Positions 1 through 64,000 of a stretch of 64,000 nucleotides of DNA are shown here, one piece after another. The stretch spans positions 5,306 through 69,305 of the forward strand of contig CAZAOE010000003.1 in the NCBI GenBank assembly GCA_964486685.1, read 5' to 3'. The stretch's first letter is position 1. The number at the start of each line of letters is the position of its first letter. Source of the stretch: an uncultured Gammaproteobacteria bacterium (lineage in GTDB: Bacteria; Patescibacteriota; Patescibacteriia; UBA1558; S5-K13). The notes beneath the pieces were generated by a model. It was not told the DNA's origin. It did no database searches and saw only the letters and a program-made list of their open reading frames with translations. Made by a program: the position numbers and the translations under genes.

Positions 1-9273: not shown

Positions 9274-10899
9274 ATGAAAAATAATAATAATGTAAAATAT
9301 ATCTTTGTAACTGGCGGTGTCTGTTCTGGTTTAGGTAAGGGTATTTCTAGTGCCTCTATTGGTGCCATTTTAAAATCGGCTAATTATAAAATATTTACTC
9401 TAAAATTAGATCCTTATTTAAATATTGATCCGGGCACAATGAGTCCTTATCAACATGGAGAAGTTTATGTAACAGATGATGGTACTGAAACAGATTTAGA
9501 CTTGGGACACTATGAAAGATTTATTGATACTAATCTTAGTAAGCTATCTAATTTAACAACTGGTCAGGTTTATCAATCTGTTTTAAGCAAAGAAAGAAGG
9601 GGGGGGTTTTTAGGAAAAACTATTCAAATTATTCCTCATATTACCGATGAAATTAAAAAATATATTTACCAAGCCGCCAAAGAAAGTCAAACCGATATTT
9701 TAATCATTGAAATTGGTGGAACCGTAGGTGATATTGAGGGAGAGCCATTCTTAGAAACCGCTCGTCAAATTAGAATTGAACAAGGCTATCATCAAACTAT
9801 GTTCGCTCATGTTACATTATTGCCCTATATTAAGGCCTCTAATGAAACCAAAACTAAACCCACCCAGCTTTCTGTTAAGGAATTATTAAAAAGAGGAATA
9901 ACTCCTGATTTAATTATTGCTCGTACTGAAACTAAAATTACCAAAGAAGCTATTGAAAAAATCTCTATGTTTTGTAATGTAAAACCTGAAGCAGTCATTC
10001 CAGCTCCTACAGTTAAAATACTTTATGAAGTACCTATTAATTTTGAAAAAAGTGGTATTTCTAAAATTATTTACAAACATTTAGAGCTTTCTCATAAAAA
10101 ACCCGACCTAGATCCTTGGAATAAATTGCTGAAAAAAATAAAAAAAATTGATAAAAAAATAACTATTGGATTAATAGGAAAATATACTGAAAATATTGAT
10201 GCTTATTTAAGTGTAAACGAGGCCTTAAAATCTGCATGTTATCACAATAATTTAAAACTTAATTTAATTTGGATAGATTCTGTTAAATTAGAAAAAAATA
10301 ATCATGCAGAAATATCTAAATTAAAAAAATTAGCTGGTTTAGTAGTCCCTGGCGGATTTGGTTCTCGAGGTATTGAAGGAAAAATCAAAGCTGCTAAATT
10401 TGCTCGGGAAAATAAGGTACCTTATTTGGGCCTATGTCTTGGTTCGCAAATTATGGCTATTGAGCTTGCTCGTAATATAGCTAATTTAAAAGACGCCAAC
10501 TCTGAAGAATTTAATCCCAAAAGTGAAAATTTAATTGTTCATTATTTGCCTGGTCAATCTGATGACCGAGAAAAAGGCGGAACTCTTCGTTTGGGGGCCT
10601 ATCCTTGTATTTTAAAAAAGGGGACTAAGGCCTATCAGGCCTATCAAACTAAAAAAATATCTGAAAGGCATAGACATAGATATGAATTTAATAATGCCTA
10701 TCGGGAAATTTTAGAAAAAGCCGGCTTAATTATTTCTGGAGATTCTCCTAATCATAATTTAATGGAAATTGTAGAAATTAAAGACCATCCTTTTATGTTG
10801 GGCTCTCAATTCCACCCTGAATTCAAATCCCGCCCATTAAGACCACACCCCTTATTTAATGCTTTTATCAAAGCAGCAGAAAAGTATAGCAAGAAATAA
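9274..10899 (+). CDS. pyrG: CTP synthase
   Basis: 541 aa; YIFVTGGVCSGLGKG start; GATase domain GLCLGSQ...H...E. Confidence 0.95.
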   Translation: MKNNNNVKYIFVTGGVCSGLGKGISSASIGAILKSANYKIFTLKLDPYLNIDPGTMSPYQHGEVYVTDDGTETDLDLGHYERFIDTNLSKLSNLTTGQVYQSVLSKERRGGFLGKTIQIIPHITDEIKKYIYQAAKESQTDILIIEIGGTVGDIEGEPFLETARQIRIEQGYHQTMFAHVTLLPYIKASNETKTKPTQLSVKELLKRGITPDLIIARTETKITKEAIEKISMFCNVKPEAVIPAPTVKILYEVPINFEKSGISKIIYKHLELSHKKPDLDPWNKLLKKIKKIDKKITIGLIGKYTENIDAYLSVNEALKSACYHNNLKLNLIWIDSVKLEKNNHAEISKLKKLAGLVVPGGFGSRGIEGKIKAAKFARENKVPYLGLCLGSQIMAIELARNIANLKDANSEEFNPKSENLIVHYLPGQSDDREKGGTLRLGAYPCILKKGTKAYQAYQTKKISERHRHRYEFNNAYREILEKAGLIISGDSPNHNLMEIVEIKDHPFMLGSQFHPEFKSRPLRPHPLFNAFIKAAEKYSKK

Positions 10900-10929
10900 A
10901 TAGCTTAAATATATAAAACAAATCCTTTC

Positions 10930-10958
10930 ATTGACAATCAGGTCTTTTTAGTTTATAA
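10930..10958 (+). promoter_or_regulatory. consensus sigma70 promoter TTGACA-17-TATAAT driving the tRNA-Gln/tRNA-Ser operon
   Basis: exact -35 and -10 hexamers with 17-nt spacer. Confidence 0.7.
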
Positions 10959-11054
10959 TTTATCAAGTTAATTATTGGGTCGTCCGCCTACGCATAAAGC
11001 TACGGCAGGACTGAAATAAAATTAAAATTTGATATTTAAAATTTATTTGAAATT

Positions 11055-11078
11055 CCTGCCTGCCGGCAGGCAGGTATT
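11055..11078. repeat. 24-mer CCTGCCTGCCGGCAGGCAGGTATT (20-bp perfect palindrome) in the tRNA leader
   Basis: identical 24-mer recurs at 30781-30804 upstream of ackA; variant inside porA CDS at 33325-33348. Confidence 0.8.
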
Positions 11079-11106
11079 GTTTGAAATTTGTAATTTAATA
11101 AAGCAT

Positions 11107-11181
11107 TGGGTCGTAGCCAAGTGGTAAGGCAACGGGTTTTGATCCCGTCATGCGTAGGTTCGAATCCTACCGACCCAGCCA
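11107..11181 (+). tRNA. tRNA-Gln (anticodon TTG)
   Basis: 7-bp acceptor TGGGTCG/CGACCCA, anticodon loop TTTTGAT, T-loop GTAGGTTCGAATCCTAC, encoded CCA. Confidence 0.85.
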
Positions 11182-11232
11182 TTCTTCGCTCTCGCTTTAC
11201 TCGAGCTACGAATGGCACGGCCATTAACTTAA

Positions 11233-11322
11233 GGAGAGTTGCCAGAGCGGTCGAATGGGACAGTCTTGAAAACTGTTGAGCCTTTACGGGTTCCGGGGGT
11301 TCGAATCCCTCACTCTCCGCCA
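11233..11322 (+). tRNA. tRNA-Ser (anticodon TGA), type II with long variable arm
   Basis: acceptor GGAGAGT/ACTCTCC, anticodon loop CTTGAAA, long extra arm, GGTTCGAATCC T-loop, encoded CCA. Confidence 0.85.
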
Positions 11323-11435
11323 TCTCATGCTAGCACGATAATATTAAAAATGACTTCTTTATGGAGCTGTTTTTTTTATTTGACCTTAGTCTATAATTAA
11401 GTTAACATATCTATAGTAAGTAATTTTATAAATAT

Positions 11436-12665
11436 ATGCCCACTAAAAAAATTATAACTAGGGGTCCTAAATCTAAAATTGTTGCTTCAAAAAAAGTTAA
11501 AAAGAAAATTACCAATAAAAAATCGTTAAAAATACATAGAAACGAAAAATTTAAGGGTATATACATACAATATAAAATTAATATCGAACTACACGAAAAA
11601 TCAGTTTTTGTGATAGGTGATTATGCCAATAAATATGATTCTTCAATAAAAAAAAGACTTAATGAAATATATGAAAAAATAAAAACAAAAAAAGGAAAAC
11701 TAACTGTTTTAGATTTGAATACTTTGGAAAAATATTTAGAGATGCATCCTCAACAAGAATCCTTGTTTGCAAAAAATACAATTGTATCTATAGTGTCATT
11801 GATGGATAATGTTTTTTCTTCAATATTTAGATATTATTATTCTAACAATCCAGAAAGATTATCTATTGAAAATAAATCAATTACATATGCGGAACTCAAT
11901 GAGGTGGCTAAGATTGAAGACGCAAAAACATATCTACTAGATAAAGAAATAGAAAAAATACTTCTAAATGAAGGTATAAAAGATAGATTCCGTATTCTAA
12001 AAGAAGACATGGGCATTACACTTCCTGATAACAAAGAACATCTAGATGAATTAAATAAACTGATTAAAACGCGCAATCTTATTGTTCATAATTCATGTTG
12101 TGCTGATCAAGAATATATAAAAAAATATGGTTCGAAGGGTATGGAAAAGGGAAGTCATATTCCTTTAAACAAACAGTACCTATTGGACTCCCTAGCCCTA
12201 GTTTTTTATATAGGTGGCTTTATCCTACAATCTGTGCAAATTAAATATGCTGATAAAAAACTTGATGACAGAGACTTTATACTTAATGACTTGATACACG
12301 AATTGGTAAAGAAAGAAAAATTCACGTACATTAAAGAATTATATAATGCTTCAAAAATTTTTACTTTAACTGATATGACTAAAAAAATGATTGTTATTAA
12401 CTTTTGTATTGGAGCAAAAAAACAAGGAAGGTCTAAACAACACATTGATCAGATTTTAGAAAAAGAGGATTGGAGCGTTGAAGATGACGATCTATCGCTA
12501 TATTTATATGCATTAAAAGATCAACATAATATGTTTTATTCTCACTTAAAAAAACTTATAAAAAATAACCAAATACGTAAAAGAGAGTTATTAGAGTGGG
12601 AAATATTTACATTTTATAGAAAAAAAGCAAAATTTAGGGAAATAATAAAAAAAGTAATAAAATAA
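11436..12665 (+). CDS. hypothetical Lys-rich protein; contains Rx4H (TRNLIVHN) HEPN-like motif (weak)
   Basis: 409 aa; first gene after the tRNAs; no confident family assignment. Confidence 0.45.
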   Translation: MPTKKIITRGPKSKIVASKKVKKKITNKKSLKIHRNEKFKGIYIQYKINIELHEKSVFVIGDYANKYDSSIKKRLNEIYEKIKTKKGKLTVLDLNTLEKYLEMHPQQESLFAKNTIVSIVSLMDNVFSSIFRYYYSNNPERLSIENKSITYAELNEVAKIEDAKTYLLDKEIEKILLNEGIKDRFRILKEDMGITLPDNKEHLDELNKLIKTRNLIVHNSCCADQEYIKKYGSKGMEKGSHIPLNKQYLLDSLALVFYIGGFILQSVQIKYADKKLDDRDFILNDLIHELVKKEKFTYIKELYNASKIFTLTDMTKKMIVINFCIGAKKQGRSKQHIDQILEKEDWSVEDDDLSLYLYALKDQHNMFYSHLKKLIKNNQIRKRELLEWEIFTFYRKKAKFREIIKKVIK

Positions 12666-12925
12666 TATAATGTTATCTGACTAAAGAAGAGTGTGGTTGT
12701 GTCACTTTTGTCACCTTTTAAAGAAGCGCTCGAGGATCTTATTTATTGAAATGAAGAAAAATGCTAGAATAACCTTACTGGGCTTGACGAAATTGGGGTT
12801 CCAGCCCGATGTAGCCCGCCAATTAATTCGTTAGAATTAATTGTCCTGAGCGAAGTCGAAGGACACTCGAAAAATCATCTACTAGGTAGATGTTTTTTGT
12901 TTGAAAAATTGATAAAATAAAAAAA

Positions 12926-12955
12926 CTTCTCGTGATAATTACGAGAAGTTTTTTA
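12926..12955. terminator. symmetric hairpin AAAAAACTTCTCGTGATAATTACGAGAAGTTTTTT downstream of the HNH gene
   Basis: perfect stem flanked by A-run and T-run. Confidence 0.6.
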
Positions 12956-12961
12956 AAATGA

Positions 12962-13249
12962 TTAATTTCTAATTGCACATTTTAATTGTGAAGAATCTCC
13001 TTTTTTCACATTATTTTTCCAGTGTAATGGTTGTAAATTAGAGAGAGCATCACTTCCATCCCGTGAATCTGGCACAATATGATCTATTTCCCATCCGTAT
13101 TTTGCATCTCTGTCACCGTGTTTGCTAAATTGCATCCACGCATTACAAGCGTCTTTTCTATAGATATTGGGATTATTATTGCCAACAATTTTTCCTTTTT
13201 TCCAAACTGCTGCAATTATATCACTTGACCATCTTTCTATTCTATACAT
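12962..13249 (-). CDS. HNH endonuclease family protein
   Basis: 95 aa; H-N-H core (WEIDHIVP...NLQPLHWKNN). Confidence 0.7.
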   Translation of the reverse strand: MYRIERWSSDIIAAVWKKGKIVGNNNPNIYRKDACNAWMQFSKHGDRDAKYGWEIDHIVPDSRDGSDALSNLQPLHWKNNVKKGDSSQLKCAIRN

Positions 13250-13595
13250 AATTCTTTAAAATTAATAATTAAATATTTACTAAAAATTGAAAATGTGCTA
13301 TCCTTTAGTTGTTAAAAGTGTTTTGTGTAGGATTTCGATTTTACACATTTTCAAACGAGGTTCAATGAGGCCTCGTTTTGATTTTTAGAATTTTCAAAAC
13401 TTAATAAAAATATAATTAATCTTATTTTACAAAATACCAAAATACTATATATAGTAGTCTAACTATGTTTTAGTATACCACATTTTGTGTTTTTTTACAA
13501 ATTATAATTGTGGATAAATGCCTTTTTGTCCTAATATAGTGGGGATTCAAAATATTTTATTTGATTTTTTTATATGAAAATGGGAGAATAGATAT

Positions 13596-14405
13596 ATGAC
13601 TAAACCATATTACAAAAGCAAAGATGGCAAATTTGTTTTATATAAGGAAGATACTTTAGAATATTTAAAAAAGCTCAAAAAGGATTCGGTCGACATGATT
13701 TTTGCTGATCCACCGTATTTTCTTTCAAGTGGAACTTTCACTTGCCAAAATGGGAAAATGGTTAGCGTTAAAAAAGGAAATTGGGATTTAAGCAATGGTC
13801 TAAAGAAAAATTTTAAATTTCAAAGAGAATGGATTAAATTATGTAAGAAAATATTAAAACCAAATGGAACAATATGGATCAGCGGAACCTATCATTCTAT
13901 TTATCAATGTGGCTTTGCTTTACAAGCCGAAGGATATCATCTTTTGAATGATGTATCTTGGTTTAAACCAAACGCAGCCCCTAATTTAAGTTGTAGATTT
14001 TTTACCGCTAGCCACGAAACATTAATTTGGGCCAAAAAAGACAAGAAAGCAAAACATAAATTTAATTATGATTTAATGAGAGACGGTAAATGGCCAGAAG
14101 ATAAATTTAAAGTCCCCAATAAACAAATGAGATCTGTTTGGTCAATTAATACTCCTAAAAATGGCGAAAAACAATTCGGAAAACATCCCACTCAAAAACC
14201 AATGGATTTGTTGAAAAGAATTATTTTGGCTAGCACAGATAAAAATGATTTAGTTTTAGATCCATTTACTGGAAGTTCCACTACTGGAATCGCTGCTCAC
14301 ATGTTAGGTCGAAGATTTGTTGGAATTGATAAGGAAAAAAAGTATTTAGATTTATCGATTAAAAGATTTGAACACTTAGAAAAAAATCAAAAATTAAATA
14401 TATAA
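13596..14405 (+). CDS. DNA methyltransferase, beta-class amino-MTase (DpnA/MboIC-like; probable N6-adenine)
   Basis: motif IV DPPY (MIFADPPYF) precedes motif I (LDPFTGSSTTG), i.e. beta-class order; 269 aa. Confidence 0.85.
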   Translation: MTKPYYKSKDGKFVLYKEDTLEYLKKLKKDSVDMIFADPPYFLSSGTFTCQNGKMVSVKKGNWDLSNGLKKNFKFQREWIKLCKKILKPNGTIWISGTYHSIYQCGFALQAEGYHLLNDVSWFKPNAAPNLSCRFFTASHETLIWAKKDKKAKHKFNYDLMRDGKWPEDKFKVPNKQMRSVWSINTPKNGEKQFGKHPTQKPMDLLKRIILASTDKNDLVLDPFTGSSTTGIAAHMLGRRFVGIDKEKKYLDLSIKRFEHLEKNQKLNI

Positions 14406-14409
14406 AATT

Positions 14410-15180
14410 ATGGCTAATAGTAAATCATGGGCGAAAATATTTAAAGATCATAATATCGGTGAACACGATTTTTCTAAGAAACCCTTCATTCTTAACGCTG
14501 AAGATATTAAAAAGTCTTGTCAAAGATTTAAAAAAACTGCTGAAAAGGAAGTTCGTATTTTGTGTAAACAAGACACAAGAGAATCTCGTCCAAGAATATT
14601 TAGAAATAATAATTTATTCTTGTTGCCAGTTAAAAATGGAATATATAATATTATAAAAGGAGAGGGTTATATAGATATGCCGGAAATTAAAAAAGAGATA
14701 ACAGTTTATAACTCAAAATTAAATTTTCATTTAGATTCTTCGGAAATCGGTAATTCTGAGATGCAACATTTGGATTTTGCTTATGCCTCTAGTTTAATAA
14801 GAACATTCATGGAAGATACTAGTTTAGTATTAACAATCCGAGGAAGAAAATATACTCCAGAATTTAATTTTTCAGTAGGAAAACAAAATATTAGTGTCCA
14901 AAGCGTACAAACAGAAGTTGATGCAGGATATGAGGGAAAAAAACAAATAGTATTAATAGAGGCAAAAAGTCCGGGTATTAAAAATACAATTATTAGACAA
15001 CTATATTACCCATTTAGACAATGGCAAAATTGCACTAATAAAAAAATTGTTACCTTATTTTTTGAAAGAGATCAAAAAGAAAATTCTTATTCAATTTGGC
15101 AATTTCAATTTAAAAATGTTAAAGACTATTCTAGTATAGAATTAGTTAAATCTGGAAAATATAGAATAATAGAAAAATAA
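14410..15180 (+). CDS. putative Type II restriction endonuclease (PD-(D/E)xK)
   Basis: starts 4 nt after the MTase stop; VDAG...VLIEAKS fits D-x13-ExK. Confidence 0.5.
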   Translation: MANSKSWAKIFKDHNIGEHDFSKKPFILNAEDIKKSCQRFKKTAEKEVRILCKQDTRESRPRIFRNNNLFLLPVKNGIYNIIKGEGYIDMPEIKKEITVYNSKLNFHLDSSEIGNSEMQHLDFAYASSLIRTFMEDTSLVLTIRGRKYTPEFNFSVGKQNISVQSVQTEVDAGYEGKKQIVLIEAKSPGIKNTIIRQLYYPFRQWQNCTNKKIVTLFFERDQKENSYSIWQFQFKNVKDYSSIELVKSGKYRIIEK

Positions 15181-15193
15181 ATATATTAAAAAT

Positions 15194-15227
15194 CACTTCA
15201 AATAAAACAAATGAAGTGCTTTTTTTG
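15194..15227 (+). terminator. rho-independent terminator CACTTCAAATAAAACAAATGAAGTG plus T7
   Basis: hairpin plus T-run directly after the endonuclease gene. Confidence 0.7.
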
Positions 15228-15253
15228 TTGATTTTGATATAATGATAGTAAGT

Positions 15254-15316
15254 TTAAAACGCAAAACGCAAAACTAATTTCTACAACCTAATAAGCTAAC
15301 CCCCTACAAGCTAACC
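15254..15316. repeat. dispersed repeat family copy (AAAACGCAAAACGCAAAACTAATTTCTACAACCTAATAAGCTAACCCCCTACAAGCTAACC)
   Basis: full two-module copy ending 2 nt before the ATG at 15319. Confidence 0.8.
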
Positions 15317-15318
15317 TT

Positions 15319-15687
15319 ATGTCTAAATTTTTAAAATGGACCCCGCGAATTTTAACAATTGCTTTTATTTTATTCATCAGTTTATTTGCTTTAGATTCTT
15401 TCGGAGGAGATGTTCCTGTTTTACATCAAATTATCGGATTTATAATTCATCTTATCCCTAGTTTTGTTTTAGTGGCCATTTTAATCTTGGCTTGGAAAAA
15501 ACCTCAGATTGGAGGAATAATATTTTTAGGAATTGGCTGTGCCTTTACTATATTTTTTAATACCTATGAGCATTTACTCAATTTTTTACTTATTTCGTGC
15601 CCGGTATTTATAATAGGAATATTGTTTTTAATAACGCAAAACGCAAAGTTTAAAACGCAAAATAAAAAACTTAAAATTAATAATTAA
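15319..15687 (+). CDS. hypothetical membrane protein
   Basis: 122 aa, 3-4 TM helices; 3' end encoded by AACGCAAAACGCAAAG repeat module (15636-15672). Confidence 0.45.
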   Translation: MSKFLKWTPRILTIAFILFISLFALDSFGGDVPVLHQIIGFIIHLIPSFVLVAILILAWKKPQIGGIIFLGIGCAFTIFFNTYEHLLNFLLISCPVFIIGILFLITQNAKFKTQNKKLKINN

Positions 15688-15715
15688 AAAAAACTTTCAA
15701 CTTTCTACAAAAATT

Positions 15716-16354
15716 ATGGACAAACAAGATTTAATCCAAAAATGGAAAGAGGAGGATCTGAATTTTGATGAATCTGTTATCAAAGCATTTTTAGATGTCC
15801 CCAGAGAAAATTTTGTTTTAAAAGGTCATAAAGCTTTAGCTTATCAAGACACTCCCTTGCCAATATTAGAAAACCAAACTATTTCACAGCCAAAAACAGT
15901 AATGATAATGACTCAAGCATTAGAATTAAAACCAGGACAAAAAATTTTAGAAATTGGAACCGGCTCTGGATATCAAGCGGCTATTATTTCTAAAATCATT
16001 GGTGAAAAGGGTAGGACTATTACACTAGAAATTAGAGATGAATTATTTAAAATGGCTAAAAAAAACTTAAAAAATTACAAAAACGTTGAAGTGATTAAGG
16101 GTGATGGTAGTATTGGATATCAAAAACAAGCACCTTATGACAGGATAATCTTAACAGCAACAGCTCCTTATATATCAGATGAATTAAAACAGCAACTTAA
16201 AAACAACGGAATAATATTAAGCCCTGTCGCTAAAAGCGGATTCCAAAAAATGATTAAACTTATCAAAAACAAAGATGGCTTTAAAAAAGAAGATTTAGGA
16301 TATTTTTCATTTGTTCCATTAATAGGACAAGGTGGTTGTAAAAATATGCTATAA
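15716..16354 (+). CDS. pcm: protein-L-isoaspartate O-methyltransferase
   Basis: SAM motif LEIGTGSGYQAAI; 212 aa. Confidence 0.85.
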   Translation: MDKQDLIQKWKEEDLNFDESVIKAFLDVPRENFVLKGHKALAYQDTPLPILENQTISQPKTVMIMTQALELKPGQKILEIGTGSGYQAAIISKIIGEKGRTITLEIRDELFKMAKKNLKNYKNVEVIKGDGSIGYQKQAPYDRIILTATAPYISDELKQQLKNNGIILSPVAKSGFQKMIKLIKNKDGFKKEDLGYFSFVPLIGQGGCKNML

Positions 16355-16387
16355 TGAAGACAATAAATTAAATAATAATTAAATATT

Positions 16388-16951
16388 ATGTCTACTAAAA
16401 TTAAAGAATATTTAAATATCCAAAACTGGGATAAAATAAAAATTATTGCTTCTGTAAATGCCAAAACATTAGAATTAATTATTCTGTCTAGTCTAGCCTT
16501 AATAACGCCTATATTTTTAAAACACCCCCAAATACTTGTCGGAGTTATTATTAATGCCATTCTCATTAAGGGAGCTTTGTCTTTAAAAAAATATCAACTT
16601 TTACCCTTAATAATAATGCCTTCTGTTGGTGTAGTGCTGGGTGGATATTTATTTGGAGGTTTAACAAAATTTGTATTTTTTATAATGCCGTTTATTTGGC
16701 TTGGCAACACTATATTAATATACTTATTTAAAAAAAGAACAAATAAAAACTATATTTTCACGCTTTTATTGGCATCTTTTTCAAAAATGACATTTTTATT
16801 TTTAAGTGCCTTAATTTTATATTTATTAAATATAATTCCAAAACCACTTTTAATGGCTATGGGCTATATGCAATTTATAACCGCTATTTTAGGTGGCACC
16901 CTAGTATTAACTGAATTAAAAATTGAAAAATGGTTCAAACCCATTAAATGA
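16388..16951 (+). CDS. hypothetical polytopic membrane protein
   Basis: 187 aa, 5-6 predicted TM segments. Confidence 0.45.
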   Translation: MSTKIKEYLNIQNWDKIKIIASVNAKTLELIILSSLALITPIFLKHPQILVGVIINAILIKGALSLKKYQLLPLIIMPSVGVVLGGYLFGGLTKFVFFIMPFIWLGNTILIYLFKKRTNKNYIFTLLLASFSKMTFLFLSALILYLLNIIPKPLLMAMGYMQFITAILGGTLVLTELKIEKWFKPIK

Positions 16952-16999
16952 ATAAGAAATGTAAAAACTGGCATAAAACTTATTGTAACCAATTAATGT

Positions 17000-17449
17000 A
17001 TGAACAATATAAAAAATAAAAAAAAATCATCTAACGGGTCTAAGAAAAAATTAATCATAGAACACCTCCATGATATTCAAGCTAAGCACGGATTTATTTC
17101 AGAAAAAGAATTAAAAAAACTAAGCTTTCAAACAAAAAAATCCGTAGCCGAGCTTTATGAAGCGGCATCATCTTACGCTTATTTTAGTTTTGAAAAAAAA
17201 CCAGAAAAATTAATCAAAATTTGTGATAGTCCTGTCTGTCATCTGAAGGGCAGTGAAAATTTACTTAAACATATTGAGAAATTAATCGGAATTAAAGTAG
17301 GAAATAAAAATTCTAAAGTTGGTTTAGAAACAACTCAATGTTTAGGTTTATGTGATCAAGCTCCAGTAATACAAATTAACGATAAATTTTATACCAAACT
17401 AACCAAAGATAAAATTGCACAAATCCTAAAGAAGCAAAAAATATTATAA
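17000..17449 (+). CDS. NuoE-like [2Fe-2S] thioredoxin-fold subunit (HndA-type)
   Basis: CDSPVCHLKG ... CLGLCDQAP cysteine pattern. Confidence 0.8.
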   Translation: MNNIKNKKKSSNGSKKKLIIEHLHDIQAKHGFISEKELKKLSFQTKKSVAELYEAASSYAYFSFEKKPEKLIKICDSPVCHLKGSENLLKHIEKLIGIKVGNKNSKVGLETTQCLGLCDQAPVIQINDKFYTKLTKDKIAQILKKQKIL

Positions 17450-17611
17450 TACCAATATACGAATGTATACTAATTATACCAATACAATACGAATAGAATT
17501 TATAAATGATTTATAAATTTTAGGATTAATTAAATTATTAGTATAATATTCGTATCATTGGTATTAATTAGTATATTAGCATTATTATATTAGCATTATA
17601 ATCATTCGTAT

Positions 17612-18694
17612 ATGCAAATACTTGTAAAAAATAACTTCCAGACCTGGAAAAAAATAAAAAATCTCAGTTCCCAAAAAATAATAGAAAAAATAAAACAATC
17701 AGGCCTTAATGGCAGAGGCGGGGCTAATTTTCCTGTTGGAAAAAAATGGAAATTTTCTTATCCTGTAAAATATTTAATCTGTAATGCTGATGAAAGCGAA
17801 CCTGGCACTTTTAAAGACCACTTTGTTTTAAAACATTGCCCAGAATTAGTTATTGAAGGTATTAATATCGGAATAAAGGCCTTAAAAGTTGAAACTGCTT
17901 ATATCTATTTACGCGAAGAATATAAAAAGCTAAAGCCAGAATTTGAAAGCATAATTAAAAAACATTCTCCTTATAATATTAAAGTCATTATTGGGGCTGG
18001 GGCCTATATTTGTGGCGAAGAAACCGGCCAAATTAATAGCTTAGAGGGCCTACGAGCTGAATCTCGACATAAACCACCTTATCCGGCTGAAAAGGGCCTA
18101 TTTGACAAAAAAACCTGCGTTAATAATATAGAAACTTTTGCTAGAATACCTTTAATTTGGCAGAAGGGTTTTAATCCTAAATTATTATTATTTTCTATTT
18201 CTGGGGATGTAGAAAAACCTGGCGTCTATGAAATTGAAGTCGGAACCAAATTAGCAAAATTATTAAACTTAGCTCAAGCAAAAAATCCTAAAGCAATATT
18301 TTTAGGTGCTAGTGGCGGTTGTTTTCCTGCTGACCCTAATTTTATTCTCAATCATGAATATATTAAAAATAAAGGTGGTCTTTTGGGCGCTGGAGGTCTA
18401 ATTGTTTTAAATCAAACCCGCGATATCGTAGACACTTGTCGTTCAATTATTCAATTTTTTACCGATGAAAATTGCGGTAAATGTACTCCTTGCCGGGAAG
18501 GAAATTTTCGCTTATTACAATTATTCCAGGTTATTCTTAGTCGAAAATGGACTAAAGAAGAATTTGAATGGATTAAAAAATTAATCCAATTTATTCCCCA
18601 GGGCTCGCAATGCGCCTTAGGTCAATCATCAACTTTGCATTTAAGTACGGCTTTGAAATATTTTAAAAATGATTTTTTAGCTAAAATTGAATAA
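17612..18694 (+). CDS. NuoF-like NAD(P)H/FMN-binding subunit (HndC-type)
   Basis: GLNGRGGANFPVGKKW; NADESEPGTFKD; ENCGKCTPCREG 4Fe-4S motif. Confidence 0.8.
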   Translation: MQILVKNNFQTWKKIKNLSSQKIIEKIKQSGLNGRGGANFPVGKKWKFSYPVKYLICNADESEPGTFKDHFVLKHCPELVIEGINIGIKALKVETAYIYLREEYKKLKPEFESIIKKHSPYNIKVIIGAGAYICGEETGQINSLEGLRAESRHKPPYPAEKGLFDKKTCVNNIETFARIPLIWQKGFNPKLLLFSISGDVEKPGVYEIEVGTKLAKLLNLAQAKNPKAIFLGASGGCFPADPNFILNHEYIKNKGGLLGAGGLIVLNQTRDIVDTCRSIIQFFTDENCGKCTPCREGNFRLLQLFQVILSRKWTKEEFEWIKKLIQFIPQGSQCALGQSSTLHLSTALKYFKNDFLAKIE

Positions 18695-18697
18695 ATT

Positions 18698-20449
18698 ATG
18701 CCCAAGAAAAAAATAAAATTAACTATTGATGGCAAAAAAATAACTGCTTTAACTGGACAGACCATTTTAAAAGTGGCTCAAAAAAATGGCATTAAAATAC
18801 CTACGCTTTGTTATCACGAAGATTTAAAACCCGAGGGTCGCTGTGGGGTTTGTGGAGTAGAAGTTAATGGAAAAATAAAAACCAGTTGCAATAATCTAAT
18901 TCAAGCGGGCATGATAATTAAGACCAATTCCAAAAAAGTTCAAGAATACAGAAAGACCAATGTTCAATTAGTTGGCTCTAATTTCGCCCGCGAAGAGGCC
19001 TTTAAAAAATGGTTGAAATTAGAAAACCTGCCCGATATTCAAGAACTGCGTTTTAAACCCAAAGAAAAAGAAAAAATAGATTGTTCGGCCTGTGATATTA
19101 GTATTGATTTTAGTAAATGCGTTTTATGCGGACGCTGTATTCAAAAATGTCGCGACACCCAAAGTGTTAATGCGATTTGTTTTGCCCAGCGCGCTAACGC
19201 TATGAAAGTCGGGACTTATTTTGATAAAAAAATTATTAATACTACTTGCGTGGGTTGTGGCCAATGCGCCTTAGTTTGTCCGACTGGAGCAATTAAAGAA
19301 AGAGATTATATTAACGAGGTAGAAAAGGCCTTAGCTGATAAAAAAAAGCATGTAATTATTCAAACTGCTCCGTCATTAAGAGTAGCTTTGGGTGAAGAAT
19401 TTAATTTACCAGCTGGTACCTTGGTTACTGGTCAAATGATTAACGCCTTAAGAAAATTGGGATTTGATAAAATTTTTGATACTAATTTTGGCGCTGACTT
19501 AACCATTATGGAAGAAGCCAATGAATTAATCTACAGAATTAAATCAAGCTCAAGTCAAAAAAATAACAAAGAAATGCCTATGTTTACTTCTTGTTGTCCT
19601 GGCTGGGTTAATTTTTTAGAAACTTTTTATCCAGAAATGAGAAAACATCTTTCTGCTTGCAAATCACCGCAACAAATGTTTGGGGCGATTGTTAAAACTT
19701 ATTATGCTCAAAAATTCAAAATAAATCCTCAAAATATAATTGTCGTTAGCGCGATGCCTTGTACGGCTAAAAAATATGAAGCCCGGCGTAAAGAAATGAA
19801 TAGTAGTGGATATCAAGACGTTGATTATGCTTTAACTACTAGAGAAATAGCTCGCTTGATTAAAAAGAAAAATATTGATTTTAAAAAATTAAAAAATGAA
19901 GAGTTTGATTTGCCCCTGGGTCAGGCCTCGGGCGGAGGAGCTATTTTTGGCGCCAGCGGTGGAGTCATGGAATCAGCTATTCGAACTGCTCATTATATCT
20001 TAACTGGCAAAGAATTTACCAAAGGTCTCGACCGAAGTGGAGAGAAAAATATTGAATATACTGCTGTCCGCGGAATTCAGGGCATTAAAAAAGCCACTAT
20101 TAAAATAGGGACTTTAAAATTAAATTTAGCTGTTGTGCAGGGTTTAGCCAATGCCCGCAAAATTTTAGCAGAAATTAAAAATAAAAAAGCCAAATATCAT
20201 TTTGTAGAAGTTATGGCTTGTCCGGGTGGCTGTATTGGCGGAGGAGGGCAACCCCAACCAACAACCATGGAAATTGTTAAAAAAAGAGCTAGCGCTATTT
20301 ATCAACAAGACCGAATTTTAAAATTCCGCCAGGCCCATAATAATCCGCAAATCCAACAATTATATCAAGAATTTCTCAAAAAGCCCTTAAGTAAAAAATC
20401 CCACAAATTATTACACACTACTTATAAAGATAAGAGTAAGAGAGTATAA
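18698..20449 (+). CDS. [FeFe]-hydrogenase catalytic subunit (HndD/HydA-type)
   Basis: N-terminal 2Fe-2S (CGVCGVEV), two 4Fe-4S ferredoxin motifs, H-cluster motifs TSCCPGW, MPCTAKKYE, CPGGCIGGGGQP. Confidence 0.85.
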   Translation: MPKKKIKLTIDGKKITALTGQTILKVAQKNGIKIPTLCYHEDLKPEGRCGVCGVEVNGKIKTSCNNLIQAGMIIKTNSKKVQEYRKTNVQLVGSNFAREEAFKKWLKLENLPDIQELRFKPKEKEKIDCSACDISIDFSKCVLCGRCIQKCRDTQSVNAICFAQRANAMKVGTYFDKKIINTTCVGCGQCALVCPTGAIKERDYINEVEKALADKKKHVIIQTAPSLRVALGEEFNLPAGTLVTGQMINALRKLGFDKIFDTNFGADLTIMEEANELIYRIKSSSSQKNNKEMPMFTSCCPGWVNFLETFYPEMRKHLSACKSPQQMFGAIVKTYYAQKFKINPQNIIVVSAMPCTAKKYEARRKEMNSSGYQDVDYALTTREIARLIKKKNIDFKKLKNEEFDLPLGQASGGGAIFGASGGVMESAIRTAHYILTGKEFTKGLDRSGEKNIEYTAVRGIQGIKKATIKIGTLKLNLAVVQGLANARKILAEIKNKKAKYHFVEVMACPGGCIGGGGQPQPTTMEIVKKRASAIYQQDRILKFRQAHNNPQIQQLYQEFLKKPLSKKSHKLLHTTYKDKSKRV

Positions 20450-20458
20450 AAATTAATT

Positions 20459-21385
20459 TCATAAATTTCTAATAGCACCATAAACGCCATCTCTATTAAT
20501 GATGGTTTTATTATCTTCATTGGATGATATTTCTGCGAGTTCATCTTCTCTGTCTTTTTTAATCTGCACAAAAATTTGGTATAATTTTTCGTATTTTTCA
20601 ACTACGGCGGGTTGTTTAACTTTTTCAGCATAATCTCTAAAATATTGTGCTTGTTTAATTATTTCTTCTAAAATTATAATTTGCAATGGGTGCTTGGCCA
20701 ATAAATTACCTCTATTTTCATACCACAATGCAGTTACTGATTCTAAATTTTGACGATCAATTCCTAAAATAAATTTTGGTATACCAGTTTTTTCGCCCTT
20801 AAATTCTAAAAAATCTGACTCAAAATATTTTAATTTTCCTAATTCACCATTATTTATTTCTTTTTCAATTCTAGCTATTTTTTTATCTATATTTTGACTA
20901 AAAGTAGCATCAATAACCACAGCTAAATGGTCAGCTGTTCTATGTTGCCCCTCGCTTTCAATCTCTAAAATATCATCTATACTATTTACAAGATCATCAT
21001 ATTTGCAAGTACGTTTAGTGGTTATATTATCACCCAAATAGCAAGCCTGTTCTATTAATTCATGTAAAATTGCCTCCCAAATAGTAGCTATTTTAACATT
21101 TATTTCTTCTTCTTTTATATTTTTGGCTTTAATCTTTTCCTCTATTCTCTGAATAGTCTCCTTGTCTTTTTCCACGTTATATAAATGTTTAAACTCATCC
21201 ATATCAATGGTATCAATATTTAAAATTTTTACTGCCCGTTCATAACAATCTTGTAAAAATTTAGGGTCATCAAAAGTAAATCCTTCTTCATGATATTTTT
21301 TCTCTATCTTTAAAAAATTATCTTCCGCTTCTGATAAATCTAAACGATTATCATTTTTTAAATTTAATGTTTCTTTTTCATTCAT
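20459..21385 (-). CDS. hypothetical protein (orphan, lone minus-strand gene)
   Basis: 308 aa acidic/helical; no recognisable motifs. Confidence 0.4.
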   Translation of the reverse strand: MNEKETLNLKNDNRLDLSEAEDNFLKIEKKYHEEGFTFDDPKFLQDCYERAVKILNIDTIDMDEFKHLYNVEKDKETIQRIEEKIKAKNIKEEEINVKIATIWEAILHELIEQACYLGDNITTKRTCKYDDLVNSIDDILEIESEGQHRTADHLAVVIDATFSQNIDKKIARIEKEINNGELGKLKYFESDFLEFKGEKTGIPKFILGIDRQNLESVTALWYENRGNLLAKHPLQIIILEEIIKQAQYFRDYAEKVKQPAVVEKYEKLYQIFVQIKKDREDELAEISSNEDNKTIINRDGVYGAIRNL

Positions 21386-21483
21386 ATTTTTAAAATTTAT
21401 TGATAAACTTATAAATACAATGTATTATAATTATAATACCTAAATTACATTAAAAATCAATAAGGTAAAAAACTAATAACCCA

Positions 21484-21517
21484 ATTACCTACAACCTACC
21501 CCCTACAACCTAACCCT
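21484..21517. repeat. dispersed repeat family copy (CCTACAACCTACCCCCTACAACCTAACCCT) abutting the prfB ATG
   Basis: matches CTACAAC...CCCCTACAA core. Confidence 0.7.
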
Positions 21518-22612
21518 ATGGACGAAATCATCGACAAAATTCAAAAATTACAAACTAAAATAGCCCAAGCTATTAAATTTTTAGATATTAAAAAAATTAG
21601 CAATGAAATTAAATCTTTAGAATATGAAATGAATCAACCTGGATTTTGGGATAATCAAAATAAAGCCAAACAGCAATCCCAGCGTTTAAAACATTTACAA
21701 GCACAATTAAGTAATTGGCAATCCCTAAAAAAAGAAAATAGCGAGCTTTTAGAAATAGCCCGATTAGACAAAGACGATAAAAGCGTCAATTTACTGCAAG
21801 AAATAACCGATAAATATTATCTGTTAGAAAAAAAATTCAAGCAACAAGAAATAGTTTTATTTTTTAAAGAAAAATATGATCCTAACGATGCCATAATCAC
21901 AATATTTGCTGGTGCTGGCGGAACTGAATCGCAGGACTGGGTCGCCATGCTGCTAAGAATGTATTTAAGATTTTTTGAAAATATGGGCTGGAAAGCAAAA
22001 ATTATTGACGAATCCAAAGGAGAAGAGGTCGGATATAAAAGTGTGACATTGGAAATAAAAGGTAATTTTGTTTATGGCTATTTAAAAATAGAAGATGGGG
22101 TACACAGATTGGTTCGTTTATCTCCTTTTGATGCTGACCATGCCCGCCACACTTCTTTTGCTATGGTAGAAATTTTTCCAGAAATAGAAGAAACCGAAAT
22201 CAAAATTGAAGAAGATACCTTAAGAATTGATGTTTTTAAATCTTCAGGCAAGGGCGGACAAGGAGTAAACACAACCGACTCCGCAGTCAGAATCACTCAT
22301 CTTCCTACTGGAATTGTAGTTACTTGTCAAAATGAACGTTCCCAATTACAAAACAAGGAACAAGCCATAAAATATCTCCAGGCCAAATTGACTAAATACA
22401 ATGAAGAGAAATCTGAAGAGGAGCGCAAAAAAATTCAAGGTGAGGTTCAGGCAGCCGCCTGGGGTAATCAAATTCGTTCTTATGTTTTACATCCTTATAA
22501 AATGATAAAGGACTTGCGTAGTAAACACGAAACTGACCAAGTCGATCAGGTTCTAGACGGAGATATTTTACTTTTTATTGAAAGTGTATTGAGAATGGAA
22601 AAAAATGATTAA
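21518..22612 (+). CDS. prfB: peptide chain release factor 2 (no programmed frameshift)
   Basis: SPF tripeptide (RLSPFDA) and GGQ (SGKGGQGVNTT); single uninterrupted 364-aa ORF. Confidence 0.85.
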   Translation: MDEIIDKIQKLQTKIAQAIKFLDIKKISNEIKSLEYEMNQPGFWDNQNKAKQQSQRLKHLQAQLSNWQSLKKENSELLEIARLDKDDKSVNLLQEITDKYYLLEKKFKQQEIVLFFKEKYDPNDAIITIFAGAGGTESQDWVAMLLRMYLRFFENMGWKAKIIDESKGEEVGYKSVTLEIKGNFVYGYLKIEDGVHRLVRLSPFDADHARHTSFAMVEIFPEIEETEIKIEEDTLRIDVFKSSGKGGQGVNTTDSAVRITHLPTGIVVTCQNERSQLQNKEQAIKYLQAKLTKYNEEKSEEERKKIQGEVQAAAWGNQIRSYVLHPYKMIKDLRSKHETDQVDQVLDGDILLFIESVLRMEKND

Positions 22613-23807
22613 AAATAGAAAACAAAAATTAGAAAAAAATTTTAGTCTGATATTTTGGTCTCAGGCTTTTTTAACTATGAGAATGTTTAGTATTATCAGT
22701 ACTTTATTTTTTCTACATCGCGGATTAGGATTATCACAAATATTTTATTTATCTATAACTTGGGCTATTGTCAATTTACTTTTTGAAATTCCTTCCAGCT
22801 ATTTAGCTGACAAATGGGGTCGAAAAAAAACCCTAATCATAGGTGCTTTATTTAATATATTAAGTTGGATAATTTTAATATTTGCTAAAGATATATATAT
22901 TTTTATAATAGCTTTCGTTTTTACTAGCTTGCAATATGCTTGTTTTTCCGGAACAACAGACGCTCTAATATATGACAGTAATAAAGAATTGGACAAAGAG
23001 AGTAGTAGTCTAAAAAGATTAGGAAACCTTTATTCCGCTCGACATTTATTTAAAATTATTGGGCCGATTATAGCTGTGTTAATAGCTAAAAATTTAAGTG
23101 GATCTCAATTTATTGCTGTATTAATTTTAGACCTCATGGCTGCTACAATTGCCTTTATAATTATCACTAAACTCACCGAAGCCAACCATTATATGGACTT
23201 AGAAAAACAAGAAGCTGGCGTTATTAAAGATGCTTGGAAATTGATAAAAAAAGATTGGCAATTAATAAGGGCAATACTAAGTCGGGTACTAATGTTCATT
23301 TCCATTTTCATTATATGGAGATTTCATCAAAAATTTTTTACTAACCTCGGTATATCAATTATTGCTTTAGGAATTACTGCCGCAGGTATTAATCTAGTAA
23401 TTTTTATATTCAATCAAAATATAATAAAATTCGTAAATCCAAAAAATCTAATAAAAAAAATAAATATATTAAATTATTCTATAACATTTTTCTTAACTAT
23501 ATTTGTAGTGAGTATATTTGTATTTCCAAACAAATATTGGCTTCTTGTTTTATATGGTCTAATCCTTCTCCCAGAAGTAGCGCGTTGGCCACTATATTCT
23601 GAGCTATATAATAAAAAAAGTTTTTCTTTTAATAGGGCCACAACATTATCTTTGTCAAACTTGTTAAAAAGCATTTTAGACATACCTTTATTATTTATAG
23701 CATCCGTGTTAATAGGCATTAATATAATTTATCCATTCATGCTTGCATTAGTATTGGCTATTATAGTAATAATATTTTTCCGTATTCCAAAAACAATAAA
23801 AACTTGA
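22605..23807 (+). CDS. MFS-type transporter
   Basis: 400 aa, ~12 TM segments, loop 2-3 ADKWGRKKTL motif. Confidence 0.6.
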   Translation: MIKNRKQKLEKNFSLIFWSQAFLTMRMFSIISTLFFLHRGLGLSQIFYLSITWAIVNLLFEIPSSYLADKWGRKKTLIIGALFNILSWIILIFAKDIYIFIIAFVFTSLQYACFSGTTDALIYDSNKELDKESSSLKRLGNLYSARHLFKIIGPIIAVLIAKNLSGSQFIAVLILDLMAATIAFIIITKLTEANHYMDLEKQEAGVIKDAWKLIKKDWQLIRAILSRVLMFISIFIIWRFHQKFFTNLGISIIALGITAAGINLVIFIFNQNIIKFVNPKNLIKKINILNYSITFFLTIFVVSIFVFPNKYWLLVLYGLILLPEVARWPLYSELYNKKSFSFNRATTLSLSNLLKSILDIPLLFIASVLIGINIIYPFMLALVLAIIVIIFFRIPKTIKT

Positions 23808-23940
23808 TTTTTTTCTAAAAAGTAATAAGATATAAACAAGAAATTATATAATTTCTAAGGGTCGCAATTTTGCCTGCCTGTTCGGAGCTAAAACTCCATT
23901 CAGCGTAGACAAGGCGATCTTTTTTTATTTACTAAAAACT

Positions 23941-24441
23941 ATGAATTTTAAAAAAATACCAATTATATATCACATTGTTTGGGCAACTCACAGCACTAGA
24001 ATGTCAAAAAGAATGAAAAAATATAAGATAAAATTAAAAAATCCCATATACCTCGACATTAATATGAGATATGAGATTACGAAATATTTAATCAAAATTA
24101 TCAAAGAAGACAAAATTAATATATTGGCTCTCAACGTCTTACACCATCATGTACATTTAATTCTGATTTGTTTTAAATGGAAAAGAGATAATATTGTCCG
24201 CAAATTAAAAGGTAAAACAACTCAATTATATAAAAACAAACATAATATAAAAAAAGAATTCCACCTTTGGCAACAAAAATATAATCACAAAATAATAGAA
24301 TCTGAAGAGCAACTATATAACACCATAAATTATGTTAAAAATAATCATATTAAACACAACATATCTGTCCACAAGGGGTTGCAACCCCTTGTAAAAAAAG
24401 TTTTGTGTCCTGTCGAAGAAATGTATAAAAAAATAGATTAG
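23941..24441 (+). CDS. tnpA: IS200/IS605-family HUH (Y1) transposase / RAYT-like
   Basis: 166 aa; YHIVWATH N-terminal, HUH motif HHHVHLIL, catalytic-Tyr region NYVKNNH. Confidence 0.65.
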   Translation: MNFKKIPIIYHIVWATHSTRMSKRMKKYKIKLKNPIYLDINMRYEITKYLIKIIKEDKINILALNVLHHHVHLILICFKWKRDNIVRKLKGKTTQLYKNKHNIKKEFHLWQQKYNHKIIESEEQLYNTINYVKNNHIKHNISVHKGLQPLVKKVLCPVEEMYKKID

Positions 24442-24530
24442 TGTTAATTTAAAAACTAACTAACTAGACAGATATGATCAAAAACCTTGGGGTTGCAGCC
24501 CCTTGTGGAAAAAGCTCTGTGTTCTGTAAA
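24374..24530. repeat. two REP-like units: perfect palindrome ACAAGGGGTTGCAACCCCTTGT (24374-24395) and CCTTGGGGTTGCAGCCCCTTGTGG (24485-24508), each followed by AAAAAG(Y)T(Y)TGTGT(Y)CTGT
   Basis: ~45-bp direct repeat containing hairpins, at and downstream of the tnpA 3' end. Confidence 0.7.
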
Positions 24531-24646
24531 AAATATATTAGGATATAAAAAATTAGAATAATAAACAAACGATTGGGCGGATATATTGTTTTTCTCTAAT
24601 AAACAATCATTAAAATTTTACCAATACCTAATTATCAATAACTAAC

Positions 24647-26017
24647 ATGAAATATTCAACCCGAAATTTAATCATTGGTAGTTTATTTATTTTAAACATA
24701 ATTATTGCCAATCATTTTGGATTATTAGATAAAATTGACCAAGAAGATGATTCTAAAATATGGTTTTATAACTCCCATGGTTTTGAATTTAAAAATCATC
24801 AAAAATATACTTATCAAGGAATAATCATCTCGCCTCCTGATACCAGAATGGACCATCAAAAAATTAAACTTAAAACCACTCAATTACTTGAACCAGTTAA
24901 AAAAGAAATATTTGGCAATATATTAGTTAAAATTCCTTTATATCCCCCCTGCGAATACGGAGATAAAGTGGAAATTACCAGTTTTTTAATCCAGCCCGAA
25001 CCAATAGAGGATTTTAGATATGATAAATATTTAGCTAAAGAAAATATTTATTCTCTGGGCTATGGCGCACGAATTAAATTATTAGAAAAAAACAAAGGCA
25101 ATTCAATTTTAAAAATTATTTATAGAATCAGACAAAATATCTCTGAACAAATTAATCAACTCTGGCCCGAACCAACGGCCTCTTTTGTTAATAGCATTTT
25201 ACTGGGATATAAAAAAGCCATGTCCGAAGATTTAAAAGAGGAATTTCGCCGCGCTGGAGTTGCCCACATCATCGTTATTTCTGGACTACATATTACTTTA
25301 ATTACTTTATTACTTTCTAAAATACTTTATGGCTTAAAAATTAAACGCACCCGGCAATTACCTTTTATTTTAATTTTCCTACTTTTCTTTATTTTCTTAT
25401 CTGGCTTCTCGGCCTCAACTTTGCGCGCCAGTTTAATGGGCTTAATTGTTTTACTTAGTCAAAATATCGGTCGCCACCTGCAAAAACACCTAATTTTACT
25501 TTATACAGCTATAATCATTTTAATTATTAATCCTTTATTATTATTCTATGATCTGGGTTTTCAATTAAGTTTTTTGGCCACGATTGGCTTAATCTATCTT
25601 TCTCCTTTATTTCAAAAACTATTTAAATTTCTACCGAAAAAAATGGAAATTCAAAGCACTTTTATCTCCAGCTTCTCTGCTATTATCATGACTCTGCCCC
25701 TAAGCATTAAGCAATTTAAAACTATTTCTATTTTAGCGCCAATTGCCAATCTCTTGGTCTTACCTTTAATCCCAATTTTAATGTTTTTTAGCTTTTTAAG
25801 TATTTTGATTTCTTATTTAAACTTCGCTCTGGCAAAATATTTTGGCCTTCTGCAATACATCTTATCCAAGGTATTGTTTGAAATTATTAATAATATCTCC
25901 ACAATAAAATTTGCCAGTATCAATATAAACAATTTTAATAATTTAAATTTAATCTTAAGCTACGGCTTAATTATTAGCTTATTAATTTATGTCCAGCAGA
26001 AAAAAAATAATAACTAA
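24647..26017 (+). CDS. comEC: ComEC/Rec2 competence channel protein (N-terminal plus competence domain)
   Basis: GVAHIIVISGLHITLI motif; polytopic; 456 aa. Confidence 0.75.
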   Translation: MKYSTRNLIIGSLFILNIIIANHFGLLDKIDQEDDSKIWFYNSHGFEFKNHQKYTYQGIIISPPDTRMDHQKIKLKTTQLLEPVKKEIFGNILVKIPLYPPCEYGDKVEITSFLIQPEPIEDFRYDKYLAKENIYSLGYGARIKLLEKNKGNSILKIIYRIRQNISEQINQLWPEPTASFVNSILLGYKKAMSEDLKEEFRRAGVAHIIVISGLHITLITLLLSKILYGLKIKRTRQLPFILIFLLFFIFLSGFSASTLRASLMGLIVLLSQNIGRHLQKHLILLYTAIIILIINPLLLFYDLGFQLSFLATIGLIYLSPLFQKLFKFLPKKMEIQSTFISSFSAIIMTLPLSIKQFKTISILAPIANLLVLPLIPILMFFSFLSILISYLNFALAKYFGLLQYILSKVLFEIINNISTIKFASININNFNNLNLILSYGLIISLLIYVQQKKNNN

Positions 26018-26087
26018 AAAATATGTTTCCCGCGCCCTACAAAACATTTAGCCAGAATTTAAAATAAATGCCTTTAAAGATTTTAAC

Positions 26088-26130
26088 AGCTCCCCTCCTC
26101 AGACGAGGAGGGGATTAAGGGGTGGTGTTG
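26088..26130. repeat. GC-rich palindrome GCTCCCCTCCTC-AGAC-GAGGAGGGGAT (family A-like) between the two comEC parts
   Basis: perfect 11-bp arms. Confidence 0.7.
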
Positions 26131-26189
26131 ATTAAAGTCTTAAACTTAGCTATCTGAAAAAATAATAATTAATTAAAATCTAAAAAATT

Positions 26190-27029
26190 ATGTTTAAAAA
26201 AAATAAAATCGTTATTATCATTATCCTCATCATCGTTGCTATTTTTTATTATCACTTTGAAGATAAATCAAATTTTCTTCGGGTTTGTTTTTTTGATGTC
26301 GGACAAGGAGATTCAATTTTGATTAAAACCCCTCAAGGAAAAAACGTCCTCATTGACGGCGGACCCAGCGCTGAATTAATTCAAAAACTCGGTCCAGAAC
26401 ATGCTTATAAAAACCATCAAATAGATATTTTAATTTTAACTCATGCCCACGCTGATCATTATTACGGACTGATTGAGGTAGTCAAAAGATACAAAATCAA
26501 ATTAATTCTCTGGTGCGGAATTGATGCTCATAATTATGACTACTTATATTTTAAAAATTTAATTAAAGATCTGAATACTAAAATAGCTATTTTAGGACAA
26601 GAATATTTATTAACAAATAATTTAAAAATCAAAATTTTCTATCCTACTCATTATCTTAATGAAGAGGAAGCCACAGATTTAAATAATACTTCTGTTGCTT
26701 TAATTCTAAGTTATAAAAATATAAATTTTTTTCTAGCTGGTGATTTAACTTGTGAGGGTGAGACCGAAATTATTAAACAAAACCTAAATCTTCAAGCTGA
26801 AATCTACAAGGCCAGCCATCATGGTTCGCGCTGGTCAAATTGCGCTTATATTTTAGATAAAATAAATCCTGAAATGGCTATCATTCAATCTAGAATTGAC
26901 AATACCTTTGGACACCCTCATCAAGAAACACTTGATAGATTAAATAACAGAAATATTGAAATATTGCGCAATGATGAATTGGGTGATATTTGGATATATA
27001 GTGATGGTTTAAAATTTTGGCTACCTTGA
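26190..27029 (+). CDS. metallo-beta-lactamase fold protein (ComEC C-terminal domain encoded separately)
   Basis: N-terminal TM, HxHxDH (THAHADHYYG), DVGQGDS. Confidence 0.75.
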   Translation: MFKKNKIVIIIILIIVAIFYYHFEDKSNFLRVCFFDVGQGDSILIKTPQGKNVLIDGGPSAELIQKLGPEHAYKNHQIDILILTHAHADHYYGLIEVVKRYKIKLILWCGIDAHNYDYLYFKNLIKDLNTKIAILGQEYLLTNNLKIKIFYPTHYLNEEEATDLNNTSVALILSYKNINFFLAGDLTCEGETEIIKQNLNLQAEIYKASHHGSRWSNCAYILDKINPEMAIIQSRIDNTFGHPHQETLDRLNNRNIEILRNDELGDIWIYSDGLKFWLP

Positions 27030-27270
27030 ATTCTAAAAAACTTATGCTATACTATAATAAACTTGTCGTGCAATAATCTTACTACTGCAATTTCCATATT
27101 TTGGCTAAATTCATAAAAAATCTTTTCCATATAGCTCTAGCTAAATCTCAAAGATTATTTTAATAATTTATCTCAAAATCTGAAAATTTCGTTACGTAAT
27201 TTATCACACAACAAGTTTAATAAGATTTTAAAAAATCTATATTTTAATATTAGTAAATAAATTAAAAATT

Positions 27271-27651
27271 ATGTCTGAACAAAAAACAAAAGTTCTAATT
27301 ATAGAAGATGAGGAAATATTGGTTAATATGTATAAATCTAAATTTGAAAAAGAGGGCTTTGAGGTATGTCAAGCCCTCAATGGAAAAGATGGACTAGATC
27401 AAGTAAAAGAAAATAAACCAGATATAATATTATTAGATATTATTATGCCAGAAATGGACGGATTTATGGTTTTAAAAGATTTAAAATCCAATCCAGAAAC
27501 TCAAAATATTCCAGTAATTATGTTAACTAATTTAGGTCAAGAAGAAGACATTGAAAAAGGCAAAGAATTAGGAGCCAAGGATTATTTGCTTAAGGTTGAC
27601 TCAACCCCAAATCAAGTAGTGGAAAAAGTTAAAGAAATACTTAAAAAATAA
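27271..27651 (+). CDS. single-domain response regulator (CheY-like receiver)
   Basis: 126 aa; DD...D(ILLDIIMP)...K pattern. Confidence 0.8.
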   Translation: MSEQKTKVLIIEDEEILVNMYKSKFEKEGFEVCQALNGKDGLDQVKENKPDIILLDIIMPEMDGFMVLKDLKSNPETQNIPVIMLTNLGQEEDIEKGKELGAKDYLLKVDSTPNQVVEKVKEILKK

Positions 27652-27662
27652 ATTAATAATTA

Positions 27663-28265
27663 GTGATAAAAAATATGGAAAACCCCAAACAGGAAAAAAC
27701 ATTTTTAATGGTTAAGCCCGATGGAGTAATCAGGGGATTAACGGGCCAAATTATTGAAAGAATAGAACAAAGAGGACTAAAGATAGTTGCCTTACAAATG
27801 TTTAGGCCTACATATGAACAAATGGATAATCATTATTCTAAAGACGAAAAGTGGATTGAAAGATTAGGTGAAAAAACTTTAGCTACTTATGAAAAATATG
27901 GATATGATGCTGTTAAAGAAATAGGTACAAAAAACAAATTAGAAATAGGAAAAAAGGTTAGAAAATGGTTAATTGATTTTATGACCTCAGCCCCTTTAAT
28001 CAAAATGGTGATTCAGGGAGTACATGCCGTAGATATGGTTCGAAAATTAGCTGGACCAACTATGCCTTCTATGGCTGAAATGGGAACTATTCGCGGAGAT
28101 TTTTCCGTGGATTCTCCAGCAGCCGCCAATAAAGACCACCGGGCAGTCCGAAATATAATTCATGCTTCTGAAACTCCCGAAGAAGCCGAACACGAAATCA
28201 GTCATTGGTTTTCTCCGGAAGAAATACATGAATATAAAAGAAGTATAGACGGCATTGCTTTTTAA
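27663..28265 (+). CDS. ndk: nucleoside diphosphate kinase (long form)
   Basis: TFLMVKPDGV; NIIHASE active-site His region; 200 aa with insertion. Confidence 0.8.
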   Translation: MIKNMENPKQEKTFLMVKPDGVIRGLTGQIIERIEQRGLKIVALQMFRPTYEQMDNHYSKDEKWIERLGEKTLATYEKYGYDAVKEIGTKNKLEIGKKVRKWLIDFMTSAPLIKMVIQGVHAVDMVRKLAGPTMPSMAEMGTIRGDFSVDSPAAANKDHRAVRNIIHASETPEEAEHEISHWFSPEEIHEYKRSIDGIAF

Positions 28266-28287
28266 AAAAATTAAATATAAATAAGCT

Positions 28288-28314
28288 ACCACCAGTTAAA
28301 CGCTGGTGGTTTTG
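28288..28314 (+). terminator. ndk terminator ACCACCAGTTAAACGCTGGTGGT plus T-run
   Basis: perfect 9-bp stem. Confidence 0.7.
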
Positions 28315-29019
28315 TTATTTGATTAGAATTATATTAATCAATATTTATAATATTCGTATTTCTGCGCCATTACAAAAATTTAGCTACAATTCGAATGACA
28401 AGTAATAGAATTTCTATGAGAAATAAGAATGACGAATATTGAAATTCATTGCTCGGAATGATGAATTGTCTAAATTTTTGTACAGGCGCGACTTTTTGGC
28501 TCCACCTTTTTCTAGAAAAAGGTGGAAAAAGAAAAAGAATATGCGAATACTTTATTAAAATATTAATACTTAACTATCTAACGAAACAATACTTAGTTAA
28601 AATCGTTATTACTTAGTTATTAATTTTAACTTCAAAACCAACCAAACTTGATACTTTTTTCTTATAAAAATAAACCCTCAGTGGGATTATTGTTTTTGTA
28701 AAACAAAAGTGCTATAATATAAACATGCCTAGAAAATCAGTATATGGAAGACTTTGATTTAACATTGGGAGTTCGGGTAATTTAAAACTGAGGTTTTAAA
28801 TTCAGAACTTAACCCACTATTATGGTTTTTGAGGCTTCCAATATCCAACTGATATTTTAGGCATTTTCAAAACTGGGCTTTCCTGCCCGGTTTTCTTTTA
28901 AACTAATTTTAAATAAACATATTTTTTGCTATAATAAAGCTAAGCAGAAAGTAAAAAAATAAGGTTTAAGGTGCTTTATGCTTTATGCTTTCTACTTTTA
29001 CCTTTTAACCATCCTTTTT

Positions 29020-30012
29020 ATGTTCAAAAAATTTGATATAGTCACAATCGGTGGAGCCACTCAAGACATTATTTATTACACTAAAGATGCTGAAATTATT
29101 AATAATAAAAAAAACATCTTAAAACAAAAATTAATAGCTTTTGAATATGGAGCAAAAATAATCTCCGATAATGTTTATTTAACCTTTGGGGGCGGGGGAA
29201 TGAATACTGCTATTAATTTTTCTACCTTAGGTTTAAAAACCGGAACTATATTAAATTTAGGACTAGATTGGATTGGAGAATTAATTATTAAAGAGTTAAA
29301 AAATAAAAAAATCATCACTAATTATATTAATTTAGACCAAAATCGCTATTCTGGTTTTTCTTTTATCTTAAGTTATAAAAATTATAATGACCGCACCATT
29401 TTTGGACACCGCGGAGCTAATAAATTTCTAAAATTATCTAAAAATCAACTAAGTAAAATTAAAACTAAATGGATTTATATATCTTCTTTAAGCGGGGCTG
29501 ATGCCTTAGTTAAAAAAAATTTACAAAACATATTTAGCTCTTTTAGAAAAATAAAGATTGCTTGGAATCCTGGCCACGCTCAATTAAATTATGGTTATAA
29601 ATTTTTCCAAAAATATCTACCCCAAATTGAATGTTTTAATTTAAATAAAGATGAGGCCATAGAATTGGTATTATCAGCTGGTATCAAAACCACTAATATG
29701 GAAAAACTTTTAAAAACCATCTACAGCTGGGGAGCAAAAATGGTTTTAATCACTAATGGACATAAAGGAGCTTATGTTTATAATGGTGCTAAAATATATT
29801 ATAAAAACGCCCTAGGTCATAAAGGTATAAATATCACCGGAGCTGGAGATGCCTTTGGATCTAGTTTTATATCTGGACTAATGATTTATAAAAAAAACAT
29901 AGAAAAATCCCTTAAATTGGCTACTTACCAAGCCGGAGCAGTAATTAAAGAAATGGGAGCCCAAAAAGGATTATTAAGTATTAATAAAATAAAAACTAAA
30001 TATAATTTATAA
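29020..30012 (+). CDS. PfkB-family carbohydrate/nucleoside kinase
   Basis: FDIVTIGGATQD N-terminus, GAGDAFGSSF C-terminal motif; start chosen at MFKKFD (ORF-track start 28978 is possible). Confidence 0.75.
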   Translation: MFKKFDIVTIGGATQDIIYYTKDAEIINNKKNILKQKLIAFEYGAKIISDNVYLTFGGGGMNTAINFSTLGLKTGTILNLGLDWIGELIIKELKNKKIITNYINLDQNRYSGFSFILSYKNYNDRTIFGHRGANKFLKLSKNQLSKIKTKWIYISSLSGADALVKKNLQNIFSSFRKIKIAWNPGHAQLNYGYKFFQKYLPQIECFNLNKDEAIELVLSAGIKTTNMEKLLKTIYSWGAKMVLITNGHKGAYVYNGAKIYYKNALGHKGINITGAGDAFGSSFISGLMIYKKNIEKSLKLATYQAGAVIKEMGAQKGLLSINKIKTKYNL

Positions 30013-30091
30013 ATTACCCCGCACCAGAAAGCCCTCAGCTCCTGTTGGAGGAACTTCACAATTAATTTTAAAATTAAAACAATAAAATATT

Positions 30092-30661
30092 ATGCAAGCA
30101 GAAATAGAATACTCAAACCGACATATTCACATCAGCAAGGGCTTACTAGAAAAATTATTTGGCCCAGAATATCAATTATCTCTAGAAAAAAAACTTTCCC
30201 AAGCTGAAGATTTTTCTGCTCAAGAAACTCTAACCATAATTGGTCCTAAGGAAAAAATTGAAAATGTCCGAATAATTGGTCCTTGTCGAGAAAAAACTCA
30301 AATTGAAGTTTTAAAATCTGATGCTTTTAAATTAGGAATAGATGTACCTATTAAAATCTCTGGGGATTTAGAAAACACTCCGGGAATTAAAATTATAGGG
30401 CCCCTGGGCGAAGTTGATTTGGAAAATGGTCTAATAATAGCTAAAAGGCATTTACATATTGCCCCTGATGAAGCTAAAAAGCTAAAACTAAAACCAGGAC
30501 AAAAAATAAAATTAAAAATTAAGGGAGAACGGGCCCTAATATTTGATGAAATTATTGTCAGAATTAAAGAGGGCTATACCACAAAAATTCATTTAGATAT
30601 AGAAGAAGCCAATGCCGGGGATATTAAACAAAACGACCAAGGCGAGTTGTTAATAGATTAA
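30092..30661 (+). CDS. pduL: PduL-type phosphate acyltransferase (phosphotransacetylase/propanoyltransferase)
   Basis: duplicated PduL halves with SNRHIHIS and AKRHLHIA, VRIIGP...TQIEV; directly upstream of ackA. Confidence 0.8.
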   Translation: MQAEIEYSNRHIHISKGLLEKLFGPEYQLSLEKKLSQAEDFSAQETLTIIGPKEKIENVRIIGPCREKTQIEVLKSDAFKLGIDVPIKISGDLENTPGIKIIGPLGEVDLENGLIIAKRHLHIAPDEAKKLKLKPGQKIKLKIKGERALIFDEIIVRIKEGYTTKIHLDIEEANAGDIKQNDQGELLID

Positions 30662-30780
30662 TTGAATAATAGAATAATAGGTTAATAGAAAATCATCATT
30701 TTTATACTTATAAATAATAAAATTATTCGTACTATTGGTATCATTCGTATAATTTATTAGTATTATTAGTACCATTCGTA

Positions 30781-30804
30781 CCTGCCTGCCGGCAGGCAGG
30801 TATT
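30781..30804. repeat. second exact copy of CCTGCCTGCCGGCAGGCAGGTATT, ~20 nt upstream of ackA
   Basis: identical to 11055-11078. Confidence 0.8.
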
Positions 30805-30825
30805 AGCATTATAATCATTAGTATT

Positions 30826-32010
30826 ATGAGGAAGCAAAAATACATTTTAGTTTTGAACAGTGGAAGCACTTCTTTGAAGTTCAAAATTTTTAATTACTAT
30901 AGTTTAAAAGAAATTCATTGTGGAGCGATAGAAAAAATCGGATTAAAAAAATCAATTATACAATTTGATAACTCTAATATTAAAAATAGAAAAACAATAA
31001 TTAATCATTCTCAAGCCCTAAAAATAATCAATGATTTTATAAAAAACGAAACTAATATAAAAATATCTTTAATCTTGCACAGAATAGTTCATGGAGGTGT
31101 GGAATTTAATCAAGCCACAAAATTAGACCAAAAAACAATAAATAAAATAAGTAAATATAATAATTTGGCTCCCTTACATAATCCAGTAAATTTAAAAGTT
31201 GCCCAAGAGGCCTTAAAAATCTGGCCGAGGATAAAACAAATAGGAATGTTTGATACTATGTTTTTTAAAAATATTCCCCTCCCAGCATACCTTTACCCGT
31301 TACCTCTAAAATATTTCCAAAAATATAATATTAGAAAATTTGGCTTTCATGGATTTTCCCACCAAAACATGTTGAAATGGTCTGCTAAAAATTTAAAAAA
31401 AAGAATAAATCAATGTAATTTGATAACCTGTCATCTAGGTGGGGGCTCTAGTATAGCTGTTATTAAAAATGGGGAACCCATAGAAATATCAATGGGCTTT
31501 AGTCCTTCGTCAGGGTTAATGATGATGAATAGAGCTGGCGACTTAGATCCAGCCATTATTTTCCATCTTTTAAAAAATGCTAAAATGTCCCTAAATCAAA
31601 TATATCAATTATTAAATTTTGAATCTGGGTTAAGGGGCATGACAAAAATTGGAGATTTGCGTGATATTATGATTTTAGCTGGATATAAAATAAAAAATTA
31701 TTCATCACCACGCCTCGAAAAAGGTCTAGGGGGTAAATCAAACACAAAAGCAACCAAAGAGAACAAACAACTCGCAAAATTAGCTTTAGATTTGTTTATA
31801 TACAAAATTCAAAGATATTTATCATCCTATATAACTTTATTACCAAAAATTGATGCCATTGTATTTAGTGGAGCAATAGGTGAAAGAAATGCGGATATTA
31901 GAAACTTAATATTTAAAAACATATATTTTCCTAAAAAATACAAAAAAATTATAGTTAAATGTAATGAAGAAAAAATAATGGCTGAAATAATTAAAAAAAT
32001 TAATTTATAA
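30826..32010 (+). CDS. ackA: acetate kinase
   Basis: ILVLNSGSTSLKFKIF N-terminus; HLGGGSS. Confidence 0.85.
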   Translation: MRKQKYILVLNSGSTSLKFKIFNYYSLKEIHCGAIEKIGLKKSIIQFDNSNIKNRKTIINHSQALKIINDFIKNETNIKISLILHRIVHGGVEFNQATKLDQKTINKISKYNNLAPLHNPVNLKVAQEALKIWPRIKQIGMFDTMFFKNIPLPAYLYPLPLKYFQKYNIRKFGFHGFSHQNMLKWSAKNLKKRINQCNLITCHLGGGSSIAVIKNGEPIEISMGFSPSSGLMMMNRAGDLDPAIIFHLLKNAKMSLNQIYQLLNFESGLRGMTKIGDLRDIMILAGYKIKNYSSPRLEKGLGGKSNTKATKENKQLAKLALDLFIYKIQRYLSSYITLLPKIDAIVFSGAIGERNADIRNLIFKNIYFPKKYKKIIVKCNEEKIMAEIIKKINL

Positions 32011-32033
32011 CTTACGGCTTATAGCTTAAAAGC

Positions 32034-32495
32034 ATGAACAAAATTAAAAAAATAATATTTATATCTATCGTCGCGTTGCTTATCGCTAATACTAATCTAA
32101 TTATTGCCCAAGAATATACTGTTTATGAAGGCCCTTCTGATATTCAAGAAGAAATTGAAAGCGAAGGAAATTATCAACAAGATGAAGAAGGTAATTATGA
32201 AATTCAATATATAGAAACTCGGGATGAATTAGAAGCGGGTCTTTTTGAAAAAATTGTCAATAGTGTTGAAAACAAAAACGGAGAAATAAAATATAATTAT
32301 TTAGATTATACTAGTTGGCATTTTTGGTTTTTAATAATTATTATATTATTAATTATATTTACAACTATTAAATTTTTAAAACAATTAAAAAAAATAAACA
32401 AAAAAATCCAGAGACAAGATAATATTATTTCTGAACAAAAAAAACTTATAGAAACTAATGATGTTAAAGAAGGGGATGAGATTATTTATGAATAA
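32034..32495 (+). CDS. hypothetical secreted acidic protein with C-terminal TM anchor
   Basis: 153 aa; signal-like N-terminus, acidic middle, C-terminal TM. Confidence 0.4.
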   Translation: MNKIKKIIFISIVALLIANTNLIIAQEYTVYEGPSDIQEEIESEGNYQQDEEGNYEIQYIETRDELEAGLFEKIVNSVENKNGEIKYNYLDYTSWHFWFLIIIILLIIFTTIKFLKQLKKINKKIQRQDNIISEQKKLIETNDVKEGDEIIYE

Positions 32496-33570
32496 AAATA
32501 TGCCTAAAAAAACCTTAATTACTGGAAATGAAATAGTAGTTAAATCCGCTTTGGCTGCTGGGGCCAAGGCCTATTTTGGTTATCCGATTACTCCGGCCAC
32601 AGAAATAATGACTGAGTGGGATAAAGAATATGAGCAAAGAAAAGACCTAATATTTTTACAAACCGAAGATGAAATGTCGGCTGGCTTTGCCATGATTGGC
32701 TCGGTTTTAACTGGAATAAAAACTTTTACTGCCACCTCTGGACCAGGAAATATCTTAATGCAAGATGCTTTTGCAATGGCCGAAGCCATGCGTATCCCCA
32801 CAGTAGCAATTATTGGCCAAAGAGGAGGACCATCAACTGGCTCTGTTATTTATTCCCAACAAGAATTAACCTTAACGGCTTTTGGTGGTAATGGCGAGGG
32901 CTATCGCATAGTTTATTCACCTACTAATTTACAAGAGCTTTATGACCATATTATTAAGGCCTTTAATACTGCTTGGAAATATAAATTTCCGGTCTTTGTA
33001 CTGACTGATGGCTATACTTTAAAAACTCGAGCTTTAGTAGAATTAACCAAACCAAAAAATATAGTTAAATCTTATCCTTTAGTTCTAAAATCTAAAATTA
33101 GAAATAATTCTAAAGAATCTAATTATCAAAATCTAAACAATACTTTTGCCACCGAAGAACAATGTTATCAAGCCAATATAAATCTATTAAATGCCTTTAA
33201 TAAAATTAAGGATAAAATTACTGAATCAGAAATTTATTCTTTAAGCAAAAATCCTAAAACCTTAATAATTGCTCACGGCATCGTGGCTGCTTCTGTTAAA
33301 CAAGCGATTAATGATTCTAAGAACCTTGCCTACCGGCAGGCAGGTAGAAAAGTTAAGCTCTTCCGACCAATTACTTTGAACCCTTTTCCAGATAAAAATT
33401 TAAAGAAAAATTTAAAGGGGATTAAAAAAATAATTATCGTTGAATCAGCTGCCAATCAATTATTAAAACTGGTTAAAGAAAATATTTATGGTGCTAAAAT
33501 TCCCATCCAAACTTATTGCCGACCAGGATTAGGAATTAGTCCAGAGGAGATAATAAAATTAATAAAATAA
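32488..33570 (+). CDS. porA: 2-oxoacid:ferredoxin oxidoreductase alpha subunit
   Basis: LITGNEIVVKSALAAGAKAYFGYPITPATEI; start set at MNKNMPKK preceded by AGGGGATGAG (ORF-track start 32458). Confidence 0.8.
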   Translation: MNKNMPKKTLITGNEIVVKSALAAGAKAYFGYPITPATEIMTEWDKEYEQRKDLIFLQTEDEMSAGFAMIGSVLTGIKTFTATSGPGNILMQDAFAMAEAMRIPTVAIIGQRGGPSTGSVIYSQQELTLTAFGGNGEGYRIVYSPTNLQELYDHIIKAFNTAWKYKFPVFVLTDGYTLKTRALVELTKPKNIVKSYPLVLKSKIRNNSKESNYQNLNNTFATEEQCYQANINLLNAFNKIKDKITESEIYSLSKNPKTLIIAHGIVAASVKQAINDSKNLAYRQAGRKVKLFRPITLNPFPDKNLKKNLKGIKKIIIVESAANQLLKLVKENIYGAKIPIQTYCRPGLGISPEEIIKLIK

Positions 33571-33579
33571 GCTAACATA

Positions 33580-34344
33580 ATGCCAAATAAAAAACAAAAT
33601 AAAAATAACCCAAATCTTGCCTGGCCTCAATGCTGGAAACATTCTTCTAAGCCCCATAATTTCTGCCCGGGCTGTGGACACCCTATTATCTTAAAAATGC
33701 TCGGAGAAATAATTGACGAAATGAAAATTCAAAATAATACCTTGTTTGGGGTAGATATTGGTTGTTCGCTTTTGGCCTGGGACTTTTATAATATTGATAC
33801 TGTGCAAACCCATCATGGCCGAACTGTTCCAGTCATTATCGGCGCAAAAAGAGCTCGCCCAAATGCTCTTTGTATTGCTTATGTTGGCGATGGCGGAGCT
33901 TATGCTATTGGAGCCCAACACTTGGTTAGTTCTCGGGTGCGCAATGAAAACATTACCACCATTGTGGTTAATAATGCCAATTATGGTATGACTGGCGGAC
34001 AAGAGGCTCCCACATCTATTCCTGGCCAAATTACCACTACTTCCGTAAAAGGCGCTGATAAATTTTATTTAAAAGGACCAGAAATGGTTGCTCAAATAAG
34101 CGAGACCCCAGCTTATATTGCTCGCGGAGCCGTGGATAATCCAATTCAATTAAAAATGTTTTTAAAAAGGGCCTTAGAATGGCAATTAGCTAACAAGGGC
34201 TTTTCTTTTGTAGAGGTTTTATCATTTTGTCCAACTAATTGGAAAACTGATGCCAAAGATACTTTAGCTTTCTTAAATAAATTAAAAAAGTTTTATCCGC
34301 TTGGAGAAATAACCAATAAATCCAAAATCCTAAACTCCAAATAA
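33580..34344 (+). CDS. porB: 2-oxoacid:ferredoxin oxidoreductase beta (TPP-binding) subunit
   Basis: CPGCGH...GDGG TPP motif. Confidence 0.85.
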   Translation: MPNKKQNKNNPNLAWPQCWKHSSKPHNFCPGCGHPIILKMLGEIIDEMKIQNNTLFGVDIGCSLLAWDFYNIDTVQTHHGRTVPVIIGAKRARPNALCIAYVGDGGAYAIGAQHLVSSRVRNENITTIVVNNANYGMTGGQEAPTSIPGQITTTSVKGADKFYLKGPEMVAQISETPAYIARGAVDNPIQLKMFLKRALEWQLANKGFSFVEVLSFCPTNWKTDAKDTLAFLNKLKKFYPLGEITNKSKILNSK

Positions 34345-34357
34345 CCAATTAAATAAT

Positions 34358-34897
34358 ATGAAAAATAAGAATATCAAAATTCTAATAGCGGGCGAAGGCG
34401 GGCAGGGAGTGCAGACTATTAGCAAAATTTTAACCGAAGCTGCTTATCACAAAAATCTAGAAGTCAGTTTTGTTCCTAATTATGGAGTAGAGCAGCGAGG
34501 TGGGGTTTCTTTGGGCTATATTAAATTTGGAAAGGAAAAGATAAATTATCCTAAATTTATTACTGCCGACATAGCTGTATTTTTATCTGAAAGAGCGGTT
34601 AAAAGAGCCGAGGATTATATTAATCAAAAATCAATTGTAATTTGTAATCAAGACTTTATTAAAAAACCACCACCTAAAGCCCTAAATTATCCTTTTGACA
34701 GTTTAGCTAATAAAATAGGCAATAACCGAGTAATGAATATGATAGTACTTGGCGTTATAGCCAAGCACATAAAAAAAATAATCAGCCCTGAAGATATTAA
34801 AAAAGAAGTGAACAAAAAATTAGTTCATAAATACAAAAAGTACCCCGAGCTTAAAAAGATGAATATTGAGGCCTTAGAAGCTGGATATAAATTATAA
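34358..34897 (+). CDS. porG: 2-oxoacid:ferredoxin oxidoreductase gamma subunit
   Basis: ILIAGEGGQGVQT motif. Confidence 0.8.
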   Translation: MKNKNIKILIAGEGGQGVQTISKILTEAAYHKNLEVSFVPNYGVEQRGGVSLGYIKFGKEKINYPKFITADIAVFLSERAVKRAEDYINQKSIVICNQDFIKKPPPKALNYPFDSLANKIGNNRVMNMIVLGVIAKHIKKIISPEDIKKEVNKKLVHKYKKYPELKKMNIEALEAGYKL

Positions 34898-35048
34898 TAA
34901 ATTTGTATTCAATTCACAATTTTCATTTGTCAATTTTCATTGAATAATCAATAAACAATTTAAAATTTACAATATCGTATTTAATTAAAATTGATAATTG
35001 GTAATTTACTACGATTTAAAATAAATATAATTAATAATTACAAAAACT

Positions 35049-36050
35049 ATGAATAAAAAAACACGTATCGCTATTAATGGCTTTGGTCGAATTGGTAGAG
35101 GAGCTTTTAAAATTGCTTTAAAAAATAAAAACATCCAAGTGGTAGCTATTAATGACTTAACTGACAACAAAACCCTGGCTCATTTACTAAAATATGATTC
35201 TGTGCAAAAAAATTTTAAAGGAAATATAAAAGCCACTGAAAATGCTTTAATAATTAATAATAAAAAAATTCCTGCTTTTGCTGAAAAAGACCCCTTAAAT
35301 TTACCCTGGAAAGAATTAGCAGTAGATATTGTTTTAGAATGTACTGGAATATTTAGAACCAAAGAGACGGCTAGTTTGCATTTAAAAGCTGGTGCTAAAA
35401 AAGTGGTTATTTCAGCACCTTCTAAGGGATTGGGAATCCAGACCATAGTTCCAGGAGTTAATGATGATAAAATTAAAAAAAATCAAAAAATATTTGATTT
35501 AGCCTCTTGTACTACCAATTGTATTGCTCCAGTAATGAAAATAGTCTGTGATAATTTTGGGGTAGAAAAAGCCCTAATGACAACCATTCATGGATATACT
35601 GCTGACCAAAACCTAATTGATGGACCACATAAGGACTTAAGAAGAGCGCGAGCTGCGGCTATTAATATTGTTCCCACAACTACTGGAGCCGCCATTGCTA
35701 CTGTTAAAGTTATTCCTCAATTAAAAGGCAAATTTGATGGTATGGCTATTCGCGTACCAGTAGCTAATGGTTCACTTTCTGATATTACTATTCGAACTAA
35801 AAAGAAAGTTACTGTTGAACAAATTAATAAGGTCTTTAAAAAAGAAGCTCGCTTGAAAAAATGGCAAGGTATTTTACAAGCTACCGAAGAACCAATTGTC
35901 TCCACTGATATTATTGGCAATCCCCATTCTTCAATTGTTGACTTATTATCTACCAAAGTTATGGGCGATAATTTAGTCAAAATAATTTCTTGGTATGATA
36001 ATGAGTGGGGATACTCAAATAGATTAATTGAGTTTTGTGAGAAGATATAG
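35049..36050 (+). CDS. gap: glyceraldehyde-3-phosphate dehydrogenase
   Basis: INGFGRIGR; ASCTTNC active site. Confidence 0.9.
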   Translation: MNKKTRIAINGFGRIGRGAFKIALKNKNIQVVAINDLTDNKTLAHLLKYDSVQKNFKGNIKATENALIINNKKIPAFAEKDPLNLPWKELAVDIVLECTGIFRTKETASLHLKAGAKKVVISAPSKGLGIQTIVPGVNDDKIKKNQKIFDLASCTTNCIAPVMKIVCDNFGVEKALMTTIHGYTADQNLIDGPHKDLRRARAAAINIVPTTTGAAIATVKVIPQLKGKFDGMAIRVPVANGSLSDITIRTKKKVTVEQINKVFKKEARLKKWQGILQATEEPIVSTDIIGNPHSSIVDLLSTKVMGDNLVKIISWYDNEWGYSNRLIEFCEKI

Positions 36051-36249
36051 TTTTTGCTGAGTAAAAAATCACTTCTTAAATCAACATCTTTAATTTTGAA
36101 TTTTCAATTTTGAATTTTAATTAAATTCTCAATGACTTAATTTACAAACATAAATGAAAATTGAAAATTGGTTATTTACCCTGTTAAATTATTTTTCCAA
36201 AATACTATTTAACAGGGTAAAATGTAAATTGTAAATTTCAAATTGTAAA

Positions 36250-37137
36250 TTGTATATGAATATCTCTATCATCATCGTTAATTATAAAGTCAAAGACCTG
36301 CTGGACAATTGCCTCCAGTCTATTTTTAGTAATTCGGAAAATATAGAGTTGGATGTAATTGTGGTAGATAATAATTCTCAAGATGGTAGCGTAGAAATGG
36401 TTAAAAAAAAATATCCGCAAATTAATTTAATTGCTTCTCCGGAAAATCTCGGTTTTGCTAAAGCCAATAATCTTGGTTTTCAAAAAGCTAAATCCCCACA
36501 CCTTAAAAAAGGTGATGGGGATAAATATGACTATATTTTACTTTTAAATCCAGACATGAAGTTATTCCCAAATACCTTAGAAAATGCTCTAAAATGGGCA
36601 AATATGCATCCTCAAGCCCAAGTAATTGGCTGTCATCTAATAGATCAAAATAATCAAACTATTTTTCATATTCGTCAATTTCCAACTCTTTTAGATCAAT
36701 TGGCTATTATTTTAAAACTGCCCCATATTTTCCCGCAAATTCTAAATAAATACTTACGAAAAAAATTTGATTATTCTCAAGCCAGTAAGGTTGATTCTGT
36801 ACGCGGAGCATTTTTTTTAGTTCAACGCAAAACCTATGAGGGGCTTCAAGGATTAGATGAAAAATATTTTGTTTGGTTTGAAGAAGTTGATTTTTGTAAA
36901 AAAGTTTATGAGAGTGGAGGAGAGGTGTGGTATACTCCAGATGCTAAATGCATTGATTATGTTGGTAAAAGTTTCTCTCAAGTACCTCGAGGCGTAACTC
37001 AAAAATATTTTCGCGACTCTATGCTAAAATATTTTAAAAAATGGCATCCATGTTGGCAGTGGATAATTTTAAAAATAGCTTGGGTAATCGGTGCCTTGCT
37101 AGCAAAATTAAAAATTAAATCACAAATAAAAACATAA
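36250..37137 (+). CDS. family 2 glycosyltransferase
   Basis: ISIIIVNYK ... VIVVDNNSQDGS; carries in-frame palindromic element at 36492-36528. Confidence 0.8.
   Translation: MYMNISIIIVNYKVKDLLDNCLQSIFSNSENIELDVIVVDNNSQDGSVEMVKKKYPQINLIASPENLGFAKANNLGFQKAKSPHLKKGDGDKYDYILLLNPDMKLFPNTLENALKWANMHPQAQVIGCHLIDQNNQTIFHIRQFPTLLDQLAIILKLPHIFPQILNKYLRKKFDYSQASKVDSVRGAFFLVQRKTYEGLQGLDEKYFVWFEEVDFCKKVYESGGEVWYTPDAKCIDYVGKSFSQVPRGVTQKYFRDSMLKYFKKWHPCWQWIILKIAWVIGALLAKLKIKSQIKT
36492..36528. repeat. in-frame palindromic mini-element (family B) ATCCCCACACCTT-AAAAA-AGGTGATGGGGAT encoding SPHLKKGDGDK
   Basis: near-identical element at 56131-56161 inside miaA; intergenic relative at 43468-43578. Confidence 0.8.
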
Positions 37138-37560
37138 AAAAAACAGCCCCTTTCCTTTGAAGAGGCTGAAAAGCATTTATAAATTTTCAAATCCAGCGGG
37201 AAAAAACCTTAATTAAAATCAGTATGAAAGAAAATAGCGTAACACCAAATAAACGAAATCGAGCTGGAAAGCTTAGAAATCTCTCAACATAGAACTTCTG
37301 AGACATCCAAGTCAATAAAAGGGGGTACAAAAACTCCAAAAACACAAACCGCTAAGAAATTCCAGTCACTGCCATAAAAATCAAGAATTATCATTTTAAT
37401 GCCAAAAATAATAGCAATTATTGATGACAATCCAATAAGAATGGAAAAAATAGTTTCAATATTTTTTTTGACCACTTGGTCCTCCTTTTAATTAGATTAT
37501 AATAATAAATTAGCACAATAAAGAAAAAAATCAATAGTAAATTGTCAAAAATAAACACAC

Positions 37561-39033
37561 ATGACTATTTGGAAAAATAGCTACTTCAAATACACTTTTT
37601 GGGCATTGGTAATAGCCGATATTTTTTTCTTTTGGACTCATACCTTACCTAAATTTGAAAGTATATTTTTCATCATTGCTTGTCTGGGCTTATTTTACTT
37701 AATGTTCAAAAAAATAGAATTTGCAATTTATATTCCGATTTTAGAATTAGTAGTCGGCTCACAAGGCCATTTAATGGATTTGTATCTGGGAAGTTATACT
37801 CTTTCTTTTCGTACGGCTATTTTTAGTTTAGCTTTTTTGGCTGGTTTAATTTATTTGTTTAAAAACAAACGTTTTGATTTTTTAAAAACTCCATATTTTA
37901 AAATATTTATTGCTTTTTTATTTTTATTAACTTGGGGAACTACGCTGGCTCTAATTTATAAAAGGCCCTTATTAAATATTTTTTTAGACCTTAATGGCTA
38001 TCTTTTTATCTTAATCTTGCCAATCTTTTATCAAATTATTAGGGATAAAAAAATTCTCAAAAATTTACTTTATTTATTTTGGGGCGCTACTTTATTTTTT
38101 TGCTTTAAAACTATTTTAAGTTTTTATATTTTTTCCCATCATTTTTCCGGAGTAAATTTAACTATTCTTTATGAATGGCTAAGGGATTCTCGCATTGGAG
38201 AAATAACCATGGTCAATAATAATTTTTTCCGGATATTTTTTCAAAGTCAAATTTATATTTTAATCAGCTTAATAATTAATTTTTGTTTATTGGTTTTTAA
38301 AAAACATATTTTAGAAAAAAAAGATTATTATCTATTAATTGGCTTGATAATTTTAAATTTAACTACTTTAATTATTAGTTTTTCCCGTAGTTATTGGGTT
38401 GGTTTAGCGGTATTTTTATTTTTCTTATTTATTTGGCTCTTAATAAAAAAATATAGGTTTTTAATTATTCTTAAAGCTTATTTTAAATTTATTGGCTTAA
38501 TAATTTTAAGTGGCTTATTTGTATTTTTACTAGTCAAAATACCATATACTGATGCTAAATTGGATGATTTATTTGCCCGAAGATTAATGTCGGGCGAGGC
38601 CGCTAGTAATTCTCGTTTAGAATTATTACCCCATATGCTAGAAAAAATTAAAGCCCAACCCGTCTTCGGTTACGGCCTCGCCCAAGAAATAACTTATTTA
38701 TCTCAAGACCCTCGAAATAAAAACCCTAAAAATCCTGATGGTACAGTTACTACTTATAGTTTTGAATGGGGCTGGTTAAATATTTGGATAAAATTTGGAA
38801 TTTTAGGATTGGGCGTTTATCTTTATTTAATATTGAAAATAATCATTGATTCTGTTAAACTAGCAATGAATAATTGGCCCAAAACACAAACTATTTTAAT
38901 GATTGGTTTGGCCTTGGGGCTAATTAGTTTAGCCACGGTCCATATCTTTTCTCCCTATTTAGACCACCCCTTGGGCTTAGGATTTGTGATCATAAGCATT
39001 GCCATATTGAACAAAACTAAAATAAAAAAATAA
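37561..39033 (+). CDS. polytopic membrane protein, O-antigen ligase/polymerase (Wzy_C)-like
   Basis: 490 aa, >10 TM, periplasmic loop near C-terminus. Confidence 0.55.
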   Translation: MTIWKNSYFKYTFWALVIADIFFFWTHTLPKFESIFFIIACLGLFYLMFKKIEFAIYIPILELVVGSQGHLMDLYLGSYTLSFRTAIFSLAFLAGLIYLFKNKRFDFLKTPYFKIFIAFLFLLTWGTTLALIYKRPLLNIFLDLNGYLFILILPIFYQIIRDKKILKNLLYLFWGATLFFCFKTILSFYIFSHHFSGVNLTILYEWLRDSRIGEITMVNNNFFRIFFQSQIYILISLIINFCLLVFKKHILEKKDYYLLIGLIILNLTTLIISFSRSYWVGLAVFLFFLFIWLLIKKYRFLIILKAYFKFIGLIILSGLFVFLLVKIPYTDAKLDDLFARRLMSGEAASNSRLELLPHMLEKIKAQPVFGYGLAQEITYLSQDPRNKNPKNPDGTVTTYSFEWGWLNIWIKFGILGLGVYLYLILKIIIDSVKLAMNNWPKTQTILMIGLALGLISLATVHIFSPYLDHPLGLGFVIISIAILNKTKIKK

Positions 39034-39220
39034 TTATTAATGATAAATTACACAATTAATTACCAATTTAAAATTAACAATTTACATTTAATTTACAATA
39101 AATCAATTATCAATATTTCTTAATCAAAAAAACAACTTAGTAAGATATTAAAAATTGAACATTGCTCTATTGATTATTAAATGAAAATTGAAAATTGGTA
39201 ATTGTAAATTTAATAAAAAC

Positions 39221-40279
39221 ATGTCTAAAATAAGTATCAACTTGCTTCTCTGGAATGGGGAAAGATATTTGCCCTTTTGTTTAGAGTCATTAAAAAAACA
39301 AAGCTTTTCTGATTGGGAGTTAAACATTTTAAACAATGGCTCTACAGACAATTCTTTAAAATATTTAAAAGAGCATTATCCACAATTTAGAGTAAATAAT
39401 TTAAAACAAAATATTGGTTTTGCTAAAGGACATAATAAATTAATATCCTGGACTAATTCTGAATACATTCTGTGTTTAAATCAAGACACTATTTTAGAAT
39501 CAGATTTTTTAAAAAATGCCATAGAATTTTTAGATCAAAATAAAAATATTGGAGCCGTCAGTCCTAAAATCTATAAATGGAATTTTAAAAAATTGGATAT
39601 TGAAAATCCTCCAGAGCCAGAAATGGCTGGAAAAATGTTAGAGATTGGTAAAACTAATATTATTGATAGTTGTGGATTAAAAATATTCAAAAATCATCAA
39701 GTCATGGATTGGGGACAATTAGAAAAAGATAATAAAAAATTCTCTTCTGCTCAGTCAATATTTGGAGTTTCTGGGGCCCTGCCAATTTATAGAAGAAAAA
39801 CTTTAGAAAAGATAAAAATCAATAATGAATATTTTGATGAGGACTTTTTTTCCTACAAAGAAGATGTTGATTTAAGCTATAGAATACAATTGGCTGGTTA
39901 TAAAATCTATTTTTTGCCCCAGGTAATTGGATATCATGACCGCAGTGTTAGTAGAGATAAATCTATCATTCAGGGACGGAAAATAAAAACTAATTGGATT
40001 AAACAATATTCATATAAAAATCATTTATGGTGTATTGTTAAAAATGAATTTAGTAAAAATTTATCCAAATATTTTTTACCTATATTTTGGTATGAATTGA
40101 AAAAATTTTTATATATTTTAATCTTAGAAAATAAAACCTTAAAATTTTTCTTAAAAAATAAAAAAGAGTATAAAAAAATAAAAAGTAAAAGAAAATATAT
40201 ATTTAAAAATATAGTAAAAATAAAAGCCGAGGACTTGGCCAAGTGGTATGACCAGAAACAAAAAAACAAAAAAACATAA
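39221..40279 (+). CDS. family 2 glycosyltransferase
   Basis: start set at MSKISINLLLWNGERY (ORF-track 39188); GT-A fold with DxD. Confidence 0.75.
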   Translation: MSKISINLLLWNGERYLPFCLESLKKQSFSDWELNILNNGSTDNSLKYLKEHYPQFRVNNLKQNIGFAKGHNKLISWTNSEYILCLNQDTILESDFLKNAIEFLDQNKNIGAVSPKIYKWNFKKLDIENPPEPEMAGKMLEIGKTNIIDSCGLKIFKNHQVMDWGQLEKDNKKFSSAQSIFGVSGALPIYRRKTLEKIKINNEYFDEDFFSYKEDVDLSYRIQLAGYKIYFLPQVIGYHDRSVSRDKSIIQGRKIKTNWIKQYSYKNHLWCIVKNEFSKNLSKYFLPIFWYELKKFLYILILENKTLKFFLKNKKEYKKIKSKRKYIFKNIVKIKAEDLAKWYDQKQKNKKT

Positions 40280-40336
40280 TAACAATTCAACCATTCAACA
40301 ATTAAACAATTAAGCAATTAGTCAATTAACCTATTA

Positions 40337-41161
40337 ATGACTATGACCCTAAGCATTATTATTTTAAATTACAAACAAGCTAATTTGATTAAGTATCAAC
40401 TCAAAAAACTATATCATTATAATTTTGAATTTGATAGTGAAATTATTGTAATAGATAATAATTCTCATGATGATATTCAAGAAATCATTATAGCCGATTT
40501 TCCTAAAGTCAAATTTATAAAATCTAAAAATAATTTAGGATATGCTGGTGGAAATAATCTAGGAATTAAACGGGCTCAGGGAAATTATATTTTAATTTTA
40601 AATCCGGATATTAGGATTAGCCAAGAATCTATTCAAAAAATGCTTGATTTTTTGAAAAAAAACCCTACGGTAGGACTAATAGCTCCTCGTTTAATTAATG
40701 CCGATAAAACAACTCAAGAAACATGCTTTCAATTTCCAAACTGGCAATATCCTTTATTTAGAAGAACTGGCTTTGGGAAAACAAAGTCAGGCAAAAAATG
40801 GCTGGCTAAATTTTTAATAAAGGATTTTGACCACAAATCAACTCGCAAAGTTGATTGGATTATGGGCGCCTGTTGGATGGCTAATAAAAAAACAATTCAG
40901 GAAATTGAATATTTAGATAAAAATTATTTCATGTATTTAGAAGATATGGATTTATGCCGAAGATTGTGGAACAAAAATAAGGCCGTTTATTATTTAGGAG
41001 AAATATCAGCCATTCATCTTCATCAAAAGGCCTCGGAAAATAAAAATATTATTTATTCTTTATTTTTTAATAAACTTTCCCGAATTCATCTTAAATCTTG
41101 GTTTTATTATATAAAAAAATGGCGCGGGCAAAAACTTCCCGCTCCAACTTTAAAAAAATAA
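40337..41161 (+). CDS. family 2 glycosyltransferase
   Basis: LSIIILNYK...IIVIDNNSHD; 274 aa. Confidence 0.75.
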   Translation: MTMTLSIIILNYKQANLIKYQLKKLYHYNFEFDSEIIVIDNNSHDDIQEIIIADFPKVKFIKSKNNLGYAGGNNLGIKRAQGNYILILNPDIRISQESIQKMLDFLKKNPTVGLIAPRLINADKTTQETCFQFPNWQYPLFRRTGFGKTKSGKKWLAKFLIKDFDHKSTRKVDWIMGACWMANKKTIQEIEYLDKNYFMYLEDMDLCRRLWNKNKAVYYLGEISAIHLHQKASENKNIIYSLFFNKLSRIHLKSWFYYIKKWRGQKLPAPTLKK

Positions 41162-41163
41162 AA

Positions 41164-41958
41164 TTACTCAAAACTACAACTTAAATAAACTCCTTTAAAT
41201 TTTTTGTCTATGGAAAATACTTTCGGTTTTAATTTTGATATTAAAGGAAAAATTGTAGGAAAAATTTTTAAAAAAGGGCTATTAAATTTTTCCAATTTAT
41301 AATTTAAAAGGGCCTGATAATCATTTTGCATATCTTGCAAAACATCGTCCGCAATTTTAATGGCCTCGTCTTTATTGACTTCATTAAAATTTTCAATCAA
41401 ATCTCCACAAGCAATTAAAACAATTTCTTGATTTTCTTGAACTAAAAAATTGTTCAATAATTCTCCAAACTTCAAATGATAATCAAAATCCCCATCTGAA
41501 CAGCGAATAATAATAAATTCATTTTTTATATTGGTGTCGTGAACCATTTTCTTTTCAAATCCCCGAGAGTCAATATGATATTTATTTAAATAATATAATG
41601 GCACAAAGGCCTTATAACTTACTTTTGGATTTGAAAATAAACGAATGTCAAAATTATTAACCAATAAAAAATCTCTTAATCTAGTGCTAATATCTAAATC
41701 TCCCAAAATATTAAATTGGATTGATAAATCTCCAAATTCTTTAAAATTAACCGCATATTCTTCGCTTTGATTTATAGAAATACTCTGAACAGCTTCTTGT
41801 GGAGGAGTAATAATAAAAATCTTATCTGGATTCAAATTATAAATAATTTGTCTTATTTTTTTCAAGGCCTGAATAGAAATAGAAACATTTTGAGAATATT
41901 CTTTCCCTATTTTAGAAATCATTAAAGGATTATGAGGAATAAAAAATGTATGAATCAT
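41164..41958 (-). CDS. hypothetical protein, possibly LigB/Memo-superfamily (class III extradiol dioxygenase-like)
   Basis: 264 aa; N-terminal FFIPHNPLMI resembles the FxxHGSP His motif of LigB/YgiD; weak. Confidence 0.3.
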   Translation of the reverse strand: MIHTFFIPHNPLMISKIGKEYSQNVSISIQALKKIRQIIYNLNPDKIFIITPPQEAVQSISINQSEEYAVNFKEFGDLSIQFNILGDLDISTRLRDFLLVNNFDIRLFSNPKVSYKAFVPLYYLNKYHIDSRGFEKKMVHDTNIKNEFIIIRCSDGDFDYHLKFGELLNNFLVQENQEIVLIACGDLIENFNEVNKDEAIKIADDVLQDMQNDYQALLNYKLEKFNSPFLKIFPTIFPLISKLKPKVFSIDKKFKGVYLSCSFE

Positions 41959-41963
41959 AATTA

Positions 41964-43388
41964 TTATAAAGGATTGCTTTCCTGTTCTTCTGGCAAGAGC
42001 TCTTCTTCTAAAATATCTTGTTCTGTTTCTTCAACAATATCGCCCAATTCATGTATTAATAAAACATTTTCACTTAATTCAATAATGTCTTTCCAAAAAT
42101 ATCCTAAATTCTCAAAAACTTCAGCACTATAAATGGGCCTTCTTTTCCCTTCAGAAATAATATAAACGCTATTATCATTTTCGGTTTTAACTAAAATACC
42201 ATCTTTAATTTTAACTAACACGCCCGTAGTCAAAGAATTTATTTCTTCTTCGGAAACATCAATAATATATTGTCCACCAAAATCTATCTTTAATATCTCT
42301 TCGCTAATAATTGGATATTTGTATCCATTTTTAACATAAAAAATATGATTATCGTATTTTAATAAAGCCCCGGCTGGATACATACTATCCATTGTAATGG
42401 GCTCTCCCTGAACATAATAATAAGCGTCTTCCCAGGTGATATTAATTATTTCTTCAGGATTAACCCCAAAATATCTTCTTACTTCCTCTGAAACAAAGGG
42501 CCTTAGTTTGTCCACGTCTAGCATATAAACTTGAGCATCTGGAGTTCTTAAATAAGCATAATTAGCAAATTTTATAGGTGAACCTTCTAAATATTTTATT
42601 AAATCATTATACTGAACCTCAACAATATCATTGGGGTCATATCTACTAACAAATGCCGTCCAAGTAATAAAAGGACTTCTTCTCCCATTCTCAATCAACC
42701 AAACGCCTGGCGTCCCAATTTCTTTTAAAATACTTCCATTAGGATAATTACGCGTAAACCATTTATTCCATATTTTCCAAAAATTATAATTACCATTAAT
42801 ATGTGGCGTGTAATTATATAAACAAACCGTGGCTTGATTCATGGGGGTTATTATACGATTATCTATTAAATATTCCTGACCAATTTGAAAAAGCCAGGGC
42901 TGATTTTTATTATCAATATAAAACCTATTTCTCTCCGCCGCATACATTACTTGCTTATAAAAACCTCGATATTCCTGCAAAACCGAATCAGTCATACTAC
43001 AATCATCACAAATAGCATAACCACAAGCCCAATCTAAGGCCTTTAAACTAGGGGTAGGATTAGTGATTAAGCTTTGTTCTTTTTGTAATAAAACTAAAAG
43101 ATACTTAGGATTAATCTGATAAGTTTGAGCAGCTTGATAAATTATCTCGGCTGCAGATATTTCTTCTGAATTTTCAGGATTAGTAGTATTATAATATTTT
43201 AAAATACCGTTTTGACGATTTAAAAAATAATTAATATCATCCATGGTCATGGAATTATAATCTCCTAATTCATAATCAGAAATAATATAATTAGGACTAA
43301 AAAGCACGTCAAAATCTTCCTCAGCCAAAAAAGCAAAGTTTGGAAATAACAAACCAATTATTGCTAATATTAATAAAAATTTTTTCAT
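41964..43388 (-). CDS. secreted hypothetical protein (signal peptide; possible cell-wall-active domain)
   Basis: 474 aa; cleavable signal peptide; LLVLLQKEQSL segment faintly SLT-like; acidic C-terminal tail. Confidence 0.45.
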   Translation of the reverse strand: MKKFLLILAIIGLLFPNFAFLAEEDFDVLFSPNYIISDYELGDYNSMTMDDINYFLNRQNGILKYYNTTNPENSEEISAAEIIYQAAQTYQINPKYLLVLLQKEQSLITNPTPSLKALDWACGYAICDDCSMTDSVLQEYRGFYKQVMYAAERNRFYIDNKNQPWLFQIGQEYLIDNRIITPMNQATVCLYNYTPHINGNYNFWKIWNKWFTRNYPNGSILKEIGTPGVWLIENGRRSPFITWTAFVSRYDPNDIVEVQYNDLIKYLEGSPIKFANYAYLRTPDAQVYMLDVDKLRPFVSEEVRRYFGVNPEEIINITWEDAYYYVQGEPITMDSMYPAGALLKYDNHIFYVKNGYKYPIISEEILKIDFGGQYIIDVSEEEINSLTTGVLVKIKDGILVKTENDNSVYIISEGKRRPIYSAEVFENLGYFWKDIIELSENVLLIHELGDIVEETEQDILEEELLPEEQESNPL

Positions 43389-43610
43389 ATACTTTGTTAT
43401 TTAATTATCAATTTGAAATTTTCATTGAATTACAAATTACCAATTTGAAATTGAATAATTGAAAATTAACCCCATCACCTTTTTTGCAAAATAATATCAA
43501 AAAATTATTTTAAAAAAATTATATAATAAAATTAAGATATCAAATTTTAAATTAAAAGGTGAGGGGTTAAATTCAAATTAAAAATTGATCATTGGTAATT
43601 GAAATCATTT

Positions 43611-44687
43611 CTAGCTAACTATATTCAAACTATATTTACAATTCTGACATAAACCACTCTTGTCATTCCTTGTAATGATATACCCTTGTCTTTCAATATT
43701 CAAGGCCCCACACTCTGGACAATAGGTATTTTCTCTATCATCTTCCGCAATATTACCTAAATAAACATATTTTAAACCTACTTCCTTACCAATACCATAG
43801 GCCTGATCTAATTCTTTTTCTGAAGTAGCTTGCTTAGACAAAAGTTTATAAGAAATTTCTGGAGAAAATTTAGAAATATGCCAAGGTGTATCTACACCCA
43901 ATTCTTTTTTAATAAACTCAGCTATCTTCTTAATTTGTCCTTGAACATTAGTTTCTCCTGGAATAATTAGAGTAGTCACCTCTATAAAAACTTTTTTTTG
44001 TTTTAAATAAACTAAATTATTTAGAATTGGTTCTAAAGAACCTCCTGTTATTCTTTTATATTTTTTATCTAAGAAAAATTTTAAGTCCACATTAATAGCA
44101 TCTAAATAGGGGAGTATTAAATCCAAACATTTTTGACTCATAAAACCATTAGAAACCCAGACATTTTTTAATTTATGTTCATGGGCCAATTTCATAATTG
44201 GCAAAGCAGTTTCCAAAAATACTGTTGGTTCAGTATAGGTATAAGCAATGGAAAGACAATTATTATCTTTAGCTTCGGCAATGATTTCTGCGGGCTCAAT
44301 TAATTCTCCAGGAAATCTACTATCTAATTTCTCAATTTTTTGTAACTGGGAAATCTGCCAATTCTGACAATTAAGACAATGAAAATTACAGCCCATGCCA
44401 GCAATAGAATAAGTCAAACTACCTGGTAAAAAATGAAAAAAAGGTTTCTTTTCAATAGGATCAATGTTTTTAGCAATCAATTTATTATAATTTAAAGCAT
44501 ATAATTTGCCCTGAATATTTTTCCGCACCCCACAAACCCCAACATGATTTTCAGCAATACTACAAAAATGATTGCATAACTCGCAATTTACAACACCGCT
44601 AACTTTCTCCCCCTTTTTAAGAGGGAGGTGTCCGGAGGACAAAGAGGGTTTACCTTTTTTATATAATAAAGCTTCGTGCATACTCAT
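43611..44687 (-). CDS. radical SAM enzyme, AmmeMemoRadiSam-system (AmrS)/PflA-like
   Basis: CNFHCLNCQNW cluster motif; C-terminal CPECG...CQNCK zinc ribbon; N-terminus carries in-frame family-A element. Confidence 0.7.
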   Translation of the reverse strand: MSMHEALLYKKGKPSLSSGHLPLKKGEKVSGVVNCELCNHFCSIAENHVGVCGVRKNIQGKLYALNYNKLIAKNIDPIEKKPFFHFLPGSLTYSIAGMGCNFHCLNCQNWQISQLQKIEKLDSRFPGELIEPAEIIAEAKDNNCLSIAYTYTEPTVFLETALPIMKLAHEHKLKNVWVSNGFMSQKCLDLILPYLDAINVDLKFFLDKKYKRITGGSLEPILNNLVYLKQKKVFIEVTTLIIPGETNVQGQIKKIAEFIKKELGVDTPWHISKFSPEISYKLLSKQATSEKELDQAYGIGKEVGLKYVYLGNIAEDDRENTYCPECGALNIERQGYIITRNDKSGLCQNCKYSLNIVS

Positions 44688-44705
44688 ATTATAGCATTAA
44701 AAAAT

Positions 44706-44810
44706 TTAAAACTAAAAGCGCAAAATGCAAAACTAATTCCTACAAACTAATAAGCTACTCCCTACAAACCCAAAAACCTAACCCCCTACAAGCTAATAAG
44801 CTAATTCCCC
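44706..44810. repeat. longest dispersed-repeat copy (AAAGCGCAAAATGCAAAACTAATTCCTACAAACTAATAAGCTACTCCCTACAAACCC...CCCCCTACAAGCTAATAAGCTAATTCCCC)
   Basis: two tandem CTACAA..CTAATAAGCTA units; interrupted at its 3' edge by the ISL3 insertion. Confidence 0.8.
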
Positions 44811-46133
44811 GGCTCTATAATAATTAGTGTGTAAAAAAAGAAGGGTTTTAATGTAAAATTAGCATATAAACCAAGCTAAAACATTAAAACACCTTCTATG
44901 AACAAAGATATAACAAAGTTTTTTGAAATACAAGGGTATCTTGTATACAAAACTAGAATTGATAATGATCAAAACATAATAATTAGAATAGGAAGACCAA
45001 AAAACAAAAATGAGTGTCCAGATTGTAAAAGTAAAAAACATTATCTTCACAGTAAAGGAAAATGGACATTAAAAAAACATTCTAACTTTCAAGAAAAACA
45101 AATATATTTAGAAGTAAAAAGAAAAAGATACAAGTGTAAACAATGTCAAAGAGTGTTTAGTGAAAAATTACCAGATATACCTAGATATGCTAGAAAAACA
45201 AATAACTTCATTAAACAATCATTAAACTATCTGTCTAAGAATTCATTTAATGAAGTAGCTAAAGTAAATCAAATTAGTTATCCTAGTTTAAAAGATCAAC
45301 TATATAACTATGTTAATCCTTTTCAACTCTTAGAACATCAAATACAGCAATTAAATAAACTAAATGAAATATATCTTGGTTTAGACGGACAAAGTTTTAG
45401 AGGACAAAAAATGGTTCTAACCATTACAGAAGTGAAATTAAAAAAACTAATCACTATCTTACCATCAGAATCACAATCTGATTTACTGATATTTTTAAAA
45501 CAATTACCATTATCCACTAGATTAAAAGTAAAAGGTATATCGATTGATATGACTAACAAACATATTAGTTTATTAAGACAATACTTTCCTAATGCTAGAA
45601 TGGTCATAGATCATTATCATGTTGTTCAACAAGCTATATATAGATTACAAGAAGTAAGAAGAATATTACAAAGTGTAAACAGAGTTAATATACCTATTAA
45701 GAAAGAACTAGATAAAAACTATGAAAGTTTGACAAATCAAGAAAAAATAAAGATGCTTAAATATTTCATTATCTATCCAGAATTAAAAGAAGCTTACTGG
45801 TTTAAAGAAAGATTAAGATCTGTCTATCGGATTAAGAAGTATGACAAAGCTAAAAGAAGATATATAATATTAAAAAAAGAACTATTAAAACATAGTAATA
45901 ATAGTTTAAAGGAACTAGGTAAAACTTTACGTAATTGGCAAGTAGAAATACTAAATTACTTTATTACTAAAAAGATTACTAATGCTTATACGGAAGGATT
46001 ACATACTAAGTGTAAATTGATAAAAAGGAAGTCTTATGGTTTCAGAAATGTAGATACCTATGTTCGAAAGCTACTTCTTGGCTTAATACCGCTAATAACT
46101 ATACTTTCTTTACACACTATTTGACATAGAGCC
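44811..46133 (+). mobile_element. ISL3-family insertion sequence (1323 bp) with ~25-bp imperfect IRs (GGCTCTAT...AGTGTGTAAA) and 8-bp TSD AATTCCCC
   Basis: IRL 44811-44836 vs reverse complement of 46108-46133; direct repeat AATTCCCC at 44803-44810 and 46135-46142. Confidence 0.85.
44898..46124 (+). CDS. ISL3-family transposase
   Basis: N-terminal zinc ribbon CPDCKS...CKQC; DDE region with ARMVIDHYHVVQQAIYRLQEVRR typical of ISL3. Confidence 0.85.
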   Translation: MNKDITKFFEIQGYLVYKTRIDNDQNIIIRIGRPKNKNECPDCKSKKHYLHSKGKWTLKKHSNFQEKQIYLEVKRKRYKCKQCQRVFSEKLPDIPRYARKTNNFIKQSLNYLSKNSFNEVAKVNQISYPSLKDQLYNYVNPFQLLEHQIQQLNKLNEIYLGLDGQSFRGQKMVLTITEVKLKKLITILPSESQSDLLIFLKQLPLSTRLKVKGISIDMTNKHISLLRQYFPNARMVIDHYHVVQQAIYRLQEVRRILQSVNRVNIPIKKELDKNYESLTNQEKIKMLKYFIIYPELKEAYWFKERLRSVYRIKKYDKAKRRYIILKKELLKHSNNSLKELGKTLRNWQVEILNYFITKKITNAYTEGLHTKCKLIKRKSYGFRNVDTYVRKLLLGLIPLITILSLHTI

Positions 46134-46272
46134 TAATTCCCCTTGACTTCTTTCTAAATATATGTTATATTTAAATGTTAAGTAAAAAGTAAATCTATTA
46201 TTTCCAAATCCCTCAGGAAATAATAGATAAATAATGTCAACGAGGGAATAAAAAATATCCCAGGAGGATATA

Positions 46273-46710
46273 ATGAAAAAAATTATATTAATAGTAATGA
46301 TTATCGCAATAGCTGGACTAGCTACCGCCGAAACCCCCGTTGTTAGTTCTTACTATTCCATTGGTTATTCTGATTATTGTGAAATAATCAGCTTTGTAAA
46401 TACCCAGGGTCTCGAGAATACCAATGGCAGTAAATGTGTTGTTGTTAATGGATATAGCATAAAAGTCTACCCGTGGGAAGGAATAATTATCAAGTTATTG
46501 CCCTTCTCATATGATGCTGAAGTAGCTGTAGTAGACAACGGTTTTGACGGTATCGATGTTGACGATGAAATCGACCGAATTGCTGGCATTGATAATCTAA
46601 AAGATTTTCTTGACTCCTTTCCTTGGAAAGGCACAGAATACGATTATGCTGAAACTGAAGAAGAAGTTGAAATTGACCCACTTGAAGTTCTCATCGAAAC
46701 TCTAAAATAA
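46273..46710 (+). CDS. small secreted acidic protein (hypothetical)
   Basis: 145 aa; signal peptide MKKIILIVMIIAIAGLATA; perfect AGGAGG 8 nt upstream. Confidence 0.5.
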   Translation: MKKIILIVMIIAIAGLATAETPVVSSYYSIGYSDYCEIISFVNTQGLENTNGSKCVVVNGYSIKVYPWEGIIIKLLPFSYDAEVAVVDNGFDGIDVDDEIDRIAGIDNLKDFLDSFPWKGTEYDYAETEEEVEIDPLEVLIETLK

Positions 46711-46720
46711 AATTATCCGG

Positions 46721-46757
46721 CCCCATTCTCATTCGAGAGATTGGGGTCTTTTTTTTG
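46721..46757 (+). terminator. rho-independent terminator CCCCATTCTCATTCGAGAGATTGGGG plus T9
   Basis: hairpin plus long T-run. Confidence 0.75.
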
Positions 46758-46890
46758 TAAAAATGCAAAATGCAAAACGAAAAGCGTAAAATTTAAAACT
46801 AAACTTTCAACTTGCCCATTTTCCTGATATAATAAAAACATTAGATGAGATAAAAATCTATATTTTTTGTTATAAATAACTAATAAAATT

Positions 46891-47925
46891 ATGATGGAAA
46901 CATTAAAAAATTTAAATTTTTTGGGAAATAATGCTTATGAATATCTAAGAGCTCTAATTATATTTATAGGGCTTATTATTATTCTAAAAATTTTTAAAAG
47001 CATTATTATACAAAAATTAAAAAAATTAGCTAAAAAAACTAAAACCGAATTTGACGATATTTTAATAAATATATTTCAAACAATTAAGCCACCATTTTAT
47101 TTACTGGCCTCGCTATACATTTCAATCAAAACATTAATTATTCCTGACATTGCTAGCAAAATAATAAATATTTTATTTATCATTATTATTATTTATGAAG
47201 TAATTCGTGCTTTAGAAAAAATGGTTGACTATTTATTTAAAATAAAGGGAAAAGAAAATGCTTCTATTTCTCGAACAATTAAACTTATTATTAAAATTTG
47301 TATTTGGACTTTTGGTATAATTCTAGCTCTTGGTAATTTAGGAGTGAATGTTACATCTTTTATTGCCGGTTTAGGCATAGGCGGTATTGCTATTGCTTTA
47401 GCATTACAAAATATTCTAAAAGATATATTTAGTAATTTTTCAATACTTATAGACAAACCATTTGAAATTGGAGATTTTATCAAAATAGGAAATGACATGG
47501 GAACTGTAGAAAAAATTGGAATTAAAACTACCCACATCAGAACTTTGGACGGCGAGCAATTAATAATTGCTAATAGTGAATTAACTGATGCTCGTGTCCA
47601 AAATTTCAAAAGATTAGAAAAAAGAAGGGCTTTATTTAATATCGGGGTTATTTATGAAACTTCTTCAGAAAAATTAGCCCAAATTCCCCAAATCATAGAA
47701 AGCATCATTAAAAGAGAAAAACAAGCTGAATTTGATAGATGCCATTTTAAAAACTTTGGGGATTTTAGCCTAAACTTTGAAATATCTTATTATGCCAACA
47801 CTCAGGACTATAAAGAATATTTGGATATTGTAGAAAAAATAAACTTAGCAATTATAGATTCATTTAGAAAAGAAAATATAGAATTTGCTTATCCCACGCA
47901 CGTTGAATACCAGAAGACAGTGTAA
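46891..47925 (+). CDS. mscS: small-conductance mechanosensitive channel (MscS family)
   Basis: TM3 GLGIGGIAIALALQN followed by beta-domain DxxKIGN..G.V. Confidence 0.8.
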   Translation: MMETLKNLNFLGNNAYEYLRALIIFIGLIIILKIFKSIIIQKLKKLAKKTKTEFDDILINIFQTIKPPFYLLASLYISIKTLIIPDIASKIINILFIIIIIYEVIRALEKMVDYLFKIKGKENASISRTIKLIIKICIWTFGIILALGNLGVNVTSFIAGLGIGGIAIALALQNILKDIFSNFSILIDKPFEIGDFIKIGNDMGTVEKIGIKTTHIRTLDGEQLIIANSELTDARVQNFKRLEKRRALFNIGVIYETSSEKLAQIPQIIESIIKREKQAEFDRCHFKNFGDFSLNFEISYYANTQDYKEYLDIVEKINLAIIDSFRKENIEFAYPTHVEYQKTV

Positions 47926-48068
47926 ATATAATGCCAATCTACGAATGATATACCAATTATGCAAATATAATACAAATAAATATTCTAATTAATATAGGTA
48001 ATTCTAATTATTAGTATAGTATTCGTATTATTAGTATTAATTCGTATATTAGCATTATATATTAGTAT

Positions 48069-49178
48069 ATGAAAAAAACATTACTCATAACTTTGGATTT
48101 CTGGCCGAACCACGGAGGCGTGGCTAATTATTATTATAATCTATGTAAAAATCTTCCCAAAAAAGATATATTTATTTTAACTAATGTCAAAAAAGAGGAC
48201 AGTCAACTTAAAATTATAAATAAAAAATTACTCTATAAATTTTTCTGGCCACATTGGACAAGGGCTTATCAAGAAACCCTAAAGGTGATAAAAGAAAATA
48301 AAATCCAAAAACTTTGGGTGGGAAATTTATTACCCTTGGGAACCGTAGCTTATTTAATCTATAAAAAACATCAGATTCCTTATTTTGTTTCTTTACATGG
48401 TTTAGATATTTTAAATGCTTTAAAAAATAAAAGAAAAAAACTCTTAGCCAAAAAAATATTAAAGCATGCTCAATTTATAACTGTAAATAGTAATTGCACA
48501 AAAAATTTGCTCAAAGATTTAGTTAAAAATCAAGAAAAAATTAAAATTATCTATCCCGGAGTTAATCTTAATTTTCAAAAAATCAACGAACAAAAATTAT
48601 CTGAGATTAAAAACAAATACAACCCAAATAATAAAAAAATAATATTAACTACTGGCCGTTTGGTCAAAAGAAAAAACCACGAATTAGTTATCAAAGCCAT
48701 TAAAAAATTGGCTCAAAAAATACCTAACTTAGTTTATTTAATCATTGGCAATGGACCTGAAAAAAAGAACTACGGATTAAGGATTAAGAATTACGGATTA
48801 CAAAACAACATAAAAATTTTAACAAATATTAACAACGAAGAACTTCCTTATTTTTATAAACTATCAGATATTTTTATTATGGTTAGTAAAACTTCTCCGG
48901 AAGATATTGAGGGTTTTGGGATAGTATATTTAGAGGCCGGATTATTTAAAAAACCAGTAATTGCTTCTAACCAGGGTGGTTCAAAAGAAGCAGTTATAAA
49001 TAATCAGACCGGTATTTTAATAAATGATAATCTTGCCGAGTTAAAACAAGCTATAATAAAATTATTAAATAATTCTGAACTAAGAAATCAATTGGGAAAT
49101 AATGCCGAGCAAAGAATACAAAAAACTTTTTTATGGCCAGAAATTAGCAAAAAATTAATAAAATATATTAATGAATAA
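48069..49178 (+). CDS. family 1 (GT4-like) glycosyltransferase
   Basis: EGFGIVYLEAGLFKKPVIAS motif (E-x7-E). Confidence 0.8.
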   Translation: MKKTLLITLDFWPNHGGVANYYYNLCKNLPKKDIFILTNVKKEDSQLKIINKKLLYKFFWPHWTRAYQETLKVIKENKIQKLWVGNLLPLGTVAYLIYKKHQIPYFVSLHGLDILNALKNKRKKLLAKKILKHAQFITVNSNCTKNLLKDLVKNQEKIKIIYPGVNLNFQKINEQKLSEIKNKYNPNNKKIILTTGRLVKRKNHELVIKAIKKLAQKIPNLVYLIIGNGPEKKNYGLRIKNYGLQNNIKILTNINNEELPYFYKLSDIFIMVSKTSPEDIEGFGIVYLEAGLFKKPVIASNQGGSKEAVINNQTGILINDNLAELKQAIIKLLNNSELRNQLGNNAEQRIQKTFLWPEISKKLIKYINE

Positions 49179-49325
49179 TTCAAAATTTAAAACTAAAAAT
49201 GCAAAACTACAACTAAAAATTAAAAATAAGATTAAAAAATTTGAATTTTAAATTATAATTTTACGCTTTGCATTTTTCATTTTTAATTAAAACGAATCTA
49301 AATAAAATGATTCTAAAAAAAACCA

Positions 49326-50516
49326 ATGAACAGAAAAATGAACAGAAATAAAAATAAAAAATACGATGTTATTATTTTTAATATGTCTAGCCATACTGAG
49401 TGGATTAAGGGCATTAGTAATAGAAATTTTCATATTATTGATCATTTAAAAAACAATCCTAAAATAAATAGAATCTTGGCTGTTGATTATTTGCCCCATA
49501 CCTGGAAAAGGTTTTTAAGAAATTTTTATGAAAATATTATTAATACCCCGCCTGGAAAAACTCTTAAAATTAGTCCCTTAACTCGCATCTATCAGCCCGA
49601 AGAAAAAATAATTGTTTATTCTACTATTAAAAATAAGATTAATTTAAATAAAACCTTAGAGGAAATTAATCTTTTTGCCCAAAAACAAAATTTTAAAAAT
49701 ATAATTCTTTGGTCTAATTATCCTTTAATCACCAAACATTTTGATTTAATTGAACATCAGGTCTCGGTTTTTGATACTATAGATAATTGGTCTGAACATG
49801 CCAGTTATCAAAAATTTAAAAAAGAATTAAAACAAAATTATCAAATCATTAAAGACAAGGCCGATATTATTTTTATTTTAGCCAAAGATTCAAAAAAAAT
49901 ATTTTATCCTCGCAAAGAAAATATCTATCAAATTACTCAAGGAGTAGACTTGGTTCATTACCAAAACAAGAGTAAACTTATAAATAATGACATTGCTCGC
50001 TTGCCTCATCCAATTATCGGCTATGTCGGTATTATTCAAGAAAATAGAATAAATTTTCCCTTAATAGAATATTTAGCTCAAAAAAATCCTGACAAATCTT
50101 TGGTTTTAATTGGGCCGATTTGGCGCAAAGAGGATGAAGAAAGATTAAAAAAACTACCAAATATTTATTTATTAGGAGCTAAGAGTTATGCCGAAGTACC
50201 AAATTATATTCAACAATTTGATGTGGGCATTATTCCCCATTTAGTAAATGAATTTATTAAATATACCTGCCCCATGAAATTATATGAATATATGGCTTGC
50301 GGAATTCCCATAGTTACTACTGATACTCCCGGCGTAGAACAATTTGCTGATTATATAAAAATTACCAATGATTTTGAAAAATTTAATGAATTTGTACAGC
50401 AAGAATTAAATACTGATTCTGGAGAAAAGAGAAATGAAAAATTACAAATTATTAAAGAACATACCTGGGCAAAAAAAATAGACCAAATGTTAAATTATAT
50501 AGAAGAAAAATTATGA
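49326..50516 (+). CDS. family 1 glycosyltransferase
   Basis: C-terminal KLYEYMACGIPIVTT. Confidence 0.65.
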   Translation: MNRKMNRNKNKKYDVIIFNMSSHTEWIKGISNRNFHIIDHLKNNPKINRILAVDYLPHTWKRFLRNFYENIINTPPGKTLKISPLTRIYQPEEKIIVYSTIKNKINLNKTLEEINLFAQKQNFKNIILWSNYPLITKHFDLIEHQVSVFDTIDNWSEHASYQKFKKELKQNYQIIKDKADIIFILAKDSKKIFYPRKENIYQITQGVDLVHYQNKSKLINNDIARLPHPIIGYVGIIQENRINFPLIEYLAQKNPDKSLVLIGPIWRKEDEERLKKLPNIYLLGAKSYAEVPNYIQQFDVGIIPHLVNEFIKYTCPMKLYEYMACGIPIVTTDTPGVEQFADYIKITNDFEKFNEFVQQELNTDSGEKRNEKLQIIKEHTWAKKIDQMLNYIEEKL

Positions 50517-52219
50517 ATTTTGAACTAAAAATAAAACAATTACTAAAAAAAGAGGTCAAATTAGAAAAAATAATTTTGGAAACTCCGCTCAATCCAGAAC
50601 TAGGGGATTTTAGTTTTCCTTGTTTTCAACTAAGTGAAAAATTGCCAAAGGTCTCGACCGCAGTGGAGAGACAAAAAAATCCATCAGAAATAGCCCAAGA
50701 ACTAGAGAAAAAAATACCTTCAGCAAATTTTATTAATAAAATAAAGGCCAATGGTCCATATTTAAATTTCTTTATAGATTATAAACTTTGCGCTCCAGAA
50801 ATTTTAACAAAAATATATAAAGAAAAAGAAAATTATGGAAAACTTAAAATCGGCCAAAATAAAAAAATTGTTTTAGATTATTCAGCTCCTAATATTGCTA
50901 AGCCCCTTAGCATCGGTCATCTCAGAAGTACAATTATTGGCCAAGCGCTTTACAATATTTTTAATTTTTTAGGATATAAATCAATTGGCGTAAATCATCT
51001 TGGCGATTGGGGGACTCAATTTGGAAAATTAATTTATGCTTACAAAAAATGGGGCAATGAAGCAGAATTAAAAAAAAGCCCCATCAAATATCTATTATCT
51101 TTATATATAAAATTTCATGAGGAAGCAGAAAAAGATGAAGCATTAGATGACCAAGCCAGAGAAGAATTTAAAAAATTAGAAAACAAAAATCCGCAAGTGA
51201 CAAAACTTTGGAAAAAATTTAGCAAGCTAAGTTTAAAAGAGTTTAATAAAGTATATAAAATTTTAAATATAAATATTGATTATAATACCGGTGAATCGTT
51301 TTATAATAATAAATTAGAAAAGGCCATACAAAAAGTAAAAGAAAAAATTGCCACTAAAAAATCTCAAGGCGCTTTAATTGTTGACTTGGAAAAATATAAA
51401 ATGCCTCCGGTATTATTGAAAAAATCTAATGGCACCAGTACTTACCATACTCGTGATTTAGCTACTGCTTTCTATCGACTTAAAAAATTTAAACCAAAAA
51501 AACTTTTATATGTAGTTGGTTCTGAACAAAAATTACATTTTGAACAATTATTTAAGGTCTTAGATTTAATGGGCTTAAATAATGATAAATTCATTCATGT
51601 TGATTTTGGCTTATTTAAATTTCCAGAAGGTAAAATGTCAACTCGTGAAGGCAAAATTATCTTTTTAGAAGATGTGATAAATAAATCCATCAAACTAGCA
51701 ACTAAAATTATTAATGAGAAAAATCCTGACCTCGAAAATAAAGCAGACATTGCTAAAAAAGTTGGCGTTGGCTCTTTAATTTTTGGAGATTTAAAAAACG
51801 ACCGCACTAAAAATATAGAATTTAATTGGGACAGAATTTTATCTTTTGATGGGGAAACCGGAGCTTATTTGCAATATACATATGCTCGTTCCTGTAGTAT
51901 TATTAAAAAAGCCAAAATTAAAATTAGTCCTAAAATAAATTTTAATGTTATTAAAGAAAAAGAAGAACTTAAACTAATTAAAAGATTAAATTCTTTTTCT
52001 GATGCTTTAATTAAAGTTTCAGAAACATATCAACCCTATCATTTAGCTCAATATCTAATTGAGTTGGCTAAAGAGTATAATGAATTTTATAACAATTGTA
52101 AAGTAATTAACAAAGACAAAGAAATAATGAAAATGCGCTTATTATTAGTAAGCTCAGTTAAGCAAGTTTTAGCTAATGGTCTTAAGCTTTTAGGAATAGA
52201 AGTGGTTGAGGAAATGTAA
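50513..52219 (+). CDS. argS: arginine--tRNA ligase
   Basis: SAPNIAKPLSIGHLRST HIGH-region; 568 aa; C-terminal DALR domain. Confidence 0.9.
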   Translation: MNFELKIKQLLKKEVKLEKIILETPLNPELGDFSFPCFQLSEKLPKVSTAVERQKNPSEIAQELEKKIPSANFINKIKANGPYLNFFIDYKLCAPEILTKIYKEKENYGKLKIGQNKKIVLDYSAPNIAKPLSIGHLRSTIIGQALYNIFNFLGYKSIGVNHLGDWGTQFGKLIYAYKKWGNEAELKKSPIKYLLSLYIKFHEEAEKDEALDDQAREEFKKLENKNPQVTKLWKKFSKLSLKEFNKVYKILNINIDYNTGESFYNNKLEKAIQKVKEKIATKKSQGALIVDLEKYKMPPVLLKKSNGTSTYHTRDLATAFYRLKKFKPKKLLYVVGSEQKLHFEQLFKVLDLMGLNNDKFIHVDFGLFKFPEGKMSTREGKIIFLEDVINKSIKLATKIINEKNPDLENKADIAKKVGVGSLIFGDLKNDRTKNIEFNWDRILSFDGETGAYLQYTYARSCSIIKKAKIKISPKINFNVIKEKEELKLIKRLNSFSDALIKVSETYQPYHLAQYLIELAKEYNEFYNNCKVINKDKEIMKMRLLLVSSVKQVLANGLKLLGIEVVEEM

Positions 52220-52291
52220 ACCATTAACTTGAAATTTTAAACTAAACAAAAAAGAGTAAAAAAATAATTCACTCTTTTAAAATTTCTGAAA

Positions 52292-52660
52292 TCAATTTCT
52301 TCTTTTAAATTTACCTAAATCTCTCAAAAAATCTCGCAAAAACCTTATTGCCTCAGAACAATTATGATAAGAATCTTTTTGTTCTTCTTTTAAATAATTA
52401 CCTCCTATACCTATTTCTTCTCCAGTACTAACTTTTTCTCCCAACATATCATTTCCTATTTTTTCTAACTTTTCAATGTAATCATTAACCGCTCTTTCAA
52501 CTTCTGAAACCCCCACAATCTCTTCATTAAGCTTATCAATTAGTTCTTTGGCTGTTAATTCTCCATTTACAATATCATTAAGCCTACCATTAAAAATTTC
52601 TTTAATATTATCCTCTGCATGATTAATGGCTTCCATGGCCTCGGCGGGTAGTCCACACAT
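52292..52660 (-). CDS. hypothetical acidic helical protein (lone minus-strand gene)
   Basis: 122 aa; no motifs. Confidence 0.35.
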   Translation of the reverse strand: MCGLPAEAMEAINHAEDNIKEIFNGRLNDIVNGELTAKELIDKLNEEIVGVSEVERAVNDYIEKLEKIGNDMLGEKVSTGEEIGIGGNYLKEEQKDSYHNCSEAIRFLRDFLRDLGKFKRRN

Positions 52661-52764
52661 AGTTTTGATTTGATTAATTATTAAATTTATATTATGTTAT
52701 AATAAATATATAATAAAAAATTAAAAAAGGCAATATAACAATTTAACAATATAACAATATAGCA

Positions 52765-54264
52765 ATGAATTTAGAACCAGTCATTGGATTAGAAATACAT
52801 GTGCAATTAAAAACAAAATCTAAAATGTTTTGTGGTTGTTCTAATGATGCCGAAAACAAAGAACCCAATACTTTAATTTGTCCAATTTGTACTGGCCATC
52901 CTGGTGCTTTGCCAATTTTAAATCAAGAAGTGGTTAATTGTGGTATTAAGTTGGCCTTAGCTTTAAATTTAAAAATAAATAAAAAATCTGTCTTTGAAAG
53001 AAAATCGTATTTTTATCCTGATTTACCTAATGGTTATCAAATATCTCAATTTGAACATCCATTATCGACAGAAGGGCATTATGTTTTAAAAACAGGAAAA
53101 GAAAAAATCCGAATTGGTATTGAAAGATTACATTTAGAAAACGATGCTGCTAAAAATATTCATCAAGCAGATAATAGCTTAATTGATTTTAACCGCGCTG
53201 GCACACCTTTAGCTGAAATTGTCACTAAGCCAGATATTAAAACACCACTTCAAGCTAAAAATTTTCTACAAGATTTAAGAAGAATTTGCCGTTATTTAGA
53301 AATTTCTGATGCTGACATGGAAAAAGGACAATTAAGATGTGATGTTAATATTTCGTTAAGACCGCATGGAGATCAAAGCTTATATCCAAAAACTGAAATA
53401 AAAAATCTTAACTCTTTTAAGTCAGTAGAGAGGGCCTTAGAATATGAAATTAAAAGACAAAACGAGCTTTGGAATAAAAATAATGCTCCCAAAGAAGAGA
53501 CCACTCGTGGCTGGAATGATTCCCAGCAAATTACTGAATTACAGAGGTCAAAAGAAATGGCTAATGATTATCGTTATTTTCCAGAACCAGATTTACCTGA
53601 ATTGATTATAGATAAAAAATTAATTACTAAAATAAAAAATGAAATTCCAGAGCTTCCCAATGCTAAAAATGAAAGATTTATTAAAGAATATGAATTAACT
53701 TCACAAGATGCTGAAATTTTAACAGACAATAAAAAGATTAGTGAATATTTTGAAAAAGTGGTCTCTGAATTTAGAGAATGGCTGATATCAGAAGTGGAAA
53801 GTACTCGCGAAACCGAAAATGAAATTTGGGAAAATAATAAGAAAAAATCTATAAAATTAATTAAAGGCTGGATTACTTCTGAATTATTTAAATTAATGAA
53901 TGAATCTGCAATTACAATAGAGGAATTAAAAATAACACCAGAAAATATGGGAGAATTTATTAAGACGATTTATTTATCAAAAGTAAATAGCTCTAATGCT
54001 CAAAAAATATTAAAAATCATGTTTGATGAAGGCGGCGACCCCTCCCAAATAATAGAACAAAATGATTTGGGACAAGTCAGTGATAAATCAAAAATGGAAA
54101 AACTAGTTGAAAATATTATTAAAAATAATCCTGAACAAGTTGAGCAATATCAAAATGGCAAAGAAAATCTAATTAAATATTTTGTGGGTATGTTAATGAA
54201 AAAAACCAATGGCAAGGCTAACCCCAGAATAGGAGAAGAATTATTTAGAGAAAAATTGAAATAA
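52765..54264 (+). CDS. gatB: aspartyl/glutamyl-tRNA amidotransferase subunit B
   Basis: PVIGLEIHVQLKTKSKMFCGC N-terminus. Confidence 0.9.
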   Translation: MNLEPVIGLEIHVQLKTKSKMFCGCSNDAENKEPNTLICPICTGHPGALPILNQEVVNCGIKLALALNLKINKKSVFERKSYFYPDLPNGYQISQFEHPLSTEGHYVLKTGKEKIRIGIERLHLENDAAKNIHQADNSLIDFNRAGTPLAEIVTKPDIKTPLQAKNFLQDLRRICRYLEISDADMEKGQLRCDVNISLRPHGDQSLYPKTEIKNLNSFKSVERALEYEIKRQNELWNKNNAPKEETTRGWNDSQQITELQRSKEMANDYRYFPEPDLPELIIDKKLITKIKNEIPELPNAKNERFIKEYELTSQDAEILTDNKKISEYFEKVVSEFREWLISEVESTRETENEIWENNKKKSIKLIKGWITSELFKLMNESAITIEELKITPENMGEFIKTIYLSKVNSSNAQKILKIMFDEGGDPSQIIEQNDLGQVSDKSKMEKLVENIIKNNPEQVEQYQNGKENLIKYFVGMLMKKTNGKANPRIGEELFREKLK

Positions 54265-54284
54265 AATTTTTTAAAAATAAAAAG

Positions 54285-54312
54285 GGCGGATATTGATAAT
54301 CCGCCTTTTAAA
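54285..54312. terminator. bidirectional terminator GGCGGATATTGATAATCCGCC between gatB and pyrI
   Basis: perfect 7-bp stem with A-run 5' and T-run 3'. Confidence 0.7.
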
Positions 54313-54318
54313 TTTAAG

Positions 54319-54777
54319 TTATGTTCTTATTTTTACCCCATCAATAAGGTATTTTTTTTCACAAAAGCAACACTCCACTTCAATGCCATGATCTCCTTTG
54401 TCCACTTTGAAATTAGTATTCACGTCTTCAATATTAGTAATGCAGTTAGGATTAGGGCAAATTATAAAATTATGCACTGAAGCTGGAAGAACTACTTTTC
54501 TCTTTTCTACAACTTCTCCCTCCTTAATAATGGAGATGGTGGCATTGGGAGCCACTAAAGCAATAAGATTAGATTCTTGAGAGCTTAGTTCTCGACCCTC
54601 AATTTTAATCATGTCTTTCTTTTCTATGGCTTTACTATCTAGATTACAGGCCATAATCCACATATTAAAAAAATTTTCTAATCCCAATATCCGAGATACC
54701 TTACCAGCTCTTCCGGCCTGAATATGATCTATGACTGTACCATTTTCCAATGGCTTGACTTGTAGCGCTTTTCTCAT
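54319..54777 (-). CDS. pyrI: aspartate carbamoyltransferase regulatory subunit
   Basis: C-terminal Zn domain CPNPNCIT...CCFCEK. Confidence 0.85.
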   Translation of the reverse strand: MRKALQVKPLENGTVIDHIQAGRAGKVSRILGLENFFNMWIMACNLDSKAIEKKDMIKIEGRELSSQESNLIALVAPNATISIIKEGEVVEKRKVVLPASVHNFIICPNPNCITNIEDVNTNFKVDKGDHGIEVECCFCEKKYLIDGVKIRT

Positions 54778-55685
54778 TATACACCCCCTAAAAGAGTTTT
54801 AATGATGGCTTGACGAACAAATACACCATTCTGAGCTTGCTGAAAATAATATGCGTACTTTGTATCATCAACATCAGTAGACAACTCATCCACTCTCGGA
54901 AGAGGATGTAAAACCTTTAAATTAGATTTAACATGAGTAAGCATTTCTTCGCTTAAGCAATAAGAACCCCTAACTTTTTCATAATCTTCTGAAGAAGCAA
55001 ATCTTTCCTTCTGAATCCTGGTGACATATAAAATGTCTAAATCGTTTAGTAAATTGGGTTTCATGTCTTCGTCGTATTCACCAAAAATTATTTTTCTTTT
55101 CTTTAAAAAAGATTGAATATTTTCTGGAATTTTCAAAAAACCTGGAGAAAAAAATTTAAATTCCGGATCAAACAAAGACATGGCTTGAACTAAAGAATGG
55201 ACTGTGCGACCAAACTTTAAATCACCAGCAATTCCAATTTTTAAATTCTCTAATTTATTTTGAGTCTTCAAGATAGAATAAAGATCTAACAAAGCTTGAG
55301 TTGGATGTTGATTAGCTCCATCACCAGCATTTACTACTGGAATTTCTACAATTTCAGATGCATAACGAGCTGCTCCCTCAATCGGACTACGCATAATAAT
55401 AATGTCAGCATATTGAGCAATGGTCTTCAGGGTATCAGCAAAAATTTCTCCTTTTTTGGTAGAGGTATTATCAACACCACTCATAATAATTGTCTCACCA
55501 TTCATCCGCTTCATGGCCGTATCAAAAGAAAACATCGTTCGAGTAGAGGGTTCAAAAAAAAGTAAAGCTGCCACTTTTCTTTGCAAATCAACACTGTCTG
55601 GATTTTCCTCTATCTGAAAAGCTAATTGTAAGAGATTTAAAATCTCTTTTTTCGATAAATCTTGCATTGAGATTAAATTTTTCAT
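54777..55685 (-). CDS. pyrB: aspartate carbamoyltransferase catalytic subunit
   Basis: FFEPSTRT carbamoyl-phosphate motif; HPTQALLD. Confidence 0.9.
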   Translation of the reverse strand: MKNLISMQDLSKKEILNLLQLAFQIEENPDSVDLQRKVAALLFFEPSTRTMFSFDTAMKRMNGETIIMSGVDNTSTKKGEIFADTLKTIAQYADIIIMRSPIEGAARYASEIVEIPVVNAGDGANQHPTQALLDLYSILKTQNKLENLKIGIAGDLKFGRTVHSLVQAMSLFDPEFKFFSPGFLKIPENIQSFLKKRKIIFGEYDEDMKPNLLNDLDILYVTRIQKERFASSEDYEKVRGSYCLSEEMLTHVKSNLKVLHPLPRVDELSTDVDDTKYAYYFQQAQNGVFVRQAIIKTLLGGV

Positions 55686-55779
55686 CTCAACCTCCTATAT
55701 TTGATTTTTAAATTTGCTCAAAAAAAATACCATTATATTTATAGTATTTTTTTTAATTATACAGGGTTTTTAAAAGAAG

Positions 55780-58134
55780 TCAATTTTTTAAAAATCTCTT
55801 TACCAATTTTTCTGCTTCTTGAATATTTTTAACCCAGACAATATCTTTCCTTTTCTTAAACCAGGTTAATTGCCTTTTAGCAAAATGATGGATGTCCTTA
55901 GATAAGTTTTGAAATAATTCCTGCTCATTAATTTCTTTTTTTAGGTATTTGGCTATCCAACGATATTCTAACCCAAAATCAGCTAAACGCTTCCAAGAGA
56001 CCCCATTTTTTCGCAAATTTCGCACCTCTTGAACCATTCCTTGTTTTTCCAAACGATATTTTAACCGCTTATCAATGCATTTATAAATTATATCTTTATC
56101 CCAATACTTATTATTAAATTGTGTGGATTTATCCCCACCACCTTTCTTGAGGTGTGGGGATTTATCATGCTTTATACCTAAAATCAAAATGTCTAAATCT
56201 GGTTTTTTCTTTTTCATTTTAGTAATAGAATTACCGCTTTTAGCTATTTCAATCGCCCGGATTATTCTTCGCAAATTATTTACATCTATAGTTTTAAAAG
56301 CTTTGGGGTCTAATTTCTTCAACTTATTTTGCAATTGTTTTAAAGATAATTTATTCAACTGAGCTCTTAATTTTTTATCTATTTTTATATCTTCTAAAAC
56401 ATAACCATCAATAATTGAATTCAAATACAAACCTGTCCCGCCAACTAAAATTGGTAATTTACCTTGCTGATTTAATTCTTCAATCTTTTCAAAAGCTAAT
56501 TTTTGCCAATCTTTTAAAGTAATTTGCTCTTTAGGATTAGCAATATCTATCAAATGATAAGAAATGCCTTTGTAATCTCCCAAATCCTTACCAGTCCCAA
56601 TATCCATTCCTTTATAAACTTGCCGTGAATCAGCTGAAATTATTTCTCCTTTAAACTTCTTAGCTAAATCAACTCCAATTTTTGTTTTTCCACAAGCAGT
56701 GGGACCGAGGACTACTACTAATTTATTTCTAACTTTCTCAGCTTCCATACTCCAATTCAAGGCACCAGTAATCTTAACATTAATAAATTTACCCAGCACC
56801 TTTTTATCCAAAATGGTGCTGGGTTTACCCAAATCTTCTTTTTGAACATTTTTAACTCTTACCGTCTCATTATTTTTCATTTTAGCCACAGCAATATTAC
56901 TCTTAACGCTTTGCACTAAAACTCTCTCTGTACTTCCAACAAATTTCTTGTTTTTCTGAGCTGATATTTGAGCAACTGCTTTAGTAACTTCTTCATCCCG
57001 AGCTCTTTTTTCTTTTTGAGTAATTTCATCTTCATAAATCTTAGCTGATACTGCACCTGGACGAGGAGAGTAGAGTCCAGTAAAAATTGAAGTAAATTTA
57101 CATTTTTTCACAGCTCGTAAAGAATCTTGAAAATCTTTTTTAGTTTCCTTTGGAAAACCAAGAATAATATCAGTAGTTAAATTAGCTTCTGGAATATATT
57201 TATAAATCTGCTCAACTATCTTATAAAACTGTTTCAGATCATATTTCCGATTCATTAATTTCAAAATTTTGTCACTTCCGGATTGTAATGGTAAATGGAT
57301 ATGCTTGGAAATATTATCATATTTAGCAATAACTTTAATTAATTTTAAATCAAATTTACTTGGATAAGGAGAAAGAAAACTAATCCAAGTATTTGGTTTT
57401 AAAATTGCTACTTGTTCTAATAAATCCGCGAAGTCCCGAACTTGCCTGCCCTGTCTTGGACCTCGACTGTGATGGAGAGGAGTTTGTCGAAGGGGTTGAT
57501 GGGCGAAGTCCCAAGCCTGTCGAGGGGCGAAGTCTTTAATCTTTGATTTCTGATCAGAATTAAGATAAGAATTAACGGTTTGACCTAATAAAATAATTTT
57601 TTTAACTTCATCACTCAAATTTTTCACTTCTTTTAATATTTTCTGAACTGAACGATTCACTTCTCGACCGCGAGTATAGGGCACAGCACAATAAGTACAA
57701 AATTGATTACAGCCATTGGATATAGGGATTAAGGCCTCAAAACTATTTTCTGCTTTAGAATTTACTTCCAAATATAAATTATTTTCCGGACAATATTGAT
57801 AATGCTTTTTATGGGCCTCAATTAAGTTTGGCAATTCTTTAATTTTAGTAATATCAATAATAATATCAAACCTATCTTGTAATTTTTTAAAATCAGTAGC
57901 CAAAACACAGCCACTTAAAATTTTAATTACCCCTTTCTTTAATTTCTTTTTATGAAAAACTCCGTAAGCTCGATCAATTGCACTTTGACGAACACTACAA
58001 GAAAGGATAGCTATAATATCTGCTTTTTCCATTTGTTCTACTTTTTCAAATCCAACTGTATCAAAAACAGTAGCCAATTTCTCTGCATCAGCTTGATTCA
58101 TCGCACAACCGAAATATCTTAAGTAGTATCTCAT
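55780..58134 (-). CDS. miaB-miaA: fusion protein: MiaB-like methylthiotransferase fused to MiaA tRNA dimethylallyltransferase
   Basis: 784 aa; N-terminal MTTase domain (YFGCAMNQ), radical SAM CNQFCTYC, then P-loop VVLGPTACGKT...ADSRQVYKGMDIGT of MiaA; two in-frame GC-rich insertions. Confidence 0.8.
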   Translation of the reverse strand: MRYYLRYFGCAMNQADAEKLATVFDTVGFEKVEQMEKADIIAILSCSVRQSAIDRAYGVFHKKKLKKGVIKILSGCVLATDFKKLQDRFDIIIDITKIKELPNLIEAHKKHYQYCPENNLYLEVNSKAENSFEALIPISNGCNQFCTYCAVPYTRGREVNRSVQKILKEVKNLSDEVKKIILLGQTVNSYLNSDQKSKIKDFAPRQAWDFAHQPLRQTPLHHSRGPRQGRQVRDFADLLEQVAILKPNTWISFLSPYPSKFDLKLIKVIAKYDNISKHIHLPLQSGSDKILKLMNRKYDLKQFYKIVEQIYKYIPEANLTTDIILGFPKETKKDFQDSLRAVKKCKFTSIFTGLYSPRPGAVSAKIYEDEITQKEKRARDEEVTKAVAQISAQKNKKFVGSTERVLVQSVKSNIAVAKMKNNETVRVKNVQKEDLGKPSTILDKKVLGKFINVKITGALNWSMEAEKVRNKLVVVLGPTACGKTKIGVDLAKKFKGEIISADSRQVYKGMDIGTGKDLGDYKGISYHLIDIANPKEQITLKDWQKLAFEKIEELNQQGKLPILVGGTGLYLNSIIDGYVLEDIKIDKKLRAQLNKLSLKQLQNKLKKLDPKAFKTIDVNNLRRIIRAIEIAKSGNSITKMKKKKPDLDILILGIKHDKSPHLKKGGGDKSTQFNNKYWDKDIIYKCIDKRLKYRLEKQGMVQEVRNLRKNGVSWKRLADFGLEYRWIAKYLKKEINEQELFQNLSKDIHHFAKRQLTWFKKRKDIVWVKNIQEAEKLVKRFLKN
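56131..56161. repeat. in-frame palindromic mini-element (family B) ATCCCCACCACCTT-TCTTG-AGGTGTGGGGAT inside miaA, encoding SPHLKKGGGDK
   Basis: sister copy of 36492-36528. Confidence 0.8.
57426..57536. repeat. GC-rich ~110-bp in-frame insertion in miaB with triple GCGAAGTC(C) direct repeat and CCCCTCGACAGGCTT motif
   Basis: ~55% GC versus ~30% genome; inserted between conserved NVNxY and FADLL segments; related CCCCTCGACAAGCTC tandem at window positions 25-59. Confidence 0.75.
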
Positions 58135-58251
58135 AAACTTTTAACTTGAAACTTTTAACTAATTATCAATATAACCTTAAAACCTAAAAAAGTAAATGTA
58201 TATTATGACATAAAATTAACTTTTACGTATCGACCCGTCGGGTCGGGTCTA

Positions 58252-58280
58252 ATTTGACAAAATTTCCTTAGAGCTCTAGA
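58252..58280 (+). promoter_or_regulatory. sigma70 promoter TTGACA-17-TAGAAT for the 58321 small gene
   Basis: consensus -35, 17-nt spacer; AGGAGG SD follows. Confidence 0.6.
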
Positions 58281-58320
58281 ATTTAAATAATGAAATAAAA
58301 AATTTAATAGGAGGTTTAAA

Positions 58321-64000: not shown

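Follow-up and report, generated by a model that had tools for sequence, protein, structure and literature searches.

A likely GATC restriction-modification cassette, a probable HEPN RNase gene and a solitary HNH gene downstream of tRNA-Ser in a small, low-GC bacterial genome

The genes located directly 3' of tRNA-Ser in the window (the whole stretch of DNA analysed, 64 kb from an uncultured gammaproteobacterium) are most readily explained as three independent accessory modules that lie together by chance: a restriction-modification (R-M) cassette that is likely to target GATC, a predicted HEPN RNase and an HNH protein. We put the probability of this reading at about 0.75. The block is an ordinary cluster of defence genes and forms no new combined system.

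A sequence-only reading of the window had placed four ORFs, a tRNA-Ser gene and a terminal hairpin in this region, and all of them are present at the positions claimed. The tRNA-Ser gene (anticodon TGA; 11233 to 11322, plus strand) was found by ARAGORN and matches the Rfam tRNA model at 54.1 bits; it adjoins the block on its upstream side, and a tRNA-Gln gene (11107 to 11181) lies upstream of it. The gene for the 409-aa predicted HEPN protein (11436 to 12665, plus strand) and the gene for the 95-aa HNH protein (12962 to 13249, minus strand) are convergent. The gap between them contains two hairpins, which together span 12876 to 12954: one at 12876 to 12892, followed by a T-run on the plus strand, and one with a 14-bp stem at 12920 to 12954 that resembles a terminator for the minus-strand HNH gene. 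The HNH gene and the R-M operon are divergent, and the intergenic region between them (13250 to 13595) contains promoter-like sites for the operon (13426 to 13455 and 13511 to 13540) and a hairpin (13353 to 13378) but no ORF for a controller (C) protein. The operon consists of genes for a 269-aa methyltransferase (MTase; 13596 to 14405) and a 256-aa candidate restriction endonuclease (14410 to 15180), both on the plus strand. A terminator-like element (15194 to 15226, plus strand) starts 14 nt past the endonuclease stop codon. Read directly from the sequence, it is a hairpin at 15194 to 15218 (CACTTCA/TGAAGTG, with an 11-nt loop) followed by seven T residues at 15220 to 15226; our consensus scan did not pick it up because the loop limit of the scan was 8 nt. 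The hairpin and T-run are real, but the 'strong terminator' described earlier is modest, with a 7-bp stem containing three G-C pairs.

The 269-aa protein is a beta-class N6-adenine MTase of the DpnA/LlaDCHIB type that is predicted to methylate GATC. It matches Pfam N6_N4_Mtase (PF01555) at 1.6e-59 and PADLOC MTase_II at 3e-98. The order of its motifs is that of the beta class, with DPPY at residues 38 to 41 followed by motif I, DPFTGSSTT, at residues 222 to 230. This confirms the DPPY-first order described in the sequence-only reading, but motif I has the form FTGSS, which is the norm in this orthogroup (35/56), and not the FxGxG form given there. The resemblance to DpnA noted there is borne out: a full-length comparison shows the enzyme to be 51% identical over 259 aa to LlaDCHIB, a GATC methylase of the DpnA type and the second MTase of Lactococcus lactis plasmid pSRQ700, in comparison with only about 40% for matches to alpha-proteobacterial CcrM-type enzymes. 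The LlaDCHI system of pSRQ700 is related to DpnII and methylates GATC (PMC4132740).

The 256-aa protein is a candidate PD-(D/E)xK-type restriction nuclease, tightly coupled to MTases. It matches Pfam DUF6997 (7e-50), DUF6996 (1.7e-20, N-terminal domain) and the PADLOC REase_II model (2.9e-30). Its core reads E169-x-D171-x12-E184-x-K186, and all four residues are invariant in 33 homologues; the nuclease core proposed earlier holds as a candidate, with a spacing of x12 in place of x13. When the AF2 model (pLDDT 84) was searched with Foldseek the top matches were nearly all PD-(D/E)xK nucleases (Cas4-family ACE1, with a probability of 0.97, SSO0001, RecU, Hjc, McrC, BsaXI and HincII), although the matches are weak (best E=3.8e-3, TM about 0.25). 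In sequence the protein is unrelated to the DpnII nuclease: the Pfam search gave no match to the DpnII-family endonuclease (PF04556), to which the LlaDCHI nuclease itself matches at 3.6e-86, and hhalign of the 256-aa protein against the LlaDCHI nuclease returned a probability of 0.06%. The DUF6996/DUF6997 family is large (3,901 hits), and identity is 63-92% across phyla that include Patescibacteria, Planctomycetota, Bacteroidales, spirochaetes and Endomicrobia, among others. In public records these proteins are labelled 'hypothetical protein' and sometimes 'translation elongation factor'.

The MTase and the 256-aa ORF together are a genuine Type II R-M cassette, as had been proposed, with a predicted cleavage activity. 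Only 4 nt (AAAA) separate the MTase stop codon from the ATG of the nuclease gene, and an MTase gene is directly adjacent to the nuclease gene in 78 of 80 genome loci; the MTase did not prove to be an orphan conserved in synteny. The partner MTases over the 80 loci are of the DpnA type (60) or the Dam (D12) type (23), several loci having both, as in DpnII/MboI cassettes, and distant 425-aa relatives of the nuclease on Firmicute plasmids are also located after Dam-type MTases. The pair is mobile. A blastn comparison with two other loci (L016 and L179) gave 89.6% nucleotide identity across exactly 13594 to 15180, with different junctions outside this segment, and in L179 the pair is located within a pyruvate:ferredoxin oxidoreductase (por) operon. 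Only the two R-M ORFs move together, as a horizontally mobile unit.

The nearest characterized relatives are the DpnII, LlaDCHI and MboI systems (dpnM-dpnA-dpnB of Streptococcus pneumoniae; LlaDCHI of L. lactis pSRQ700). The cassette resembles them in its tightly packed, co-oriented genes, in its predicted GATC target and in its MTase, which is an ortholog-level relative of DpnA/LlaDCHIB. Many of its relatives also carry a Dam-type first methylase, in the order D12-DpnA-R or in the order D12-R-second MTase, which is that of MboI. It differs in that its nuclease comes from DUF6996/DUF6997 and in that it has no Dam-type MTase; neither the block nor the rest of the 64-kb window encodes a Dam/DpnM-type (D12) methylase. 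The MTase would methylate adenine in host DNA, most likely within GATC, and the endonuclease would cut that site where it lacks methylation, in incoming phage or plasmid DNA. The cassette probably also punishes its own loss, addiction being the usual behaviour of R-M systems. The DUF6996/DUF6997 nuclease appears to fill the role of the DpnII nuclease in the classical cassettes, and maintenance methylation and protection would have to come from the DpnA-type enzyme alone. Pneumococcal DpnA, in contrast, is an accessory, competence-induced methylase of single-stranded DNA in DpnII systems (PMC3812788), and we count this difference against the explanation.

The target of the cassette is likely to be GATC. 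DpnA-type and Dam-type MTases pair with the same nuclease family and, to our knowledge, GATC is the one specificity that these two unrelated MTase families share. Of the 4-bp palindromes, GATC is also the one avoided most strongly around the nuclease family, with an observed/expected ratio (O/E) of 0.59 over 1 Mb in comparison with 0.88 in control loci that differ in taxonomy (p=2e-5), whereas the O/E of GANTC is 0.92 in both; within the window the values are 0.53 for GATC and 0.90 for GANTC. This evidence for GATC is indirect, and the 51% identity to a characterized MTase does not in itself fix the specificity. We consider it very improbable that the pair is a HinfI/CcrM-like GANTC system. 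The MTase shares with the CcrM/M.HinfI group its Pfam family and the DPPY-before-motif I order; CcrM is its best solved-structure match (PDB 6pbd, 3.9e-55) and the CcrM equivalog its best NCBIfam model (8.2e-71). In HinfI, too, the MTase gene precedes the nuclease gene, and the nuclease is about 260 aa long. However, CcrM ranks first in these two libraries because neither includes a true DpnA, and the equivalog match, at 238.7 bits, is far under the 830-bit cut-off and covers model positions 7 to 255 of 350, the C-terminal domain of CcrM being absent. The enzyme is more similar to LlaDCHIB than to CcrM-type MTases, GANTC is not avoided, and the nuclease family shares cassettes with D12 MTases and even with DpnII-family nucleases.

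These last cassettes bear on another reading, in which the DUF6996/DUF6997 protein would be no classical restriction enzyme but a nuclease with an accessory function linked to GATC methylation, such as a nickase that acts on hemimethylated sites in the manner of MutH, or else an enzyme acting on some other substrate, for instance single-stranded DNA. In four loci (L020, L036, L045 and L088) its gene belongs to an operon that also encodes a Dam-type MTase, a second MTase and a true nuclease of the DpnII family, an arrangement that is odd if the two nucleases are merely redundant. Its conservation across phyla is unusual for a restriction enzyme, and all the public annotations listed call it hypothetical. 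Recent horizontal spread would give high cross-phylum identity equally well, however, and of the 78 loci with a linked MTase, 74 have no other nuclease beside the MTase. The REase_II match, the insertion of the pair into unrelated operons as a selfish unit and the occurrence of long variants of the nuclease on plasmids also argue for a restriction enzyme, and we regard the accessory role as very unlikely. It is possible, but to our minds doubtful, that DUF6996/DUF6997 is an unrecognized, widespread restriction-nuclease family that displaced the DpnII nuclease in DpnII-type GATC cassettes, with the DpnA-type MTase as sole protector in most of them. This would be a non-orthologous replacement, and the double-nuclease four-gene operons would be possible intermediates or would hold enzymes with different jobs (in cleavage chemistry or substrates).

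The 409-aa protein is probably a standalone HEPN RNase, judging from family conservation and a predicted structure. It comprises a disordered Lys-rich N-terminus (residues 1 to 33), a helical HEPN-like core and a helical C-terminal region (about 280 to 409), and it contains the sequence TRNLIVHN (R213-N214-L-I-V-H218) that had earlier prompted a comparison with HEPN and Abi proteins. HEPN domains are helical bundles with a conserved Rx4-6H motif in which the R is followed by a polar residue; the motif closes helix 3, and helix 2 carries a conserved acidic residue (PMC3710099). Among 48 members of the family, which are about 20% identical, only R213, H218 and Y227 are invariant and N214 is nearly so. 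According to the AF2 model (pLDDT 84), a helix spanning residues 200 to 219 terminates in the motif, and the long helix before it (160 to 178) contains a conserved E171. The protein has the Rx4-6H motif and, on the predicted model only, its helix position. Pfam HEPN_RiboL-PSP (PF18735) matches 8 of the 48 relatives with E<=0.01 (best 9.4e-7), the match inspected scoring 20.7 bits against a curated cut-off of 28.4, and other relatives match PADLOC HEPN models; in one relative (P0264) the HEPN match spans its RNLLVH. Neither library gave a HEPN match to the 409-aa protein of the window itself, and structure searches with it recovered no solved HEPN structure. The earlier HEPN suggestion is supported through family membership, and the family did not prove to be a housekeeping one. 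The protein would be a metal-independent RNase using R213, N214 and H218, and would behave like a toxin or an abortive-infection protein of the Abi type.

The 409-aa protein could instead be a non-catalytic helical (TPR-like) scaffold or nucleic-acid binder in which the Rx4H motif is structural. Whole-chain fold searches gave only helical-repeat proteins (PPR, TPR and AimR, all at E>0.3), there is a weak TPR_END_plus match, and a direct HEPN profile match is lacking. We nevertheless think this unlikely. R213 and H218 are two of the three sole invariant residues in a family of such low identity, which points to catalysis; the RN...H form, the location of the motif where a helix ends and the acidic residue upstream of it all fit the published description of HEPN domains; and relatives match HEPN profiles from two libraries. 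A HEPN RNase of this kind would be closest to the RiboL-PSP-HEPN/AbiD-AbiF branch (Anantharaman et al., 2013, PMC3710099), with which the protein shares an RNxxxH ending a long helix, the upstream glutamate, relatives that match PF18735, and a gene that is accessory, stands alone and varies in its surroundings. It differs in falling below PF18735 detection, in having neither an L-PSP fusion nor a ParB neighbour, and in its Lys-rich disordered N-terminus and its C-terminal region, which is helical, spans about 130 aa and has no family assigned to it.

The 95-aa HNH protein is of a common solitary type, a predicted minimal nuclease. The HNH call made earlier holds above the Pfam threshold (PF01844, E=5.5e-8, 33.3 bits with a cut-off of 21.4; PF13395, 27.3 bits with a cut-off of 22), and there are 701 homologues of about 95 aa. 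The protein has the HNH beta-beta-alpha-metal core (EIDHIVP...N...H) of the small solitary HNH proteins labelled 'McrA' (JGI, COG-style). McrA has a separate DNA-recognition domain, which this protein lacks.

It had been suggested that the four genes form a tRNA-adjacent island, or possibly an unusual combined system. There is something to be said for a single tRNA-Ser-targeted integrated island or a cooperating multi-component defence system: tRNA genes are classic integration sites and the block lies directly 3' of one, all four genes are of defence type, one of the 80 cassette loci (L022) has an HNH homologue beside the nuclease, and another HNH homologue adjoins an MTase-Mrr fusion. However, no integrase or recombinase was found among the four ORFs in the Pfam search, and a search of 10900 to 16500 for a directly repeated tRNA-Ser 3' end, of the kind expected for an att site, found none. 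The G+C content of the genes (0.26-0.34) does not differ from that of the flanks (0.30-0.31), and there is no compositional shift. Homologues of the 409-aa protein stand alone in unrelated gene contexts, and HNH homologues are likewise solitary; both genes are found elsewhere without the cassette. No 409-aa homologue lies near the cassette in any of the 80 loci, and 79 of them lack both genes. Similarity at the DNA level covers the R-M ORFs alone and stops at their borders. We consider one island or one system highly improbable and favour three independent modules. As to an empty site in close relatives, the closest pyrG relatives are at most 70% identical and show no downstream synteny.

The very common DUF6996/DUF6997 proteins can be re-annotated as Type II restriction enzymes that partner methylases of the DpnA and Dam types, and the family of the 409-aa protein (4,842 cluster representatives) is now linked to the HEPN superfamily; the current view of defence systems is left unchanged by both. 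The source genome, which is small and low in G+C, probably has a restriction barrier at GATC, and it carries two more accessory genes of nuclease type. Defence in ultra-small bacteria is largely by R-M, and a GATC barrier is useful to know of when such bacteria are to be transformed or cultured.

The four ORFs of the block have the strands and lengths described in the sequence-only reading: a 409-aa protein (11436-12665, + strand), a 95-aa HNH protein (12962-13249, - strand), a 269-aa methyltransferase (MTase; 13596-14405, + strand) and a 256-aa protein (14410-15180, + strand). Directly upstream are tRNA-Gln (11107-11181) and then tRNA-Ser-TGA (11233-11322). A 95-aa ORF antisense to both tRNA genes (11036-11323, - strand) is an artefact of the tRNA sequences, as is a sub-threshold Rfam match to 'Plastid-psbl-rps4' antisense to tRNA-Ser (11268-11319, - strand). 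At the 3' end of the block there is a hairpin at 15194-15218 (7-bp stem with three G-C pairs, 11-nt loop) followed by T7. The hairpin and T-run that had been called a strong terminator are real, but with such a stem this is a plausible but modest terminator. It is missing from the consensus terminator scan because of the loop limit of that scan.

The 256-aa protein matches DUF6996 (1.7e-20) and DUF6997 (7e-50) in Pfam and the Type II restriction endonuclease model of PADLOC (2.9e-30). Foldseek matches of its AlphaFold model (pLDDT 84) are all weak, and PD-(D/E)xK nucleases (Cas4-family ACE1, SSO0001, RecU, Hjc, McrC, BsaXI and HincII) make up nearly all of those at the top. E169, D171, E184 and K186 are invariant in 33 homologues. 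The family is large, with 3,901 hits, and strikingly conserved. Identities are 63-92% across Patescibacteria, Deltaproteobacteria, Zixibacteria, Planctomycetota, Bacteroidales, Treponema, Endomicrobium and others (genome labels), and the public annotations listed are all 'hypothetical'. There is no relative among PDB sequences and no named homologue in the phage records searched or in the literature under the DUF6996/DUF6997 names. Homology to the DpnII nuclease was also searched for and none was found, and we rejected that assignment. Long relatives of about 425 aa, distant from the 256-aa protein and with an extra C-terminal DUF7226, directly follow Dam-type methylases on plasmids of Firmicutes and cyanobacteria (L013:3992-5263, L014:3980-5287 and L015:3965-5254; plasmids NZ_CP048628, NC_019749 and NC_021516). 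The public labels of some of these 425-aa copies, 'translation elongation factor' and 'AAA-associated domain-containing protein', are probably misannotations.

The MTase is a beta-class N6_N4 enzyme (PF01555, 1.6e-59) with DPPY at residues 38-41 preceding motif I at residues 222-230. Motif I reads FTGSS, the usual form in its orthogroup (35 of 56). CcrM, a GANTC methylase, is the top match in both PDB and NCBIfam, with a score of 238.7 bits that is far under the 830-bit cut-off of the NCBIfam model. No true DpnA is apparent in these two databases, and the chains to which PDB gives the name DpnA have much lower scores than CcrM. In a tblastn search of annotated plasmids there is a better match than the CcrM type, at about 51% identity: the second of the three genes in cassettes (Dam-type MTase, second MTase and DpnII-family nuclease) from Staphylococcus plasmids and from L. 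lactis pSRQ700. Pairwise alignment with the pSRQ700 protein, LlaDCHIB, gives 51% over 259 residues. LlaDCHI of pSRQ700 is DpnII-related and methylates GATC (PMC4132740), and DpnA is the second GATC methylase of DpnII systems, capable of acting on ssDNA (PMC3812788). Taken together, the plasmid match, the alignment and this literature therefore bear out the likeness to DpnA/MboIC that had been proposed for this MTase.

An MTase gene directly adjoins the nuclease gene in 78 of 80 reference-genome loci, and the other two loci sit on short contigs (1,017 and 2,220 bp). The arrangement in the window, DpnA-type MTase then nuclease, is found at 47 of the 80 loci; 60 have any adjacent DpnA-type MTase and 23 any adjacent Dam-type (D12) MTase. 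The DpnA-type MTases of these loci are 65-71% identical to each other and 51-52% identical to LlaDCHIB. The Dam-type MTases are often arranged D12-DpnA-R or D12-R-second MTase, the latter being the MboI gene order. No ORF for a controller (C-protein) precedes the MTase in the window.

One nuclease family pairs with two unrelated methylase families, DpnA-type and Dam-type, for which GATC is, as far as we know, the single common specificity, and this argues for a GATC target. In 1 Mb around members of the nuclease family no 4-bp palindrome is avoided more than GATC (observed/expected, O/E, 0.59, in comparison with 0.88 in 0.87 Mb of control loci; per-locus Mann-Whitney p = 2e-5). The control loci differ in taxonomy from the family loci. 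GANTC is at 0.92 in both sets. In the window itself the ratios are 0.53 for GATC and 0.90 for GANTC, and there is no other Dam or DpnII-type gene there. On the plasmid search and these motif-avoidance tests we rejected the CcrM/GANTC assignment suggested by PDB and NCBIfam as unlikely. The types of partner methylase and the avoidance of the motif agree, and argue indirectly for GATC as the predicted target of the cassette. Other 4-mers are also depleted: ACGT as much as GATC in the window (0.53), CTAG, TGCA and TCGA moderately (0.69-0.73), and GGCC most of all in the pyrG control loci (0.51). Such depletion is a hint that further restriction pressures act on these lineages. A literature lead tying Endomicrobia to GATC proved to be a false match to 'GatCAB'.

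The closest copies of the MTase-nuclease pair are 89.6% identical in DNA over 13594-15180 only, a span that begins 2 nt ahead of the MTase ATG and ends at the nuclease stop codon. The closest (L179:2165-3749) interrupts a pyruvate:ferredoxin oxidoreductase operon, where it separates the TPP-binding subunit gene from the gamma subunit gene and is read in the same direction; its neighbours include neither an HNH gene nor a 409-aa gene. This locus is an example of an R-M cassette that has landed within a metabolic operon. That similarity ends at the ORF borders, and that the pair in L179 was inserted without the other two genes, identifies the two ORFs as the mobile unit.

The 95-aa HNH protein exceeds the Pfam HNH threshold and belongs to a family of solitary proteins of about 95 aa in mixed contexts (701 hits). 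Since an HNH gene is present at only one of the 80 cassette loci, the protein is not part of the R-M system. In locus L022 an HNH homologue is beside the cassette itself, and in L187:5001-6918 a 68%-identical homologue lies 92 bp upstream of a 512-aa N6_N4 MTase-Mrr_cat fusion. These two cases hint that mini-HNH genes are loosely associated with R-M genes.

A word-indexed search found 10 homologues of the 409-aa protein, each alone in an unrelated context (beside a Rep gene, flanked by dnaJ and tRNA synthetase genes, or among sugar-metabolism genes). The apparent rarity of this low-complexity, fast-evolving protein is a sensitivity artefact; an exhaustive profile search gives 4,842 cluster representatives. 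Over 48 members, at about 20% identity, R213, H218 and Y227 are the sole invariant residues and N214 and V217 are nearly invariant. Pfam HEPN_RiboL-PSP picks up eight of these 48 members (best 9.4e-7), and PADLOC HEPN models (RT-associated HEPN, CARF-HEPN and Csx1) pick up others. In one relative, P0264, the Pfam HEPN match covers residues 125-268 and spans RNLLVH at 248-253. The window protein itself gives only chance-level matches in Pfam, NCBIfam, PADLOC, PDB sequence and PDB profile searches, with no HEPN profile; the HEPN-matching relative that we inspected is under the Pfam cut-off, and the searches brought up no solved HEPN structure. The AlphaFold model (pLDDT 84) is all-helical past a disordered Lys-rich N-terminus, with the motif terminating helix 200-219 and the invariant E171 within helix 160-178. 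In the published description of HEPN domains the motif terminates helix 3, its R is followed by a polar residue and helix 2 carries an acidic residue; RiboL-PSP-HEPN is listed there as a distant relative of AbiD and AbiF (PMC3710099). The position of the motif in the model, the N after the R and E171 fit these features. The 409-aa protein is thus probably, going by its relatives and predicted fold, a HEPN RNase. In L001:7616-11140 a 70%-identical homologue has a rolling-circle-type Rep gene (REP_ORF2-G2P/RepSA) at a distance of about 1.4 kb and an AbiEi/AbiEii pair at about 7 kb, a setting that suggests either a plasmid-like element that has integrated or a neighbourhood of defence genes.

The intergenic gap that separates the 409-aa gene from the HNH gene (12680-12900) is GC-richer than its surroundings and closes with a hairpin and T-run on the + strand (12876-12892). 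Its RNAfold energy is -60.1 kcal/mol (z = -2.2), and 12795-12822 bears a loose likeness to a tRNA 3' end. No Rfam family matched the gap and it is not conserved beside homologues of the 409-aa protein. It could be an undescribed small RNA or a decayed remnant.

The block had been read as a single island integrated at a tRNA gene. The block lacks a recombinase, a search of 10900-16500 for an att site turned up no direct repeat of the 3' end of tRNA-Ser, and the composition does not shift (GC per gene 0.26-0.34 vs 0.30-0.31 in the flanks; about 30% throughout the window). The nearest pyrG relatives among metagenomes, at most 70% identical and with no downstream synteny in common, are too distant for an empty-site comparison. 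Contigs of the same population carry the same arrangement. Defence-type genes that were acquired independently and lie in a small cluster fit the evidence better than one integrated element. The sequence-only interpretation is right for each gene taken singly, though not in its view of the block as one island or as an unusual combined system; the members of the block are of known kinds.

Finally, at four of the 80 loci (L036:8376-11686, L045:8370-11688, L020:8166-11507 and L088:24-3648) there is an additional DpnII-family nuclease, and both nucleases, a Dam-type MTase and a second MTase form one co-oriented operon. Two nucleases with the same methylases were unexpected. Of most interest are the under-annotated DUF6996/DUF6997 nuclease family and its sharing of four operons with DpnII-type nucleases.

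Follow-up and report, generated by a model that had tools for sequence, protein, structure and literature searches.

A 29-nt hairpin flanked by TAAA and inserted in frame in genes of a Patescibacteria-like bacterium: a probable mobile element

The 64-kb window (i.e. the whole stretch of DNA analysed here) contains several copies of a GC-rich hairpin that is bordered by TAAA and lies in frame within unrelated genes. This family is probably best explained as a non-autonomous mobile hairpin that is restricted to the lineage of a Parcubacteria-like CPR bacterium, the names of homologues pointing to a Patescibacteria-like host. Our comparisons demonstrate insertion relative to empty alleles, TAAA duplication, multiple copies in unrelated genes, a patchy distribution, a location in loops and progressive decay. 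It is very likely that the segments are mobile insertions, and their movement as single-stranded DNA by a Y1 enzyme is a serious if still tentative proposal.

Architecture and copies of the hairpin

The unit is an imperfect GC-rich palindrome of 29 nt (32 nt in a variant subfamily), which reads TCCCCACACCT-loop-AGGTGNNGGGGA in the GT2 and MiaA copies and consists of an 11-bp stem, a loop of 4-6 nt and one additional base on the 3' arm. For the intact pair, DNA folding energies amount to -12.4 and -10.5 kcal/mol (z = -6.0 and -4.8, respectively). Across copies, stems are conserved and loops are variable, the six 29-nt copies having near-identical loops. In all nine short copies of the TCCCC type, the spacer is 1 nt on the 5' arm and 2 nt on the 3' arm, which fixes the polarity of the element with respect to TAAA. 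This tetranucleotide adjoins the short copies, and all copies except three have TAAA flanks.

Each insertion brings a gain of 29+4 = 33 nt or 32+4 = 36 nt and keeps the reading frame every time. Indeed, since the length of the unit plus TAAA is a multiple of three, an insertion can never shift the frame. A coding TAAA permits two frames, and the sense strand of the unit is free of stops in both, its translation being a Pro/Gly/Lys-rich peptide of 11-12 residues, K-SPHLKKGGGD-K (main) or I/V-N-PHTSEKVEG-I-N. The family also comprises long forms of 70-110 nt, which share with the short ones the inverted termini of 11-16 nt, CCCC(N)CACCT.../...AGGTG(N)GGGG, comparable to the terminal inverted repeats of MITEs. 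They have the same TAAA flanks, unrelated AT-rich interiors and stops in all six frames, and they are found exclusively between genes, all short copies being intragenic.

The window holds five intragenic copies and two intergenic long forms of 97-100 nt (Table 1). Together with the related contigs (~230 kb of related sequence examined), we counted 11 intragenic copies at ten sites in seven genes, all in frame, and six intergenic long forms. The host genes encode GT2, AckA, MiaB-MiaA, a KsgA-like protein, a 355-aa membrane protein and products of 235-aa and 134-aa ORFs. The first-pass annotation had described the palindrome and its peptide KSPHLKKG(D/G)GDK in GT2 and miaA, and both sequences proved correct and flanked by TAAA, in identical orientation and frame. 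It had passed over the TAAA target duplication, the three further intragenic copies, be they tandem, variant or decayed (56095-56131, 56788-56827 and 31701-31737), and the RAYT-like Y1 gene.

Table 1. Coordinates in the window of the hairpin copies, their two main host genes and the candidate enzyme
Feature	Element	Span (with flanks for elements)	Strand	Description
Intergenic long form	80-179 (100 nt)	76..183	-	Termini CCCCCCACCTTTTT...AAAAAGGTGTTGGGG, AT-rich interior
Y1/HUH transposase, 166 aa, candidate trans-acting enzyme		23941..24441	+	HUH motif HVH, tyrosine motif NYVKNN
Decayed copy, acetate kinase ackA		31701..31737	+	TTCA-TCACCACGCCTCGAAAAAGGTCTAGGGGG-TAAA; 33-nt gain; encodes SSPRLEKGLGG(K); left TAAA mutated
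Host gene 1, family-2 glycosyltransferase (GT2)		36250..37137	+	Pfam PF00535/PF13641 on homologues
Intact short element, GT2 gene	36493-36521	36489..36525	+	TAAA at 36489-36492 and 36522-36525
Intergenic long form	43470-43566 (97 nt)	43466..43570	.	CCCCATCACCTTTTTTG...AAAAGGTGAGGGG; TTAA direct repeats
Host gene 2, MiaB-MiaA fusion (radical-SAM methylthiotransferase + tRNA isopentenyltransferase)		55780..58134	-	PF00919, PF04055, PF01715 on homologues
Second tandem unit, AT-decayed, miaA		56095..56131	-	TCCACACAATTTAATAATAAGTATTGGGA + TAAA; encodes STQFNNKYWDK; middle TAAA common with intact copy
Intact short element, MiaA half	56132-56160	56128..56164	-	TAAA on both sides, coding strand
Variant-subfamily copy, linker of MiaB-MiaA		56788..56827	-	TAAA-CCCAGCACCATTTTGGATAAAAAGGTGCTGGG-TAAA, 32+4 = 36 nt; encodes (K)PSTILDKKVLGK

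Concerning the long forms, the intergenic relative reported by the first-pass annotation around 43470-43566 is real and flanked by TTAA, and a second one at 80-179 had been overlooked. Both contain stops in all six frames. The latter is flanked by TAAA on the minus strand (TTTA on the plus strand), i.e. on the strand opposite to that of the neighbouring gene. The intergenic space matching the former is only ~40 nt long in the L002 contig, and the Logan contig L001 terminates inside this long form, at 43495. L002 itself contains two identical 70-nt units separated by 10 nt. By contrast with these relatives, the hairpin at 28502-28525, tentatively listed before as a degenerate member, is not supported as part of the family: it has neither CCCC/GGGG termini nor TAAA flanks, and the covariance model is silent there at E<10. 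It sits in a 390-nt intergenic stretch specific to the window.

A covariance model built from eight copies revealed no further convincing member in the window, the best new matches having E >=0.18 and being unlike members on inspection. Of 185,579 species representatives, a single AT-rich genome contained the exact pattern, and a strict-pattern scan of species-representative contigs returned seven matches, of which one (L004) is a true relative. Viral contigs scanned for both subfamilies yielded nothing relevant, and a concatenated peptide query had no match in a word-index search of a collection of 5.8 billion proteins. As for relatives, copies occur in the lineages of the window and of L002, and none was found in 65 kb from two others (L051 and L052 lineages).

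Filled and empty alleles

Filled and empty alleles could be compared at the codon level for six sites. Most empty alleles display one TAAA where filled alleles have two, as expected for the target-site duplication of a MITE, an appearance that a TAAA carried by the element would equally produce. The single TAAA is seen in the empty alleles of GT2 (window and L012), of the miaA tandem, of the miaA variant and of the L044 ORF; the L045 site is located in TAAATAAA. No fragment of the element remains in empty alleles.

In GT2 (likely start codon ATG at 36256), the copy reads TAAA-TCCCCACACCTTAAAAAAGGTGATGGGGA-TAAA and is translated as KSPHLKKGDGDK, corresponding to the peptide K-SPHLKKGDGD-K. The segment is missing from 23/23 orthologues examined, and the alignment with the syntenic relative L002/L003 reveals a clean 33-nt gain at an empty site reading ...AAA-TTT..., in agreement with the ~11-residue insertion proposed earlier. 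The same site is filled in the window and L012 lineages, whose GT2 proteins are merely 75% identical. Between these two copies, 3/29 positions differ and none of them belongs to the stem, whereas the DNA of the flanking gene is only 78-84% identical. Neutral shared ancestry at ~80% identity would predict four to five differences in the 22 stem positions, against none observed. The GT2 proteins encoded by L012 (filled) and L047 (empty) share 95% identity; the DNA of these two contigs is 99-100% identical 3' of the element and 86-92% identical directly 5' of it, which places a mosaic breakpoint exactly at the element. This mosaic could be the product of a strain-chimeric metagenome assembly.

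The situation in the MiaB-MiaA fusion is more complex. The insert in the MiaA half is not a single unit of about 11 residues, as first proposed, since the codon-level comparison resolves it into a tandem of two 33-nt units, 22 aa in total, and it is missing from 18/18 orthologues examined. The intact unit reads TAAA-TCCCCACACCTCAAGAAAGGTGGTGGGGA-TAAA on the coding strand and is translated as KSPHLKKGGGDK (peptide K-SPHLKKGGGD-K); the empty alleles in L044, L045 and L046 have TAAA just once, within GAT AAA GAx. The second unit still matches the intact one at 20/33 positions (manual count) but has lost the hairpin (-2.1 kcal/mol); it obtains 30.8 bits with the covariance model, in whose training set it was included. 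The variant copy of the linker folds at -14.4 kcal/mol and is missing from L044, L045, L051 and L052, where the empty site is GGT AAA TTT; as it is common to the orthologue P0122/L046, it must be older than the other miaA copies. The decayed ackA copy, too, has no counterpart in L002, whose orthologue is 86% identical and reads CAAA at the empty site. It matches the miaA copy at 25/33 positions (manual count) and scores 44.8 bits with the model that it helped to train. Recent activity is indicated by the near-identical GT2 copies of the window and L012, by the miaA tandem with its shared TAAA and by the identical L002 units.

AlphaFold models place the GT2 and MiaB-MiaA inserts between secondary-structure elements, as expected for RPEs, so that a test proposed by the first reading came out positive. 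In GT2 (mean pLDDT of 84), values below 50 are restricted to residues 84-88 within the insert, between helix 67-79 and strand 93-97. In MiaB-MiaA (mean pLDDT of 87), they occur only at residues 197-228, 437-444 and 659-676, exactly the three insert blocks, 437-444 being the variant linker copy, although low pLDDT at inserts is partly an effect of the empty alignment columns there.

Chance does not readily produce such segments. The 37-mer is found twice at no more than three mismatches, against none in 100 dinucleotide-preserving shuffles, and the window contains five TAAA-flanked hairpins with GC-rich arms versus a mean of 0.33 in 30 Markov controls. When the window was compared with three relatives, 14 in-frame indels were 5 aa or longer, and seven of them belong to this family. 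The idea that all in-frame indels are hairpins was rejected: they are GC-rich (37-63% versus ~30%), yet better folding than that of shuffles was limited to some of them. Other families of GC-rich inserts were seen as well, and breaks of short-read contigs fall at other repeat families of this genome (window positions 2462, 24475, 36195, 43495 and 57453).

An assembly or sequencing artefact, such as chimeric joins at short repeats, is suggested by these contig breaks and by the possible strain mosaic of L012/L047, but its probability is negligible given that at least five independent assemblies (ENA ERZ27248885 and ERZ27248937, JGI 3300028167 and 3300028299, Logan SRR8437279) agree with the window at 100% across overlaps, three of them spanning the miaA copies and one the GT2 copy, that inserts are exact multiples of three leaving long ORFs open, and that the family recurs in different organisms and genes.

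Possible routes of movement

The scenario that we favour involves the entry of the element at 5'-TAAA-3', which would leave TAAA on both sides. It would move as a single-stranded DNA hairpin through a Y1/HUH transposase of the IS200/IS605-RAYT type, with cleavage following TAAA at either end and rejoining on the 3' side of a TAAA in the target. Under this model, the second TAAA would belong to the element and its excision would be seamless. Copies would persist solely where the peptide occupies a tolerant surface loop and would then undergo AT-biased mutational decay to ordinary loop sequence, an outcome illustrated by ackA and by the second unit of miaA.

Several features point to such a Y1 route: a bulged hairpin of REP size, the fixed polarity, TAAA on the sense strand, empty alleles without element fragments and a RAYT-like gene nearby. 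TAAA lies on the coding strand in 10/10 intragenic copies that have at least one intact TAAA flank, for an expectation of 0.557 derived from site counts (p ~0.003). This bias could alternatively result from selection on the peptide, antisense frames giving FIPITFFKVWGF or LSPSPFLRCGDL, and a single master may also be the ancestor of every 29-nt copy. GC skew tracks gene orientation in the window, so that replication direction is inseparable from gene direction. The tandem long forms of L002 argue in the other direction: their arm asymmetry is reversed with respect to TAAA, which would fit better with an orientation-free insertion by a DDE enzyme. The long form at 76-183, with its TAAA antisense to the neighbouring gene, also speaks against the Y1 route.

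The candidate enzyme is encoded 12 kb from the GT2 copy by a gene present once in the window. Its product matches Pfam Y1_Tnp above cutoff (E = 4.6e-9) and is closer to RAYT than to IS200; with NCBIfam REP_Tyr_transpos it obtains E = 1e-10 and 41.6 bits, below the cutoff of 80, and it scores under both the RAYT and the IS200 cutoffs of NCBIfam. The flanks of the gene contain no TAAA-type element. The hairpins that adjoin it (GGGGTTGCAACCCC), with two units of GGGGTTGCA[AG]CCCC on its 3' side, belong to a different sequence family. The only DDE transposase of the window, of the ISL3 family (44811-46133), was rejected as a partner, since its ends (GGCTCTAT) and its 8-9-bp duplication do not match the element.

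The strongest competitor, which we nevertheless deem rather unlikely, is a classical MITE mobilized as double-stranded DNA by cut-and-paste or copy-in through its terminal inverted repeats, with a DDE transposase encoded elsewhere and a true 4-bp TAAA duplication, the short forms being internally deleted versions of long forms of 70-110 nt. The identical direct repeats around elements with one copy at empty sites, the inverted termini of 12-16 nt common to short and long forms, and the L002 and L044:6204 long forms, which appear inverted with respect to each other relative to TAAA, all agree with it. The split between short intragenic and long intergenic forms also parallels that of the 107-bp and 155-bp Correia elements (PMC2229807). 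Against this, the only DDE transposase of the window has mismatched ends and duplication, and a single polarity in nine of nine copies together with sense-strand TAAA in ten of ten would both need selection. The near-identical loops of six copies further suggest that the 29-mer itself propagates. Besides, a 29-bp duplex leaves 4-6 bp between two 12-bp ends, which makes a transposase synapse unlikely.

It is improbable, though worth considering, that no transposase intervenes, i.e. that replication stalled at the hairpin leads to template switching or ectopic gene conversion via short flanking homology (TAAA or longer), followed by spread between related genomes as the host gene undergoes homologous recombination. 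Deletion and slippage are known to affect palindromes located between direct repeats. In the same vein, the variant subfamily has two independent copies in genes that are unrelated but have empty alleles with a common stretch of 17 identical nucleotides, AGATTTAGGTAAATTTA, the same GT2 site is filled in lineages as distant as 75% protein identity, and the L012/L047 breakpoint coincides with the element. Yet this breakpoint could come from a chimeric assembly, and the seven target sites of the main subfamily have nothing in common beyond TAAA. As this tetranucleotide occurs ~2,500 times in 64 kb, homology alone would not pick one donor sequence.

Very improbable is the view that the segments are ancestral loops lost repeatedly, or that they have a function as DNA or RNA (regulatory hairpin, protein-binding site, terminator) and were recruited independently, even if conserved stems, variable loops and a similar peptide across different proteins might evoke it. 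No orthologue has the segments, not even the nearest ones, which are 80% and 95% identical; the stems of the two GT2 copies have not diverged as shared ancestry would predict; and decay proceeds freely elsewhere (ackA, second miaA unit). The sites follow no positional logic, being loops of unrelated enzymes or intergenic spacers. An intrinsic terminator was specifically discarded, the stem being followed by TAAA with no T-tract and lying inside ORFs; the terminator scan gave no flag and no Rfam family matches the elements of the window.

Known systems and significance

The single-strand hairpin that we propose shares features with several known systems. As suggested by the first-pass annotation, it behaves like the Rickettsia palindromic elements (RPEs): palindromes in multiple copies, without transposase coding capacity, found intergenically (six here) and in frame in conserved housekeeping genes (11 here) of a small AT-rich genome, with a conserved peptide at tolerated positions of proteins and decay with time. 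Membership, on the other hand, does not stand. In the summaries given in PMC2229807 and PMC10969869, RPE-1 to RPE-10 (Ogata et al. 2000, 2002) measure 105-146 bp, and the former lists their target-site duplication as '?'. The present element is about four times shorter (29-32 nt, or 33-36 nt with the repeat), has a strict TAAA duplication, shows no evident sequence similarity to RPEs and occurs in Patescibacteria instead of Alphaproteobacteria, length and taxon alone being sufficient to set it apart; its frame neutrality is the arithmetic of element plus repeat length.

With REPs and REPINs it has in common imperfect, GC-rich and bulged palindromes of 20-40 nt (29-32 nt here, with seven dispersed copies in the 64-kb window), a conserved tetranucleotide beside the stem and longer two-armed forms as in REPINs. 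The window also contains a RAYT-like Y1 gene flanked by GC-rich hairpins, albeit of another sequence family. REPs are, however, extragenic by definition and tagged by GTAG or CGTC (PMC3733652), and they have no flanking duplication, while the present hairpin is mostly intragenic and tagged by TAAA on both sides. Hairpin recognition, fixed orientation 3' of a tetra- or pentanucleotide, seamless excision and strand bias, as proposed for our element, are reminiscent of the 'peel-and-paste' transposition of IS200/IS605 and of PATEs. IS200/IS605 elements use two distinct subterminal hairpins with separate cleavage sites over hundreds of nucleotides, whereas here a single hairpin would have to do the work of the two ends and be cleaved at an identical TAAA on either side.

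Correia/NEMIS, RUP and ERIC elements resemble the family by their terminal inverted repeats, duplicated AT-rich target and absence of a transposase gene. Stop-free short variants tolerated in genes and stop-containing long variants confined to intergenic regions are a further trait of bacterial MITEs. Known bacterial MITEs are ~100-200 bp or more, usually AT-rich and flanked by TA duplications, and some have a matching IS (IS630-Spn1 for RUP); the present element is 29 nt long, GC-rich and flanked by TAAA, and no matching IS was seen in the window. Finally, the mobile GC clusters of yeast mitochondria (e.g. GC42) are GC-rich hairpins of ~30-50 nt that multiply in a very AT-rich genome as single and tandem units, with direct repeats resembling target duplications, conserved stems, variable loops, fast turnover and no identified transposase. 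They are mitochondrial and mostly intergenic, with AG or ACT flanks (PMC4478555), and have no sequence relation to our element. We found no report of such elements in the literature on CPR/Patescibacteria with palindromic, MITE or RPE elements.

A bolder reading, less likely than not, is that of an undescribed class of bacterial mobile DNA of 29 nt, seemingly adapted to coding sequence (total length with TAAA divisible by three, stop-free sense frames, a flexible Pro/Gly/Lys loop as peptide, sense-strand-only insertion) and mobilized by a Y1/HUH enzyme in the form of a single-stranded hairpin, with at least one subfamily that appears directed to an extended target of ~17 nt. Protein-coding selfish palindromes were previously regarded as peculiar to Rickettsia and a few other endosymbionts. 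The occurrence of an unrelated and far smaller element in a free-standing, episymbiotic CPR lineage suggests that they recur in small AT-rich genomes with scant intergenic space.

The inserts account for low-complexity peptides of the "KSPHLKKGGGDK" type and for length heterogeneity in CPR proteins. They are also sensitive strain markers, and contig breaks as well as potential points of recombination or chimerism in metagenome assemblies fall at the same positions. With simple rules (a single tetranucleotide as target, a unit of 29 nt, a frame that is always kept and decay visible in stages), the family offers a tractable system to address how new loop sequence enters conserved enzymes and what the minimal substrate of a hairpin-dependent transposase is. 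If the proposed class holds true, length variation among proteins of this CPR lineage would stem mainly from the hairpin and the other GC-rich insert families, and the 29-nt element would rank among the smallest transposable units known.

Insertions in GT2 and miaA

In a window of ~30% G+C, two intact copies of a GC-rich palindrome lie in the gene of a family-2 glycosyltransferase (GT2) and in the miaA part of a MiaB-MiaA fusion gene (Table), where they share orientation and frame and encode the peptides KSPHLKKGDGDK (GT2) and KSPHLKKGGGDK (miaA). Allowing up to three mismatches, the 37-mer is found at these two sites only in the window and had no match in 100 dinucleotide-preserving shuffles. 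Folding as single-stranded DNA gave -12.4 and -10.5 kcal/mol for the GT2 and miaA copies (z = -6.0 and -4.8). At least five independent assemblies have contigs that are 100% identical to the window across every overlap; the miaA copies are covered in three cases and the GT2 copy in one. The observation of the first-pass annotation is thereby confirmed and is not an assembly artefact. MiaB and MiaA themselves form a single ORF (55780-58134), whose architecture (PF00919 + PF04055 + PF01715) occurs in more than 100 Patescibacteria homologues; the fusion is therefore a feature of the clade and not a local artefact.

Alignment with orthologues shows that both segments are insertions, as had been supposed. 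The nearest GT2 relatives, from Patescibacteria/Parcubacteria metagenome bins, share 56-80% identity and have 282 aa against 293 aa in the window, and SPHLKKGDGDK is the exact segment missing from 23/23 aligned relatives. The syntenic relative L002/L003 (77% protein and ~82% DNA identity) displays a clean 33-nt gap at the GT2 element. For MiaB-MiaA, a 22-aa block (HDKSPHLKKGGGDKSTQFNNKY) is missing from all 18 aligned orthologues. At the codon level, this block consists of two tandem 33-nt units with the middle TAAA in common; the second one (TCCACACAATTTAATAATAAGTATTGGGA plus TAAA) is AT-decayed, agrees with the first in 20 of the 33 positions and no longer forms the hairpin (-2.1 kcal/mol). 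The empty miaA alleles read GAT AAA GAx, with a single TAAA, and the GT2 site without the element reads GCT AAA TAT when reconstructed from the window flanks and GCT AAA TTT in the empty allele of the related contig L047. Comparing filled and empty alleles, each event therefore adds the 29-nt palindrome and a second TAAA, a gain of 33 nt that makes a frame shift impossible.

The expected location of the insertion sites in surface loops is borne out by the structure models. The GT2 model (mean pLDDT 84, pTM 0.82) falls below a pLDDT of 50 only at residues 84-88, which belong to the insert and lie between helix 67-79 and strand 93-97. The MiaB-MiaA model (mean pLDDT 87, pTM 0.77) does so only at residues 197-228, 437-444 and 659-676, which correspond to an unrelated 33-aa GC-rich MiaB insert, a variant copy of the element and the tandem pair, respectively. 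Since low pLDDT, which partly reflects empty alignment columns at the inserts, is confined to them, they are predicted to form loops between conserved secondary-structure elements.

Copies of the element in the window and in related sequences (L-numbers), and the transposase loci of the window
Feature	Position	Strand	Sequence with flanks	Remarks
Intact short element, GT2	36489-36525	+	TAAA-TCCCCACACCTTAAAAAAGGTGATGGGGA-TAAA	host protein 293 aa
Intact short element, MiaB-MiaA	56128-56164	- (coding strand)	TAAA-TCCCCACACCTCAAGAAAGGTGGTGGGGA-TAAA	host fusion 784 aa
Decayed copy, acetate kinase (ackA)	31701-31737		TTCA-TCACCACGCCTCGAAAAAGGTCTAGGGGG-TAAA	encodes SSPRLEKGLGG
Variant-subfamily copy, MiaB-MiaA	56788-56827		TAAA-CCCAGCACCATTTTGGATAAAAAGGTGCTGGG-TAAA	32+4 = 36 nt, encodes PSTILDKKVLGK
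Intergenic long form	80-179			TAAA flanks when read on - strand; termini as in short elements
Intergenic long form	43470-43566			TTAA flanks; termini as in short elements
L004 copy			...VINPHTSEKVEGINQ...	355-aa membrane protein
L012 copy				GT2 orthologue, same site filled as in window
L014/L039 copy			NLSPHLKKGDGDK	235-aa ORF
L037 copy			VNPHTSKEVSGIN	KsgA-like methyltransferase
L045 copy			TAAA-TCCCTCACCTTTTTTTAAAAAAGGTGTAGGGA-TAAA (INPSPFFKKGVG)	MiaA, site other than the window's
L044 variant unit				134-aa ORF; window orthologue 52292-52660 without unit
Y1/HUH transposase gene	23941-24441			166 aa; Pfam Y1_Tnp E = 4.6e-9
Complete ISL3-family IS	44811-46133			transposase 44898-46124; ends GGCTCTAT; 8-9-bp duplication TAATTCCCC

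Rules and distribution of the family

The search for more copies revealed in-frame elements in other genes of the window and of related contigs. An indel survey without prior bias, covering all orthologous protein pairs between the window and L002/L044, L045 and L046, yielded 14 in-frame events of at least 5 aa, half of which (7/14) come from the TAAA-palindrome family. The ackA copy, missing from L002, has 25 of 33 positions in common with the miaA unit. The variant copy in MiaB-MiaA is shared with one orthologue only (P0122/L046) and is for this reason considered older. The intergenic relative proposed by the first pass near 43468-43578 proved to be a real long form, with the termini of the short elements. 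The hairpin at 28502-28525, put forward as a degenerate member, lacks both the termini and the flanks of the family and is not counted. The window has five TAAA-flanked hairpins with GC-rich arms, where Markov controls average 0.33; these five include an unrelated hairpin between convergent genes (54278-54312). A covariance model built from eight copies found no additional ones in the window.

A strict pattern proved rare, with seven matches among 185,579 species-representative genomes, one of them a true relative (L004), and 33 matches in JGI metagenomes, mostly on unrelated GC-richer contigs; the AT-rich matches are all intragenic and all in frame. In the related sequence examined, only about 230 kb, L002/L044 and L046 carry TAAA-flanked intergenic long forms (69-110 nt), with two identical units 10 nt apart in L002. 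By contrast, 65 kb sampled from two further relatives (L051-L053) contain no copy. This patchy, lineage-restricted distribution is what would be expected of mobile DNA.

The target is TAAA in 14/17 copies, the exceptions being one TTAA, the mutated ackA flank and L014 (TTTA/CAAA). TAAA is the sole target sequence shared by main-subfamily sites; the empty alleles at both independent variant-subfamily sites, in unrelated genes, have 17 identical nt (AGATTTAGGTAAATTTA). Short forms measure 29 or 32 nt (33 or 36 nt with the repeat). In every one of the nine TCCCC-type short copies, the 5' arm contains a 1-nt spacer and the 3' arm one of 2 nt. In 29-nt copies, both sense frames that permit a coding TAAA (xxT AAA and xTA AAx) are free of stops; some variants have a stop in one of them, and L045 is open solely in the frame occupied. 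Every long form has stops in all six frames, and long forms are only intergenic. TAAA is on the coding strand in all ten intragenic copies that keep at least one TAAA flank. With 1,092 TAAA and 999 TTTA sites on the window coding strands, 867 of the latter staying open, the expected sense fraction is 0.557, and 0.557^10 is ~0.003. For the long forms, polarity agrees with the short copies in L044, is reversed in the L002 tandem forms, and two forms are symmetric.

Proposed mode of movement and signs of recent activity

The element fits neither an Rfam family nor a terminator-like signature. Two transposases are encoded in the window. The ISL3-family IS, in the segment 44802-46142, was rejected as a partner because its ends and duplication do not match; L002/L044 lack this IS and have two tandem TAAA-hairpin long forms in the same intergenic space. 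The Y1/HUH protein has a REP-associated tyrosine transposase (RAYT) as its top NCBIfam match (E = 1e-10, below cutoff) and distant PDB matches to IS200-like transposases, and its gene keeps a single genomic context across 13 contigs. On its 3' side are two GGGGTTGCA(A/G)CCCC hairpin units, one in frame in the 3' end of the gene and the other downstream. In this region (23941-24517), the RAYT-like gene is single-copy and carries the perfect 22-nt palindrome ACAAGGGGTTGCAACCCCTTGT in frame in the part encoding its own C-terminus, the unit repeated downstream being ~45 nt long. The ends of two independent short-read contigs at 24475, immediately ahead of the second unit, suggest that the unit is repeated elsewhere in the genome.

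We tentatively favour a single-strand "peel-and-paste" movement by a Y1 enzyme, in which the mobile unit would be the hairpin plus one TAAA and insertion would occur 3' of a target TAAA. Several features argue for it: 29 nt is a natural hairpin substrate and an implausibly short duplex transposon, the polarity versus the tetranucleotide is constant, genes co-oriented with replication have the sense strand as lagging-strand template, empty alleles are devoid of any element fragment, and a RAYT-like gene is present. Against it, the Y1 gene has hairpins of another family, the polarity of one long form is opposite, and the strand bias could come from selection on the peptide. A DDE-type MITE, which would generate a true 4-bp duplication, is a less likely alternative. 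Template switching or gene conversion without a transposase, suggested by the 17-nt target shared by the variant copies and by the L012/L047 mosaic, is less likely still.

That mosaic concerns GT2. The filled L012 protein is 95% identical to the empty P0014/L047 and 75% to the window GT2, whose own nearest relatives (~80%) are also empty. The window and L012 copies differ at 3/29 positions, all in loop or bulge, in gene DNA that is 78-84% identical. None of the 22 stem positions differs, for which neutral shared ancestry (~0.8^22 = 0.007) seems unlikely; independent recent gains, transfer or stem constraint are likely explanations. Around the L012 element (746-782), identity to L047 is 99-100% on the 3' side and 86-92% immediately 5', so that the element coincides either with a breakpoint of recombination or with a chimeric assembly join between strains.

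Other repeats and relation to known systems

The window holds further repeats. The MiaB half contains a 99-nt in-frame insert (57436-57534, - strand; 60% G+C) that encodes DFAPRQAWDFAHQPLRQTPLHHSRGPRQGRQVR, with three direct GACTTCGC(C/G) repeats and no hairpin (z = 0.7). Orthologues have shorter versions (DFAPxQVRDFADL) or a different insert (PVKSCGAGISPSVKLFNRV) at this site, which looks like a hotspot used by further families of inserts. Within the 99-nt insert lies the start (57453) of the Logan contig L058. A second palindrome family, (TA)CCTGCCTGCCGGCAGGCAGG(TA), occurs at 11054-11085, 30767-30811 and 33325-33345. Two copies are intergenic; the other adds 21 nt in frame (LAYRQAG) to the gene of the pyruvate:ferredoxin oxidoreductase alpha subunit and is missing from L002. 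A third GC-rich family, CTCCCCCT..AGGGGGAGGTGTC.CGGAG.GACA.AGAGGGGGTT, is found at 1403-1461 and 44609-44651 (also 2413-2552 and 26083-26128); its 44609-44651 copy extends over the 5' end of a radical-SAM ORF, which thereby gains the in-frame residues LSSGHL relative to L002. Just upstream of GT2, a palindrome at 36158-36238 (TTTACCCTGTTAAAT...ATTTAACAGGGTAAA) resembles a 60-nt in-frame insert of L044 MiaB (CCTGTTAAATT...TTATTTAACAGG, encoding PVKFCGAGISPSVKLFNR), and the two may represent a fourth family with intergenic and in-frame copies. Logan short-read contigs of the same organism (L048, L001, L058) end at 2462, 36195, 43495 and 57453, inside GC-rich or palindromic repeats, and so provide independent evidence for the presence of these sequences in multiple copies in the genome. 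Finally, the NDK-PfkB intergenic region (~28690-28940) is ~93% identical to L002, against an ~82% average of aligned DNA. It has a -10-like box (TGCTATAAT), shows long-range pairing (GCCTAGAAAATCAG...CTGATATTTTAGGC) and ends in a terminator-like sequence (CTGGGCTTTCCTGCCCGGTTTT). We consider it a candidate small RNA that escaped annotation; in Rfam it has no match at the gathering threshold or E<1.

Several known systems resemble the TAAA palindromes. RPEs (Rickettsia palindromic elements) are alike in behaviour; they are 105-146 bp long and were found in frame in 19 genes, their target duplication being left unresolved (PMC2229807, PMC10969869). Correia elements are likewise divided into short forms inside genes and long forms between genes (PMC2229807). 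REPs are alike in size, shape and adjacent tetranucleotide but differ by their extragenic location and GTAG or CGTC tags (PMC3733652). The GC clusters of yeast mitochondria are also GC-rich hairpins of an AT-rich genome that have short repeats at their flanks and form tandem arrays (PMC4478555). The TAAA palindromes belong to none of these families, and in the literature consulted we found no paper linking RPE-like or MITE-like in-frame elements to CPR/Patescibacteria. The RPE-like reading of the first-pass annotation is supported and its finding real: the element is classified as a protein-coding selfish palindrome, notable for its very small size, strict TAAA rule, built-in frame neutrality and host phylum.

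Follow-up and report, generated by a model that had tools for sequence, protein, structure and literature searches.

The described repeats closest to the element considered here are the BoxC/TMECO/PIT elements of E. coli and other bacteria (Hoyne & Maher 2000; Holder et al. 2015, PMC4666352), among which BoxC/TMECO of E. coli is the studied case of the class II purine-motif design of potential intrastrand triplexes (PIT); TMECO forms a triplex in vitro as single-stranded DNA, and in E. coli is always intergenic and without link to mobile elements (PMC4666352). Palindromic repeats that lie in frame in still-functional genes are represented by the Rickettsia palindromic elements (RPEs), in the account of Ogata et al. 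(2000) that is cited in PMC3733652, and the REP/BIME/REPIN repeats also occur occasionally inside ORFs, reportedly often those of replication or repair genes (PMC3733652). Intergenic repeats of Rhizobiales (RIME, Sm-repeats and 'AB, C palindromes') are mentioned in PMC2573895. The window analysed here, i.e. the whole stretch of 64,000 nucleotides, contains several copies of a short GC-rich repeat, one of them (copy D) in frame within a gene for an AmrS-like radical SAM enzyme. We consider it probable that the element belongs to a short GC-rich repeat family that is widespread, of PIT (BoxC/TMECO) design and selfish or neutral, and that the copy within the gene is tolerated as a loop.

On the G-rich strand, family members read from a pyrimidine arm (Y1) through a short loop into the complementary purine arm (R1), and on through a linker to the mirror arm (R2), which is a purine or G/T arm that mirrors R1. 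The linker between R1 and R2 takes one of two forms, both present in the family: 3-5 nt, or a covarying hairpin (hp2) with G..A loops. This second loop is TAT in copy B and TTA in copy C, and in copies A and D consists of G plus a hairpin of 13-15 nt. The elements are 30-78 nt long, and those in the window, with the gene that holds copy D, are as follows.

1385 to 1462, plus strand: copy A, a full nested element in the rfbB-rfbD spacer
1389 to 1397 with 1449 to 1457, plus strand: outer stem of copy A
1403 to 1448, plus strand: arms of copy A, namely Y1 (1403-1410), R1 (1416-1423), hp2 (1425-1439, GGA loop) and R2 (1440-1448)
2402 to 2446, plus strand: copy B, downstream of rfbD, without hp2
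2411 to 2423, plus strand: Y1 of copy B, TCTCCCCT (2411-2418), and loop TACCA (2419-2423)
2424 to 2442, plus strand: R1 of copy B, AGGGGAGA (2424-2431), linker TAT and R2, AGAGGGGT (2435-2442)
2483 to 2553, minus strand: copy B2, a loosely matching copy oriented the opposite way
26090 to 26127, plus strand: copy C, in the spacer separating two comEC ORFs
26090 to 26100, plus strand: Y1 of copy C, CTCCCCTCCTC, followed by loop AGAC
26105 to 26127, plus strand: R1 of copy C, GAGGAGGGGA (26105-26114), linker TTA and R2, AGGGGTGGTG (26118-26127)
43611 to 44687, minus strand: AmmeMemoRadiSam-system radical SAM enzyme gene (AmrS-like; TIGR04337)
44599 to 44652, plus strand: copy D, antisense to this gene and partly decayed, identified by model R1 and the architecture scan (below)
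44607 to 44614, plus strand: Y1 of copy D, CTCCCCCT
44615 to 44619, plus strand: loop 1 of copy D, TTTTA
44620 to 44627, plus strand: R1 of copy D, AGAGGGAG, followed by a single G
44629 to 44641, plus strand: hp2 hairpin of copy D, TGTCC-GGA-GGACA (GGA loop)
44644 to 44651, plus strand: R2 of copy D, GAGGGTTT

A scan for the full three-part design (8-nt arms, at most 1 mismatch) found five loci in the window, at 1402-1456, 2410-2443, 26090-26127 and 44607-44652 on the plus strand and at 1389-1424 on the minus strand; 100 Markov shuffles of the window sequence gave no locus. Copies A, B and C had 0 mismatches in the Watson-Crick and mirror arms, and copy D had 1 Watson-Crick mismatch and 1 triplex mismatch; the minus-strand locus reflects the fact that copy A can also be read as a three-part element in that direction. 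A covariance model (model R1) built only from copies in phyla other than Patescibacteria matched copy A at 1393-1450 (51.9 bits, E 1e-12), copy D at 44599-44652 (31.3 bits, E 8e-7) and copy B at 2402-2446 (24 bits, E 9e-5), which bears out the family of GC-rich nested palindromes proposed in an earlier note on this DNA. The looser members that the note had placed at 2404-2560 and 26088-26130 were likewise recovered, and the sequence at 44601-44652 is as it had been quoted; the claim that the copies are the most GC-rich spots stands for copy A, which ties for the top 40-mer, and not for copy C (about 11th) or copy D (outside the top 25). The third, mirror-repeat arm, the feature that identifies the kind of element, had been overlooked.

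The individual copies differ in their state. The segment 1388-1458, spanning copy A, is a three-way junction of an outer stem and two inner hairpins (DNA fold -24.6 kcal/mol, z -6.2), and copy A has terminal inverted repeats of 13-15 bp; when it was considered as a MITE, a related transposase was not found. An ISL3 element is adjacent. Copy B2 comprises a long imperfect hairpin holding a mini-hairpin, followed by the tail AAGGGGAGGTT (DNA fold -17.1 kcal/mol, z -3.7), and scores only 7 bits with model R1 (E about 5). The R2 arm of copy C (DNA fold z -3.7) mirrors R1 except for T in place of A at two positions. Copy D folds weakly as DNA, no better than shuffles (z -0.65 on the plus and -1.8 on the minus strand), and its orthologue in a relative folds strongly (-18.8 kcal/mol, z -6.2).

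Across 68 aligned copies, 97.6% of the cells in the helices pair (97.2% in helix 1), with compensatory changes in 14/14 pairs and a match in 0/500 shuffles, these covariation counts being inflated by their derivation from a model-fitted alignment of related copies; MAFFT applied to 40 copies misplaced the variable hairpin, and the model-based alignment was used instead. The mirror arm is likewise non-random: among 126 metagenome matches for which the first hairpin was the sole criterion, 41 have the mirror heptamer AGAGGGG no more than 45 nt downstream, as against at most 5 for each of the 20 other permutations. Triplex-compatible combinations account for 93.7% of 522 mirrored cells, as against 47-66% with slid pairing, and variant R1 cells are mirrored in 11/40 cases compared with 1.6 in shuffles. 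At single positions the variants disagree, some supporting triplex covariation (AGG with GGA, AAA with AAA and, at locus L201, GGAGAAGG with GGATGAGG) and others not (L206, L166:3829 and copy D of the window), and several members break the mirror rule at one position; for this reason only the aggregate mirror test was used, and we infer actual triplex formation by the elements here by analogy. Copy D has mismatches in its hairpin as well as in its mirror arm.

The loops of the hairpin linker carry G..A in 45 of 64 distinct cases and the complementary T..C in 0/64, an asymmetry that, as far as sequence can tell, indicates strand-specific folding and is a cleaner test of it than the G.T/A.C comparison. 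The asymmetry of G.T against A.C in helix 1 had also been considered as evidence of strand folding, and was dropped since model-based selection favours G.U pairs.

Being short, palindromic and multi-copy, with apparently strand-specific folding, the elements also invite comparison with REP/REPIN repeats that are copied by a REP-associated tyrosine transposase (RAYT) acting on single-stranded hairpins, in which case the mirror arm would be incidental; REPs within ORFs are on record (PMC3733652), and a RAYT-like protein is encoded in the window, by 23941-24441 (PF01797, E 4.6e-9; best NCBIfam match REP_Tyr_transpos, 41.6 bits). However, this ORF falls below the 80-bit cut-off, the hairpin flanking its gene is of another kind, CAAGGGGTTGCAACCCCTTG, with two copies there and none elsewhere in the window, and tblastn with the RAYT-like protein gave 0 matches in 255 fetched loci, multi-copy loci included. 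The elements lack the GTAG/CGTC head, their ends being TTTTCTCCCC... and ...GAGGGGTT, and the strongly non-random mirror arm is one that a REP model does not predict. We accordingly regard a RAYT-copied REP/REPIN element as unlikely, and a PIT-type repeat as the better description.

The same design is present in Rhizobiales, Chloroflexota, Firmicutes, Actinomycetota, Bacteroidota and metagenomes, with 8-kb loci of Bifidobacterium, Chloroflexota, Oscillospiraceae and Bacteroidales holding several copies each; the most abundant relatives are intergenic repeats in Mesorhizobium, Rhizobium and Sinorhizobium (aTCTCCCCCCTTGnGGGGGAGATGTCCGGCAGGACAGAGGGGGG). Further in-frame copies lie in the inter-domain linkers of PolA (L212) and DnaX (L141) on metagenome contigs. 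Rfam gave only two tRNAs at the gathering score for the whole window, and chance-level matches only for copies from the window and five other loci. The hairpin-bridged core, GGGAGRTGTC...GACAGAGGGG, is nearly constant across at least 6 phyla ranging from 30% to 70% GC, and such constancy would imply a shared machinery for the single-stranded DNA fold. Tentatively, then, the hairpin-bridged form may be a distinct pan-bacterial element whose fold is recognised or copied by shared machinery, either host-encoded or element-linked, a possibility to which we give less credence than to a selfish or neutral PIT-type family as such.

Turnover of the sites is seen among relatives. Copy A is missing from the rfbB-rfbD spacer in four relatives, hp2 is present or absent between orthologous copies, and one relative locus (L249) holds a decayed homologous version of copy C in the identical place; a further locus (L255) has, also downstream of rfbD, a member of the TTACCAA-loop subfamily, to which copy B belongs, and this member carries hp2. 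At the four plus-strand loci of the window (n=4, no control), relatives differ in gene order or spacer content, which we note as a lead. The idea that the element splits comEC is refuted, as the MBL half is an ORF of its own, of about 280 aa, in 120/120 best homologues; the comEC ORFs of the window are in different frames (24647 and 26190), and in two relatives they overlap by 23 nt. The two-ORF arrangement is, on this comparison, ancestral, and copy C only lies within a spacer inserted later. The presence or absence of copies at such sites is what suggests that the family is selfish and mobile; a search for target duplication, a linked enzyme or a copying mechanism found none.

Copy D lies in frame near the start of the AmrS-like gene, as the earlier note had proposed, and within its first approximately 30 codons. 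The protein scores 298 bits with TIGR04337 (cut-off 220), the true start of its gene is likely the second ATG, at 44681, and on the minus strand copy D encodes residues K13-P-S-L-S-S-G-H-L-P-L-K-K-G-E-K28 of the ORF 43611-44687. Alignment of 33 homologous proteins, together with DNA alignment of filled and empty sites, shows that 16 codons have been inserted in frame (about residues 12-31), with the conserved MHEALLYKK before them and VNCELC after. The insertion is missing from about 28 homologues of 340 aa (alignment A1) and present in three close lineages, as 10, 16 and 18 codons, for a net gain of 48 nt (window), 54 nt (L001) and 30 nt (L004); target duplication was not evident on comparing filled with empty AmrS sites. 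The insertion-bearing proteins recur across independent assemblies (19 and 3 contigs inspected) and retain all of the family's invariant residues. Other AmrS homologues have different inserts, at other positions.

It had also been proposed that homologues begin near VNCELC, which would place the element in an untranslated 5' leader and the real start downstream of it. The insertion does lie near the 5' end; nevertheless, homologues in fact begin MxEALLYKK, 13 residues upstream of VNCELC, as the window protein does, and because of this shared start copy D is an internal in-frame insertion and not an N-terminal extension or mis-called start. The conserved motif lies upstream of the element without a change of frame, both in the window and in 32/32 aligned homologues, with A6, L8 and Y9 nearly invariant, and VNCELC offers no start codon with conserved residues beginning there, which makes a wrong start scarcely credible. 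That homologues might share the extension, a finding the earlier note would have held against its own reading, applies to P0002 (82% identity) and P0003 (83%), which share the insertion because it is orthologous, and to none at 79% identity or below.

The AlphaFold model of the protein has pLDDT 86.6 overall and pTM 0.87; its residues 11-30 have pLDDT 55-61 and no secondary structure, and are flanked by strands at 9-12 and 32-35; a PDB sequence search with the AmrS-like protein gave no match at E 1e-5. The inserted residues are thus predicted to be a low-confidence floppy loop at a beta-turn, just before the N-terminal Cys motif. Position next to this Cys-rich motif, and retention of the reading frame and of the peptide motif K-P-S...P-L-K/E-K-G-E-K in all three lineages, might be taken to mean that the peptide is an adaptive addition, e.g. 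a new interaction loop, with the palindrome a by-product. We think this very improbable: the length of the insert varies among these close relatives, the stretch is unstructured in the model, more distant homologues all manage without it, and the sequence of the peptide follows from a DNA element that is seen in non-coding DNA and in unrelated genes as well.

Selection might instead act on the nucleic acid, the element being a functional cis-regulatory structure, either an rfbB/rfbD terminator or attenuator or a hairpin in the AmrS mRNA that tunes translation or stability. Copies A and C do place stable hairpins between co-oriented genes, a coding region has one at its 5' end, the G/C third-codon positions of the insertion are retained in three lineages in a 30% GC genome, and pyrimidine-motif triplexes are possible in RNA of the C-rich strand (PMC4666352), which is the AmrS mRNA strand. 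Against this, the element is not tied to one orientation with respect to genes (copy D antisense, copies A-C sense), its sites are not conserved in relatives, it matches no Rfam family, and the gene copy in the window has decayed to the weak fold given above. The role as terminators or attenuators envisaged in the earlier note is unsupported: no T/U run follows any copy and the terminator scan flagged none, a terminator and promoter scan of 1200-2800 gave nothing at the elements, its sole terminator-like site being 2626-2605 (minus strand) and none falling at copies A, B or B2, and E. coli PIT elements had neither promoter nor terminator activity on testing, in the work as cited in PMC4666352. 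A regulatory function is in our judgement quite unlikely, and copy D looks like tolerated selfish DNA rather than a regulatory signal or an annotation error.

For a selfish or neutral repeat of PIT design, the following course of events may be proposed. In single-stranded DNA, Y1 and R1 would form a hairpin, and R2 could double back along R1 in antiparallel orientation and occupy its major groove by reverse-Hoogsteen pairing (G*G.C, A*A.T, T*A.T); the second loop is in many members, copies A and D included, itself a small hairpin, hp2. The family would behave as selfish or neutral DNA, multi-copy, present or absent at orthologous sites and decaying. One copy would have inserted into the AmrS-like gene in an ancestor of three related Patescibacteria lineages, at the beta-turn just before the N-terminal Cys motif, and could be tolerated there as a disordered surface loop because it has no stop codon in frame and a length divisible by three; later change in the gene copy would have been limited to in-frame gain or loss of hp2 and point decay. 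For annotation, short GC-rich in-frame inserts in Patescibacteria proteins should be read as repeat insertions, not as new domains or wrong starts. The in-frame palindromic-element phenomenon of Rickettsia RPEs and some REPs becomes linked to triplex-type repeats of the BoxC/PIT kind, which had been described as strictly intergenic, and whose hairpin-bridged form spans many phyla. Should triplexes arise on intermediates of replication or repair, the elements could cause local polymerase stalling and rearrangement in very small genomes.

Among known systems, the element resembles BoxC/TMECO (class II purine motif) in the order of parts along a single strand (a C-rich arm, a loop of 3-6 nt, the complementary G-rich arm, a second loop and the mirror G-rich arm) and in having multiple copies at variable loci, some of them arranged as tandem inverted pairs; copy C has, moreover, the TTA second loop known from TMECO type A. 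The arms are of different sequence, with no match to the TMECO consensus CCCTCNCCC N3-6 GGGNGAGGG N3 GGGNGAGGG on either strand of the window, and in place of the 3-nt second loop of TMECO many members here have a covarying hairpin of 12-45 nt; since the loops in the published ITxF search are limited to 1-6 nt, that search would miss hairpin-bridged members. Unlike the intergenic TMECO, copy D is in frame in a gene, and its host is an AT-rich Patescibacterium. The Rhizobiales relatives may correspond to one of the families RIME, Sm-repeats and 'AB, C palindromes'; a text search of the accessible literature for the Rhizobiales core found no paper containing it. With REP/BIME/REPIN the family shares short GC-rich hairpin repeats set in mosaics with other modules and occasionally placed inside ORFs, the element here being carried by PolA and DnaX, whilst it has no GTAG/CGTC tag, flanks no RAYT gene and possesses a mirror third arm. 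Fungal mitochondrial GC clusters and double-hairpin elements are likewise GC-rich hairpin modules that spread in AT-rich genomes, sometimes in frame, but are organellar and presumably unrelated in sequence. RPEs are about 100-150 bp long, form a presumably unrelated sequence family confined to Rickettsia and are not known to possess a mirror purine arm. Copy D nevertheless works like an RPE, without RPE membership being thereby implied: it is inserted in frame, conserved residues are kept, the added peptide is at the protein surface, and the repeats are found in non-coding DNA as well.

The window is AT-rich (29.7% GC), the best matches of its proteins are from Patescibacteria, and short GC-rich hairpins are generally far in excess in it (57 seed matches vs 3.3 in shuffles). 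A scan for a three-part architecture (8-nt arms, at most one mismatch, second loop of 1-25 nt), in which a pyrimidine arm is followed by a complementary purine arm (R1) and, beyond a linker, by a third arm (R2), identified copies A, B, C and D on the + strand, with copy A also found on the - strand; the full architecture had no match in 100 shuffles of the window.

Members of the repeat in the window
1385-1462, copy A in its fuller version: outer stem CACCCCCTC with GAGGGGGTG; inner hairpin CTCCCCCT-AAATT-AGGGGGAG; second hairpin TGTCTC-GGA-GAGACA; G-rich tail GAGGGGGTT
2402-2446, copy B, an additional copy
2483-2553, a loose copy in the opposite orientation
26090-26127, copy C, an additional copy
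44599-44652, + strand, copy D: TTTCTCCCCCT-TTTTA-AGAGGGAG-G-TGTCC-GGA-GGACA-AA-GAGGGTTT

As single-stranded DNA, copy A is predicted to form a three-way junction (-24.6 kcal/mol, z -6.2). Copy D is decayed as a structure: its DNA fold is weak (z -0.65 on the + and -1.8 on the - strand), and its orthologue at the related locus L001 folds strongly (-18.8 kcal/mol, z -6.2). Cumulative GC skew along the window rises up to ~40 kb and then falls, and gene orientation near ~40 kb passes from mostly + to mostly -; this switch, at ~40000-42000, may mark a replication terminus or origin, or be a mere gene-orientation effect.

Searching a species-representative genome collection with the pattern GGGAGRTGTC N3-13 GACARAGRGGG, derived from two window copies and L001, gave matches of which most of those listed come from Rhizobiales, the plasmid matches of that order being located in unannotated DNA; the others listed include Dehalococcoidia, Anaerolineae, Oscillospiraceae, Bifidobacterium, Acidimicrobiia, Bacteroidales, Dokdonia and Myxococcales. 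For nearly all matches listed, the first hairpin arm is found in the upstream flank, which the pattern left unconstrained, and within the second hairpin the inner segment is variable yet self-complementary (at least 47 distinct versions among the matches listed). A covariance model, likewise named R1, was built from 14 non-Patescibacteria copies; it scores both the palindrome at 44601-44652 and that at 1388-1458, confirming the kinship proposed for them in the earlier note.

Scores with covariance model R1
Window copy A: 51.9 bits, E 1e-12
L001 gene copy: 37.8 bits
Window copy D: 31.3 bits, E 8e-7
New copy in the relative L007: 28.4 bits
Window copy B: 24 bits, E 9e-5

With this model, 8-kb loci of several phyla contain three to six copies each. 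Over 68 aligned copies, in an alignment that is fitted to the model and so leans towards structure, pairing is present in 97.6% of cells with compensatory changes at 14 of 14 pairs, a level matched by 0 of 500 shuffles and compared with 53-75% in slid controls. No Rfam family matches the element. Tandem arrays also occur, with five copies at ~80-nt spacing on a metagenome contig (L240) and three at 118-nt spacing in Bifidobacterium callimiconis (L067:472-768).

The tail that follows the hairpins is the mirror image of the purine arm, not its complement.

Purine arm and mirror arm
Rhizobiales: R1 GGGGGGAGA, R2 AGAGGGGGG
Bifidobacterium: R1 GGGAGGGAG, R2 GAGGGAGGG
L007: R1 GAGAGAGA, R2 AGAGAGAG
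Window copy C: R1 GAGGAGGGGA, R2 AGGGGTGGTG (A replaced by T)

For a non-circular test, metagenomes were scanned with the first hairpin alone (TTTTCTCCCC N3-10 GGGGAGA). The mirror heptamer AGAGGGG lies within 45 nt downstream in 41 of 126 distinct matches and upstream in only 4, whilst the remaining 20 permutations of these letters, direct repeat included, each reach at most 5 of 126. Mirrored cells are G-G, A-A or A-T in 93.7% over the 68 aligned copies, as against 47-66% when slid, and variant R1 cells are matched at the mirror position in 11 of 40 cases vs 1.6 in shuffles, a figure inflated by kinship of the copies. The R1-R2 linker is either 3-5 nt long (TAC, TTA, CTA or similar) or consists of T and a hairpin of 12-45 nt with highly variable stems; removal of the hairpin core from T-GTC...G-AC leaves exactly TAC. 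Loops of these hairpins are of the form G..A (GAA, GCA, GTA, GGA, GGCA) in 45 of 64 distinct versions and T..C in none, indicating that only the G-rich strand is under selection for the hairpin. This points to a single-stranded fold and not a duplex binding site.

The ORF at 43611..44687 (-) encodes an AmmeMemoRadiSam-system radical SAM enzyme (TIGR04337, 298 bits vs a cut-off of 220; PF04055). Alignment with 32 homologues bears out that copy D lies in frame near its start. Those homologues had been expected to begin near VNCELC, with the repeat as an N-terminal extension; instead, every sequence opens with M-x-E-A-L-L-Y-K-K, and the insert is internal. In ~28 of the 32, each of ~340 aa, N-K-D-K-T-V-D-C-x-L-C follows, and the window protein carries G-K-P-S-L-S-S-G-H-L-P-L-K-K-G-E-K-V-S-G-V between K11 and V33.

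Insertion-bearing proteins
P0001, the window protein: 100% identity, net insertion of 16 residues
P0002: 82% identity to the window protein, net insertion of 18 residues
P0003: 83% identity to the window protein, net insertion of 10 residues

Homologues at or below 79% identity have no insertion. The insertion-bearing loci are syntenic and therefore represent a single orthologous insertion. Comparison of the DNA of the three filled sites places most of the variation in the second hairpin (TGTCC-TCC-GGACA in the window, TGTCGAGC-TCA-GCTCGACA in L001, missing from L004), all length differences being multiples of three; insertion-bearing proteins were found on 19 and 3 contigs of independent assemblies. 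In an AlphaFold model made with the homologue alignment (mean pLDDT 86.6, pTM 0.87), residues 11-30 have pLDDT 55-61 and no secondary structure, between strands 9-12 and 32-35; the predicted insert site is accordingly a beta-turn, immediately before the invariant Cys35-x2-Cys38-x3-Cys42. Given the conserved start upstream and the loop position, the start codon is not mis-called, and the inserted peptide is, from the model, most likely a tolerated loop. Directly upstream, an ISL3-family transposase (NF033550, 227 bits) occupies 44898-46124 (+), where at most a small ORF is present in L001, L004 and L006; GCAAAATGCAAAAC on both sides of it (~44722 and ~46757) perhaps marks its insertion. Other AmrS homologues (P0108, P0034, P0119, P0016; alignment A1) carry short inserts elsewhere (IQNSPAPLLKAGNAI, ASLREAGQARIA, TRAQNNFVLGRAHKICAP, a C-terminal tail), at least one of which back-translates to a palindrome; these sequences suggest that genes of this family acquire repeats recurrently.

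The earlier interpretation is partly right overall, in that the palindromes are related and one is in frame. It placed copy C in the gap that splits comEC, but the split is not due to the element. The window comEC indeed comprises two ORFs (24647-26017, DUF4131 and Competence; 26190-27029, MBL), separated by a 172-nt spacer containing copy C, but such two-ORF genes are found throughout Patescibacteria, 120 of 120 best homologues have the MBL half as an ORF of its own (~280 aa), and in L250 and L251 the ORFs (2659-4023 / 4001-4843) overlap by 23 nt. The junction sequence is duplicated either side of the inserted spacer in the window and in L249, an 82% relative in whose homologous spacer the element has decayed and lost its pyrimidine arm. 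In the rfbB-rfbD spacer, copy A is present in the window only, L252, L253 and L255 having other GC-rich palindromes and L254 an extra gene; this spacer is a hot spot for GC-rich palindromes. They differ from relative to relative (L252:2395-2505, L253:2360-2505, L255:2380-2505, the last with e.g. TGTCATTCCACGGCTTGACCGGGGAATC). L255 carries, downstream of rfbD, a copy in which the TTACCAA loop of copy B is combined with a linker hairpin, and L252-L254 have no element there. From this presence, absence and decay across relatives, copies come, go and decay, and orthologous copies differ by gain or loss of the linker hairpin.

The RAYT-like ORF at 23941-24441 (+) would be the obvious candidate for copying the element, but its flanks carry another hairpin, CAAGGGGTTGCAACCCCTTG, and not the triplex-type element, and no detectable relative lies near element copies elsewhere, among 255 loci searched. 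The ORF encodes a 166-aa Y1 (IS200-like) transposase whose best NCBIfam match, REP-associated tyrosine transposase, scores 41.6 bits, under the 80-bit cut-off; it is missing at the corresponding position in L249-L251, and its hairpin occurs twice, at and beyond its 3' end (24372-24391, 24486-24505), and nowhere else in the window. Related Patescibacteria and one Bacteroidales genome (L004:18193, L005:8264, L255:3422, L118:4280) share with the window a second family of GC-rich palindromes, CCTGCCTGCCGGCAGGCAGG (11055-11074, 30781-30800). A third module, with GAAGCTTTAGCG, lies at 60742-60781 (GCCCGAAGCTTTAGCGTAGGGC at 60747-60772) and 2522-2537, and in L140, L145 and L203; on metagenome contigs it makes up the interior of long linker hairpins in the triplex-type element, and the families therefore form mosaics.

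We describe a multi-copy three-arm family with strand-specific hairpin selection and site turnover, together with a single old insertion, in frame and at a beta-turn, into an otherwise intact gene. Where the G-strand is exposed as single-stranded DNA, it could form a hairpin whose groove takes up the mirror arm, the linker hairpin serving as a compact loop; so folded, it may stall polymerases and favour local rearrangement. Copy D would have persisted because it brings no stop codon in frame and disturbs nothing.

The order of pyrimidine arm, loop, purine arm, loop and mirror purine arm is that of a class II purine-motif potential intrastrand triplex (PIT), of which the studied example is E. 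coli BoxC/TMECO, CCCTCNCCC N3-6 GGGNGAGGG N3 GGGNGAGGG (PMC4666352). Single-stranded TMECO DNA adopts a triplex in vitro; in E. coli the element lies without exception between genes, some copies are arranged in tandem inverted pairs, and its loci show unusually high rearrangement among strains; RNA forms no purine-motif triplex, and the genome search for intrastrand triplexes limited loops to 1-6 nt (PMC4666352). According to the same source, PIT elements are capable of arresting DNA polymerase in vitro, but neither promoter nor terminator activity was seen for them (PMC4666352). The TMECO sequence pattern has no match in the window; copy C has the TMECO layout, with TTA as second loop, whereas in copies A and D a hairpin replaces the short second loop. 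In-frame palindromic repeats within genes have precedents in Rickettsia (RPE) and in some REP families, genes for replication and repair being reportedly frequent targets (PMC3733652). The present element lies inside long ORFs on three metagenome contigs, always outside Pfam domains.

In-frame elements on metagenome contigs
L212:56-2863, - strand, DNA polymerase I, inter-domain linker, aa 299-314
L141:2751-4340, - strand, DnaX, aa 412-429
L142:481-2124, - strand, DUF6371 primase-like protein

The L212 polymerase linker also holds an additional GC-rich repeat-like peptide, HPSPSEERGRGEV. The element is a new hairpin-bridged, gene-invading variant of BoxC/PIT-type repeats that behaves like the Rickettsia palindromic elements.

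What the first reader, a model, noticed from the sequence alone, without database searches (positions are those of the whole stretch)
57426..57536. GC-rich ~110-bp in-frame insertion inside the miaB radical-SAM region, built from the same words as a tandem repeat at the window start
The miaB part of the fusion gene contains a locally GC-rich block. It holds three direct copies of GCGAAGTC(C/T) and the word CCCCTCGACAGGCTT. It encodes about 35 extra residues (APRQAWDFAHQPLRQTPLHHSRGPRQGRQVRDF) between the conserved VNSY and FADLL segments. Almost the same word (CCCCTCGACAAGCTC) is tandemly duplicated at window positions 25-59, and GAGCGAAGTCGAAGG occurs at 12850-12864. This points to another mobile GC-rich mini-element family that tolerates in-frame insertion.
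Basis: seen in the sequence. Interest (0 to 1): 0.55.

Follow-up and report, generated by a model that had tools for sequence, protein, structure and literature searches.

The report
Dispersed GC-rich mini-repeat inside miaB
A 99-base GC-rich insert in a tRNA-modification gene of an AT-rich Patescibacteria genome is built from copies of a very short repeat found in many bacterial phyla; it is read through as a floppy 33-residue loop, so it is most likely tolerated selfish DNA.

Summary
Window 57426-57536 has 59.5% GC against a 30% background. It lies in frame inside a miaB-miaA fusion gene and adds 33 residues between VNSY and FADLL. The closest orthologues lack it.

The insert is not a private oddity. 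Its first 32 nt match a short repeat core, CTTCGY-CCYTCGACARGCTYRGGACTTCG. I found this core in at least 119 stretches of DNA (species-representative genomes) from many phyla, against about 0.5 expected by chance. It also occurs in cultured proteobacteria and a cyanobacterium.

A profile built only from those foreign copies finds the miaB copy at E=1.5e-7. It also finds the tandem word at window 23-62 at E about 0.007. A relaxed pattern recovers the 12845 hairpin.

The three GACTTCG copies are part of the repeat's own 24-nt period. They are not a simple target-site duplication.

The core sits in frame in other housekeeping genes (LeuRS, QueA, Pol I nuclease, TatD). It has no linked gene, no Rfam match, no hit in viral contigs and no paper that I could find.

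Four relatives carry 24-30-nt versions at the same miaB codon. Their sequences belong to different subtypes of the core.

The best reading is a REP/RPE-like selfish mini-repeat in a disordered loop that tolerates it. The way it inserts is unresolved.

The parts
55780..58134 (-). Host gene: miaB-miaA fusion, 784 aa. The reading frame is intact through the insert.
   Evidence: ORF list. Pfam domains UPF0004, Radical_SAM, TRAM and IPPT. Fusion orthologues at 60-76% identity. Conserved synteny thrS-miaBA-pyrB-pyrI.
57436..57534 (-). The 99-nt in-frame insert (33 codons) relative to empty-site orthologues. Because of the 8-nt repeat, its placement could equally be 57428-57526.
   Evidence: Codon-level comparison with P0005/L004 and L130, whose empty site reads AAA GAC TTT GCA|GAC TTG. 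GC of the insert is 0.60. AlphaFold pLDDT is below 50 for residues 187-230.
57502..57534 (-). Unit 1, a full copy of the dispersed core. Coding strand: GACTTCGC CCCTCGACAGGCTTGG GACTTCGCC, with a 24-nt period.
   Evidence: nhmmer with a profile built from other phyla: E=1.5e-7, 28.3 bits. A 29-nt match with 1 mismatch to an Omnitrophota copy, and 32-nt matches that include both GACTTCG words.
57479..57495 (-). A second, degenerate core fragment, CCCCTTCGACAAACTCC, which lacks the GGACTTCG end.
   Evidence: Pattern match with 1 mismatch. Weak partial nhmmer hit, E=2.3.
57440..57453 (-). Module CAGGGCAGGCAAGT. In other genomes it lies immediately 3' of the core.
   Evidence: 14/14 matches in L020 and L087 (Omnitrophota), next to the core in both.
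57428..57445 (-). 3' module GCAAGTTCGGGACTTCGC, shared with the 24-nt inserts of the basal relatives.
   Evidence: 18/18 identity with the P0017 insert (L006 2085-2102) and 14/14 with P0018 (L007).
22..61 (+). Tandem 20-nt x 2 repeat TTTAACCCCTCGACAAGCTC. Each unit is a partial copy of the core.
   Evidence: TRF: 100% match, 2.0 copies. nhmmer E=0.0056 and 0.0077, covering core positions 4-23. Pattern matches.
12845..12866 (+). Intergenic hairpin GTCCTGAGCGAAGTCGAAGGAC. It is a reverse-orientation variant of the core with a 3-nt centre in place of the 2-nt centre.
   Evidence: Relaxed pattern CCTGAGCN{2,3}GTCGAAGG: 1 hit, 0 of 100 shuffles. Variants with the 3-nt centre co-occur with the core in the fetched loci. 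The ungapped profile alone is not significant, E=5.5.
56792..56832 (-). A second, unrelated mini-insert in the same gene. It is a 36-nt hairpin element, CCCAGCACCATTTTGGATAAAAAGGTGCTGGGTAAA, encoding (LGK)PSTILDKKVLGK.
   Evidence: Absent from most orthologues. DNA fold z=-7.1. The same element sits in an unrelated 134-aa gene of L002 at the same target, GAT TTR GGT AAA|TTT A. The window orthologue 52292..52660 has the empty site.
56104..56169 (-). A third lineage-specific insert in the MiaA half. It contains the hairpin CCCCACACC..GGTGGTGGGG, flanked by the direct repeat GATAAATCC.
   Evidence: Unique to the query among the 22 homologues. Sequence. pLDDT below 50 for residues 658-676.

Best explanation
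The block is an in-frame insertion made of one full copy and several fragments of a very short, GC-rich dispersed repeat. The core is CTTCGY-CCYTCGACARGCTYRGGACTTCG, and the word (GA)CTTCG recurs every 24 nt.

The insert sits in the loop between a beta-strand (LLGQTVNSY) and the next helix (FADLL) of the MiaB radical-SAM domain. It is transcribed and translated with the gene. The product is a 33-residue loop rich in Arg, Gln and Pro that is predicted to be disordered. The enzyme most likely tolerates this loop, and the insert most likely has no function of its own. It is selfish or neutral DNA of the REP/RPE kind.

What is shown:
- the insertion, relative to orthologues;
- membership of a family spread across phyla;
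- in-frame copies of the same core in other housekeeping genes;
- the absence of any linked gene.

What is inferred: how the insert got there. The native codons GAY TTY GC (Asp-Phe-Ala) are identical to the repeat's own terminal word GACTTCG. I therefore propose that entry and later growth happened by pairing at this 8-nt identity. Possible routes are template switching, short-homology recombination with another copy, or an unknown sequence-directed enzyme. Each route would add whole 24-nt periods, which are multiples of three and so keep the reading frame.

The 99-nt version in this genome would be an older 24-nt insert, still seen in basal relatives, enlarged by further family modules.
For: - Insertion. 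13 of the 18 close fusion orthologues aligned read KDFADLL with no extra residues at this point, and one further relative (L130) has the empty site at the DNA level.
- Composition. GC is 0.595, z=4.4, the highest of any 111-nt stretch in the window.
- Family. My own estimate of the chance expectation is about 0.5. The core is also present in cultured Sphingobium, Phyllobacterium, Comamonas, Rhizobium and Pseudanabaena.
- Profile match. A profile from those copies hits the miaB block at E=1.5e-7 and the P0015 miaB insert at E=2e-9.
- Repeat structure. The upstream consensus CTTCGY and the 24-nt spacing of CTTCG belong to the family. Foreign copies contain both GACTTCG words.
- Other genes. In-frame copies occur in LeuRS, QueA (28 residues where T. 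maritima QueA 1vky has 9), Pol I 5' nuclease, TatD and others.
- No linked gene. No neighbouring protein recurs across the 119 loci.
- Orientation. Copies in genes and between genes show no preferred orientation.
- Structure. pLDDT is below 50 for residues 187-230 in an otherwise confident model. The gap falls between residues 221 and 231 of solved MiaB 7mjz.
- Permissive site. The same loop carries a different palindromic insert in P0002, P0012 and P0015, and varies in length across Patescibacteria (CPR) homologues.
- Not an artefact. An identical sequence was assembled independently, on a contig seen in 9 samples.
Against: - No mobilising enzyme, donor copy or presence/absence polymorphism within a species was found, so 'mobile' rests on distribution alone.
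- In the tree, basal relatives carry a 24-nt insert. This allows a single old insertion followed by losses, rather than recent activity.
- The miaB copy does not fold better than shuffled sequence (z about +1). The bare core hairpin is weak (z -0.5 to -1.1).
- The GC-rich codons of the insert persist in a 30% GC genome, and in relatives only 60-65% identical. A purely neutral insert should have decayed, which hints at constraint or repeated renewal.
- Near-identity of a 23-mer across phyla is not explained by any selfish-DNA model I can name.
- Duplications flanking related inserts range from 6 to 45 nt, which does not fit one simple mechanism.
Confidence: 0.62

Rival explanations
1. The insert is an old loop feature that grew locally. 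A single 24-nt insertion in the ancestor of this clade was precisely lost several times through its 8-nt direct repeats. In this lineage it was enlarged by local slippage or duplication, with no recent input from other copies.
For: The basal lineages P0017, P0018 and P0015 all carry a 24-nt insert at the same codon. The 3' end of the query insert is 18/18 identical to the P0017 insert. The direct repeats GAYTTYGC would favour precise deletion and duplication.
Against: P0015 carries the T-A subtype of the core (CCTTCGACAAGCTCAGG). The query and P0017 carry the C-G subtype. Unit 1 of the query is closer to Omnitrophota copies (1 mismatch in 29) than to the insert of any relative. The extra 75 nt contain other family modules (CAGGGCAGGCAAGT, a second core fragment) that are not duplicates of the neighbouring sequence. 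This model needs at least 3-4 independent precise losses.
Confidence: 0.2
2. The insert has been put to use. Either the Arg-rich loop (6 Arg in 33 residues) helps the fusion enzyme hold tRNA, or the GC-rich stretch acts in the mRNA, for example as a pause or stability element.
For: GC-rich codons are retained in a 30% GC genome and in distant relatives. The peptide is basic, and the enzyme binds tRNA (established knowledge of MiaB; solved complexes 7mjv-7mjz are listed).
Against: Most close relatives, including the sister lineages P0008 and P0010, do without any insert. The peptide differs greatly among the carriers (PQQVR, LRQAQ, PRTQSVR, and 33 aa here). No structure is predicted for the peptide or for the RNA. 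No Rfam match was found even at E<=5. The same core occurs in either orientation and in several reading frames in other genes.
Confidence: 0.1
3. The insert is not part of the protein. It is either spliced out of the RNA or skipped by the ribosome between the matching GAC TTC GC codons, as happens with the GC-rich 'byp' inserts of Magnusiomyces mitochondria or with phage T4 gene 60.
For: It is a GC-rich insert in an AT-rich genome with identical codons at both edges.
Against: All five inserts at this site are multiples of three (24, 24, 24, 30 and 99 nt) and contain no stop codon. In-frame copies in other genes are also stop-free. No intron or ribozyme model matches. There is no stable hairpin of the kind bypassing needs.
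Confidence: 0.04
4. The block is an assembly or binning artefact, that is, a chimeric join through a shared repeat.
For: Short repeats shared between genomes can mislead assemblers. Nearly all copies in the genome scan are from metagenome-assembled genomes.
Against: An independent assembly, on a contig seen in 9 samples, is 100% identical over 8322 nt including the insert. The flanks are continuous miaB codons in frame. Related inserts occur at the same codon in four other assemblies. The core is present in closed genomes and in plasmids of cultured strains.
Confidence: 0.01

Closest known systems
Rickettsia palindromic elements (RPE; Ogata et al. 2000, cited from my own knowledge and via PMC3733652)
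   Same: A short selfish repeat found both between genes and in frame inside housekeeping genes of a small AT-rich genome. It is translated as an extra surface peptide, and no transposase is linked to it.
   Different: RPEs are 100-150 nt, clearly palindromic and confined to Rickettsia. Here the unit is 24-32 nt and the miaB copy has no inverted repeat and no fold signal. The core is also shared by many phyla.
REP elements, GTAG- and CGTC-tagged families, including intragenic REPs (Di Nocera et al. 2013, PMC3733652)
   Same: Stem-loop repeats of 20-40 nt, single or clustered. Some lie inside genes, where they encode 20-30 extra residues. CGTC REPs have no dedicated transposase, and alphaproteobacteria are rich in them. 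About 58% of the copies here read CGTC at the 5' edge (CTTCGTCC), and the Sphingomonad copies pair with an inverted, GTAG-tagged partner.
   Different: The described CGTC REPs have 8-9 bp stems with 4-5 nt loops and a CCA tail. This core has a 3-5 bp stem with an 11-nt conserved loop. REP sequences are specific to a species or genus, whereas this 23-mer is nearly invariant across phyla.
Mitochondrial GC clusters of yeast and 'byp' elements of Magnusiomyces (from my own knowledge)
   Same: Short, mobile GC-rich inserts in very AT-rich genomes that also land inside protein-coding genes and have matching words at their two edges.
   Different: Those are organellar. Byps are skipped by the ribosome and need not keep the reading frame. 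Here every insert keeps the frame and is stop-free.
[quoted passage not shown]
   Same: Small, non-autonomous and dispersed, sometimes within genes. A MITE-like palindromic insert (CCTGTTAAAT...ATTTAACAGG) hit the same MiaB loop in P0002, P0012 and P0015.
   Different: The element studied here has no terminal inverted repeats. Its flanking duplications are not of fixed length: 8 nt here, and 13 and 45 nt around tRNA-adjacent copies of the core. Other mini-inserts in these genomes show 6-7 nt and 34 nt.

Membership tests
Dispersed core family defined here (CTTCGY-CCYTCGACARGCTYRGGACTTCG) | Significant match to a profile built only from copies in other genomes | tested here: met
   nhmmer E=1.5e-7, 28.3 bits, at window 57503-57533 (-). 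A 29-nt match with 1 mismatch to L029.
Dispersed core family defined here (CTTCGY-CCYTCGACARGCTYRGGACTTCG) | Paired positions 3 and 15 of the core (CCY...RGG) kept complementary | tested here: met
   Across the family: T-A 93, C-G 25, T-G 3, C-A 2. The miaB copy has C...G. Caveat: two subfamilies could account for these counts with a single double change.
Dispersed core family defined here (CTTCGY-CCYTCGACARGCTYRGGACTTCG) | Multi-copy within the host genome | tested here: inconclusive
   Only 64 kb is available. It holds one full copy, two partial tandem copies at 22-61 and one variant hairpin at 12845. A whole-genome count is not possible with these data.
REP (GTAG/CGTC-tagged, PMC3733652) | Stem-loop with an 8-9 bp or longer stem and a 4-5 nt loop | tested here: not met
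   The core folds as a 5-bp stem with an 11-nt loop, -5 to -7 kcal/mol, z -0.5 to -1.1. The miaB copy does not form even that hairpin.
REP (GTAG/CGTC-tagged, PMC3733652) | Conserved GTAG or CGTC tetranucleotide at one end | tested here: inconclusive
   Position -1 is T in 67 of 116 copies, giving CGTC, and C in 48, giving CGCC. The miaB copy reads CGCC. Sphingomonad partner copies start with GTAG.
REP (GTAG/CGTC-tagged, PMC3733652) | Association with a RAYT (IS200-like) transposase gene, for the GTAG type | tested here: not met
   No protein recurs near the core in the 119 loci of up to 8 kb; the most frequent family appears in 6 loci. Genes acting from elsewhere in the genome cannot be excluded.
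Rickettsia palindromic elements | Palindromic element of 100-150 nt that folds into a long hairpin | tested here: not met
   No inverted repeats in 57380-57580. Fold z=+1.0 on both strands.
Rickettsia palindromic elements | In-frame insertion in conserved genes, absent from orthologues | tested here: met
   for miaB. for other genes.
MITE | Terminal inverted repeats plus a target-site duplication of fixed length | tested here: not met
   No terminal inverted repeats. The flanking repeats belong to the element consensus. Duplications around other copies of the core are 13 and 45 nt.
Self-splicing intron, ribozyme or other known RNA family | Match to a curated covariance model | tested here: not met
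   Rfam 15: nothing at gathering score apart from two tRNAs. Nothing at E<=5 on the block or on a canonical copy. Nothing at the core in 15 canonical loci.
Translational bypass element (byp / T4 gene 60 type) | The insert is not translated; matching take-off and landing codons, usually with a stop codon or frame break and a hairpin | tested here: inconclusive
   Matching codons are present. There is no stop codon, no frame break and no stable hairpin. Whether the insert is actually translated cannot be tested with these tools.
Local tandem repeat (minisatellite) | Head-to-tail array detectable as such | tested here: not met
   TRF finds no array in the block at a minimum score of 30. Only the 8-nt word recurs, at spacings of 24 and 75 nt.

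The most novel reading that the evidence does not exclude
The 23-32-nt core may be a 'nano-element' of a kind not yet described. It would be a repeat unit shared almost unchanged by bacteria of many phyla, spreading by sequence-directed insertion at sites that resemble its own end.

Three observations point this way. Here the target is the Asp-Phe-Ala codons GAYTTYGC. Elsewhere, copies sit right after GGTAGCTC in two tRNA genes. An unrelated mini-insert of the same gene shows the same habit, landing on the same 15-nt target in two unrelated genes.

On this reading the element grows in 24-nt periods that keep the reading frame. It would be driven by an unknown trans-acting system, for example a copying step templated by RNA or single-stranded DNA that leaves target duplications of variable length (8-45 nt around the core copies).

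If so, it would be a general source of new surface loops in the proteins of ultra-small bacteria.
Probability: 0.25. Interest if true: 0.85.

Novelty: new variant of a known kind. Interest (0 to 1): 0.6.

Why it matters
Short selfish repeats that live inside essential genes are known from Rickettsia and from a few REP families. They have not, as far as I could find, been described for Patescibacteria (CPR).

This case shows that a single housekeeping gene of a 30% GC genome carries three separate mini-inserts. One of them belongs to a repeat whose core is nearly identical in Omnitrophota, Patescibacteria, Chloroflexota, Planctomycetota, Sphingomonads and others.

Three things follow if this holds.

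1. It explains many odd, low-confidence, Arg/Gln/Pro/Ser-rich segments in proteins predicted from metagenomes (LRQAQDF, PSTSSGL, FDKLRTS, SPELVEG, LSLSKG). These segments affect alignments, structure prediction and annotation.
2. It raises a real puzzle: what keeps a 23-mer constant across phyla when no gene is linked to it?
3. It offers a natural system for studying how new protein loops arise from non-coding DNA.

Tried and rejected
- RNA or DNA structure of the block: folds are no better than shuffles on either strand.
- tRNA, tmRNA and Rfam: only two tRNAs elsewhere in the window. Nothing at E<=5 on the block or on a canonical copy.
- Other full copies in the window by blastn-short: none. 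Only 10-mers matched.
- Tandem-repeat explanation: TRF finds no array in the block.
- Simple target-site duplication: rejected, because both GACTTCG words and the 24-nt spacing are part of the family consensus in unrelated genomes.
- Outer stem around the core: only about 9 of 116 copies have a perfect 5-bp stem at the best offset, so it is not a general feature.
- Linked mobilising gene: clustering all ORFs of the 119 loci gave no recurrent neighbour.
- Phage carriage: 0 matches to the core in 2.9 million viral contigs.
- Query-specific 25-mer in JGI metagenomes: 0 matches.
- Survey of metagenomes for close miaB relatives, to look for presence/absence polymorphism: only one close relative was found, and it has the empty site.
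- Literature: five searches, including the core strings and the peptides they encode, found nothing on this repeat. The text of the REP classification paper does not give consensus sequences, so I could not compare them letter by letter.
- Strand bias as a sign of an RNA function: none seen.
Full report
**1. The observation**

The window is 29.7% GC. The stretch 57426-57536 has 59.5% GC. That is 4.4 standard deviations above the mean for windows of that length, and it is the most GC-rich 111-nt stretch in the whole 64 kb, above even the two tRNA genes (profile).

It lies inside ORF 55780..58134 on the minus strand (784 aa). This ORF carries the UPF0004, Radical_SAM and TRAM domains of MiaB, followed by the IPPT domain of MiaA.

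The word GCGAAGTC occurs three times, at 57428, 57503 and 57527. CCCCTCGACAGGCTT is on the coding strand at 57513-57527. Its near-twin CCCCTCGACAAGCTC is at 27-41 and 47-61. The latter is a perfect 20-nt x 2 tandem repeat.

On the coding strand the block reads, in frame and without a stop codon, KDFA-PRQAWDFA-HQPLRQTPLHHSRGPRQGRQVRDFA-DLL.

**2. It is an insertion**

A protein search found MiaB-MiaA fusions at 60-76% identity, with the same gene order thrS-miaBA-pyrB-pyrI.

- In the alignment, 13 of 18 close relatives read KDFADLL at this point with nothing extra.
- At the DNA level the empty site is AAA GAC TTT GCA | GAC TTG TTA.
- Against it, the window has 99 extra nucleotides at 60% GC.
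- Solved MiaB from Bacteroides uniformis (7mjz) aligns up to NSY (residue 221) and resumes at residue 231. The query has 42 residues in that gap.
- An AlphaFold model built on the 22-sequence alignment is confident overall (mean pLDDT 77). It gives pLDDT 26-32 and coil for residues 187-230.
- An independent assembly, on a contig seen in 9 samples, is 100% identical over 8.3 kb including the block. The block is therefore not an assembly artefact.

**3. Relatives with smaller inserts at the same codon**

Four relatives carry short inserts at exactly this point, each followed by a second GAYTTYGC.

| Relative | Insert | Length |
|---|---|---|
| P0017 | CCT CAG CAA GTT CGG GAC TTC GCA | 24 nt |
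| P0018 | TCT CAA CAA GTT CGG GAC TTT GCT | 24 nt |
| P0015 | CTT CGA CAA GCT CAG GAC TTT GCG | 24 nt |
| P0013 | | 30 nt |

In a neighbour-joining tree, P0017, P0018 and P0015 are the basal branches. The query's sisters P0008 and P0010 lack any insert, and so does the large crown group. Either the insert is old and was precisely lost at least three or four times, or the site has been hit repeatedly.

The last 18 nt of the query insert are identical to the P0017 insert, which favours shared ancestry for that part. However, P0015 carries a different subtype of the core from the query and P0017 (see section 4). Unit 1 of the query is also closer to copies in other phyla than to the insert of any relative. 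I conclude that the site has a mixed history: an old 24-nt insert plus later additions or replacement.

**4. What the sequence is**

The contig of P0017 carries, in the spacer upstream of its miaB, the string CGAAGTCCTGAGCTTGTCAAAGG. This is the reverse complement of the miaB word including its GACTTCG.

I therefore scanned one genome per species (185,579 species) for CCYTYGACARGCTYRGGACTTCG.

By my own calculation, 18 fixed and 5 two-fold positions over about 1.2e12 strand positions give about 0.5 matches by chance.
- The hosts include Omnitrophota, many Patescibacteria lineages, Eremiobacterota, Sphingomonadales, Kiritimatiellae, Planctomycetota, Chloroflexota, Ignavibacteriota and others. 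Locus GC ranges from 35% to 73%. One host is the closed genome of Ca. Velamenicoccus archaeovorus.
- Parts of the core (19-25 nt) are also in plasmids and chromids of cultured Sphingobium, Phyllobacterium, Comamonas, Rhizobium, Novosphingobium and Pseudanabaena.
- The core is almost invariant, whereas the flanks differ from genome to genome.
- Positions 3 and 15 co-vary: T-A 93, C-G 25, T-G 3, C-A 2. This fits a short CCY/RGG stem around an 11-nt conserved loop. Two subfamilies could produce these counts with a single double change.
- In 55-60% of copies the six bases upstream read CTTCGY. The extended core therefore carries CTTCG twice, 24 nt apart.
- Copies in Kiritimatiellae and Omnitrophota read GACTTCGTCCCTCGACAAGCTCGGGACTTCGC, which has both 'DFA' words of the miaB block.

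A profile HMM built only from the foreign copies gives the following results.

| Target | E-value |
|---|---|
| miaB block, window 57503-57533 (-) | 1.5e-7 |
| P0015 miaB insert | 2.3e-9 |
| P0017 spacer copy | 3.5e-9 |
| Two tandem units at window 23-62 | 0.006 and 0.008 |

The hairpin at 12845-12866 (GTCCTGAGCGAAGTCGAAGGAC) differs from the reverse core only in the centre of the loop. The ungapped profile misses it (E=5.5). A relaxed pattern that allows a 2- or 3-nt centre finds it once, against zero matches in 100 shuffles. Such variants co-occur with the core in the fetched loci.

The remaining 75 nt of the insert contain three further pieces:

- a second, degenerate core fragment (57479-57495);
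- the word CAGGGCAGGCAAGT, which follows the core in Omnitrophota copies;
- the 3' module shared with P0017.

The block is a mosaic of family modules.

**5. Behaviour of the family**

- In loci of 50% GC or less, 26 of 69 copies lie inside long ORFs, 13 in each orientation. Intergenic copies show no orientation rule.
- Several genic copies are in real housekeeping proteins: LeuRS (L020), QueA (L093), the 5' nuclease of Pol I (L047), TatD (L060, twice), a GatB/YqeY-domain protein (L102) and others.
- Against solved structures, the QueA copy sits in a 28-residue segment where T. maritima QueA has 9 residues. The Pol I copy adds 4 residues in a loop.
- No protein family recurs near the core in the 119 loci.
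- No Rfam model matches the core at any threshold tried.
- The core is absent from 2.9 million viral contigs.
- Five literature searches, including the core strings and the peptides they encode, found nothing on it.

**6. The same gene carries two more mini-inserts**

The first is at residues 436-447 (window 56792-56832). It is a 36-nt element with a perfect 9-bp stem (DNA fold z=-7.1), flanked by GGGTAAA. The same element sits in an unrelated 134-aa gene of the P0015 genome. The window's orthologue of that gene shows the empty site. Both targets read GAT TTR GGT AAA | TTT A, so this element lands on a specific sequence that resembles its own end.

The second is at residues 656-677 (56104-56169). 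It contains the hairpin CCCCACACC/GGTGGTGGGG between GATAAATCC repeats. Both inserts map to low-confidence loops.

Elsewhere, copies of the core next to tRNA genes are flanked by duplications of 45 nt (L056: promoter plus the first 13 nt of tRNA-Met) and 13 nt (L063). At the window start, a different GC-rich repeat block is flanked by a 34-nt duplication of the start of an rfbB-like gene.

Flanking duplications around such inserts therefore range from 6 to 45 nt. This does not look like the fixed stagger of one transposase.

**7. How it most likely works**

Shown: the block is an insertion; it belongs to a dispersed family spread across phyla; the family enters coding regions in frame; and the host loop is variable and predicted to be disordered.

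Inferred: the block is transcribed and translated with the gene and is tolerated, with no function of its own. In favour of this, the sister lineages do without it, the encoded peptides differ freely among carriers, and neither the RNA nor the protein is predicted to fold.

For entry, I favour pairing between the native GAY TTY GC codons and the repeat's terminal GACTTCG. This could happen during replication or repair, by template switching or short-homology exchange with another copy. It would add whole 24-nt periods, which preserves the frame automatically. An unknown sequence-directed enzyme or a templated copying step is equally compatible with the data.

Points that do not fit a simple passenger model:

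- GC-rich codons persist in a 30% GC genome and in 60-65% identical relatives.
- A 23-mer is near-identical across phyla.

**8. Comparison with known systems**

The closest known kinds are Rickettsia palindromic elements and intragenic REPs. REPs inside genes that encode 20-30 residues are described in PMC3733652, where CGTC-type REPs have no dedicated transposase.

The present element works like these but fails their structural definitions. It has no long palindrome. Its stem is 3-5 bp with an 11-nt loop, instead of 8-9 bp with 4-5 nt. It lacks terminal inverted repeats and a fixed target duplication, so it is not a MITE.

It resembles mitochondrial GC clusters and 'byp' elements in composition and layout (from my own knowledge). 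Unlike byps, every insert here keeps the reading frame.

I therefore class it as a new variant of a known kind. The distribution of the core across phyla is the feature that lies furthest from what has been described.

**9. Verdict**

Interest is 0.6. The miaB insert itself is probably a harmless passenger. It does, however, lead to a widespread short repeat that I could not find described and that seeds new loops in essential proteins.

Noticed in passing
window 198-386: A 34-nt direct repeat (198-231 and 353-386, 85% identical) brackets a 121-nt block. The block consists of GC-rich tandem 12-mers and 18-mers (CTTCCTTCGCTA; AAAGCTACGGAAGTCAAG) followed by an AT-rich tail. The first repeat copy holds an orphaned gene start (MKIFITGGA, then a stop after 16 codons). 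The second lies inside the real rfbB-like gene, which now starts at a new ATG (342) within the inserted tail (MTKNNKTKIFITGGAGFIG).
   Followed up: partly
window 56792-56832; L002 15792-15823; L008 6243-6274; window 52292-52660: The same 36-nt hairpin mini-element (encoding PSTIL(D/A)KKVLGK) is inserted in miaB of two genomes and in an unrelated 134-aa gene of a third. Every time it sits at the target GAT TTR GGT AAA|TTT A. The window's copy of that small gene has the empty site.
   Followed up: partly
window 56104-56169: A third insert, unique to this genome, lies in the MiaA half (HDKSPHLKKGGGDKSTQFNNKY). It contains the hairpin CCCCACACC/GGTGGTGGGG between two GATAAATCC repeats. Similar 'SP.LKKGG' peptides occur in P0007 (NPSPFFKKGVGI) and at the N-terminus of window ORF 43611..44687 (KPSLSSGHLPLKKGEKVSG, GC-rich island 44596-44649).
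   Followed up: partly
L002 10574-10633; L008 and L009 (miaB of P0015, P0002, P0012): A different, MITE-like palindromic insert of about 57-60 nt (CCTGTTAAAT...ATTTAACAGG, encoding PVK(S/F)CGAGISPSVKLFNRV) sits in the same MiaB loop. It occupies two different positions in three relatives that are not sister lineages.
   Followed up: no
L056 2126-2289; L063 6375-6525; L071 4676-4755: In Patescibacteria (CPR) genomes, copies of the core abut the 5' ends of tRNA genes. In two cases they sit right after GGTAGCTC, with the promoter and tRNA 5' end duplicated (45 nt and 13 nt). The L063 tRNA region also holds a group I intron (Rfam RF00028, 6085-6363).
   Followed up: partly
L006 1283-1445: A palindromic element of about 160 nt with perfect 15-nt terminal inverted repeats (CTTTGTCATTTCGAC / GTCGAAATGACAAAG). 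One arm contains the core. The other contains a 'CCTTCGCTAAAGCTACGG' module like those at window 231-300 and 10972-11017.
   Followed up: no
window 1387-1463, 2483-2551, 26082-26133, 30767-30811, 58434-58543, 58700-58772, 60711-60814: Further short GC-rich, mostly palindromic islands in a 30% GC background. Most are intergenic. None matches Rfam at gathering score. They appear to belong to several other repeat families.
   Followed up: no
L064 and L067 (Omnitrophota, including Ca. Velamenicoccus archaeovorus NZ_CP019384.1): The core occurs as tandem 24-nt units inside ORFs that run the full length of the 8-kb loci fetched (2,666 codons open, reading ...[20 protein letters not shown]...). In some genomes the repeat therefore builds repetitive protein segments.
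   Followed up: no

Follow-up and report, generated by a model that had tools for sequence, protein, structure and literature searches.

A MiaB–MiaA fusion gene from a Patescibacteria genome and the three in-frame insertions it carries

The window, the whole stretch of 64,000 nucleotides that was analysed, carries on its minus strand an open reading frame (miaBA; 55780..58134) in which the domains of the tRNA methylthiotransferase (MTTase) MiaB are followed, in a single chain, by those of the tRNA dimethylallyltransferase MiaA. The ORF listing and the sequence agree on 784 codons and a TGA stop at 55780–55782; the frame opens with ATG and is free of internal stops. Its features, together with a related copy elsewhere in the window, are:

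57865..58131, minus strand: MTTase N-terminal domain UPF0004 (PF00919), aa 2–90, Pfam E 1.8e-15
57115..57729, minus strand: Radical_SAM core (PF04055), aa 136–340, Pfam E 2.7e-26
57436..57534, minus strand: insertion 1, 99 bp, 55% GC, aa 201–233 (DFAPRQAWDFAHQPLRQTPLHHSRGPRQGRQVR)
56731..56949, minus strand: TRAM RNA-binding domain (PF01938), aa 396–468, Pfam E 1.8e-4, with insertion 2 inside
56796..56831, minus strand: insertion 2, 36 bp, encoding LGKPSTILDKKV, inside the RNA-binding TRAM domain
56722..56742, minus strand: fusion junction AEKVRNK, aa 465–471, with model strands at aa 463–467 and 470–476
55783..56730, minus strand: MiaA (IPPT) half, aa 469–784, from Pfam PF01715, TIGR00174 and PDB matches
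56101..56166, minus strand: insertion 3, 66 bp, aa 657–678 (DKSPHLKKGGGDKSTQFNNKYW), inside the MiaA half
36494..36520, plus strand: second copy of the insertion 3 hairpin, CCCCACACC-N8-GGTGATGGGG, with TAAAT/ATAAAT flanks

The residues expected of both enzymes are in place. The UPF0004 domain has C10, C46 and C76, the ligands of the auxiliary [4Fe-4S] cluster, of which C46 and C76 are invariant in an alignment of 82 fused homologues; C10 shows translation to begin at the ATG at 58134, and not at the Met12 picked by some gene callers. The radical-SAM CxxxCxxC motif (C142xxxC146xxC149, 57688–57711, minus strand) is intact, its cysteines being invariant in the alignment. The TRAM domain, at 21.7 bits, just clears its cutoff of 21, a marginal result attributable to its interruption by insertion 2, and the AlphaFold model places beta strands there. 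In the MiaA half, the IPPT domain spans aa 505–761 (E 1.2e-58, 199 bits against a cutoff of 23.6), the P-loop GPTACGKT (aa 477–484, 56683–56706, minus strand) fits GxTxxGK[ST], and ADSRQVY (aa 500–507) fits the catalytic motif D-S-x-Q-[VI]-Y; G477, G482, K483, D502 and S503 are invariant among the homologues. On these sequence features, both halves look catalytically competent. A tblastn search of the window for a second copy of miaA or miaB found none, returning the gene itself and one spurious match to the peptide of a mini-element.

Structural comparison gives the same picture. The best PDB sequence matches are Bacteroides uniformis MiaB for the N-terminal half (7MJV, 2e-63) and Bacillus halodurans MiaA for the C-terminal half (2QGN, 2e-55), and the AlphaFold (AF2) model of the whole fusion has a pLDDT of 88.6 and a pTM of 0.79, with low confidence only within the insertions. 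The N-terminal half superimposes on MiaB–RNA complexes (7MJV/7MJZ matched) with a target-normalised TM of 0.87–0.88, and in Foldseek the MiaA half aligns with the E. coli MiaA–tRNA structures 3FOZ and 2ZM5 at a TM of 0.83–0.84 over ~325 columns, matches that include the tRNA-clamping insertion domain of the MiaA fold. A sequence-only reading of this DNA had proposed one 784-residue polypeptide with the full set of MiaB modules followed by MiaA, and the domain search (UPF0004, Radical_SAM, TRAM and IPPT all detected), the PDB matches, the model and the fold comparison bear this out. The separate MiaA and MiaB enzymes of E. coli, B. uniformis and Bacillus (7MJV–7MJZ, 2QGN/3EXA, 2ZM5/3FOZ) share the domains, cofactor-binding residues and folds of the fusion and, as predicted from its sequence, the two-step A37 chemistry; the fusion differs in being one chain, with MiaB ahead of MiaA, hardly any linker between them and three lineage-specific loop insertions.

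The identity of the N-terminal half could be questioned, and so could the fusion itself. The broad MiaB/RimO family model TIGR00089 is passed comfortably (332 bits against 251), as is the MiaA model TIGR00174 (194.4 bits against 148.65), but TIGR00089 is the only MTTase model above its cutoff: the MiaB equivalog TIGR01574 reaches 314.9 bits against a cutoff of 355.3, and the equivalog NF010916 is likewise below. The shortfall probably arises because insertion 1 splits the match, and the call of MiaB over other methylthiotransferases consequently rests on the order of best hits, the PDB matches and the fusion partner. That the half is instead an enzyme such as MtaB (t6A37) or RimO is nevertheless highly improbable, given that MiaB is the top specific model (MtaB scores 240 bits and RimO 191), that MiaB is the best PDB match by both sequence and fold, and that linkage to MiaA, with conserved adjacency in unfused relatives, points to an i6A37 substrate. 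As to the fusion, a sequencing or assembly error that deleted the stop between adjacent genes has some initial plausibility, for several relatives have miaB and miaA side by side as separate genes, and in one of these, L139, they lie in the same frame, one stop and one codon apart, so that a single base error could mimic a fusion. The same ORF is, however, present on an independently assembled ENA contig found in nine samples (5,322 bp identical, 0 mismatches), and the identical 784-residue protein (P0121) on five NCBI/IMG contigs, with a 773-residue version also matched exactly. More than 100 distinct fused homologues share the junction W-S/G-M/L-E-A/G...K-L-V-V-V-L-G-P-T, which lacks the N-terminal extension and start codon of separate miaA genes. 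An artefactual fusion is thereby effectively refuted. The earlier concern that a sequencing error, for example a hidden stop near 56800, had created a read-through is dispelled by the identity of the independent assembly; re-reading of 56750–56900 revealed neither stop nor frameshift, the frame being continuous and conserved. The junction itself (...NWSMEAEKVRNKLVVVLGPTACGKT...) is likewise continuous and conserved among homologues, and in the AlphaFold model only two to three residues separate the last TRAM strand from the first MiaA strand.

The distribution of the fusion has two faces. Across all bacteria, the 4,628 strong hits include ~15 fused representatives at the 50% identity level, which agrees with the initial description of the architecture as uncommon; that description does not hold among close relatives, since 116 of the best 120 database relatives, mostly Patescibacteria and, where named, Patescibacteria groups, carry the fusion. 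By sequence comparison, MiaB and MiaA are as a rule fused in one Patescibacteria clade. The fused MiaB–IPPT proteins in public databases (P0002–P0120; 35–82% identity) have the same architecture and do not differ in kind from the window protein, which its insertions lengthen by 67–79 residues relative to the nearest relatives that lack them (705–717 residues). One such protein is named “MiaB/tRNA dimethylallyltransferase” by JGI, and several bear the name “MiaB” at NCBI.

A survey of fused and separate genes found the clade mostly fused, with relatives that have adjacent separate pairs. In related genomes, miaB and miaA are variously adjacent, overlapping, or in frame yet separate, arrangements which indicate that the fusion arose through stop loss. 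At the position of the junction, L139 reads ...WGLEGKITNSK*-Q-MSNVK..., that is, the miaB stop, one codon and the miaA ATG in one frame. Unfused pairs from other Patescibacteria and from Acidimicrobiia and Chloroflexi (for example L139, L009, L047 and L003) share the order and orientation of the two genes but encode two polypeptides, whereas the window gene has neither the stop, nor the intergenic codon, nor the MiaA N-terminal extension. The synteny ThrRS-x-MiaBA-PyrB-PyrI-GatB is conserved. Among the matches listed from a scan of genome contigs, most were distant, unfused MiaB, and it was here that the adjacent gene pairs surfaced; a protein search with the junction alone yielded nothing but stand-alone MiaA proteins and added no further fusions, which implies that many Patescibacteria retain separate genes. 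A search of the available literature found no publication on a MiaB–MiaA fusion. The fusion is already present in databases, although undiscussed, so its recognition here changes little.

The gene was first thought to contain two inserted mini-elements; comparison with orthologues instead reveals three insertion sites (99, 36 and 66 bp), each with clean boundaries and flanking direct repeats, and two of the three look like double insertions. The inserted DNA is 50–55% GC in a genome of 30% GC. Insertion 1, a clean gap in the alignment with the insert-free orthologue L001, occupies a beta-alpha loop at the catalytic face of the radical-SAM barrel, has a pLDDT below 50 over aa 203–228, and is the point at which the HMMER alignment to MiaB breaks. 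GACTTCGC occurs three times, at its start, at +24 and just past its end, so that the insertion looks like a 24-bp and a 75-bp unit at one target. The same site holds shorter versions in L084, P0013, P0017 and P0018, and a related motif, CCCCTCGACAAGCTC, is present in two copies at 27–61 of the window. Insertion 1 was also considered as a hairpin element and rejected, its folding z-score of +0.47 being no better than that of shuffled sequence. Its origin is the least clear of the three.

Insertion 2, absent from L001, L084, L085 and L086, has the form TAAA[CCCAGCACC-N14-GGTGCTGGG]TAAA, a near-perfect hairpin (-14.4 kcal/mol, z -5.7) with a duplicated (G)GTAAA target on either side. Insertion 3, a gap in five orthologues, contains GATAAA three times and can be read as two 33-bp units, the first bearing the hairpin CCCCACACC-N8-GGTGGTGGGG and the second AT-rich and decayed or internally deleted; its hairpin has a z-score of -3.5, and pLDDT is below 50 over aa 659–666 and 670–675. 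According to the structural model, the insertions are read through as disordered surface loops of 12–33 residues, and they appear to be tolerated passengers, not functional modules. Inteins and introns were rejected as explanations, given the size of the segments (12–33 aa) and the lack of any motif, and Rfam detected no RNA family over the insertions or their flanks, with only two tRNAs above threshold in the whole window.

Related sequences are found well away from miaBA. The insertion 2 element recurs, with one base different, in another genome (L084), where it sits within an unrelated gene, the corresponding site being empty in window ORF 52292–52660, and its hairpin is present on 52 metagenome contigs. 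Its 32-nt core is identical in the window and L083, where the host genes are ~80% identical, an outcome with a chance of ~0.0008 under equal divergence. The second copy of the insertion 3 hairpin matches it at 24 of 27 bases, with 0 chance matches expected, and has a z-score of -7.3; its host is a gene for a family-2 glycosyltransferase (36250–37137; Pfam GT2), in whose reading frame it encodes KSPHLKKGDGD, and tblastn with the MiaA half catches this site through the common mini-element peptide. The 9–10-bp GC-rich termini of the insertion 3 hairpins are common to intergenic elements of 70–108 bp with flanking duplications, and a 60-bp element encoding PVKSCGAGISPSVKLFN occupies two different sites among orthologues. 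The duplications flanking these elements (TAAA/GGTAAA, (G)ATAAA(T), TTAA, TTTA) are 4–8 bp and variable in length, and A/T-rich flanks may extend such matches by chance. For the mini-elements as a group there are multiple dispersed copies, presence/absence differences and empty sites; hairpins were found in insertions 2 and 3 but not in insertion 1.

The same segments might owe nothing to mobile elements and have grown as local expansions of loops, through duplication or replication slippage at tolerant sites. Repeats of local sequence border every insertion; the target recurs inside insertions 1 and 3; insertion 1 has no significant hairpin and relatives at motif level only; and several orthologues carry different insertions in the same loop, which would fit selection for tolerant sites. 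Slippage does not readily provide for an insertion 2 element in an unrelated L084 gene with a known empty site and wide occurrence in metagenomes, for the termini that insertion 3 shares with longer intergenic elements, for the PVKSCGAGISPSVKLFN element at two sites, or for inserted DNA so much richer in GC than its genome, and we regard it as unlikely, though less so for insertion 1. Another conceivable reading is a true fusion in a gene undergoing decay, one or both halves of a dispensable protein having been inactivated by the three insertions. All window-specific insertions in the ~17 kb comparable with relatives fall in miaBA, orthologues have different insertions at no fewer than eight sites (at least 8), suggesting relaxed constraint, and model bacteria can dispense with miaA and miaB. 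On position, some loss of activity is conceivable, insertion 1 facing the radical-SAM catalytic side, insertion 2 interrupting the RNA-binding TRAM domain and insertion 3 lying in MiaA. Against this reading, frameshifts and stops are absent, all catalytic residues are retained, identity to insert-free orthologues outside the insertions is 73–82%, and the insertions all fall in predicted disordered loops of an otherwise high-confidence model. Decay is accordingly an improbable account, somewhat more so than slippage.

The reading preferred here, to which we give a probability of about 85% for its parts taken jointly, is that of a genuine bifunctional MiaB–MiaA enzyme that originated by stop loss and has tolerated in-frame mini-insertions. 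On this reading a conserved, translationally coupled miaB–miaA pair lost its stop codon, and three GC-rich mini-insertions later colonised the fused gene in frame, of which two are hairpin elements whose A/T-rich targets are duplicated. The C-terminal MiaA half would use DMAPP to dimethylallylate N6 of A37 in the tRNAs for UNN codons, which carry A36-A37-A38; the N-terminal MiaB half, with its two [4Fe-4S] clusters, radical-SAM core and TRAM domain, would then methylthiolate C2 of the same base to give ms2i6A37. A candidate substrate, tRNA-Ser(UGA), with A36A37A38 in the anticodon loop CUUGAAA, is encoded at 11233–11322. Fusion would be expected to guarantee 1:1 co-expression and to hold the i6A-tRNA near the second active site, a local hand-off and not a physical channel. 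The near-absent linker may limit transfer of the tRNA between sites, and hand-off might just as well happen in trans or be absent. MnmC, the bifunctional enzyme of mnm5s2U34 synthesis, likewise has two domains in a single chain that perform consecutive steps on one tRNA nucleotide; its folds and chemistry are unrelated to those of MiaB–MiaA, and the parallel is one of analogy only.

The mini-elements are a more novel lead than the fusion, which is ordinary to modestly interesting. A tentative view, to which we lean less than to its negation, is that miaBA is a hotspot of undescribed, ultra-short (26–60 bp), GC-rich palindromic mobile elements of AT-rich Patescibacteria, a miniature and phylogenetically distant counterpart of the Rickettsia palindromic elements (RPEs). 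These elements would insert beside A/T-rich tetra- to hexanucleotides, existing as MITE-like forms of 70–108 bp between genes and as minimal hairpins within genes, where they would be translated as extra loops. Both RPEs and the elements here are palindromic, lie in frame in unrelated housekeeping genes, are translated as surface segments and vary between related genomes. The elements here differ in being GC-rich in an AT-rich genome, in their visible flanking duplications and in their occurrence in Patescibacteria, not Rickettsia. The RPEs first reported were ~150 bp (Ogata et al. 2000, 2002, as summarised in PMC10969869), and by the size given in that summary the ORF-borne copies here, at 26–60 bp, fall well short. 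They are comparable to RPEs in how they work but are not members of the RPE family, the likeness being one of behaviour.

Two further classes of repeat offer partial parallels. The long forms resemble prokaryotic MITEs, with terminal inverted repeats and target duplications, and in being short, dispersed hairpins of many copies the elements resemble REP/REPIN sequences; REPs, however, are extragenic by definition, whereas the elements here also occur inside ORFs. Mobilisation is possibly due to a RAYT-like Y1 transposase encoded in the window at 23941–24441 (PF01797, E 4.6e-9), which has REP-like hairpins 3' of the gene and whose best NCBIfam match, NF047646, scores 41.6, below the cutoff of 80. 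The hairpins adjoining this gene (CAAGGGGTTGCAACCCCTTG) differ in sequence type from the miaBA elements, so any link between the two is conjectural, and to our knowledge RAYT/IS200-type transposition makes no target duplication. A search of the available literature on in-frame palindromes or RAYT/REPIN in CPR bacteria found no publication.

For the organisms concerned, the fusion exemplifies how streamlined Patescibacteria genomes merge translationally coupled gene pairs, and a MiaB–MiaA chain without a real linker would be a convenient single-protein system in which to study the passing of tRNA between two A37-flipping enzymes. Translated mobile hairpins appear to be scattered through the housekeeping genes of such tiny genomes, with effects on gene calling, domain-score thresholds and comparisons of protein length, and the failure of the MiaB equivalog model here is probably a case in point. 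If the tentative reading of the elements is right, the insertions would offer a second, independent case of the RPE phenomenon, that of selfish DNA residing within proteins.

The miaBA gene is a single open reading frame of 784 codons (55780-58134, minus strand), which in both the ORF listing and the sequence runs from ATG to TGA with zero internal stops. The sequence-only reading had described one polypeptide joining MiaB to MiaA, and this is borne out by the uninterrupted frame, by intact motifs, and by a domain search that places four Pfam domains in order, including IPPT in the C-terminal half.

Pfam domains of the miaBA product
aa 2-90, UPF0004
aa 136-340, Radical_SAM
aa 396-468, TRAM
aa 505-761, IPPT (E 1.2e-58)

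The product scores above the NCBIfam cutoffs for the MiaB/RimO methylthiotransferase family and also for MiaA. It retains the N-domain cysteines C10, C46 and C76 and the radical-SAM motif C142xxxC146xxC149, and in its MiaA half the P-loop (GPTACGKT) and the motif ADSRQVY, all of which, C10 excepted, are invariant or almost so across 82 aligned fused homologues. C10 drops out because several database sequences are called from Met12, the start picked by some gene callers; as C10 lies upstream of Met12, the true start is the ATG at 58134. A hidden stop near 56800, raised earlier as a possible source of false read-through, does not apply. The window agrees base for base over 5,322 bp with an ENA contig that was assembled independently and is on record from nine samples. 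Together with the exact 784-aa protein on five NCBI/IMG contigs, this rules out an artefactual fusion.

The N-terminal half aligns with Bacteroides uniformis MiaB (7MJV/7MJZ, about 1e-63) and the C-terminal half with Bacillus halodurans MiaA (2QGN, 2e-55). For an AlphaFold2 model built from an 82-sequence alignment (mean pLDDT 88.6, pTM 0.79), Foldseek gave target-normalised TM values of 0.87-0.88 against MiaB-RNA complexes and 0.84 against the MiaA-tRNA complex of E. coli. Only two or three residues of this model separate the last TRAM strand (aa 463-467) from the first strand of MiaA (aa 470-476), and there would therefore be essentially no linker. Both halves appear to be ordinary members of the MiaB and MiaA families. 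By homology, the MiaA half would prenylate N6 of A37 in tRNAs with A36-A37-A38, and the MiaB half would then add the 2-methylthio group; tRNA-Ser(UGA) (11233-11322, plus strand), whose anticodon loop carries A36-A37-A38, is a predicted substrate. Known MiaA and MiaB each flip A37 into a buried site (PDB entries), so the two sites never share one anticodon loop simultaneously; fusion would therefore most plausibly help by fixing the stoichiometry at 1:1 and by keeping the intermediate local.

Among the 120 best database relatives, 116 carry MTTase and IPPT on one chain (chains of 545-805 aa); where a source is named it is a Patescibacteria group (Parcubacteria, Paceibacterota and Buchananbacteria among them), and one JGI record already bears the name 'MiaB/tRNA dimethylallyltransferase'. 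An exhaustive search of 50%-identity representatives (E <= 1e-30), by comparison, returned 4,628 matches, of which only about 15 are full-length fused representatives and a few others are fragments across the junction. Across bacteria as a whole the architecture is therefore rare, as had been proposed, but it is standard rather than unusual within its own clade. A literature search found no published description of a MiaB-MiaA fusion. The original observation was correct as written, and the fused form is lineage-typical and already in databases, though unpublished.

Close relatives keep the neighbourhood ThrRS, small ORF, MiaBA, PyrB, PyrI, GatB. Upstream of pyrB-pyrI, and overlapping the stop codon of miaBA, is a promoter-like site close to consensus (55756-55783, minus strand; TTGACT, 16-nt spacer, TATAAT; 11/12 matches, a consensus match only). 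In other Patescibacteria, Acidimicrobiia and Chloroflexi, a separate miaA directly follows miaB, and on L139, a relative's contig, both lie in one frame with a stop and a single codon between them (...WGLEGKITNSK*-Q-MSNVK...). These arrangements mark the fusion as a stop loss in a conserved, translationally coupled miaB-miaA pair.

Codon-level DNA alignment with the insert-free orthologue L001 (80% nucleotide identity) revealed three clean insertions in miaBA, every length divisible by three; the sequence-only reading was right that inserted mini-elements are present, but had counted two.

Insertions in miaBA, with bounding direct target repeats and folding scores
57436-57534 (-), insertion 1, 99 bp, aa 201-233; GACTTCGC, three times; no strong hairpin, z +0.47
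56796-56831 (-), insertion 2, 36 bp, encodes LGKPSTILDKKV; (T)GGGTAAA, twice; strong hairpin, z -5.7
56101-56166 (-), insertion 3, 66 bp, aa 657-678; GATAAA, three times; strong hairpin, z -3.5

Given their triple target repeats, insertions 1 and 3 look like double insertions. GC windows over insertion 1 reach about 50%, against about 30% genome-wide, and the insertion-3 hairpin scores as a GC island. Low confidence in the structural model, confined to aa 203-228 and 659-675 plus a dip at 431-450, corresponds to the modelled insertions. Across miaBA orthologues different insertions occupy at least 8 sites, and most neighbouring genes have none. AACCCCTCGACAAGCTC occurs inside insertion 1, inside a 24-bp insertion of the relative L084, and twice in tandem at the window edge (27-61).

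Several comparisons suggest mobility for the hairpin insertions. A copy of the insertion-2 element that differs by one base lies in a small, unrelated L084 gene (15792-15823) at an identical local target, GAT TTA GGT AAA | TTT, and the orthologous window ORF (52292-52660) has an empty site. Its 32-nt core is identical in the window and in L083, another relative, in host genes about 80% identical, for which the chance under equal divergence is about 0.0008. Metagenome data hold the same hairpin on 52 contigs (28-55% GC), mostly after (G)TAAA, and 16 of these have it within open frames of at least 120 codons. A 60-bp element with terminal repeats CCCTGTTAAAT, encoding PVKSCGAGISPSVKLFN, occupies two different positions among miaBA orthologues and has intergenic relatives at 36178-36218. 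The 9-10-bp GC-rich termini of the insertion-3 hairpin are common to MITE-like intergenic elements of 70-108 bp, with an AT-rich interior, termini CCCCACACC and GGTGTGGGG, and flanking TTTA, TTAA or ATAAAT duplications. GC-rich hairpins number 25 in the window against 1-4 in shuffles, a 6- to 25-fold excess.

Further hairpin elements
36494-36520 (+), insertion-3 sister copy, in frame in GT2 gene 36250-37137; KSPHLKKGDGD
33315-33353, in frame, pyruvate:ferredoxin oxidoreductase subunit gene; NLAYRQAGR
31703-31735, in frame, acetate kinase gene; SSPRLEKGLGG
44600-44660, in frame, radical-SAM protein gene; KPSLSSGHLPLKKGE
80-179 and about 43470-43560, MITE-like long forms, intergenic
L083 2951-3058, MITE-like long form, intergenic
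L084 21848-21917 and 21936-22005, MITE-like long forms, intergenic

L084 is closely related to the window (protein identity about 68-90%), and its ArgRS orthologue carries two more in-frame insertions, SKTPTKMER and LAEGLDRSGENRSGEEKP, both missing from the window. On the metagenome contigs (L087-L138), several CCCAGCACC...GGTGCTGGG hairpins lie immediately 5' of GFTLLE, a pilin-like N-terminal motif, so that the product reads ...FTQHHFWNKNGAGFTLLE, which suggests recurrent insertion into pseudopilin genes at GGTTTAC/GTAAACC targets. A CCTGCCTGCCGGCAGGCAGG-type palindrome has three copies (11051-11078, 30779-30802, 33322-33345): one copy is intergenic, another closely precedes the acetate kinase start, and the third is in the oxidoreductase gene. 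Separately, the 5' end (206-390) of a dTDP-glucose dehydratase-like gene is apparently duplicated. The stretch AAAATTTTTATCACTGGCGGCGCC at 209-232 comes after an ATG of its own and leads into an early stop, a near-identical copy (363-386) lies inside the real ORF starting at 342, and the roughly 130 bp between the two are GC-rich and full of repeats. It looks as though an insertion displaced the original start codon.

As for what moves these elements, a possible mobiliser is encoded by a 166-aa ORF (23941-24441, plus strand) that matches PF01797, IS200-like Y1 transposases, at E 4.6e-9 and whose top NCBIfam match, below cutoff, is 'REP-associated tyrosine transposase'. The 3' end of this RAYT-like gene has two REP-like hairpins, CAAGGGGTTGCAACCCCTTG and CTTGGGGTTGCAGCCCCTTG (24371-24392, 24486-24508), one of them within the coding sequence itself. 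The link to the miaBA insertions is speculative, because these hairpins differ from them in sequence type, and target duplication is not normal in Y1 transposition.

The miaBA insertions resemble Rickettsia palindromic elements (PMC10969869) in being in frame, translated, in loops and variable between genomes, but are several-fold smaller, belong to another phylum and have visible target duplications. The in-frame mini-hairpin population is a more novel lead than the fusion itself, and miaBA is the best-decorated gene in the window.
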